From the IMG/VR virus record IMGVR_UViG_2706794691_000017: DNA of 5,321 nucleotides. One strand, given 5' to 3'. The notes beneath the pieces are model-generated. The model did no database searches. It worked only from the letters and a program-made list of their open reading frames with translations, and had not been told where the DNA came from. Each line of letters opens with the position of its first letter. Within the stretch, counting starts at the first letter, position 1. Below are positions 1 to 5,321 of this stretch, piece by piece. The position numbers were made by a program, and so were the translations under genes. Source of the stretch: a virus. Taxonomy: Duplodnaviria > Heunggongvirae > Uroviricota > Caudoviricetes.

Positions 1-1083
1 ATGAAAAAATTAACAGTGGCAATTTCTGCTGTAGCTGCATCAGTACTGATGGCGATGTCTGCTCAGGCAGCTGAAATTTATAATAAAGACAGTAACAAGC
101 TGGATCTGTACGGGAAAGTTAATGCTAAGCACTACTTCTCCTCTAATGATGCAGATGATGGTGATACTACTTATGCCCGTCTTGGCTTCAAAGGTGAAAC
201 CCAAATCAACGATCAACTGACTGGTTTCGGTCAGTGGGAATATGAATTCAAAGGCAACCGCGCTGAATCTCAAGGTTCCTCCAAAGATAAAACCCGTCTT
301 GCCTTCGCTGGCCTGAAATTCGGTGACTACGGCTCCATCGATTACGGCCGTAACTACGGTGTAGCATACGACATCGGTGCGTGGACTGACGTCCTGCCAG
401 AATTCGGTGGTGACACTTGGACTCAAACAGATGTGTTCATGACTGGTCGCACCACTGGTGTTGCAACTTATCGTAACAACGACTTCTTTGGTCTGGTTGA
501 TGGTCTGAACTTTGCTGCTCAGTATCAGGGTAAAAATGACCGCACTGACGTAACTGAAGCTAATGGTGATGGTTTCGGTTTCTCCACTACTTATGAGTAT
601 GAAGGATTCGGTGTAGGTGCAACCTATGCTAAATCTGACCGCACTAATAATCAGGTTATCTACGGTAACAACAGCCTGAATGCATCTGGTCAAAATGCTG
701 AAGTATGGGCAGCTGGTCTGAAATATGATGCGAACAACATCTATCTGGCTACCACCTATTCTGAAACCCAGAACATGACTGTTTTTGGTAATAACCATAT
801 TGCCAACAAAGCACAAAACTTCGAAGTAGTTGCACAATATCAGTTCGACTTCGGTCTGCGTCCGTCCGTTGCTTACCTGCAATCTAAAGGAAAAGACTTG
901 GGTGCGTGGGGTGATCAGGACCTGGTTGAATATATTGATGTAGGTGCAACCTATTACTTCAACAAAAATATGTCCACTTTTGTTGATTACAAAATCAACC
1001 TGATTGATAAGAGCGATTTCACGAAAGCATCTGGCGTTGCTACCGATGATATCGTTGCTGTAGGTATGGTTTACCAGTTCTAA
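1..1083 (+). CDS. nmpC: Outer membrane general porin, NmpC/Lc/OmpD-like (OmpC/OmpF/PhoE family), apparently intact
   Basis: 360-aa ORF with a classic Sec signal peptide ([30 protein letters not shown]), porin-typical Gly/Tyr/Asp-rich beta-strand composition, and the C-terminal aromatic residue (..VYQF) needed for outer-membrane insertion. The protein matches my recollection of E. coli NmpC. Lies convergent to the phage Q gene, as in DLP12. Confidence 0.9.
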
Positions 1084-1099
1084 TTTGATTACTAAAAGA

Positions 1100-1133
1100 T
1101 ATGTTGCGGGAGGCTTTGCCTCCCCAACATATA
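1100..1133 (-). terminator. GC-rich imperfect hairpin with a U-tract on the minus-strand side; candidate terminator for minus-strand (Q/late) transcripts, possibly tR'-like
   Basis: Arms gttgcgggaggc (1103-1114) and gcctccccaac (1118-1128) with a ttt loop. On the minus strand the hairpin is followed by AUAUCUUUUAGU. On the plus strand it is not followed by a T-run. Confidence 0.4.
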
Positions 1134-1154
1134 AGTGGCTCCCTCAAGCCACTT
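1133..1154. repeat. Perfect 8-bp inverted repeat (aagtggct / agccactt) with 6-nt loop; stem-loop of unknown role
   Basis: Read directly: aagtggct ccctca agccactt. No clear U-tract on either side. Confidence 0.35.
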
Positions 1155-1220
1155 CCTTTAGGAGCACAACCTTGCTTCTAACTATATAAACCTTCTGTTA
1201 TATATTACCCTTTATTTTTG

Positions 1221-1254
1221 GGGGCGTTGCAACGCCCCATTTTTAATAATTTTT
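1221..1254 (+). terminator. Rho-independent terminator, plus-strand orientation (likely terminates nmpC transcript)
   Basis: Perfect palindrome ggggcgttgcaacgcccc (1221-1238) immediately followed by atttttaataattttt. On the minus strand the same hairpin is followed by an A-run, so it is unidirectional. Confidence 0.55.
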
Positions 1255-1271
1255 AGTAAACAATTGGCATA

Positions 1272-1655
1272 TTAATTAGAGTTATTAACAACGATATCCA
1301 TCTCTAACCGGATATCTAATGCCATTAACATCCCTTCAATTATGCCCTCAGCCTTCTGTAACCTTTTCCCGATATAACCATCAGAGCAGCAATGCTTACC
1401 TGCCAGTGACATGAATGTCATACCGACTACATAATAATCTACTAATAAATCGTGCAAATCGCTGTTGTTCTTTTTCAGACGGGCCATGCACCCGCAAATA
1501 ATCATCGCGTCATCGTCACAACATTGCGGGCGAGATTTTACTTTTGAAGTAATTAATCCCTTAAAACCGGCGGCAATGGACGACCAGGTCACATCTTCAT
1601 GATTATTAGCCGCCCACGCTCCCCAACGCTCAAGAACCATCTGAATATCACGCAT
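1272..1655 (-). CDS. quuD: Late-gene antiterminator Q, phage 82 / QuuD type
   Basis: Translation [26 protein letters not shown]...[16 protein letters not shown]...DIVVNNSN matches my recollection of DLP12 QuuD (127 aa), with Cys-rich putative zinc-binding motifs. ATG at 1655 is preceded by GGAG with 7-nt spacing. The ORF track's 1670 start is an upstream in-frame TTG, which I consider less likely. Confidence 0.85.
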
Positions 1656-1740
1656 CAACTTACTCCACAAAAATCAGACCAGAACGCCAATTACAAGCAA
1701 AAATCAACAAAACAGTATTAGTTGATTGTTATCTCTGACT

Positions 1741-1881
1741 TCATACTCCTGCTCCTGTCAGGGTTTTGGCGTAATTCTTCAGTATTCGGTAATCGGTCAA
1801 AACAGAACCGGGGAAACGATATAAGCGCAGATGCCCCCAGCGGTGGCGAAGAAGTTCTGCCATATAAAACTCAAACATCAT
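1741..1881 (-). CDS. ylcG: Small protein, ylcG-like (46 aa), overlapping the rusA stop
   Basis: Manual translation of the minus strand gives [46 protein letters not shown]. It sits in the rusA-to-Q position that ylcG occupies in DLP12. Below the length cutoff of the supplied ORF track. Start could alternatively be the ATG at 1878 or 1863. Confidence 0.5.
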
Positions 1882-2240
1882 TCATTCCCCATTTCGGTGA
1901 TGGTCAGTTCCAGCCTCCCACCTTTGGTAACAGGCATCTTCACAACGCGGTAATCAACGACCTGAGCATCATCCAGCCAGAAACCTGCTTTGGTGAGTGC
2001 GTCAAAAGCGGCTTTTTGCAGATTATCCAGGTCACGGCGACGGCGATCCGGCATGTGGCACTCAATACGGATTTTCACTGGCATAGCCAGGCCGATATCC
2101 AGCATTGCGTTTTTAATGATTCGGGTGACGTTATCGCGGTATGCCTGCCCTTCTGCGCTGATGTGTGTGCGCCCGCGATTATGGCGGTAATAGCGGTTAT
2201 TGCTCGGAGGCCAGGGTAATGTGATGCTGTAGGTATTCAC
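1878..2240 (-). CDS. rusA: Holliday-junction resolvase RusA (crossover junction endodeoxyribonuclease)
   Basis: 120-aa translation [38 protein letters not shown]...[11 protein letters not shown] matches my recollection of RusA. GTG start overlaps the ybcO stop (GTGA). Confidence 0.9.
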
Positions 2241-2527
2241 GCCTTAATAACCCCCTCTTTCAGCCAGATAACCTGCGTTCTCGCCATACCTTCCAGCGCG
2301 CATTCTTTTGCATACTCAGCATCGACAAAATATGTGCGGCGGTCGATTTCGTCGTGACAGGCAGAACATGCAATGGTGGCAATCAGGTCTGGCGGTTTGA
2401 TACCGGTACCGCACAATCCAGCCAGCCGGATATGTGCCAGTACTGACGTTTCAGGATTGCCATTACATACGCCAGGGATTCTTACCTGGCATTCCCGACC
2501 ACGCGCTGCTTTTCTCAAATCAGCCAT
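2237..2527 (-). CDS. ybcO: YbcO-family protein (DUF1364; Cys-rich putative nuclease/zinc-binding protein of the nin region)
   Basis: 96-aa product [42 protein letters not shown]...[11 protein letters not shown].., starting at the ATG at 2527 with a strong upstream SD (AAGGAGGA). The ORF-track start at 2566 is an upstream in-frame ATG lacking an SD. Start overlaps the ninE stop (ATGGCTGA). Confidence 0.8.
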
Positions 2528-2690
2528 GATTCCTCCTTGCTGCCAGTCGCAACCATTTTTTATCAACCAGGCTAGCGGTATATCCGAGCAGTGTTGGTAT
2601 TTCGGATGGCTTCAGCTCAGGCTTACGCTTACGACGATTTGATACTCTGTAGATGTGCCCGTTCATGACACGAATAAGCGGTGTAGCCAT
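2520..2690 (-). CDS. ninE: NinE-family protein (56 aa)
   Basis: Manual translation [59 protein letters not shown] overlaps the ybcN stop (TAATG) and the stop overlaps the ybcO start. Below the ORF-track length cutoff. Confidence 0.75.
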   Translation of the reverse strand: MATPLIRVMNGHIYRVSNRRKRKPELKPSEIPTLLGYTASLVDKKWLRLAARRNHG

Positions 2691-3145
2691 TACGCCTCCT
2701 GCTTATCGCGCAGCTGCTGGTATTCACAGCTCTGCGGAATTGTCAGGTGGCAGCCGATATTCATCGCCCAGGCTTCGACTTTGCACAGGAAGATGTACAT
2801 CTCGCCGGTTTCCAGCTCTGACGTATGGCGGAGGGATTGGACGGTGGTGACCTCGCCGGACACGACATCTACACGGTCTTTGCTTTCGTAGCCGAGATAG
2901 GTGTGCTTCATCGCGTCTTTGACCCACTCAGGCGTAGCGAAGGTCTTGCCGCGGGCGATGAGATATTCGCTGATCTCCGTGTACCACATGTGGCTGAGCG
3001 CGTTCTGCGACAGGCTGCGCTTCTCGCGCCACGGCTTAACCTGCAGGCGTAAGCATTGCCCGGCATCCAGCAATGGCTGAATCTGCTGGCCGATGGCCGC
3101 GAAGTTACCGCGATGGAGTTTGATGCCGTCTACTGGCAGAGTCAT
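2690..3145 (-). CDS. ybcN: YbcN-family prophage protein (nin-region; reported base-flipping DNA-binding protein in E. coli)
   Basis: 151-aa ORF MTLPVDGIKLHRGNFAAIGQQIQPLLDAGQCLRLQVKPWREKRSLSQNALSHMWYTEISEYL.. matches my recollection of DLP12 YbcN. SD GGGAGG upstream. ATG overlaps the stop of the upstream small ORF (ATGA). Confidence 0.85.
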   Translation of the reverse strand: MTLPVDGIKLHRGNFAAIGQQIQPLLDAGQCLRLQVKPWREKRSLSQNALSHMWYTEISEYLIARGKTFATPEWVKDAMKHTYLGYESKDRVDVVSGEVTTVQSLRHTSELETGEMYIFLCKVEAWAMNIGCHLTIPQSCEYQQLRDKQEA

Positions 3146-3237
3146 ACGGCCTCCCTAACGGAAACCGCAGAATGCAGAAAATCGCAGGTGCATTTCTGCA
3201 TCTGTGACAAGGTGATGAGTTCAGATTGTGGTCGCAT
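3142..3237 (-). CDS. ylcH: Small ORF (31 aa), ylcH-like, translationally coupled to ybcN
   Basis: Manual translation MRPQSELITLSQMQKCTCDFLHSAVSVREAV*. Preceded by an in-frame stop and an AGGGGA SD-like sequence. TGA overlaps the ybcN ATG. Identity as ylcH is from synteny and recollection only. Confidence 0.4.
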   Translation of the reverse strand: MRPQSELITLSQMQKCTCDFLHSAVSVREAV

Positions 3238-3365
3238 TTAAGTCCCCTTAAATGCGCAGAAGTCACCGGAGTTGTTCAGGCTCCGATGAGAGGATTATGG
3301 CGGATTGATTACGATAAATCAAAACTATCTTGAAGCCAAAACAGTGATCTTCGCTTTAAAAACCT

Positions 3366-3373
3366 TGTATACT
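3366..3373 (+). promoter_or_regulatory. Candidate extended -10 element (TG + TATACT) upstream of the AT-rich cassette; no convincing -35
   Basis: Sequence ttgTATACT lies about 37 nt upstream of the ATG at 3410. A TTGAAG at 3330-3335 is too far away (about 32 nt) to serve as its -35. Sequence-gazing only. Confidence 0.25.
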
Positions 3374-3409
3374 TTCACCTAATCACAGCCAGAACTATGG
3401 ATCTAACCA

Positions 3410-3787
3410 ATGACCAACAAAGAAAACAAAGATAAATATATTAACAAGTTCAAGAAAGAGCTTTCAAAATATATACAACCAACTGCTGGAGTGGACATTC
3501 AATTATTTAACTCTAAGGATGGTGGTGGTGTAATTAAAGCCACTTTGAATAGAAGTGGAAAAAGAAAATCATCTATTGCTGGTAATTTTACTAAATTAGG
3601 TGAGGCAATTACCTCGAGTGGGCAGAGGGTTTTTGGTGGTGATCTATCAAATGTGAATTTTTACGGAACAAATACGATTTTTGATGGAGATACAATATTT
3701 TTAATTAAATCACCTGATTCAGAGGAGTGGTCATCACAAAAAGCTTCCAAAGACGTAGAGGGCATCGTATTTGGAGGGAAAAAATGA
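3410..3787 (+). CDS. Hypothetical protein, 125 aa, hydrophilic, Gly/Lys/Ser-rich, no signal peptide or TM segment; unassigned family (cassette gene A)
   Basis: Long uninterrupted ORF in a strongly AT-rich context. Product MTNKENKDKYINKFKKELSKYIQ...GGDLSNVNFYGTNTIFDGDTIFLIKSPDSEEW...GIVFGGKK. Weak or absent SD. I do not recognise the family. Confidence 0.6.
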   Translation: MTNKENKDKYINKFKKELSKYIQPTAGVDIQLFNSKDGGGVIKATLNRSGKRKSSIAGNFTKLGEAITSSGQRVFGGDLSNVNFYGTNTIFDGDTIFLIKSPDSEEWSSQKASKDVEGIVFGGKK

Positions 3788-3869
3788 TTAACATTACTAC
3801 TAAGGATGCACTCAAGTCAGTGGTGAAGTAAGAGATCTAGTAATTCTTCTTGAAACTGATGGAAAAACG

Positions 3870-4211
3870 GTGTCTGATTATTTGCAGCCAATCCCTCCCA
3901 AAAAAGATACACACTGGAGCATGATTTTCATTCCGGTAGCAATTTATATACTACTTAATCTTGTATACATTATTGCTCACCCATTATTTCCTGAAAAATA
4001 TCTAAAAACATCAACATCTATATTTCTATTCATTTCCTTCATATTAAGTGCAATAGTAGCATATTTTGTTTTCCATAAGCATAAATCTGCCACTCTATCC
4101 ATATGCAGCTTAGTGTTCTTAGTGTTAATTGTAGGTGCTAACGTAGGGTTTATCAGTTACAGCGACCTAACACAAAAAGCGACGCAAAAATTAGATAGTT
4201 TGTCTAAATAA
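3870..4211 (+). CDS. Hypothetical small integral membrane protein, 113 aa, about 3 predicted TM helices; unassigned family (cassette gene B)
   Basis: GTG start at 3870 (an internal ATG at 3918 is an alternative). Hydrophobic stretches WSMIFIPVAIYILLNLVYIIA, TSIFLFISFILSAIVAYFVF and LSICSLVFLVLIVGANVGFI are separated by short charged loops (PEKYLK, HKHKSAT). AT-rich codon usage matches gene A. Confidence 0.6.
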   Translation: MSDYLQPIPPKKDTHWSMIFIPVAIYILLNLVYIIAHPLFPEKYLKTSTSIFLFISFILSAIVAYFVFHKHKSATLSICSLVFLVLIVGANVGFISYSDLTQKATQKLDSLSK

Positions 4212-4218
4212 TTATGTT

Positions 4219-4266
4219 GCCATGCGAAGTATGCATGGCTGCATGTCTGCCTTCCATTTAAAATGG
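4219..4266 (+). other. Inverted repeats downstream of cassette gene B (gccatgc..gcatggc stem; palindrome ccatttaaaatgg); possible weak terminator or site
   Basis: 7-bp stem at 4219-4225 / 4233-4239 with 7-nt loop, and a 13-bp palindrome at 4254-4266. No strong U-tract. Confidence 0.2.
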
Positions 4267-4318
4267 GCTAAGACCTATAACCCTAAATATTATTCTTTAT
4301 TATCTTCTTTACCACTTC

Positions 4319-4341
4319 GGTGATGCTGCCAACTTACTGAT
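4319..4341 (+). repeat. IS1 left terminal inverted repeat (IRL)
   Basis: GGTGATGCTGCCAACTTACTGAT, imperfect inverted match to 5064-5086. Confidence 0.85.
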
Positions 4342-4373
4342 TTAGTGTATGATGGTGTTTTTGAGGTGCTCCA

Positions 4374-4577
4374 GTGGCTTCTGTTTCTATCAGCTGTCCC
4401 TCCTGTTCAGCTACTGACGGGGTGGTGCGTAACGGCAAAAGCACTGCCGGACATCAGCGCTATCTCTGCTCTCACTGCCGTAAAACATGGCAACTGCAGT
4501 TCACTTACACCGCTTCTCAACCCGGTACGCACCAGAAAATCATTGATATTGTCAGCGCCAGTGATATAAGACGGTAA
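4374..4577 (+). CDS. insA: IS1 InsA, C-terminally truncated variant (66 aa; canonical InsA is 91 aa)
   Basis: GTG start. [58 protein letters not shown] matches the InsA zinc-finger N-terminus, then diverges (IVSASDIRR*) and stops at the TAA at 4575-4577, upstream of the slippery site. Confidence 0.7.
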
Positions 4578-4585
4578 TTCGCCAT

Positions 4586-5071
4586 TTGGATTGTCCGCTC
4601 CACCCAACAGATTTTACGTCACTTAAAAAACTCAGGCCGCAGTCGGTAACCTCGCGCATACAGCCGGGCAGTGACGTCATCGTCTGCGCGGAAATGGACG
4701 AACAGTGGGGCTATGTCGGGGCTAAATCGCGCCAGCGCTGGCTGTTTTACGCGTATGACAGTCTCCGGAAGACGGTTGTTGCGCACGTATTCGGTGAACG
4801 CACTATGGCGACGCTGGGGCGTCTTATGAGCCTGCTGTCACCCTTTGACGTGGTGATATGGATGACGGATGGCTGGCCGCTGTATGAATCCCGCCTGAAG
4901 GGAAAGCTGCACGTAATCAGCAAGCGATATACGCAGCGAATTGAGCGGCATAACCTGAATCTGAGGCAGCACCTGGCACGGCTGGGACGGAAGTCGCTGT
5001 CGTTCTCAAAATCGGTGGAGCTGCATGACAAAGTCATCGGGCATTATCTGAACATAAAACACTATCAATAA
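4586..5071 (+). CDS. insB: IS1 InsB reading frame (transposase catalytic part); N-terminus differs from canonical
   Basis: From ..[50 protein letters not shown]... to ..HYLNIKHYQ* matches InsB. The first 8 residues (MDCPLHPT) come from the divergent block. Confidence 0.75.
4623..4631 (+). promoter_or_regulatory. IS1 programmed -1 ribosomal frameshift motif (TTAAAAAAC) that normally produces the InsAB' transposase
   Basis: Motif read directly, in the conserved position relative to insB. The upstream insA frame is interrupted by a stop in this copy. Confidence 0.6.
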
Positions 5072-5086
5072 GTTGGAGTCATTACC
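5064..5086 (-). repeat. IS1 right terminal inverted repeat (IRR)
   Basis: Reverse complement GGTAATGACTCCAACTTATTGAT. Confidence 0.85.
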
Positions 5087-5321
5087 GTGCGATGGCATAT
5101 TTTATGTTGTCATTAATGATTTCAATAATATGTGGAAGGTGATGGAATTTCAGCAACAGATCTATTGCCTCTTGTTGCTCTGAATCATTTAAATCGAAAA
5201 ACCAGTCACCACCGCTGGCAAGCCACATATTTCCATCGCCAGTTTCGAATGCATCCAACGCCATCGCTTCGTGGTTGCCTTTAACCGACGTAAACCAGGG
5301 GTGGTTTAGCAGGCGCAGCAC
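5082..5321 (-). pseudogene. Lambda-type Ser/Thr protein phosphatase (metallophosphoesterase, NinI/PPase-like), 3'-truncated at the IS1 junction; 5' end beyond window
   Basis: Translation ..HPWFTSVKGNHEAMALDAFETGDGNMWLASGGDWFFDLNDSEQQEAIDLLLKFHHLPHIIEIINDNIKYAIA aligns with the lambda PPase region FPWFRAVRGNHEQMM...GGGWFFNLDYD...LPLIIELVSKDKKYVI, including the GNHE motif. The ORF then runs into the IS1 right end (junction 5086/5087), where a stop (5082-5084) occurs. The expected C-terminal third is absent. Confidence 0.75.

Follow-up and report, generated by a model that had tools for sequence, protein, structure and literature searches.

A mobile gene pair for a soluble and a membrane protein, decayed in an IS1-truncated DLP12-like prophage, as a possible conflict module

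Introduction

The RexA/RexB system of lambda consists of a cytosolic protein and a small polytopic inner-membrane protein that are encoded by the prophage and whose expression in the lysogen does not depend on the lytic operons, the soluble component being the proposed sensor that gates the membrane effector. Soluble-plus-membrane pairs are also known among toxin-antitoxin (TA) systems, as in GhoS/GhoT (type V) and SdhE(CptB)/YgfX(CptA) (type IV), where the soluble gene lies upstream of the gene for a small membrane protein in a tightly coupled operon that forms an isolated two-gene unit. Prophage morons often code for exclusion proteins, and HK97 gp15, T4 Imm and P22 SieA block the genome entry of incoming phages. 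The morons of lambdoid phages, such as bor, lom and the emrE, ybcL and ybcM genes of DLP12, combine deviant base composition with opposite orientation and insertion between genes that lie next to or close to each other in related phages.

Here we describe a gene pair, known from sequence alone, that shares features with each of these systems. As in RexA/RexB, a prophage encodes a soluble protein that may gate a small membrane protein, and the intact product of gene 2 (142 aa) is similar in size to RexB (144 aa). The two systems, however, have no sequence or profile similarity (no match to Pfam Rex, NCBIfam, PADLOC or PDB); RexB has four helices whereas the gene-2 protein is predicted to have three and a cytosolic N-terminal domain, RexA is 279 aa long compared with 125 aa for the gene-1 product, and the Rex genes are in the immunity region, not in the slot between P and ybcN. 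The GhoS/GhoT and SdhE(CptB)/YgfX(CptA) pairs have the same gene order and coupling, but they are not homologous to the pair, gene 2 is larger and specifies a conserved cytosolic domain and, in contrast to these systems, there are copies in which gene 1 is broken and gene 2 intact. The features of the lambdoid morons recur in the cassette, together with a putative promoter of its own and an end hairpin, both predicted; unlike these morons, it is also found in chromosomal islets of at least three phyla and on a plasmid. Both proteins are full-length members of PHROG families, and the relatives of gene 1 form about 110 clusters, many of them outside phages.

Results and discussion

A low-GC island in a variable prophage slot

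The DNA analysed, a stretch of 5,321 nt hereafter called the window, was originally predicted to carry a segment of deviant composition with two co-oriented open reading frames (ORFs) opposite to the phage early operon (Table 1). Both parts of this prediction are borne out. The GC content is 34.3% in 3300-4318 compared with 53.3% in the adjacent nin genes (1878-3250), and in 200-nt windows it ranges from 0.295 to 0.39 over 3301-4300, while the flanks give 0.49-0.61 (1801-3300) and 0.49-0.575 (4301-5000). The GC3 of the two ORFs, 0.26 and 0.30, is likewise below the values of 0.47-0.76 for ybcO, rusA and ybcN. The ORFs, of 125 aa (3410-3787) and 113 aa (3870-4211), are on the + strand, and quuD, rusA, ybcO, ninE and ybcN are on the - strand.

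The further claim that the island is embedded in the nin region holds for its left side, where it is bordered by the NinB-like gene ybcN, which is divergent from gene 1 and whose E. coli A7 counterpart is annotated as YbcN family. It fails for the right side, where the cassette is followed by the 3′ end of replication gene P, reduced to 30 nt, then IS1 and then pphB; position 4318, taken as the end of the island, merely coincides with the IS1 junction. The interval between P and ybcN varies among DLP12-like prophages, holding emrE/ybcK/ybcL/ybcM/ylcH in K-12, ren/emrE/ybcK in O157:H7, ren and two hypothetical genes in strain 2-101, and the two-gene pair in E. coli A7, in agreement with the predicted foreign cargo at a variable position. 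Thus, with its deviant base composition and an insertion point that holds other cargo in related phages, the segment has the character of a moron-type insertion in the variable P-ybcN slot of a DLP12-like lambdoid prophage. No flanking repeats or target duplications were found around the cassette within the window.

Table 1. Features of the low-GC island and its surroundings in the window
Feature	Position	Strand	Basis
ybcN (NinB/Orf-like, 151 aa)	2690..3145	-	Pfam NinB; NCBIfam PRK09741 (2.5e-78)
Divergent intergenic region	3146..3409	+	Sequence
Low-GC island	3300-4318	+ (ORFs)	GC, ORF list
Gene 1, soluble protein of 125 aa, intact	3410..3787	+	ORF, phrog_18061
Gene 2, for a protein of 142 aa when intact, frameshifted	3784..4211	+	Alignment to E. 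coli A7, phrog_16940
Hairpin after gene 2 (predicted)	4213..4245	+	Fold -16.6 kcal/mol, z = -2.4; three-way alignment
Terminator-like hairpin and T-run	4265..4283	-	Terminator scan, fold
Gene P, last 30 nt of the 3′ end	4290..4319	-	Coordinate mapping to E. coli A7
IS1 copy, 767 nt	4320..5086	+	Pfam InsA, DDE_Tnp_IS1; alignment with IS1A
Chromosomal pphB fragment (Ser/Thr phosphatase), IS1-truncated	5087..5321	-	NCBIfam PRK09968, residues 63-139

Two new protein families

Gene 1 corresponds to the hypothetical protein WP_000182282.1 (125 aa) of E. coli A7, and its product is basic (pI 9.5) and contains no hydrophobic segment. The earlier impression that neither protein belongs to a described family was upheld by searches of Pfam, NCBIfam, PADLOC and PDB sequences and by fold searches, none of which gave a match. 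The sole matches were to phrog_18061 for gene 1 (E = 9.3e-85, positions 1-125 of 125) and phrog_16940 for gene 2 (E = 2.2e-74, positions 30-142 of 142), families that carry no functional annotation, and both proteins represent new families. The only hit in the PDB sequence and profile searches, of the gene-1 family profile to Spc97 (E = 9e-4, 53 residues), was below threshold and judged spurious, and a Roadblock/LC7 (MglB-like) fold for gene 1 was rejected as there was no profile or structural match to Robl_LC7. The structure model of gene 1 is poor (pLDDT 58.5) because the alignment used was shallow and predated the wide family. No publication on either accession or on the pair was found in the literature on prophage defence, DLP12, ybcN and the work of Brenes and Laub, and neither accessions nor peptide strings of the two proteins occur in the DefensePredictor supplements.

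It could be argued that the ORFs are chance frames in AT-rich non-coding filler, as the ORF list is mechanical and frames of 113-125 aa merit checking. Low-GC DNA, however, contains fewer chance stop-free stretches than high-GC DNA. An exhaustive HMMER profile search identified gene-1 relatives that fall into 111 clusters at 50% identity and, with few exceptions, measure approximately 125-130 aa, and dN/dS is 0.07-0.08 for gene 1 and 0.07-0.19 for gene 2 at dS 0.6-2.5. These values, together with an architecture that is kept down to approximately 20-30% identity, refute the chance-frame explanation, which is extremely improbable, and indicate that both genes are real and under purifying selection.

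A paired and mobile operon

In nearly every locus with downstream sequence gene 1 is followed, with a 4-nt overlap, by a homologous partner whose product comprises three helices preceded by an N-terminal domain; locus L022 differs in that the two genes lie 2 nt apart. The expectation that the two genes always travel together was met by 18 of 18 IMG/VR loci with downstream sequence, by seven of seven species genomes and by all metagenome contexts with downstream sequence, with a single exception in which the gene-1 domain is joined to an HNH nuclease. No transmembrane partner follows this fusion in the 77 nt left on its contig, and the fusion is a single case seen on two short contigs that possibly derive from related samples. 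Pairing, like architecture, persists at the lowest identities, and all-against-all BLAST of 26 neighbours revealed no third conserved gene beside the pair.

The pair occurs in lambdoid prophages, in a further phage, beside rep on a mobilisable plasmid and in small chromosomal islets, the chromosomes ranging from Nitrospira to Neptuniibacter (Pseudomonadota, Nitrospirota and Desulfobacterota), and an intact pair is present in 46 complete E. coli genomes. The cassettes of Nitrospira and Neptuniibacter are 88% identical over 857 nt, and a chromosomal and a phage cassette 79% over 813 nt, the nucleotide homology ending at the pair in both comparisons; in 10 of 14 loci the GC content of the pair is at least 4 points below that of its flanks. 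These data point to an operon of two genes, approximately 0.8-0.9 kb long, that is self-contained and spreads horizontally. In the genome-contig search a four-sequence alignment returned matches and the close-family alignment none; tblastn with the E. coli protein and two distant relatives gave no match in isolated phages (INPHARED) or PLSDB plasmids.

The surroundings of the pair bear on whether it is a conflict system at all. Among 60 neighbours in seven genomes, a small sample, most are housekeeping or hypothetical genes, so that guilt by association is weak; the defence-like ones comprise one SNF2/PDC-M49A-like helicase, model matches to mad3 (two) and HEC-02A (two) and one Mrr_N protein, and no consistent defence-island neighbourhood was seen among the scanned chromosomal loci. 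In PADLOC-DB v2.0.0 gene 1 had no match and the best for gene 2 was to a generic 4TM effector (E = 0.17); across 86 family members, nuclease models were matched by the HNH fusion only. The absence of signal in defence databases, the mainly housekeeping chromosomal neighbours and the position beside P/O-type replication genes in phages and rep on the plasmid would all fit an accessory module outside conflict, such as a small membrane device for stress, transport or signalling that has a cytosolic adaptor, or a replication-linked function in the phage life cycle. Such a role is nevertheless unlikely. Transcription of the pair runs counter to the phage early operon, and the pair also occurs at sites far from any replication gene; it is patchy across phyla, near-identical cassettes occur in unrelated flanks with GC below that of the flanks, and copies are repeatedly pseudogenised; patchiness, low GC and repeated pseudogenisation fit selfish or conflict cargo better than physiology. 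A holin or lysis cassette was also considered and rejected, as essD and rrrD are elsewhere in the same prophage type and no lysozyme adjoins the pair in chromosomal, plasmid or E. coli loci.

Predicted signals around the pair

The drop in GC begins at approximately 3290, within the intergenic region between ybcN and gene 1. A candidate -10 hexamer, TATACT (3368-3373), lies approximately 36 nt 5′ of the gene-1 ATG, and its position is kept in three aligned upstream regions (TATACT, TATACT and TATGAT). The hexamer was not among the calls of a consensus promoter scan and is thus a prediction only; upstream of gene 1 the window and the Klebsiella-type locus (L018) share little homology, and almost none 5′ of approximately 3300. 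Directly 3′ of the gene-2 stop is a hairpin whose stem (GCCATGC, 4219-4225; GCATGGC, 4233-4239) is kept, with a variable loop, in the E. coli, Enterobacter-type and Klebsiella-type cassettes. The hairpin, which has no clear U-tract, is probably the transcript end or a stabiliser of the cassette. The terminator-like hairpin on the other strand, just downstream of gene P, converges on the cassette.

Gene 2 is frameshifted in the window

The membrane protein had been predicted as a gene product of 113 aa with three transmembrane segments. The three hydrophobic helices stand, but the 113-aa ORF, which starts at a GTG, is a remnant covering residues 30-142 of a 142-aa protein, WP_000608370.1. The ATG of gene 2 overlaps the gene-1 stop (ATGA, 4 nt), suggesting that translation of the two genes is coupled. 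Compared with E. coli loci of 99.7% identity, the window lacks one G at 3808/3809 (GATGG to GATG), as a result of which the reading frame from 3784 terminates after 15 codons. The 113-aa form is annotated on approximately 100 Shigella sonnei contigs, indicating that the frameshift is a genuine mutation of a lineage.

In the AF2 model and by topology counts, the intact gene-2 protein has an acidic N-terminal domain of approximately 40 aa and three transmembrane helices. The helices are present in 15 of 15 family members, all of which also have a TM2-TM3 loop of net positive charge, which places the N-terminal domain in the cytosol; the protein is thus predicted to be an inner-membrane protein with its N terminus in and its C terminus out. 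The first 36 codons are the most constrained part of gene 2 (pN 0-0.095 at pS 0.50-0.63), and it is this most conserved part, the acidic N-terminal domain, that the G deletion removes. With gene 2 frameshifted and the prophage an IS1-truncated remnant, probably of Shigella sonnei, the copy in the window is defective and should not be taken as an active system.

An inner-membrane protein encoded opposite to the prophage early operon, an arrangement consistent with expression from a putative promoter of its own in the lysogen, invites comparison with superinfection exclusion. According to this explanation the three-helix protein would block the entry of phage genomes, its soluble partner would stabilise or position it, and infected cells would survive; the presence of the cassette in another phage also fits. 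We consider it very unlikely, however. To our knowledge exclusion proteins function without an obligate cytosolic partner, and in this the pair differs from them. It shows no similarity to PHROG or Pfam exclusion families, most of its distant members reside on a plasmid or in chromosomal islets that are not of phage origin, where the benefit to a prophage is less obvious, and the HNH-fusion variant is better suited to an intracellular effector logic.

A possible conflict module

A patchy, context-independent distribution is typical of TA and defence modules. The gene for the soluble protein precedes that for the membrane protein and overlaps it at ATGA, the two products are of opposite charge (pI 9.5 and 4.5), and the HNH fusion can be read as an effector swap. 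These observations favour a self-contained conflict module, of the abortive-infection or TA type, with a membrane effector; against it are the restriction of PADLOC matches to the HNH fusion and the lack of a fold match for any biochemical activity. It is the interpretation we tentatively adopt for the pair, at a little under even confidence, with the copy in the window as an inactivated example. In the mechanism proposed, the two products would form a complex through binding of the basic protein of gene 1 to the acidic N-terminal domain of its partner. This partner, the gene-2 protein, would be the effector, acting by permeabilisation, depolarisation or interference at the inner membrane, and the gene-1 protein its cognate sensor, regulator or neutraliser. 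A narrower version is somewhat unlikely: that this is a new, cross-phylum, anti-phage abortive-infection system in which a basic cytosolic sensor gates a three-helix effector through the acidic N-terminal domain, the HNH fusion marking the 125-aa domain as the sensor module.

The same organization raises the question of whether the pair serves addiction alone, gene 2 encoding a membrane toxin and gene 1 its protein antitoxin, which would stabilise carrier elements or islets and have no role in phage defence. Like TA modules, the pair is a tightly coupled two-gene operon that forms an autonomous and discrete mobile unit; the order would be antitoxin first with the ATGA overlap, the pair on the small mobilisable plasmid is adjacent to rep, and one locus has TA-type neighbours (PIN and a DUF4160/DUF2442 pair). 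Two copies, however, retain an intact gene 2 with a broken gene 1, which carries an IS1 insertion in one (L002) and a frameshift in the other (L041), and this argues against a simple constitutive toxin for which the antitoxin is essential, unless translational coupling keeps gene 2 silent. In addition, the constraint on gene 2 peaks in the cytosolic domain and not in the helices, suggesting regulated gating over a simple membrane poison, and an HNH nuclease would be an odd fusion partner for an antitoxin domain. We consider plain addiction improbable.

Should the pair prove to be a defence or addiction module, two new protein families that have no domain assignment would join the catalogue, and at approximately 0.8 kb it would be among the smallest self-contained units of its kind. 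Even if it has no part in conflict, its strict pairing and the extremely conserved 36-residue cytosolic domain would still mark a membrane-associated function worth naming. The system is tractable, given the intact E. coli copies, the natural frameshift allele of gene 2 that is fixed in Shigella sonnei and the natural knock-outs of gene 1, and such tiny components would lend themselves to structural and mechanistic studies of the gating of a membrane effector by a cytosolic signal.

The right border of the prophage remnant

The window itself is of more modest interest, as a decayed copy in an IS1-truncated E. coli/Shigella prophage remnant. Apart from its last 30 nt, P is missing from the window, as is every gene upstream of it in the order of phage transcription; in the E. 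coli A7 locus (L001) P spans 7042-7755. The IS1 copy forms the right border of what remains of the prophage, and no target-site duplication was evident in its flanks as read from the sequence, which points to an IS1-mediated rearrangement. The pphB fragment beyond it is 99.6% identical to annotated pphB, a gene that 5169 of the 5426 E. coli genomes contain, and lies outside the prophage.

A low-GC gene pair in the P-ybcN slot of a truncated prophage

The original prediction placed in a low-GC island at 3300-4318 two co-oriented ORFs on the strand opposite to the phage genes, and both points were borne out. Overall GC is 34.3% at 3300-4318 versus 53.3% at 1878-3250, and a sliding-window profile gave 0.295-0.39 across 3301-4300, against 0.49-0.61 in the nin-region genes on the left and 0.49-0.575 in the IS1 on the right; GC3 is 0.26 and 0.30 in the two ORFs versus 0.47-0.76 in ybcO, rusA and ybcN. 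Every phage gene left of the cassette lies on the minus strand, opposite to the two plus-strand ORFs of the ORF list. Composition, ORF list and strands together thus indicate that the island, its orientation and both ORFs are real; chance ORFs were rejected.

Features of the window
Feature	Position	Strand	Remark
quuD	1272-1670	-	
rusA	1878-2240	-	
ybcO	2237-2566	-	
ninE		-	left of cassette
ybcN	2690-3145	-	
gene 1	3410-3787	+	125 aa
second predicted ORF	3870-4211	+	GTG start, 113 aa
gene P remnant	4290-4319		last 30 nt only
IS1 copy	4320-5086		directly after P remnant, without target duplication
pphB fragment	5087-5321		chromosomal phosphatase gene, truncated near residue 139

The left 3.1 kb of the window is colinear with DLP12-type E. 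coli lambdoid prophages (ompC/nmpC-like porin, quuD, ylcG, rusA, ybcO, ninE, ybcN). The porin gene (1-1083, 360 aa) is an uninterrupted ORF, whereas nmpC of K-12 DLP12 is split by IS5. The cassette had been described as embedded in the nin region, which holds on the left, where it adjoins ybcN, but not on the right, where the short remnant of P gives way to IS1 and then to chromosomal pphB; the prophage thus survives as a remnant truncated by IS1. The sequences bordering IS1 differ (accacttcg at 4311-4319, gtgcgatgg at 5087-5095), and the lack of a target-site duplication, with the 3' end of P joined to a truncated pphB, indicates an IS1-mediated deletion or inversion, which would have removed the replication and immunity regions. 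The IS1 copy itself matches IS1A save for three scattered substitutions and an equal-length block of about 60 nt without similarity (4557-4612), which leaves an InsA of 67 aa that lacks the HTH. More than 3000 E. coli records, most of them plasmids, contain this block at 95-100% identity, annotated as transposase or hypothetical, and the copy thus looks like a natural mosaic variant.

Including E. coli A7, 46 of 5426 complete genomes carry the low-GC segment at ≥99% identity, flanked there by ybcN and by replication gene P, which is retained together with the phage genes upstream of it. The P-ybcN interval is a cargo slot that holds other genes in K-12, O157:H7 and strain 2-101. The A7 prophage is an intact relative, whose immunity region (L001, 9676-12146) carries, beside an XRE-family regulator gene, genes for an ImmA/IrrE metallopeptidase and, after it, a DUF4411 protein. 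They are another candidate accessory pair, which the window lacks owing to its truncation by IS1.

Gene 2 is frameshifted in the window

The 125-aa ORF stood as predicted, but the 113-aa ORF is not a gene in its own right. Its match to phrog_16940 covered profile positions 30-142 of 142 only, and alignment with E. coli A7 revealed one missing G (GATGG to GATG, 3808/3809). Intact gene 2 encodes 142 aa, its ATG at 3784 overlapping the stop codon of gene 1 (ATGA). In the window, the frame from this ATG ends after 15 codons, and the predicted ORF corresponds to residues 30-142, restarted at GTG; about 100 Shigella sonnei contigs carry this form as an annotated protein, which makes S. sonnei the probable source. 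The lost segment is the most conserved part of gene 2: across 15 enterobacterial clusters 30 of the first 36 residues are invariant, and among E. coli-, Enterobacter- and Klebsiella-type copies pN in the first 36 codons is 0-0.095 at pS 0.50-0.63, compared with 0.065-0.255 in the membrane part. Judged by its reading frame, the copy in this window is broken. The same frameshift occurs in locus L007, a mid-gene frameshift in L015, and gene 1 is interrupted by IS1 in L002 and L020 and frameshifted in a betaproteobacterial MAG (L041).

In a 90%-identity cluster look-up the gene-1 (125 aa) and gene-2 (142 and 113 aa) proteins fell into one 197-member cluster though unrelated. Read-through or fused ORF calls, of which a 161-aa ORF starting inside gene 1 is an example, may have produced this grouping as an artefact. 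Gene 2 contains, at 3957-3971, an 87%-identical copy of a 15-nt stretch that holds a putative -10 element upstream of gene 1 (3361-3375, AACCTTGTATACTTT); the second copy could be an internal promoter or an AT-rich chance occurrence.

A strictly paired and widely mobile family

As anticipated, neither protein belongs to a known family: no Pfam, NCBIfam or PADLOC match was obtained, gene 2 giving sub-threshold generic membrane matches only, and each belongs, over its full length, to a PHROG without assigned function. Word-indexed searches returned enterobacterial relatives only. When the gene-1 alignment was used for an exhaustive HMMER search, 111 clusters (50% identity) emerged, of which 30 reached E ≤ 1e-10; nearly all of the 111 are 120-135 aa long and matched over their full length. 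No Pfam domain was found in 86 members apart from one HNH fusion. This protein (P0104, 447 aa; L031/L032, 246-1589) joins a gene-1 domain (residues 7-119) to an HNH endonuclease and a C-terminal domain of about 190 aa of unknown nature, and no membrane partner lies in the 77 nt left on its short contig.

A gene of 125-143 aa follows gene 1 in every retrieved context with downstream sequence, comprising 18/18 IMG/VR loci, metagenome contigs (L021-L030, L033, L034) and all seven species genomes (Nitrospira, Neptuniibacter, Nitrosomonas, Salinisphaerales, Syntrophaceae and two Pseudomonadota MAGs), and overlaps it by 4 nt except in L022, which has a 2-nt gap. These partners align with gene 2 and have in common an N-terminal K-x-G ... 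G ... D/A-Y motif, W-x-I-I-P at the start of TM1, a basic K/R-x-K loop and three helices. No conserved third gene emerged when neighbouring genes were compared. The view that the two genes travel together and form an undescribed accessory pair is supported by these data. One subfamily (L033, 258-1895; L034, 1-918), located close to a Phage_rep_O gene, has a longer gene 1 of 243 aa, extended at the N-terminus. Upstream of it lies a 545-aa gene that weakly matches GHKL/HATPase_c (E = 3e-4), possibly making this a variant of three genes.

Pairwise blastn confined homology between loci to the pair: Nitrospira and Neptuniibacter copies are 88% identical over 857 nt with unrelated flanks, and a chromosomal islet after ligA matches a phage contig at 79% over 813 nt. 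In E. coli and an Enterobacter-type locus the pair occupies the P-ybcN slot of a lambdoid prophage, and in a Klebsiella-type locus its flank differs. In another phage it lies upstream of lysis and terminase genes, on a mobilisable plasmid of 4.8 kb it sits between rep and mobC, and elsewhere it forms chromosomal islets surrounded by housekeeping genes. In 10/14 loci its GC falls 4 points or more below that of the flanks. On a 45-kb phage contig (L027/L045) the pair (6001-6767) is flanked by direct repeats of about 310 nt (5675-5982 and 6806-7111, 81% identity), with a 103-nt inverted copy at 8796-8898; the repeats may be recombination boxes exchanging cargo.

Possible functions of the pair

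The prediction of a three-TM membrane protein was upheld, three hydrophobic segments being present in 15/15 gene-2 family members. The TM2-TM3 loop is net positive in all 15 (2-4 K/R, 0-1 D/E), which by the positive-inside rule places the N-terminal domain, net acidic in 13/15, in the cytosol. The structure model (pLDDT 74) comprises a short N-terminal hairpin and helix, then three long helices; it has no significant fold match, nor did the sequence match the PDB significantly. Entry exclusion by such a protein is improbable.

Our tentative preference is for a self-contained conflict module with a membrane effector, of abortive infection or toxin-antitoxin-like type, in which the gene-2 protein would be the effector and the soluble gene-1 protein its sensor, regulator or neutraliser. 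This is favoured by the strict pairing and translational coupling, by a mobility that carries the pair as one discrete unit between phyla and between kinds of replicon, by GC below that of the flanks, by recurrent pseudogenisation while intact copies are under purifying selection, and by the complementary charge of gene 1 and the gene-2 cytosolic domain. In layout and proposed logic the closest analogue is lambda RexA/RexB, and in operon form the membrane-toxin pairs GhoS/GhoT and SdhE/YgfX; the pair has no homology to any of these, and gene 2 also differs from RexB in helix number. A plain addiction module is unlikely: some copies have a disrupted gene 1 next to an intact gene 2, which speaks against a simple constitutive toxin with an essential antitoxin, unless coupling silences gene 2. 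The pair resembles lambdoid morons in composition and slot variability, its promoter and terminator being predicted only.

It should be emphasized, however, that the defence role is one we infer. Against it stand the lack of a PADLOC signal for either protein, a neighbourhood made up largely of housekeeping genes, in which defence-like genes turn up only sporadically, and our failure to find the pair mentioned in the literature; neither its accessions nor its peptide strings are present in the DefensePredictor supplements. An unrelated accessory function is unlikely. Uncharacterised candidates of this sort are numerous. It is the family, more than the window locus, that deserves attention, with two unassigned protein families that make up a tiny operon, strictly paired and widely mobile. 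Effector swaps occur in defence systems, and the HNH fusion of the gene-1 domain, a single case, may be one of this kind.

Follow-up and report, generated by a model that had tools for sequence, protein, structure and literature searches.

In the model of the lambda Rex system, a soluble protein detects the infection and causes its membrane partner to open, whereupon the membrane potential collapses. A comparable division of labour between a soluble and a membrane protein is seen in the Bacillus SpoIISA/SpoIISB system, where a membrane toxin with three transmembrane (TM) helices is neutralized by a small cytosolic protein that binds the cytoplasmic domain of the toxin, both proteins being encoded by small, adjacent, co-transcribed genes. 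Typical type II antitoxins autoregulate via a DNA-binding domain, and many toxin-antitoxin (TA) pairs act in abortive infection. Furthermore, in mycobacteriophages, adjacent prophage genes expressed in the lysogen, the gp30/gp31 pairs of Sbash and Butters, are described as a defence against heterotypic phages (PMC6426596, PMC7542560). According to the same reports, this pair defence involves a membrane protein and is proposed to act via loss of membrane potential (PMC6426596) or via an interaction of the two products (PMC7542560).

Here, we analysed a stretch of 5,321 nucleotides from a virus of the class Caudoviricetes (IMG/VR record IMGVR_UViG_2706794691_000017), hereafter referred to as the window, with the focus on gene A (positions 3410–3787, plus strand), which a first-pass annotation had described as encoding a small soluble protein. 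What is new is that gene A is one half of a conserved, phylum-spanning module with a dedicated partner, gene B, encoding a membrane protein with three TM helices. In architecture only, the A–B pair resembles lambda rexAB, that is, two co-oriented, adjacent prophage genes, with a soluble product encoded upstream of a multi-TM inner-membrane protein of ~140 amino acids (aa); moreover, judging by its position and orientation, A–B would likewise be expressed in the lysogen. However, RexA consists of 279 aa and A of 125 aa, RexB has 4 TM helices whereas B has 3 predicted ones plus a cytoplasmic head, and rexAB lies next to cI whereas the A–B cassette occupies the slot between P and ninB. Homology of A to RexA was rejected following the hhalign comparison of profile A3 with lambda RexA (probability 0.04, E 0.88), as was homology of B to RexB (BLASTP E 0.57; profile A7 vs RexB, E 0.18, probability 0.3).

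The likeness to lambda Ren is that of a small accessory gene between P and ninB, annotated ‘Ren-like exclusion protein’, but ren is a single gene co-directional with the pR operon, whereas the A–B cassette is antisense and comprises two genes; in this case, too, homology to A was rejected (hhalign of A3 vs Ren, probability 0.15). Given the lack of sequence or profile similarity to RexA, RexB and Ren, A–B falls outside those families. As for SpoIISA, it possesses a large C-terminal cytoplasmic domain and its gene comes first, whereas B has an N-terminal head of ~40 aa and gene A comes first. Like type II TA genes, A and B are small, adjacent, co-directional and overlapping, but neither A, nor its 82 relatives, nor B matches a Pfam family above threshold. 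Finally, the Sbash and Butters pairs, to which A–B is likened by description, belong to an unrelated host phylum and have experimental defence phenotypes.

Layout of the prophage locus

The window represents part of a lambdoid prophage of the DLP12 type and begins with an ompC/nmpC-type porin gene (1–1083, plus strand), which is followed on the minus strand by quuD (1272–1670), ylcG, rusA (1878–2240), ybcO (2237–2566), ninE and ybcN, in that order. The NinB-like ybcN (2690–3145, minus strand), gene 1 of the nin operon, is the left neighbour of gene A and is transcribed away from it. To the right of ybcN lies a low-GC core, extending from ~3300 to ~4300, with a GC content of 30–39% vs 50–60% in the nin genes; gene A is the first gene of this discrete low-GC cassette, in agreement with its first-pass designation as a cassette gene. 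The stretch at 3250–4319 is shared with 46 complete E. coli genomes at 99.5–99.8% identity. Rfam gave no match anywhere in the window.

Gene A extends on the plus strand from the ATG at 3410 to the TGA at 3785–3787, comprising 125 codons, and these boundaries are exactly those originally assigned; the product, a soluble protein of 125 aa, is identical to WP_000182282.1. The Shine-Dalgarno sequence is weak (GGA ~10 nt upstream). A candidate −10 hexamer, TATACT (3368–3373, plus strand), can be read in the sequence ~37 nt 5′ of the ATG; the promoter scan called no promoter 5′ of gene A, and a poor −35 explains why the hexamer is missing from its list. Where the window has the candidate −10 hexamer, diverged cassettes carry TGATATAGTAT(A/G)AT.

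The ATG of gene B overlaps the stop codon of gene A (ATGA), and the 5′ fragment of gene B occupies 3784–3831 on the plus strand. The remainder of gene B continues in a shifted frame (TQVSGEVRDLV... to the stop; 3810–4211, plus strand) and encodes the rest of the head along with three predicted TM helices; in the list of open reading frames (ORFs), it appears only as a 113-aa ORF starting with GTG (3870–4211, plus strand). Further downstream, a terminator-like hairpin (4265–4283, minus strand) is located just 3′ of where gene P ends in intact prophages, so that in those prophages it sits between the convergent gene P and the A–B cassette; the hairpin probably functions as a terminator, in a position like that of lambda tR2. 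In the window, an IS1 copy of 768 bp (4319–5086, plus strand) takes the place of gene P and everything beyond, and the last feature, following IS1, is a Ser/Thr phosphatase gene truncated to its 5′ part.

Gene A and its family

Gene A is a real gene under purifying selection. Comparison with a 76%-identical copy in another prophage yields dN/dS = 0.077, with dS saturated; gene A and its copy in strain A7 are distinguished by just two changes, both synonymous; and an ORF of at least 125 aa appears in only 12 of 2000 shuffles (0.6%) of the 35%-GC region 3250–4300. The product contains 17 Lys, 15 Gly and 13 Ser among its 125 residues, with a pI of 9.5 and a GRAVY of −0.62. The peptides quoted in the first-pass annotation, KENKDKYINKFKKELSKY (residues 4–21) and NFYGTNTIFDGDTIFLIKS (residues 83–101), are all present, and so are the Gly clusters DGGGV (37–41), FGGDLS (75–80) and FGGKK (121–125). 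The richness in Lys and Gly that it emphasized is true of the enterobacterial copies but is not a trait of the family, in which the pI ranges from 4.7 to 9.9. We confirmed that the protein has neither a TM helix nor a signal-peptide core, the highest 19-residue Kyte-Doolittle mean being 0.43. Searches with the single gene A sequence produced no match in Pfam, NCBIfam, PADLOC (0 families at E ≤ 10) or PDB sequences, in keeping with the description of a soluble protein without a recognizable domain or catalytic motif; in particular, no housekeeping or phage structural family was matched.

A word-indexed search retrieved 13 close relatives, some of them metagenomic and the named ones from Enterobacter, Escherichia and Shigella. 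The family expanded in a profile search among 1.84 billion cluster representatives, which detected 111 relatives at E ≤ 1e-3, most of them full-length (120–135 aa) and 20–35% identical. Gene A shows a full-length HMM match to PHROG 18061 (E 9.3e-85, residues 1–125 of 125), which is also matched by all 82 members of alignment A3. This PHROG and the one matched by B, PHROG 16940, are both labelled ‘unknown function’, and membership names the family without explaining its function.

In the 82-sequence alignment, K100 is invariant and Y10, G39, F84, G86, T87, I99, W107 and D115 are conserved in at least 90% of the sequences, the family signature being ...F-x-GTN...(L)IK(D)...W....A..D... G39 and G86 are the sole near-invariant glycines, G77 is present in 67% of the sequences, and the FGGKK tail is unconserved. 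For these 82 relatives, Pfam gave no family above threshold, with scattered single sub-threshold hits only, and PADLOC gave only scattered single hits at E ≥ 0.002. One purported relative, P0113, a 1251-aa cadherin-repeat protein, was a false positive of the profile search. Another, P0013, encoded on a contig of 1.65x coverage, is probably chimeric; the pentapeptide-repeat identity prompted by this chimera and by the segment DLSNVNFYGTN was discarded, given that there was no Pfam match and that the model is alpha/beta with four helices.

The gene A family spans phyla. A GTDB scan that covered one genome per species extended the family to Nitrospira, Neptuniibacter, Nitrosomonas, Syntrophaceae, Rhodocyclaceae, Acidiferrales, Synechococcus, Horticoccus, Thiohalobacter and others. 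Across phyla, the identity can be as high as 73%, as between the copy in a Nitrospira metagenome-assembled genome and a marine copy of the gammaproteobacterial type, which is a sign of horizontal transfer. There was no tblastn match to A in 50,697 sequenced phage records or 72,556 plasmids, nor to its relative P0123 in the same phage records, and a literature search on either protein of the pair (WP_000182282.1, WP_000608370.1) found no paper on the family.

The AF2 model obtained with the 82-sequence alignment has a pLDDT of 93 and a pTM of 0.87; an earlier run with nine close homologues was poor (pLDDT 58) and was discarded. The predicted order of the elements is H4–19, E27–35, E40–47, E52–60, H63–70, loop, E87–92, E95–100, H104–107, H109–124, that is, starting from the N terminus, a helix, a meander of three strands, a short helix and a conserved loop, then a beta hairpin bearing GTN and IK, and a helix pair at the C terminus. 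The suggestion of a small beta-rich domain is not borne out by this confident model, which is mixed alpha/beta, with five strands and four helices. The best Foldseek match in the PDB had E 0.035 and TM 0.31. In BFVD, the best match was an uncharacterised 209-aa phage protein (E 1.1e-3, TM 0.61), probably a member of the same family and thus uninformative on function, and profile searches against PDB sequences were also uninformative (best E 0.06 for A and 0.69 for B). Gene A is confidently predicted to adopt a fold without a solved relative. The role of a binding or sensor domain, initially offered as speculation, is plausible, with the obligate pairing with a membrane protein and a single HNH nuclease fusion (both described below) lending it indirect support; the invariant polar residues K100, D115, T87 and Y10 could instead mark an enzymatic or ligand-binding site.

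Gene B and its pairing with gene A

The product of intact gene B is a protein of 142 aa (WP_000608370.1) that matches PHROG 16940 with E 2e-74. In it, a soluble head of ~40 residues precedes three hydrophobic segments, and the C-terminal tail is short and polar; a basic motif, HKHK or RFK, is conserved in the loop between TM2 and TM3. Under the positive-inside rule, the head of B would be cytoplasmic, on the same side of the membrane as A. The dN/dS values for B are 0.08–0.13, indicating that B is under purifying selection as well. Searches with B yielded no match in Pfam, NCBIfam, PADLOC or the PDB, with only sub-threshold generic multi-TM families in Pfam; when 18 relatives were included, there was one PADLOC match, at E 0.013. 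One source names B ‘VIT1/CCC1 family predicted Fe2+/Mn2+ transporter’, an identity that Pfam does not bear out, VIT1 being absent among the hits for B.

A and B form a linked, co-diverging, obligate pair. Gene B is located directly 3′ of gene A wherever the downstream DNA was checked, usually with an ATGA stop/start overlap, and an ATGA or TAATG overlap is found at nearly all loci. Among enterobacterial prophages, a B-type gene, encoding a soluble head and three TM helices, lies directly downstream in 8 of 8 loci (L001–L008), with an overlap of 4 nt, and these loci keep A–B despite their differing replication and nin modules. A B-type gene is also present 3′ of A in marine and metagenomic relatives at 29–35% identity, in three non-enterobacterial IMG/VR contigs, downstream of two distant, N-terminally extended A proteins, and at 12 of the 13 GTDB loci (Nitrospira, Synechococcus, Acidiferrales, Horticoccus and others); at the 13th, the downstream DNA encodes a B-like head, with no ORF called. 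The pairwise identities of A and B are correlated (r = 0.93), a value reached by none of 5000 Mantel permutations. Given the ATGA or TAATG overlap, the two genes are translationally coupled, so that A would be made at least as abundantly as B.

In a single protein, P0087, represented on two short contigs with consecutive run accessions, the A domain (residues 7–119) is fused to an HNH nuclease; elsewhere, this nuclease half occurs as a stand-alone protein of ~250 aa, encoded in one case beside SIR2_2 and integrases. The fusion points to A as a regulatory or sensing module attachable to different effectors, and the effector partnered with A may be swappable.

Genomic setting and mobility

A–B is mobile: its carriers include prophages, an ICE and small islets in chromosomes. 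The GC content of the cassette is 33–34% vs 46–51% in the surrounding loci. Of 5426 complete E. coli genomes, only 46 possess an intact copy, which in these carriers lies between ybcN and the replication gene P. Intact relatives, such as those from UPEC 536 and E. coli A7, have the low-GC stretch between ybcN and P in antisense orientation to the early-right operon; this orientation, as well as an AT-rich upstream region belonging to the pair itself, recurs in every enterobacterial prophage examined. In strain 536, the intact pair corresponds to ECP_RS05855 and ECP_RS05850, which together with ~250 bp of upstream sequence span 1199512–1200560 of NC_008253. The flanks vary among the carriers: one side is occupied by YbcN, NinB or DUF1367, the opposite side by P, Ead/Ea22, DUF4752 or HNH.

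The P–ninB slot that holds A–B is the one that holds ren in lambda, and in one prophage (L002), it is shared with a pore-forming colicin-like gene and an immunity gene, as well as DndB. A further copy (L018) is found beside TA genes (BrnA, HigB/HTH) and Ymh, one copy resides in an ICE, adjoining a caspase-like peptidase, and other copies are isolated two-gene islets among chromosomal housekeeping genes. In three phage-like contigs (L012, L013, L036), A–B is oriented like the remaining called phage genes and is located between the early and lysis genes. The 109 neighbours of A–B at 17 non-enterobacterial loci are mostly housekeeping genes, such as those for tRNA synthetases, ThiC, LigA and MFS transporters. 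The neighbourhood scan of 17 loci detected no consistent third gene and no clear defence-island signal; PADLOC candidate hits near A–B occur at isolated loci only, in a sample of 17 that is too small for statistics. No paper describing the P–ninB slot as a defence locus emerged from a literature search on defence genes of the lambdoid nin region.

Decay of the module in the window

The first-pass annotation treated gene A alone and, although this gene is indeed intact, missed both the partner gene and the frameshift in it. Compared with intact copies, the window lacks one G at 3808–3809 (plus strand), GGATGGCACT being changed to GGATGCACT, and gene B is out of frame after codon 8, with a stop after 15 codons (MINITTKDALKSVVK*). 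Replacement of gene P and the sequence beyond it by IS1 marks the prophage as a degraded remnant. Thus, with B frameshifted and the prophage truncated by IS1, the module in the window is probably dead and gene A an orphan, and the locus should be annotated as a decayed module and not as a functioning gene whose role is unknown.

An IMG/VR contig (L043) that is identical to the window over 1–4609 shares both the frameshift and IS1, and the cassette–IS1 junction of the window occurs in no complete E. coli genome. A protein identical to the gene A product is recorded from Shigella sonnei, with many partial S. sonnei entries in its cluster, and the decaying prophage of the window may thus be of the Shigella type. 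Another contig, L051, has a second, independent frameshift in B, with A intact, so that enterobacterial viral contigs include two independent cases of a frameshifted B next to an intact A (L043, representing the lineage of the window, and L051). Conceivably, B may be the costly part of the pair. Beyond enterobacteria, decay is not one-sided, A being truncated in L034 and B in L035.

Proposed function of the module

We tentatively favour the possibility that A is a regulator or sensor of the membrane effector B and that the pair functions in phage exclusion. Under this scenario, A and B would make up a self-contained, horizontally mobile module of two genes, A being its soluble subunit in the cytoplasm and B a small inner-membrane protein with a cytoplasmic N-terminal head. 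A would bind this head and control a membrane-damaging or membrane-gating activity of B, either holding B off in an antitoxin-like manner or triggering it upon sensing an infecting phage, so that competing phages would be excluded or their infection would be abortive. In lambdoid prophages, the cassette would be expressed in the lysogen from its own promoter, whereas during lytic growth of the carrier prophage, antiterminated transcription from pR would oppose the cassette, a possibility raised by its antisense position downstream of the tR2-like hairpin at 4265–4283. Altogether, we infer a contact between A and B, toxicity of B, expression in the lysogen and an anti-phage effect. Considerable observations speak against this reading: the lack of matches to PADLOC defence models, the predominance of housekeeping genes around A–B with no clear defence-island signal, the single case of an HNH fusion, the invariant polar residues of A that may point to catalysis or ligand binding, decay that beyond enterobacteria affects A as well as B, the failure to find gene A among the phage and plasmid records, and the uncalled promoter. 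A wider claim would be that A is an undescribed sensor or regulator fold deployed on interchangeable effectors and that A–B is a new, phylum-spanning abortive-infection or exclusion system missed by defence catalogues; no defence model of PADLOC-DB v2.0.0 was matched by A, B or their relatives, and we regard this claim as possible, if doubtful.

Alternatively, A–B could be a plain TA (addiction) pair that stabilizes the carrier element, with B as the membrane toxin and A as the antitoxin and with no role in exclusion. Several features fit: the upstream gene overlaps the downstream one by 4 nt, the usual antitoxin-toxin layout; two degraded enterobacterial copies have lost B but kept A; the pair is found among TA genes (L018) and as isolated islets amid housekeeping genes; and the 17 loci show no clear defence-island enrichment. 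However, A lacks a DNA-binding domain detectable with Pfam, and there is no match to a TA family in Pfam or PADLOC. Furthermore, the fusion of an N-terminal A domain to a nuclease and the prophage slot beside competition genes fit a sensor-effector system at least equally well. We consider a pure addiction role unlikely, with the proviso that TA activity and phage exclusion are compatible and not mutually exclusive.

Another scenario, one that we find quite unlikely, casts A–B as a lysogenic-conversion or physiological membrane module without a part in phage conflict, in which B is a small channel or transporter subunit and A is its regulatory, ligand-binding or enzymatic subunit. The VIT1/CCC1 name given to B by one source would point in this direction, but Pfam detects no VIT1 match in B. 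The invariant residues K100, D115, T87, Y10 and W107 suggest that A possesses a defined pocket or an active site, and the neighbours in many phyla are housekeeping genes; against this, the patchy cross-phylum distribution and the carriage on prophages and an ICE point to a selfish or conflict module, and the intact pair occurs in only 46 of the 5426 complete E. coli genomes.

The antisense orientation in all enterobacterial prophages examined, along with the separate AT-rich upstream region, is difficult to reconcile with the notion that A–B serves the life cycle of the carrier phage, be it through Ren-like protection, lysis timing in the manner of a holin/antiholin, or an accessory role in replication. 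The location of the cassette in the lambda ren slot, the co-directional pairs between early and lysis genes in L012, L013 and L036, and the three TM helices of B, as in class I holins, are compatible with such a role, to which we nevertheless assign a very low likelihood: the pair is also found outside phages, in chromosomes near ligA and tRNA synthetase genes and in an ICE, there is no similarity to Ren and no Pfam match to holins, and the carrier prophages already possess their own holin, endolysin and spanin genes. Finally, the weak Shine-Dalgarno sequence and the lack of a called promoter notwithstanding, the view of the gene A ORF as a chance ORF in AT-rich filler, functional in no genome, is ruled out by the conservation data (dN/dS of 0.077; 111 distant relatives with conserved motifs), with the AF2 pLDDT of 93 and the 0.6% of shuffles that reach this length arguing in the same direction.

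If A indeed controls B in phage exclusion, a two-gene module of ~0.8 kb, with a range extending from E. coli and Shigella to Nitrospira, cyanobacteria and Acidobacteriota, would add a family to the prophage-encoded immunity and toxin systems, combining a sensor fold without a solved relative with a minimal membrane effector. It would also offer a tractable model of a small soluble protein gating a three-helix membrane protein and would imply that the P–ninB slot of lambdoid prophages can hold competition genes. Phage therapy against uropathogenic E. coli would be concerned as well, given that strains 536 and F11 carry intact copies.

Frameshift in gene B and probable rearrangement next to the cassette

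At its right end, the window carries part of a Ser/Thr phosphatase gene of the lambda type (5082-5321, minus strand) with a GNHE motif. This gene fragment extends past the end of the window, and its frame ends within the right end of the IS1 copy (4319-5086, plus strand). Thus, IS1 links the A-B cassette to another nin-region gene, implying a deletion or rearrangement mediated by IS1. Within insA, 60 nt of the IS1 copy (4550-4609) are replaced by non-IS1 sequence, namely the left terminus of an element of the IS21 family, which cuts InsA to 67 aa; directly after the block, the IS1 sequence is back in register. The IMG/VR contig L043, from the same lineage, shares every base with the window as far as position 4609, beyond which its IS21 element runs on into istA. 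This equal-length exchange of IS1 for IS21 sequence looks like an artefact of assembly, through a collapsed repeat or guidance by a reference, or else an unusual scar. Between the cassette and the IS1 copy lies a terminator-like hairpin (4265-4283, minus strand), just 3′ of the point at which gene P ends in intact prophages and placed like lambda tR2. The P and A-B transcription units converge on it from either side.

In the window, a single missing G at 3808/3809 shifts the reading frame of gene B (3784-4211), gene A's obligate partner, which is why only a 113-aa ORF starting with GTG (3870-4211) is listed instead of the intact 142-aa protein. A separate, independent frameshift in gene B is present in another locus, L051. 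One public source calls protein B a 'VIT1/CCC1 family predicted Fe2+/Mn2+ transporter'; given that a Pfam scan of the protein yielded no match to VIT1, this name looks like over-reaching automatic annotation.

Neighbours, fusions and distant relatives of the cassette

In one enterobacterial prophage (L002, 5665-11261), the P-ninB slot contains, alongside the A-B cassette, a pore-forming colicin-like gene accompanied by an immunity-like gene, as well as a DndB-like and an HNH gene; the slot seems to accumulate competition genes. Accessory genes are also found near the repressor of carrier prophages: E. coli strain A7 (L001, 11676-14146) has genes for an ImmA/IrrE metallopeptidase and a DUF4411 protein there, and also iss, near the lysis genes, while two others (L006 and L008, 13685-14446) have a BstA-type KilA-N/BstA_C gene.

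In P0013 (127 aa; locus L057), a pentapeptide-repeat N-terminus gives way at 'DLSNVNF' to the 48 C-terminal residues of protein A, and an intact gene B lies downstream; because the contig spans 1145 bp at 1.65x coverage, P0013 is probably an assembly chimera. P0087 (447 aa; loci L016 and L017) is a fusion of an A-type domain with an HNH nuclease, followed at the C-terminus by a domain without assigned function. The relatives of its HNH half are stand-alone proteins of ~250 aa, one of which (L061) adjoins a SIR2_2 gene and two integrases.

Distant, N-terminally extended homologues of protein A (220-243 aa) are encoded in L060 (3990-6252) and L058 (258-3051), in both cases with a 3-TM partner downstream. 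One of these pairs resides in an ICE (TrwC, TraG), adjoining a Peptidase_C14 caspase-like gene. The other lies close to a phage Rep_O gene and adjoins the gene for a 545-aa protein, which has no Pfam match but whose sequence, on inspection, suggests a GHKL-type ATPase.

What the first reader, a model, noticed from the sequence alone, without database searches (positions are those of the whole stretch)
3870..4211. Cassette gene B: small three-TM membrane protein, possible effector or immunity component
Three hydrophobic segments of about 20 residues are separated by short charged loops, the N-terminus is basic (PPKKDTH) and the C-terminal tail is polar. Small multi-TM proteins are typical of abortive-infection effectors that depolarise the membrane, of immunity proteins and of superinfection-exclusion factors. 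The start codon is uncertain (GTG at 3870 or ATG at 3918).
Basis: inference. Interest (0 to 1): 0.6.

Follow-up and report, generated by a model that had tools for sequence, protein, structure and literature searches.

The report
Frameshifted three-TM prophage cargo gene
The ORF is the leftover 3' part of a small inner-membrane protein gene broken by a one-base deletion in Shigella sonnei; when intact, it is one half of an uncharacterised two-gene module carried by prophages and small plasmids of enteric bacteria, with an untested function that may be phage exclusion.

Summary
The ORF at 3870-4211 and its three hydrophobic helices are real, but it is not a complete gene. In 46 complete E. coli genomes the gene is 142 aa (WP_000608370, phrog_16940). 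It starts at the ATG equivalent to window 3784, which overlaps the stop of gene A (ATGA) and follows a strong GGAGGG ribosome-binding site. The window has a 1-bp deletion (GG to G at 3808) that stops this frame after 15 codons. That cuts off the 36-residue N-terminal domain, the most conserved part of the protein. The 113-aa product is named only from Shigella sonnei.

Intact A (125 aa, basic, soluble) and B (142 aa, acidic cytoplasmic N-domain plus 3 TM) always occur together with overlapping stop and start. They are under purifying selection (dN/dS about 0.07-0.19). They sit in cargo slots of lambdoid prophages and of small rep/rop/mob plasmids across Enterobacterales, with the pairing kept down to 34-35% identity.

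No sequence or profile search matched any known defence, Rex, colicin-immunity, holin or toxin family, and fold searches gave nothing specific. My best inference (about 40%) is a membrane-acting exclusion or abortive-infection module. The copy in this window is most likely dead.

The parts
3410..3787 (+). Gene A: intact 125-aa soluble, basic (pI 9.5) partner protein (WP_000182282 / phrog_18061)
   Evidence: ORF. It is 100% identical to the E. coli allele. phrog_18061 matches 1-125/125 at E 9e-85. There is no Pfam, NCBIfam or PADLOC hit. pI is.
3773..3778 (+). Shine-Dalgarno GGAGGG serving the native start of gene B, inside the 3' end of gene A
   Evidence: Anti-SD duplex of -9.8 kcal/mol, against -2.4 to -3.3 for the other candidate starts. 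Sequence checked. Conserved as GGAGG[GA] in the Klebsiella loci.
3784..3831 (+). Native start of gene B (ATG overlapping the gene A stop as ATGA) and the 15-codon stub left by the frameshift (MINITTKDALKSVVK, stop TAA 3829-3831)
   Evidence: RefSeq annotates the intact 429-nt CDS from this ATG.
3808..3809 (+). Site of the 1-bp deletion (intact alleles read GATGGCAC; the window reads GATGCAC)
   Evidence: Alignment. All 46 complete E. coli genomes carry the extra G (112 record bases against 111 query bases, none at 100% identity).
3810..4211 (+). Remainder of gene B in the shifted frame (codons 10-142 plus stop). TM1 3918-3980, TM2 4014-4070, TM3 4092-4154.
   Evidence: tblastn: 100% identity, query 10-142 at 3810-4208. 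Hydropathy, AF2 helices, coordinates.
4219..4239 (+). Hairpin just after the B stop (GCCATGC-GAAGTAT-GCATGGC); the 3' boundary of the prophage form of the cassette. It has no U-tract, so it is not a canonical terminator.
   Evidence: RNA fold -16.6 kcal/mol, z -2.4. The Klebsiella alleles have a longer hairpin at the same place, with a longer stem built around the same core, at -27.5 kcal/mol, z -7.3. Plasmid forms have none.
4319..5086 (+). IS1 that replaces the replication gene P found downstream of B in intact prophages. It contains a 60-bp IS21 left-end patch at 4550-4609.
   Evidence: In the E. coli genomes shown, replication protein P follows B.

Best explanation
SHOWN (about 0.9 confidence). 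The 3870-4211 ORF is the distal part of a frameshift-inactivated allele of a conserved 142-aa inner-membrane protein gene ('B'). The real start is ATG 3784. It is translationally coupled to the stop of upstream gene A (ATGA) and has its own strong GGAGGG site. A 1-bp deletion at 3808, found in Shigella sonnei-type assemblies, ends that frame after 15 codons. This separates the 36-residue N-terminal domain, the best-conserved part of the protein, from the three TM helices. No usable ribosome-binding site precedes GTG 3870 or ATG 3921, so this copy is most probably a pseudogene. It lies in a decayed DLP12-like prophage whose replication genes have been replaced by IS elements.

Intact A and B form an obligate two-gene cargo module. 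They always occur together, with overlapping or abutting stop and start. They are under purifying selection. They are carried in variable cargo slots of lambdoid prophages (antisense to the early-right operon) and of small rep/rop/mob plasmids across Enterobacterales.

INFERRED (about 0.4 confidence). The module is a membrane-acting conflict system of the phage-exclusion or abortive-infection kind. B inserts N-in/C-out and self-associates through TM3 ([GS]-x-N-x-G) and TM1 (invariant Asn). Its acidic cytoplasmic N-domain docks the small basic protein A. On a trigger, A either opens B as a leak or pore, or positions it to block DNA entry. Losing the N-domain, as in this window, would uncouple B from A.
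For: Frameshift and true start. SD strengths. Thirteen of 17 protein clusters are exactly 142 aa, and the PHROG profile has 142 positions matched end to end. Residues 1-36 are nearly invariant at 59-99% overall identity. That conservation is at protein level: 13 synonymous against 0 non-synonymous changes in codons 1-36 between two alleles, and dN/dS about 0.07 against Klebsiella alleles.

Allele distribution: none of 46 complete E. coli genomes has the deletion. The 113-aa product is named only from S. sonnei and occurs on many contigs. The window is identical to L012.

Module: A and B are together in all 43 fetched loci that carry either gene. These include Klebsiella and Enterobacter prophages and plasmids where A is only 35% and B only 34% identical. 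Plasmid flanks match PLSDB rep/rop/mobC backbones.

Protein features: three TM helices. The TM2-TM3 loop is the most positive loop in every subfamily. N59, N120, G122, P51, Y62, Y94, F95 and K99 are invariant across the deep family. A has pI 9.1-9.6 and the B N-domain pI 4.2-5.1 in all subfamilies.

Conflict-type neighbours in the same slots: a colicin-like plus immunity-like pair and DndB in L043, and a DUF4433 module on a related plasmid. Each gene survives loss of the other (B broken in S. sonnei; A broken in L002 and L053). That fits a gated system better than a constitutive toxin.

Against: The prophage slot also carries non-defence cargo such as emrE, ybcL, a hydrolase and an adhesin, so location is weak evidence. 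Contact between A and the B N-domain, oligomerisation and topology are inferred from charge, conservation and the positive-inside rule, not tested. The AF2 model of A is poor (pLDDT 58.5), and the N-domain of B is modelled at only pLDDT 51-55. Low-level reinitiation at GTG 3870 cannot be excluded. The A lesion in L053 is in a T5 homopolymer and could be a sequencing error.
Confidence: 0.5

Rival explanations
1. Toxin-antitoxin or addiction module. B is a membrane toxin and A is its upstream, translationally coupled protein antitoxin, stabilising the plasmid or prophage that carries them. The S. sonnei frameshift is then simply loss of the toxin.
For: The gene order (small soluble protein first, overlapping the second gene) and the size are typical of such modules. 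The pair is the only cargo on plasmids of about 3.5-4.8 kb. At least three independent frameshifts hit B (S. sonnei; L033; P0047). Related plasmids carry a DUF4433 (DarT-like) module in the same slot.
Against: A has no recognisable DNA-binding or antitoxin domain. Two genomes keep intact B with a disrupted A: IS1 in A in L002, and a frameshift in A with the native promoter intact in L053. That should be lethal for a classical toxin-antitoxin pair, although B may be unexpressed in L002 and the L053 lesion may be a sequencing error. B is intact in all 46 complete E. coli genomes that carry the cassette.
Confidence: 0.17
2. Non-conflict cargo. The pair serves host or replicon physiology, for example membrane tethering or maintenance of the replicon, or a small transport or stress function, and has nothing to do with phage or competitor exclusion.
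For: The prophage slot holds miscellaneous cargo (emrE, ybcL, ybcM, a hydrolase, an adhesin). In both element types the module lies next to replication genes. On plasmids it overlaps the 3' end of rep and is co-directional with it. In prophages it abuts P or the DnaB/DnaC-type genes. A is basic and so could bind nucleic acid.
Against: In prophages it is transcribed antisense to the replication operon, with its own upstream region and 3' hairpin. That is the pattern of a lysogen-expressed moron rather than a replication accessory. The family is extremely rare: 7 hits among 1.84 billion representatives, and none in 185,579 species-representative genomes. That is unlike a generally useful housekeeping function. 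There is no transporter or partition homology.
Confidence: 0.2
3. The truncated 113-aa (or 96-aa) protein is still made in this genome and keeps a function as a stand-alone three-TM protein.
For: The frame is open from 3804 to 4211 and is 100% identical to codons 10-142 of the intact allele. It lies downstream of the intact, presumably transcribed gene A. Ribosomes terminating at 3829-3831 could reinitiate 38 nt downstream.
Against: Neither GTG 3870 nor ATG 3921 has a Shine-Dalgarno sequence. The lost residues 1-29 belong to the most strongly conserved region. No natural family member starts there, and shorter database entries are partial or frameshift products. There is no slippery heptamer for a corrective -1 frameshift between 3804 and 3829 (read directly from the sequence). 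The perfect identity of the remaining frame is expected if the lesion is recent and says nothing about selection.
Confidence: 0.1
4. B is an orphan bacteriocin (pore-forming colicin or microcin) immunity protein, with A as an accessory.
For: From my own knowledge, immunity proteins of E1-type pore-forming colicins are inner-membrane proteins of about 110 aa with three TM helices, and are plasmid-borne. B has that size class and helix number and is plasmid- or prophage-borne. In L043 the module lies beside a colicin-like gene (PF01024, weak) and a Colicin_im-like gene (PF03857, weak).
Against: B has no Pfam Colicin_im hit. hhalign of the B profile against the L043 immunity-like protein gave 0.1% probability. 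No bacteriocin gene accompanies the module in the other 42 loci. A has no secretion signal, no colicin domain and a highly charged composition. The conserved cytoplasmic N-domain and the obligatory partner are not features of known immunity proteins (my knowledge).
Confidence: 0.05

Closest known systems
Lambda RexA/RexB (prophage-expressed abortive-infection pair: soluble sensor plus small multi-TM membrane protein)
   Same: Both are two adjacent genes with the soluble protein first and a membrane protein of about 140 aa second (RexB is 144 aa). Both are carried by lambdoid prophages and positioned to be expressed outside the lytic operons.
   Different: No homology: hhalign probability is 1.6% for B against RexB and 0.3% for A against RexA. 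A is 125 aa against 279 aa for RexA. B has 3 TM helices plus a conserved cytoplasmic N-domain, whereas RexB is described as having 4 TM (my knowledge). The genomic position differs (the nin/replication junction rather than the immunity region). A-B also lives on small plasmids.
Single-protein inner-membrane superinfection-exclusion factors (e.g. P22 SieA; preprint 10.1101/2023.08.15.553423, seen)
   Same: Both are prophage-encoded small inner-membrane proteins placed as lysogen-expressed cargo. A block to DNA entry is a plausible action for a protein with no enzymatic domain.
   Different: The SieA preprint's abstract reports that SieA alone is sufficient. Here the soluble partner A is kept in every locus down to 35% identity. 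No direct sequence comparison with SieA was made. No Pfam family of any kind matched B.
Protein-protein toxin-antitoxin pairs with a membrane toxin, e.g. CptA(YgfX)/CptB(SdhE) (my own knowledge)
   Same: A small soluble protein is encoded upstream of a small multi-TM inner-membrane protein in one operon.
   Different: No Pfam or NCBIfam match to any toxin or antitoxin family. Genomes exist with A disrupted and B intact. Toxicity has not been tested.
phrog_16940 and phrog_18061 (PHROGs families of unknown function)
   Same: These are the same families: the intact B matches phrog_16940 over 1-142/142 (E 7e-94), and A matches phrog_18061 over 1-125/125 (E 9e-85).
   Different: PHROGs records no function or pairing. 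The window copy of B is frameshifted. No sequenced phage in INPHARED carries B, so the families presumably derive from prophages.

Membership tests
B family (WP_000608370 / phrog_16940) | Sequence identity over the three-TM core | tested here: met
   tblastn gives 100% identity for residues 10-142 at window 3810-4208. The intact protein matches phrog_16940 end to end.
B family (WP_000608370 / phrog_16940) | One continuous ORF of about 142 aa that includes the conserved N-terminal domain (residues 1-36) | tested here: not met
   A 1-bp deletion at 3808 stops the native frame at 3829-3831. The window therefore holds a disrupted allele of the family, not an intact member.
B family (WP_000608370 / phrog_16940) | Immediately preceded by an A-type gene whose stop overlaps the B start | tested here: met
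   Gene A 3410-3787 is intact and the ATGA overlap at 3784-3787 is retained. The same arrangement is seen in nearly all 43 loci that carry the module; in L043 the genes abut rather than overlap.
B family (WP_000608370 / phrog_16940) | Three TM helices with invariant N59 (TM1) and N120/G122 (TM3) | tested here: met
   Hydropathy, AF2, and invariant columns across 34-99% identity. All are present in the window's residual frame.
Lambda RexB / RexA | Detectable sequence or profile homology | tested here: not met
   hhalign probability is 1.6% (B profile against RexB) and 0.3% (A profile against RexA). There is no Pfam hit.
Lambda RexB / RexA | Membrane depolarisation on phage infection that depends on both proteins | not testable with these tools
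   Needs infection and membrane-potential assays.
Pore-forming colicin immunity proteins (Pfam Colicin_im, PF03857) | Profile match to the family | tested here: not met
   B has no Colicin_im hit at E<=1. hhalign against the Colicin_im-like protein of L043 gave 0.1% probability.
Pore-forming colicin immunity proteins (Pfam Colicin_im, PF03857) | Linked cognate bacteriocin gene | tested here: not met
   Only A accompanies B. A has no colicin domain or signal peptide. Only L043 has a separate colicin-like gene nearby, with its own immunity-like gene.
Known or candidate anti-phage defence systems (PADLOC-DB v2.0.0) | HMM match of either protein to a system component | tested here: not met
   For A and B from all three subfamilies the best hits are E 0.17 and 0.02, well below significance.
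Toxin-antitoxin pair with a membrane toxin | Two small co-transcribed, overlapping genes with the soluble one first | tested here: met
   A 4-nt overlap in most prophage and type-2 plasmid copies and a 17-nt overlap in type-1 plasmid copies.
Toxin-antitoxin pair with a membrane toxin | An intact toxin is not tolerated without the antitoxin | tested here: inconclusive
   L002 (IS1 in A) and L053 (frameshift in A) keep an intact B. However, B may be unexpressed in L002, and the L053 lesion lies in a homopolymer and may be a sequencing error.
Toxin-antitoxin pair with a membrane toxin | Toxicity of B and neutralisation by A | not testable with these tools
   Needs expression experiments.

The most novel reading that the evidence does not exclude
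A-B is a previously unrecognised two-gene anti-phage (exclusion or abortive-infection) system of Enterobacterales that moves between lambdoid prophages and small plasmids. It would use a new three-TM effector whose activity is controlled, through a 36-residue acidic cytoplasmic domain, by a small basic partner protein. The S. sonnei lineage would then carry a natural loss-of-function allele.
Probability: 0.3. Interest if true: 0.6.

Novelty: new member of a known kind. Interest (0 to 1): 0.3.

Why it matters
For this window the practical point concerns annotation. The 113-aa 'hypothetical protein' deposited for many S. sonnei genomes is the residue of a frameshifted gene and should be flagged as a pseudogene. 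The ORF should not be taken as evidence of a functional membrane effector in this strain.

For the family, the comparative evidence defines a compact, well-bounded, experimentally tractable two-gene module of about 0.8 kb. The evidence is obligate pairing down to 34-35% identity, purifying selection, and carriage on two unrelated kinds of mobile element. The module has no assigned function and no relatives among known systems. If it proves to be a defence or exclusion system, it would add a new small membrane effector type. It would also come with ready-made natural mutants: the S. sonnei N-domain loss, and the A-disrupted E. coli strains.

Tried and rejected

2. Wider sequence searches. The species-representative genomes had no relative. 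INPHARED phages had none. PLSDB had none for either plasmid-type B. PDB sequences had none. The exhaustive profile search found only 7 hits in 1.84 billion representatives.

3. P0050, a 571-aa protein with four repeats resembling B residues 12-46 (E 7e-5), looks like a sigma-70/HTH repeat protein. I judged it a chance helix-turn similarity, not a lead.

4. Programmed frameshifting to restore B was rejected: there is no slippery heptamer between 3804 and 3829 (sequence).

5. The 'defence hotspot' argument from position was rejected after finding emrE, ybcL, ybcM, an adhesin and a hydrolase in the same slot.

6. A microcin or colicin reading of A was rejected: no leader or export genes, and a charged composition.

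7. Rfam found no known RNA anywhere in the window.

8. Literature and supplement searches for the accessions and PHROG ids found nothing. Searches for described defence genes at the nin/replication junction found nothing specific.

9. An inversion as the explanation for the odd IS1 segment was rejected.

Full report
CONTEXT. The window is a piece of a DLP12-like lambdoid prophage. It holds an OmpC/NmpC-type porin (1-1083, +). On the minus strand it holds quuD, ylcG, rusA, ybcO, ninE and ybcN/NinB (1272-3145). These identifications come from the ORF list and the RefSeq annotation of near-identical E. coli loci. A low-GC stretch follows (32-38% against about 52-59% in the nin genes).

THE OBSERVATION. 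The ORF from GTG 3870 to TAA 4211 exists and encodes 113 aa. Three hydrophobic segments are clear, with 19-residue Kyte-Doolittle maxima of 2.49, 2.52 and 2.41. AlphaFold2 models them as three long helices with pLDDT 82-90. The internal ATG is at 3921, not 3918.

RefSeq annotates this gene in E. coli as a 142-aa protein, WP_000608370.1. Its ATG overlaps the stop codon of gene A. Aligning the window with two such genomes shows a single difference in the region. The intact alleles read AAGGATGGCAC and the window reads AAGGATGCAC, so one G is missing at 3808. From ATG 3784 the window therefore reads MINITTKDALKSVVK and stops at 3829-3831. The rest of the gene continues in another frame, with tblastn homology for residues 10-142 at 3810-4208.

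WHY THE LONG FORM IS THE REAL GENE.
- Thirteen of the 17 protein clusters found among 5.8 billion proteins are exactly 142 aa. The PHROGs profile phrog_16940 has 142 positions, matched end to end.
- Residues 1-36 (MINITTKDGTQVSGEVRDLVILLETDGKTVSDYLQP) are the most conserved part of the protein, nearly invariant among sequences that are 59-99% identical overall.
- That conservation is at the protein level. Between E. coli A7 and L030, codons 1-36 differ by 13 synonymous and 0 non-synonymous changes. Against Klebsiella alleles, dN/dS is about 0.07 for the N-domain and 0.07-0.19 for the whole gene across the pairs compared.
- ATG 3784 is preceded by GGAGGG (3773-3778), with an anti-SD duplex of -9.8 kcal/mol. 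GTG 3870 and ATG 3921 score -3.3 and -2.4.

WHERE THE BROKEN ALLELE OCCURS. All 46 complete E. coli genomes that carry the cassette (46 of 5,426) have the extra G. The exact 113-aa product is nevertheless abundant in draft assemblies, and every name attached to it is Shigella sonnei. The window is 100% identical to part of one such contig, L012. So the lesion is real, not a one-off sequencing error, and specific to that lineage. In intact prophages replication gene P follows B. Here IS1 does. The prophage is therefore a remnant.

THE MODULE. In nine divergent Klebsiella and Enterobacter-type loci, A (125 aa) and B (142 aa) sit together with the same 4-nt overlap. They always lie in a lambdoid prophage between the replication genes and the nin/Q region, and on the strand opposite to them. 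That is the layout of a moron with its own expression signals. Cassette homology between E. coli and Klebsiella versions starts at about the A start codon. It ends at a hairpin just after the B stop, at -16.6 and -27.5 kcal/mol respectively.

An exhaustive profile search of 1.84 billion representatives found only seven hits. Two were distant full-length relatives, P0046 and P0048, at 34-35% identity. P0046 lies on plasmids of about 3.5 kb with a primase-type rep and rop. It is preceded by an overlapping 128-aa gene that is 35% identical to A over its whole length, E 1e-22. P0048-type genes lie between rep and a NikA/MobC mobilisation gene, again behind an A-type gene. The flanks match common PLSDB backbones. 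Named hosts are Klebsiella, E. coli, Salmonella, Serratia and Providencia. A and B co-occur in every one of the 43 fetched loci that carry either gene. Many of these loci are near-duplicates. The independent contexts number about six: four prophage lineages and two plasmid types.

PROTEIN FEATURES. B has a soluble N-domain of about 36 residues. AF2 models it as a beta-hairpin plus a short helix at low confidence. A short linker and three TM helices follow, then an amphipathic tail. In every subfamily the TM2-TM3 loop is the most positively charged and the TM1-TM2 loop the least. By the positive-inside rule this predicts N-in/C-out, which puts the conserved N-domain in the cytoplasm. Invariant residues across the deep family include two intramembrane asparagines (N59 and N120), G122 within a [GS]-x-N-x-G motif in TM3, P51, Y62, Y94-F95 and K99. 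Such motifs typically mediate helix-helix association (my inference). A has no signal peptide or TM segment. It is basic in all subfamilies (pI 9.1-9.6), while the B N-domain is acidic (pI 4.2-5.1). This fits an A-to-B(N) contact in the cytoplasm but does not prove one.

SEARCH FOR A KNOWN FUNCTION. Nothing matched.
- Pfam gave only sub-threshold compositional TM hits.
- NCBIfam gave nothing. PADLOC gave nothing for any of the three subfamilies.
- Direct profile comparisons with lambda RexB, RexA and a colicin-immunity-like protein gave 1.6%, 0.3% and 0.1% probability.
- PHROGs holds both families without a function.
- No paper or supplement I could search mentions them.

FUNCTIONAL INFERENCE. 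The module is a rare, self-contained, horizontally mobile unit under purifying selection. It moves between cargo slots of prophages and small plasmids. Those slots also hold conflict genes: a colicin-like plus immunity-like pair and DndB in L043, and a DUF4433 module on a related plasmid. The prophage slot also holds ordinary cargo (emrE, ybcL, ybcM, a hydrolase, an adhesin), so position alone is weak evidence.

Each gene is found intact beside a broken partner. B is broken in S. sonnei, in L033 and in P0047. A is broken in L002 and L053. This argues, weakly, against a classical toxin-antitoxin pair. It fits a gated or benign membrane function.

I rank the readings as follows:
- Exclusion or abortive-infection module working like a miniature RexAB: about 0.4.
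- Non-conflict cargo: about 0.2.
- Toxin-antitoxin or addiction module: about 0.17.
- Orphan bacteriocin immunity: about 0.05.

Whatever the function, the copy in this window has lost the coupling between its start site and its TM core, and with it the most constrained domain. I estimate about 0.8-0.9 that it is non-functional.

CAVEAT ON THE RIGHT-HAND PART OF THE WINDOW. Five S. sonnei-type contigs match the window up to 4609, four of them exactly, and then end or diverge. The 60 bp at 4550-4609 are the left terminus of IS21. In L029 a complete IS21 continues from there. The window (identical to L012) instead resumes IS1 sequence exactly 60 bp further on. That could be a deletion or an assembly join. 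L013 shows different genes beyond the IS elements. The IS1-pphB adjacency should therefore not be relied on. None of this affects the conclusions about gene B, which lies in the consistently assembled part.

VERDICT. The feature is a frameshifted copy of an uncharacterised but well-defined two-gene mobile module. Interest is low for this copy and moderate for the family.

Noticed in passing
window 4550-4609 (inside IS1 at 4319-5086): This IS1 copy has a 60-bp patch replacing exactly 60 bp of insA, which truncates InsA to 67 aa. The patch is the left terminus of IS21: it matches about 2,900 E. coli records and lies just upstream of istA. In contig L029 a full IS21 continues from it. Four other S. 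sonnei-type contigs end or diverge at 4609. The length-neutral return to IS1 in the window may be a deletion or an assembly join.
   Followed up: partly
window 5087-5321 (- strand); L012, L013: To the right of IS1 lies a 5'-part fragment of the core chromosomal phosphatase gene pphB, present in 5,169 of 5,426 E. coli genomes, with mutS next in L012. Another assembly (L013) shows different genes after the IS elements. The prophage's replication and immunity modules are missing either way, but the true junction is uncertain.
   Followed up: partly
L033:8001-8425; P0047; L053:1157-1402; L002:6161-7312: There are other independent lesions in the module. L033 has a 1-bp deletion (GCC to GC) in TM1 of B. 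P0047 is an allele truncated after the A-run of the linker, consistent with a frameshift there (58-aa product, E. coli). An ST80 E. coli (L053) has a T5-to-T4 deletion in gene A. Strain CV839-06 (L002) has an IS1 insertion in gene A. Some of these may be sequencing errors.
   Followed up: partly
L043:5665-7348: In one prophage the A-B module shares the nin/replication slot with a 377-aa pore-forming-colicin-like gene (PF01024, weak), a convergent 174-aa Colicin_im-like gene (PF03857, weak), a DndB-domain gene and an HNH gene. A colicin-like and immunity-like pair inside a lambdoid prophage is unusual.
   Followed up: no
window 4219-4239; L003:8430-8465: The hairpin directly after the B stop is kept in E. 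coli and Klebsiella prophage versions, where the stem is much longer but shares the same core (7 bp against about 15 bp). It has no following U-tract on either strand and is absent from the plasmid versions. It may be a transcript-stabilising stem or a cassette boundary rather than a terminator.
   Followed up: partly
L048:2644-3142 (plasmid NZ_CP089003.1); L049:655-2440 (CP037447.1): Related small plasmids carry other unannotated or poorly annotated cargo in the slot that A-B occupies. One has an 84-aa lipoprotein-like ORF overlapping the rep stop plus an antisense 71-aa two-TM ORF. Another has a 143-aa ORF, a DUF4433 (DarT-like) protein and a 243-aa protein.
   Followed up: no
P0050 (571 aa, metagenomic): This protein has a sigma-70 region-4/HTH segment followed by four tandem repeats of about 36 aa (…NVRDLVKKFENEGLTVEDYLHKACLKQ…). 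The repeats resemble residues 12-46 of B's N-domain (E 7e-5). This is probably a convergent helix-turn motif, but it is the only outside similarity found for the N-domain.
   Followed up: partly
window 1-1083 (+): The prophage-borne OmpC/NmpC-type porin gene is intact here (360 aa). The K-12 DLP12 copy has an IS5 immediately next to it.
   Followed up: no

Follow-up and report, generated by a model that had tools for sequence, protein, structure and literature searches.

An IS1-type element between a prophage remnant and pphB in a Shigella sonnei draft record: a probable false join through a repeated sequence

The window, by which we mean the whole 5,321-nucleotide stretch analysed here (IMG/VR record IMGVR_UViG_2706794691_000017, Caudoviricetes), consists of five parts: a porin gene, a group of prophage genes, a cassette, an IS1-type element and a phosphatase fragment (Table 1). 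It matches positions 476-5796 of CWUL01000003.1 at 100% identity. This 68.5 kb record belongs to a short-read draft of Shigella sonnei (GCA_001261395.1), and the window contains no N. Shigella sonnei is also the annotated host of three products encoded here: the truncated 67-residue InsA, the 79-residue PphB fragment and the frameshifted cassette ORF. Among complete E. coli genomes, none carries more than positions 1-4319 of the window in one place. The two junctions of the IS1 element were sought in 5426 complete E. coli genomes, where neither occurs; only independent IS1 insertions elsewhere in pphB were recovered.

Table 1. Features of the 5,321-nt window.
Feature	Position	Strand	Remark
ompC-like porin gene	1-1083	+	
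quuD, ylcG, rusA, ybcO, ninE and ybcN/NinB-like gene (late-regulatory and nin-type genes of a DLP12-like lambdoid prophage)	1272-3145	-	
AT-rich two-ORF cassette (moron)	3410-4211	+	same cassette in E. coli ETEC1731
Gene P 3' remnant (lambda P family)	4290-4318	-	intact P in L001, 10291-11004
IS1-type element, 768 bp	4319-5086	+	
IS1 nt 1-231 (IRL 4319-4341 and 5' part of insA)	4319-4549	+	P-locus arm; 100% identity to CP022457
IS21 first 60 nt (left terminal repeat region)	4550-4609	+	from alignments; 100% to IS21 of CP022457
IS1 nt 292-768 (insB' region, IRR 5064-5086)	4610-5086	+	G658, consensus or pphB-locus type
Chromosomal pphB (prpB) fragment, codons 62-139 in the window	5087-5321	-	mutS beyond the window

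Between the convergent porin and quuD genes, the interval 1100-1240 contains two G+C-rich hairpins, gcgggaggctttgcctccc and, ahead of a run of T, ggggcgttgcaacgcccc, which resemble intrinsic terminators. In S. sonnei, the 4.7-kb prophage remnant that extends from the porin to the cassette is flanked by two IS1 copies of the same orientation. The upstream copy (L006 4470-5237) lies 390 nt to the left of window position 1 and is a simple insertion flanked by CCAATTTT. This two-IS1 bracket resembles a composite transposon and offers a substrate for deletions.

The initial annotation had taken the AT-rich cassette as the left neighbour of IS1. This assignment did not hold. Comparison with E. coli ETEC1731, where gene P comes next, places the P stop codon at 4290-4292, and the DNA that abuts the left end of IS1 is the last 29 nt of gene P, comprising 2 nt, eight codons (SGKEDNKE) and the stop. 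Alignment with intact related prophages, which had been proposed as a way to define what was lost at this site, showed homology up to 4319 and then the continuation into P. Rightward of 4318, the intact relatives contain P, O and the immunity region and no phosphatase; there is none between P and ybcN either.

The cassette has a GC content of 34% (3410-4289). ORF1 occupies 3410-3787 and ORF2 starts at 3784. Compared to the intact 142-residue ORF of E. coli prophages, ORF2 is frameshifted by the loss of one G after 3807 (GG to G). A Pfam search with the cassette ORFs returned no family over the cut-off. The intact 142-residue ORF2 protein gives a weak, sub-threshold match to a 7TM-type family and is probably a membrane protein. 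The 113-residue frameshifted remnant is annotated in S. sonnei only. In ETEC1731, the cassette with intact ORF2 sits between ybcN and an intact P and is free of IS1. Since the same cassette is found at the same place in IS1-free prophages, IS1 is unrelated to its fixation, contrary to what had been suggested, and the cassette is not part of the IS1 event.

On the right side, the phosphatase ORF (minus strand, 5321 to 5082) enters the right inverted repeat of IS1 and keeps the PphB residues up to 139 of 218. The last 79 residues are missing; the first reading of the sequence had noted the loss of a C-terminal part. The same reading had called this gene a lambda-type phosphatase. The family was correctly recognized, but the gene does not belong to a prophage. 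Over its 235 nt, the flank matches E. coli pphB at 99.6% identity in 228 genomes; mutS lies directly next to the fragment in the source contig, and the flank is annotated as serine/threonine-specific protein phosphatase 2 [Shigella sonnei]. Of 5426 complete E. coli genomes, 5169 have the gene, as a single copy located between mutS and ygbI. Judged by this identity and by the synteny with mutS, the flank is PphB/PrpB, a chromosomal core gene of the lambda-phosphatase family. A lambdoid nin-region phosphatase (orf221 type, located between the replication genes and Q) was considered and rejected, because the flank is the pphB found between mutS and ygbI. Full-length PphB homologues contain the metallophosphoesterase domain PF00149; the 79-residue fragment alone gave no Pfam match.

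The pphB gene of S. sonnei carries a second lesion just to the right of the window end, where the codon for L34 is changed to a stop (L008 5876-5881). Since pphB is inactivated twice, by this stop and by the IS1 cut, only a 79-residue ORF with a GTG start is called. In other E. coli lineages, pphB has been struck independently by IS1 at several other positions (matches H86-H93). Two truncated PphB proteins that read into an IS1 end, P0033 after ...HHLP and P0018 after ...EYQFG, are of this kind. The gene may be a hot spot for IS1, or it may be dispensable. A homologue search with full-length PphB, aimed at a C-terminal fragment beside an IS1 in S. sonnei, gave other truncations (P0018, P0033) and unrelated fragments only; because the cluster of the full-length protein absorbs fragments, C-terminal pieces are invisible to this search.

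All of the pphB contigs that we read (24/24) end within 125 nt of IS1. In other drafts, the contig containing pphB, mutS and hyp has a length of about 63.2 kb and ends 103-125 nt into IS1. Exact-pattern scans found no match to the junction of IRR and pphB in species-representative genomes, and none to GTGCGATGG followed by IRL in metagenome contigs; no reciprocal junction for GTGCGATGG came to light in these sets. The supplementary tables of a published S. sonnei study (PMC7373316) list no pphB insertion; mutS and the sigma-factor gene appear in them as locus tags only. In the annotation of strain 53G, 12 locus tags separate mutS (RS16790) from the sigma-factor gene (RS16850). This spacing fits, indirectly, an undisturbed mutS-pphB-rpoS neighbourhood in 53G and hence a simple insertion into pphB. 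We infer that pphB::IS1 in the real chromosome is a simple insertion with a duplication of GTGCGATGG.

Intact IS1 has a length of about 768 bp, ends in inverted repeats of about 23 bp, encodes InsA (zinc ribbon and helix-turn-helix) followed by InsB' (DDE), from which frameshifting makes the transposase, and generates a target duplication of 8-9 bp. The element in the window measures 768 bp and carries canonical, imperfect repeats of about 23 bp at both ends (GGTGATGCTGCCAACTTACTGAT and ATCAATAAGTTGGAGTCATTACC). The coding layout of insA and insB' is disturbed: the element retains the InsA N-terminal domain and DDE_Tnp_IS1, while the InsA C-terminal domain is covered at only 17 of 46 positions, and insA is truncated to 67 codons by a foreign block described below. 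The initial report of a missing target duplication was borne out for the sequence as given. The outer 9-mers, TACCACTTC (4310-4318) and GTGCGATGG (5087-5095), share 2 of 9 positions, no more than chance predicts, and no direct repeat of 8-9 bp was found around IS1 when shifts within 20 nt were allowed. Both control copies carry a duplication: 9 bp (TGAATAGAA) for an IS1 that has inserted in the E. coli CV839-06 cassette, and 8 bp for the copy upstream of the S. sonnei porin. Unrelated flanks rule out a simple IS1 insertion, and IS1-IS1 recombination is the only sensible biological route to them.

The element is a hybrid. Nucleotides 4550-4609 of the window are IS21 nt 1-60 and replace IS1 nt 232-291 base for base, so that the element remains 768 bp long. 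Aligned with IS1A, these 60 columns show random-level identity and zero gaps. The same 60 nt match, at 100%, the left end of a 2130-bp IS21 inserted at the same IS1 position in the finished S. sonnei sequence CP022457. A full IS21 is about 2.1 kb long, contains istA and istB, has multiple terminal repeats and is flanked by a duplication of 4-5 bp; in the window only nt 1-60 are present. The alternatives of a diverged allele of IS1 and of an IS1 segment in reversed or complemented form were rejected, since the block has the sequence of IS21. The right edge of the block shows no microhomology. A deletion of IS21 through the shared motif CAACA (IS21 nt 56-60, IS1 nt 286-290) was also considered; the two copies are one base out of register, so that this event predicts CCCAACACGATT and an element of 769 bp. 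The window has CCCAACAGATT and 768 bp, and this route was rejected. The 67-residue InsA occurs on six contigs, among which the scaffold CWUL01000003 is the only one without full IS21. Short solo IS21 ends exist in nature: a solitary left-end remnant of about 60 nt is found in the E. coli plasmid NZ_CP134806 (L005 2501-2579), where its neighbours are two truncated genes, one hypothetical and one colicin-like.

Window positions 1-4609 are 100% identical to the finished genome CP022457.1 (L006 5628-10236). Beyond the position equivalent to 4609, CP022457.1 continues through IS21 to its full 2130 bp (istA, istB), followed by ATAT, IS1 nt 232-768 and cscK/cscB. The same order is found in AGRD01000055 (L007), CP104423 (L014), CP151334 (L021) and JBEAAE010000002 (L023), as well as in the scaffolded CP029794 (L020), whose IS21 is interrupted by a gap of N. 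At the same IS1 position, ADUU01000018 (L009), a draft contig of 53G, runs into IS21. In all of the larger or finished assemblies, the right end of the P-locus IS1 abuts cscK/cscB, and in none does it abut pphB. A private SNP also separates the window from these copies: the right arm of the P-locus IS1 carries A658 in six of six large assemblies, and the window carries G658. G658 is also present in a 125-nt IS1 stub on the pphB contig of one draft (L010), the sole stub that reaches nt 658.

Draft assemblies break at this locus. The 113-residue cassette ORF is present in 150 blocks of the collection, and in 148 of these the longest contig that carries it is shorter than 10 kb. Three stand-alone prophage pieces (L026, L027 and L028) end after IS21 nt 63, 78 and 105, and in this they resemble the left part of the window up to 4609. 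In CWTT01000001.1, from a similarly numbered WGS series, the same prophage piece is joined to solA. The join consists of IS1 nt 1-644, a single 'n' (L025 5437) and a complete IS1 (nt 1-768); it is a scaffolder join and not biology. Because this 'n' stands within a record deposited as a contig, such "contigs" are scaffolds joined through repeats.

The IS1 at the P locus of finished S. sonnei genomes marks a genuine end point of a rearrangement. On its right it is flanked by CGCTTGCAG, which lies in the 3' end of cscK, and cscB follows. The same 9 bp recur directly before the IRL of an inverted IS1 located 3.6 kb away, beside the 5' part of cscK (positions of CGCTTGCAG: L006 12848 and 17184; L032 7001-7009). 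When placed on an intact csc locus, the two parts of cscK share exactly these 9 bp. For the P'/cscK junction, the halves of one duplication are found on two IS1 copies, as in reciprocal junctions. A 9-bp cscK duplication that is split over two inverted IS1 copies points to a real inversion of small size that includes cscB. In finished S. sonnei, this IS1 event destroyed cscK, the gene for sucrose kinase. Under a single-inversion model, the rest of gene P should lie near the second IS1; it was not found within 10 kb in the finished genome. Since the other side of the second IS1 is not the rest of P, more than one event must have occurred at the P locus. A split cscK duplication of this type is ordinary for Shigella. 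The initial annotation had proposed recombination between two IS1 copies and a search for a second copy with the matching 9-bp flank. The logic was sound, and such a copy was found for the cscK flank. The partner it implies is cscK/cscB, and not pphB, in every large or finished assembly.

With these structures at hand, we consider it probable that the P'-IS1-pphB' adjacency is a scaffolding or gap-closure chimera of two real IS1 loci. One is the DLP12-like prophage remnant, with an IS1 situated 29 nt from the 3' end of P, carrying a 2.13-kb IS21 (with ATAT) and ending on cscK/cscB at its right side. The other is the chromosomal pseudogene pphB beside mutS, which another IS1 interrupts after codon 139. 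Most drafts end the contig of the first locus 60-105 nt into IS21 and that of the second 103-125 nt into IS1; in the present record, the two appear to have been set end to end. Read pairs from the many IS1 copies would link the left part of IS1 on the first contig to the right part on the second at natural spacing. The implied gap of about zero would then leave the 60-nt IS21 overhang in the register of IS1. The structures in other assemblies, the in-register block, the SNP difference and the sibling join through an 'n' are observed; how exactly the scaffolder behaved is our reconstruction. The size of the source record, 68.5 kb, equals the 63.2 kb pphB contig plus the 5.3-kb piece, and the adjacency is seen in this one short-read scaffold only. 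With flanks from two different insertions, the missing target duplication becomes trivial. Short-insert read pairs cannot span a 768-bp IS1 or a 2.9-kb IS1::IS21; the record therefore holds no valid evidence for the adjacency. SSPACE and GapFiller are greedy and prone to false joins according to the authors of one such widely used pipeline (PMC5320598), and S. sonnei reference chromosomes contain hundreds of IS copies, most of them IS1 (PMC7373316). A false join makes predictions for reads of the isolate. No read should contain the window junction CCACCCAACA directly followed by GATTTTACG, and none should contain CCACCCAACAGATTTTACG. Instead, reads that continue into CCCAACATGTTGTTTCC should have their mates in the cassette, A658-bearing reads should be paired to cscK, and reads with GTGCGATGG followed by GGTGATGCTG should be paired to the 3' part of pphB and to ygbI.

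Some observations weigh against a chimera. The window contains no N, frequent IS-mediated rearrangements between Shigella isolates (PMC8072062) make a strain-specific junction possible, and the G658 arm is expected from a real recombination too. The most serious competitor is a strain-specific IS1-IS1 recombination, by a large inversion or translocation, between the P-locus IS1::IS21 and the pphB IS1. It would give P' followed by the left part of IS1, IS21, the right part of IS1 and pphB', with IS21 collapsed to 60 nt by the assembler. The two flanks do come from far-apart loci and each sits on an IS1 end in the correct orientation, the right arm has the G658 allele of the pphB copy, IS1-IS1 inversions are proven at this locus by the split CGCTTGCAG duplication, and rearrangement rates in Shigella are high (PMC8072062). 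We nevertheless judge it unlikely. A scaffold from pairs too short to cross the IS1::IS21 lends it no valid support, cscK is found at this end in all six larger assemblies, the other draft that ties the same piece to solA through an 'n' demonstrates that such joins arise without real adjacency, and the prior for the specific pair of P and pphB among hundreds of IS copies is low.

That the deposited sequence is physically real as it stands, namely a 768-bp IS1 with an in-register 60-nt IS21 scar that recombined with the pphB IS1 and so joined the prophage remnant to the mutS region, is very unlikely. It would require an IS1 derivative in which an illegitimate deletion of 2134 bp (IS21 nt 61-2130, ATAT and IS1 nt 232-291) left the scar, before recombination with the pphB copy. 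The sequence does read this way, without N, and solo IS21 left ends of about 60 nt do occur elsewhere (NZ_CP134806). To arrive at it, the deletion must have exactly the size of IS21 plus its duplication, start 60 nt off and proceed without any microhomology; the variant is present in no other assembly, and a second event is still needed to reach pphB. We regard this derivative as highly improbable. If true, a real IS21 scar would be a hint that IS21 can be excised in an unusual way that preserves length. Least of all can we credit an IS1-mediated adjacent deletion inside the prophage, in which intramolecular replicative transposition removed the 3' end of the phosphatase gene and neighbouring phage genes. 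IS1 is known to cause adjacent deletions, and the flanks of the element differ. This explanation, put forward by the initial annotation, fails on the position of pphB, which is chromosomal, beside mutS and far from the prophage; on the gene order of intact relatives, which have P, O and the immunity region to the right of 4318; and on the presence of cscK at this end in finished S. sonnei genomes.

The biological weight of the locus is small, since P::IS1::IS21 beside cscK and pphB::IS1 are both ordinary in IS1-rich Shigella; were the pphB join real, it would add one more IS1-IS1 recombination. IS1 expansion, pseudogenes and IS-mediated rearrangement are typical of this genus (PMC7373316; PMC8072062). 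For genome scans, the case illustrates that mismatched IS flanks in a short-read draft are not evidence of rearrangement, and that a foreign block of equal length within a repeat should raise suspicion of a false join. The record would mislead studies of synteny or structural variation around mutS-pphB or the DLP12-like prophage.

Measured against an E. coli IS1A copy, the IS1-type element has three mismatches outside the 60-nt block (>99% identity), the same length of 768 bp, the same repeats and the insA/insB' layout. Unlike IS1A, it has IS21 in place of IS1 nt 232-291, has lost the helix-turn-helix part of InsA and has no flanking duplication. The IS21 of CP022457 is 98.9% identical to the IS21 of the E. 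coli plasmid pVTB432v-2, which likewise sits in an IS1; unlike such a full element, the window contains neither istA nor istB, no right end and no ATAT duplication. The S. sonnei pphB is a pseudogene, with a stop at codon 34 and IS1 after codon 139, unlike pphB of E. coli. With Shigella IS1-IS1 recombination, the P-locus IS1 shares the classic split-duplication signature, but this signature links P' to cscK and not to pphB. With false joins of the SSPACE/GapFiller type, the window shares the abutment of contigs that normally end inside IS1 or IS21, and the sibling record shows a single-'n' join of the same piece to another partner. Unlike that sibling join, the window keeps no N, and a pipeline of this type was presumably used for its record.

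Follow-up and report, generated by a model that had tools for sequence, protein, structure and literature searches.

Results

Organization of the locus

The window (the whole 5,321-nucleotide stretch of DNA analysed here) is an exact substring, at offset 475, of the 68.5-kb draft contig CWUL01000003.1 of assembly GCA_001261395.1, one of six contigs found by exact-sequence look-up to share a truncated InsA of 67 amino acids. Positions 1-4549 are identical at 4549 of 4549 bases to locus L004 in CP022457.1, the chromosome of Shigella sonnei 2015C-3566 (PMC6456863). As recognized from its ORFs, Pfam matches and the annotation of identical loci, the segment 1-4318 belongs to a DLP12-like lambdoid prophage, with a porin gene (1-1083) and two small ORFs on the plus strand, and the Q antiterminator, rusA, ybcO, ninE and ybcN on the minus strand. 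The prophage is followed at 4319-5086 by an IS1-length element with IS1 ends at both sides. To its right, on the minus strand at 5082-5321, lies a 79-amino-acid ORF that is a 5' fragment of pphB (annotated as such in E. coli, and encoding serine/threonine phosphatase 2), cut by IS1.

The prophage flank immediately before IS1, ending in TACCACTTC, is common to all relatives. In E. coli relatives the prophage goes on past the position equivalent to 4319 with the replication genes P and O; in S. sonnei the P/O part is lost and lacY comes next instead (pphB in the window), indicating an IS1-mediated deletion or rearrangement. Two smaller differences were seen within the prophage. A 113-amino-acid ORF at 3870-4211 is the counterpart of a 142-amino-acid hypothetical protein (L012, 6284-6712) of E. 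coli relatives; in S. sonnei the N-terminal part has apparently been lost, and several finished genomes have no gene call for this ORF. In one finished genome (L025, 5379-5879) the stretch from a 125-amino-acid prophage gene to IS1 is shorter by 31 bases than in L018 and L027, reflecting an indel.

A 60-base block within IS1 is the left end of IS21

The element has the 768-bp length of IS1, and both of its terminal 23-mers, the left inverted repeat at 4319-4341 and the right at 5064-5086, match those of intact IS1 in L004 and L005. The element was compared base by base with the intact IS1 at L004 470-1237, in the closest finished relative. Outside IS1 bases 232-291 there are 0 mismatches, and this identity extends to other S. 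sonnei IS1 copies. Positions 4319-4549 are IS1 bases 1-231, including the start of insA, and positions 4610-5086 are IS1 bases 292-768, with the A6C frameshift motif TTAAAAAAC at 4623-4631 and the insB' catalytic part, all on the plus strand. Between them, at 4550-4609, 39 of 60 positions differ from IS1 bases 232-291 (21 of 60 identical, or 35%). The original prediction, made from the window by itself, had placed a foreign block of conserved length at exactly this position, and the comparison bears it out: the element is still 768 bp long.

When 101 bases with the block at their centre were used as query, thousands of E. coli records were matched through the IS1 flanks only; the block proper matched DNA about 100 bases ahead of istA genes that carry an IS21 annotation. 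It is identical at 60 of 60 positions to IS21 bases 1-60 in L004, L005 and L007, and at 58-59 of 60 to E. coli IS21 copies, in which istA begins some 100 bases downstream. Of 5,426 complete E. coli genomes, 2,406 have such an IS21 left end. Since the block matches an IS21 left terminus at every base, it is identified as the first 60 bases of IS21 and not as chance divergence of IS1. It begins with the left terminal inverted repeat (TGTCAG; TGTCAGCGCC) and ends in CCAACA, and TGTCCGCTCC recurs at block bases 42-51 as an internal direct repeat of the terminal motif. Its composition (A15 C17 G13 T15) is different from that of the IS1 segment it replaces (A12 C15 G20 T13) and from that of the segment's complement, which rules out an inverted, complemented, permuted or shuffled IS1 segment. 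A known IS1 isoform was also rejected as the source of the block, E. coli genomes and plasmids having no colinear match. BLAST extensions reached 6-18 bases to the left of the block and hinted at an IS21 target preference; on inspection these flanks proved unrelated.

A complete IS21, about 2.13 kb long, carries istA and istB and duplicates 4 bp of its target; in the IS21 family the duplication is sometimes 5 bp, and the terminal inverted repeats begin 5'-TG, end CA-3' and have repeated terminal motifs. The window keeps 60 of 2130 bases: the left end matches full copies, the right end is absent, the ORF list for the window contains neither istA nor istB (relatives have both genes at this junction), and of the ATAT target duplication there is only the left copy, relatives having both.

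Finished relatives carry a complete IS21 nested in IS1

In CP022457.1 the order is IS1 bases 1-231, IS21, an ATAT duplication, IS1 bases 232-768 and lacY. The IS21 there is 2130 bp long with the 4-bp ATAT duplication on both sides, and encodes an IstA of 390 amino acids (NF033546, 285 bits) and an IstB of 266 amino acids (NF038214, 302 bits). The same nested structure is present in L005, L018, L025 and L027, and thus in at least four assemblies besides CP022457.1; the last three, which are chromosome-scale, were found by a second look-up with a prophage protein. The other contigs that encode the 67-residue InsA agree with the window in prophage, IS1 and GATAT|TGTCAG junction, but in them IS21 runs on. 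The left junction of the window, GATAT|TGTCAG, is a true IS21 transposition junction, as in the finished genomes. The window shares with the finished nest the prophage flank, the IS1, the insertion point and the 67-residue InsA. It differs in what follows: the finished genomes have the whole IS21, IS1 bases 232-768 with A at base 658, and lacY, whereas the window has 60 bases of IS21, IS1 bases 292-768 with G at base 658, and the pphB fragment. We conclude from these alignments that the real biological object at the locus is an IS1 split by a complete IS21.

Two other IS21 insertions in IS1 were observed. In the E. coli plasmid pVTB432v-2 (NZ_CP178692.1; L001, 2001-2081) an independent insertion has the junction GATATG|TGTCAG, which is shifted rightward by one base from that in S. 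sonnei, and the occurrence of two insertions within 1 bp hints at a preferred IS21 target inside IS1. Another independent insertion, in NZ_CP026939.2 (L002, at about 2166), lies at about IS1 base 445.

Truncation of InsA and loss of the transposase

Intact IS1 encodes an InsA with a zinc ribbon and a C-terminal helix-turn-helix, and the replaced bases 232-291 cover the helix-turn-helix coding region. In the window the insA frame (4374-4577, plus strand) stops at a TAA at 4575-4577 after 58 native residues, which hold the zinc ribbon, and nine residues contributed by IS21; no complete InsA is encoded. NCBIfam matches to the IS1 transposase and its Zn domain are confined to residues 8-60 of this 67-residue product, in agreement with the proposed loss of the C-terminal DNA-binding part. 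An identical product is encoded at the IS1::IS21 junctions of L004, L005 and L007, which indicates that the truncated InsA is a genuine consequence of IS21 insertion into IS1.

The stop lies 46 bases upstream of the A6C motif, which is thereby uncoupled from insA, and the InsAB' fusion could not be made in the usual way, just as had been supposed. The insB' part itself is present (IS1 transposase NF033558, E=1.5e-36). Because 60 is a multiple of three, the same insA frame resumes after the block; its return had also been noticed in the original prediction. That prediction went on to call the copy either transposition-defective or a recombinant IS1 isoform. The former description fits, InsA being truncated and InsAB' uncoupled; the latter does not, the block being IS21 sequence, which the prediction had not recognized, and no second IS1 with the block plus both junctions having been found in the collections searched. 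By its reading frames this IS1 copy is dead whether the join is artefactual or real, with an InsA that lacks its DNA-binding end and an InsAB' that cannot be made.

The element combines two IS1 copies

The window jumps from IS21 base 60 to IS1 base 292, and three features show that its two parts do not naturally belong together. Position 4976, IS1 base 658, is G, as in other IS1 copies; the IS1 half that truly follows IS21, beside lacY, has A there in six of six relatives. The right flank of the window is the pphB fragment and then mutS, in place of the lacY flank found in all six relatives, and mutS adjoins the pphB fragment in L006 and in sister contigs, a chromosomal locus and not prophage DNA. 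Finished S. sonnei genomes have no protein call for the pphB fragment. Finally, the IS1 tail on the pphB side in the sister draft L009, whose last 125 bases span base 658, is identical to the window, G included. On this evidence IS1 bases 292-768 are attributed to the IS1 copy inserted in pphB, and the element is a composite, in which a 60-base stub of IS21 separates parts of two IS1 copies.

IS1 normally duplicates 8-9 bp of its target, and no such duplication flanks the element: the left flank is prophage, as given above, and the right flank, GTGCGATGG, is pphB, with no 9-bp repeat between 4310-4318 and 5087-5095. The IS1 of the finished relatives is likewise without a flanking target duplication.

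Distribution of the junctions

Scans for the right junction, CCACCCAACA|GATTTTACGT, found no copy in complete E. coli genomes, in plasmids, in GTDB species representatives or in IMG/VR, and the finished S. sonnei chromosomes sampled do not have it either. Among the sequences searched it is confined to a single draft assembly, that of the source contig CWUL01000003.1, and thus does not recur as a natural isoform would. The original prediction had left it to be checked whether the block exists in any database IS1. No other IS1 with the block and both junctions was found among about 78,000 IS1 places in 5,426 complete E. coli genomes, nor in 72,556 plasmids, GTDB representatives, JGI metagenomes or IMG/VR. 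Two JGI metagenome matches to the right junction and one MAG match to the left junction were chance 20-mers and a chance 21-mer, respectively, with unrelated flanks.

In every one of at least 24 sister drafts, the contig with the pphB fragment ends 103-125 bases into IS1, the usual break at a repeat. The source contig amounts to such a 63-kb contig, plus one IS1-length element, plus the 5.3 kb of prophage bounded by two IS1 copies. That the IS1::IS21 locus troubles assemblers is demonstrably so in CP029794.1 (L024, 5911-6732), where the same locus has 124 bases of IS21, 100 N, and then IS1 from base 516. This record is labelled a chromosome, and it has an unresolved repeat here, the 100-N gap replacing most of IS21; it also contains a spurious 114-base tandem duplication in the 5' part of IS1. 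We note separately that in L010 (CWTQ01000007.1) and L011 (CWUD01000006.1), at about 1300-5700, the mutS ORF is in pieces, unlike in L006 and L009, and that in L010 the adjacent sigma-54 activator ORF is in pieces too; the split ORFs could be real pseudogenes, with a possible mutator phenotype, or assembly errors.

Discussion

How the 60-for-60 exchange arose

The explanation we prefer, with a probability of roughly 0.7 judged from the comparisons above, is that the exchange is a repeat-induced chimera of short-read assembly. IS21 inserted after base 231 of the IS1 at the prophage edge in S. sonnei, leaving that IS1 split; during assembly the 5' half of the split IS1 with IS21 bases 1-60 would then have been joined, coordinates preserved, to bases 292-768 of the IS1 in pphB, presumably as the assembler threaded or scaffolded its way across IS1 and IS21 repeats that had been collapsed. 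The 60-for-60 substitution would accordingly not be a physical DNA molecule, and the DNA of the isolate is expected to run from IS21 base 60 into TGTTGTTTCC, with a junction ...GGCGTTGACA-ATAT-GGCCATGAATGG linked to the IS1 half with A658 and to lacY. The window resembles repeat-induced chimeric joins and collapsed repeats in short-read drafts in several respects: the join lies wholly inside multi-copy IS elements, the coordinates of the repeat are kept, loci that are apart in finished relatives are linked, the join is unique to one draft, and the locus is where sister drafts break and where L024 has its N gap. We infer that the join is the work of software and not of the cell. The coincidence in length points this way, and a real deletion would need a second rearrangement to account for the pphB flank and the G658 allele. 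By our own estimate, which takes end points as uniform, a real deletion would retain as many IS21 bases as IS1 bases were lost about once in 2130, and a coordinate-preserving step gives the same length without coincidence.

Which step of assembly would have made the join is less easily specified, and three simple forms of it do not fit. A k-1 = 60 de Bruijn overhang is at odds with the left end of the contig itself, which has 85 bases of IS1. With k=61, a naive joining of de Bruijn nodes would, by our reasoning, give an element of 772 bp and not 768. GapFiller, as published, does not close a gap unless at least 10 bases overlap (PMC3446322), and there is no such overlap at the junction. It also counts against a chimera that many contigs end in IS1 and that the assembler needs a reason for taking the one with pphB; a true adjacency of prophage and pphB in the isolate would make that choice less puzzling. 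In one version of the chimera, IS1-by-IS1 recombination would indeed have placed an intact IS1 between prophage and pphB, and only the 60-base branch would have been mis-threaded.

The main competitor is that the contig is correct, and that an illegitimate deletion of 2134 bp in the nested IS21, removing IS21 bases 61-2130, the ATAT duplication and IS1 bases 232-291, was followed by recombination or conversion with the IS1 copy in pphB, an inversion or translocation bringing the pphB fragment and mutS to the right. The deposited sequence runs across the junction without an N, and a true adjacency of prophage and pphB would explain why the assembler linked the two contigs. IS1-by-IS1 rearrangements are common in Shigella, and the missing target duplication in the finished relatives is compatible with them. 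Finished genomes also hold remnants of IS21 left ends, 61-64 bases long in a plasmid and 92 bases long as solo copies in several chromosomes. Two independent events would nevertheless have had to combine with an exact 60 = 60 match in length (about 1/2000 by our estimate), and the junction is confined to a single draft, with none in the finished S. sonnei chromosomes sampled. Nor is there usable microhomology: the shared CAACA is one base out of register, and a microhomology-mediated deletion on it would give one C too many and an element of 769 bp, which is not observed. We consider a real deletion with IS1 recombination unlikely, with a probability of about one in five. Much less probable is a role for the IS21 transposase itself, in which IstA would have cut an internal pseudo-end ACA|TGT at IS21 bases 58-63 and joined the cut end to a nearby IS1 target, the rest of IS21 being deleted. 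IS21 ends are 5'-TGT...ACA-3', bases 57-64 read AACATGTT and so resemble abutted termini, and the plasmid remnant ends within 1-4 bases of base 60; other remnants end at base 92, however, giving no consistent hot spot, and the conserved length, the allele at base 658 and the pphB flank would all be left unexplained. We know of no such pseudo-end activity of IS21. The more general form of the idea, with a physical junction here and IstA cleavage at pseudo-ends leaving 60-base solo left ends, seems to us a shade more doubtful still. Least credible of all is a natural recombinant IS1 isoform with a substituted internal block: length and reading frame are conserved, which speaks for it, but the block is IS21 and not IS1-family sequence, and none of the collections searched holds another IS1 with the block and both junctions.

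The remnants deserve a brief description in their own right. In plasmid NZ_CP134806.1 (L003, 2010-2073) an IS21-like left end with two mismatches stops at bases 61-64 and directly adjoins an N-terminally truncated colicin-like gene. The solo 92-base left ends (H130-H134; for example NZ_CP019243.1, 3687812-3687903) are 98.9% identical and were seen in several E. coli chromosomes, in DNA without annotation. We also considered whether breaks recur at IS21 base 60 and set the idea aside: with L003 at 61-64, the others at 92 and most matches being full IS21 copies, there is too little to sustain it.

Implications

For users of the data, the public draft contig probably hides a chimeric join within repeats, leading from the prophage to pphB-mutS, and a length-conserving 'substitution' in a multi-copy element is best taken as a warning of misassembly before any reading as a new isoform. 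Were pseudo-end cleavage by IstA to prove true, 60-base stubs would be a recurrent scar of IS21 loss, the remnant in NZ_CP134806.1 being similar. For biology the consequences are small. IS1 and IS21 are both classical elements, and their nest is already known from finished S. sonnei genomes, where the IS21 genes are annotated; insertion of one IS into another is routine in Shigella, and the finding is an ordinary one of little biological weight.
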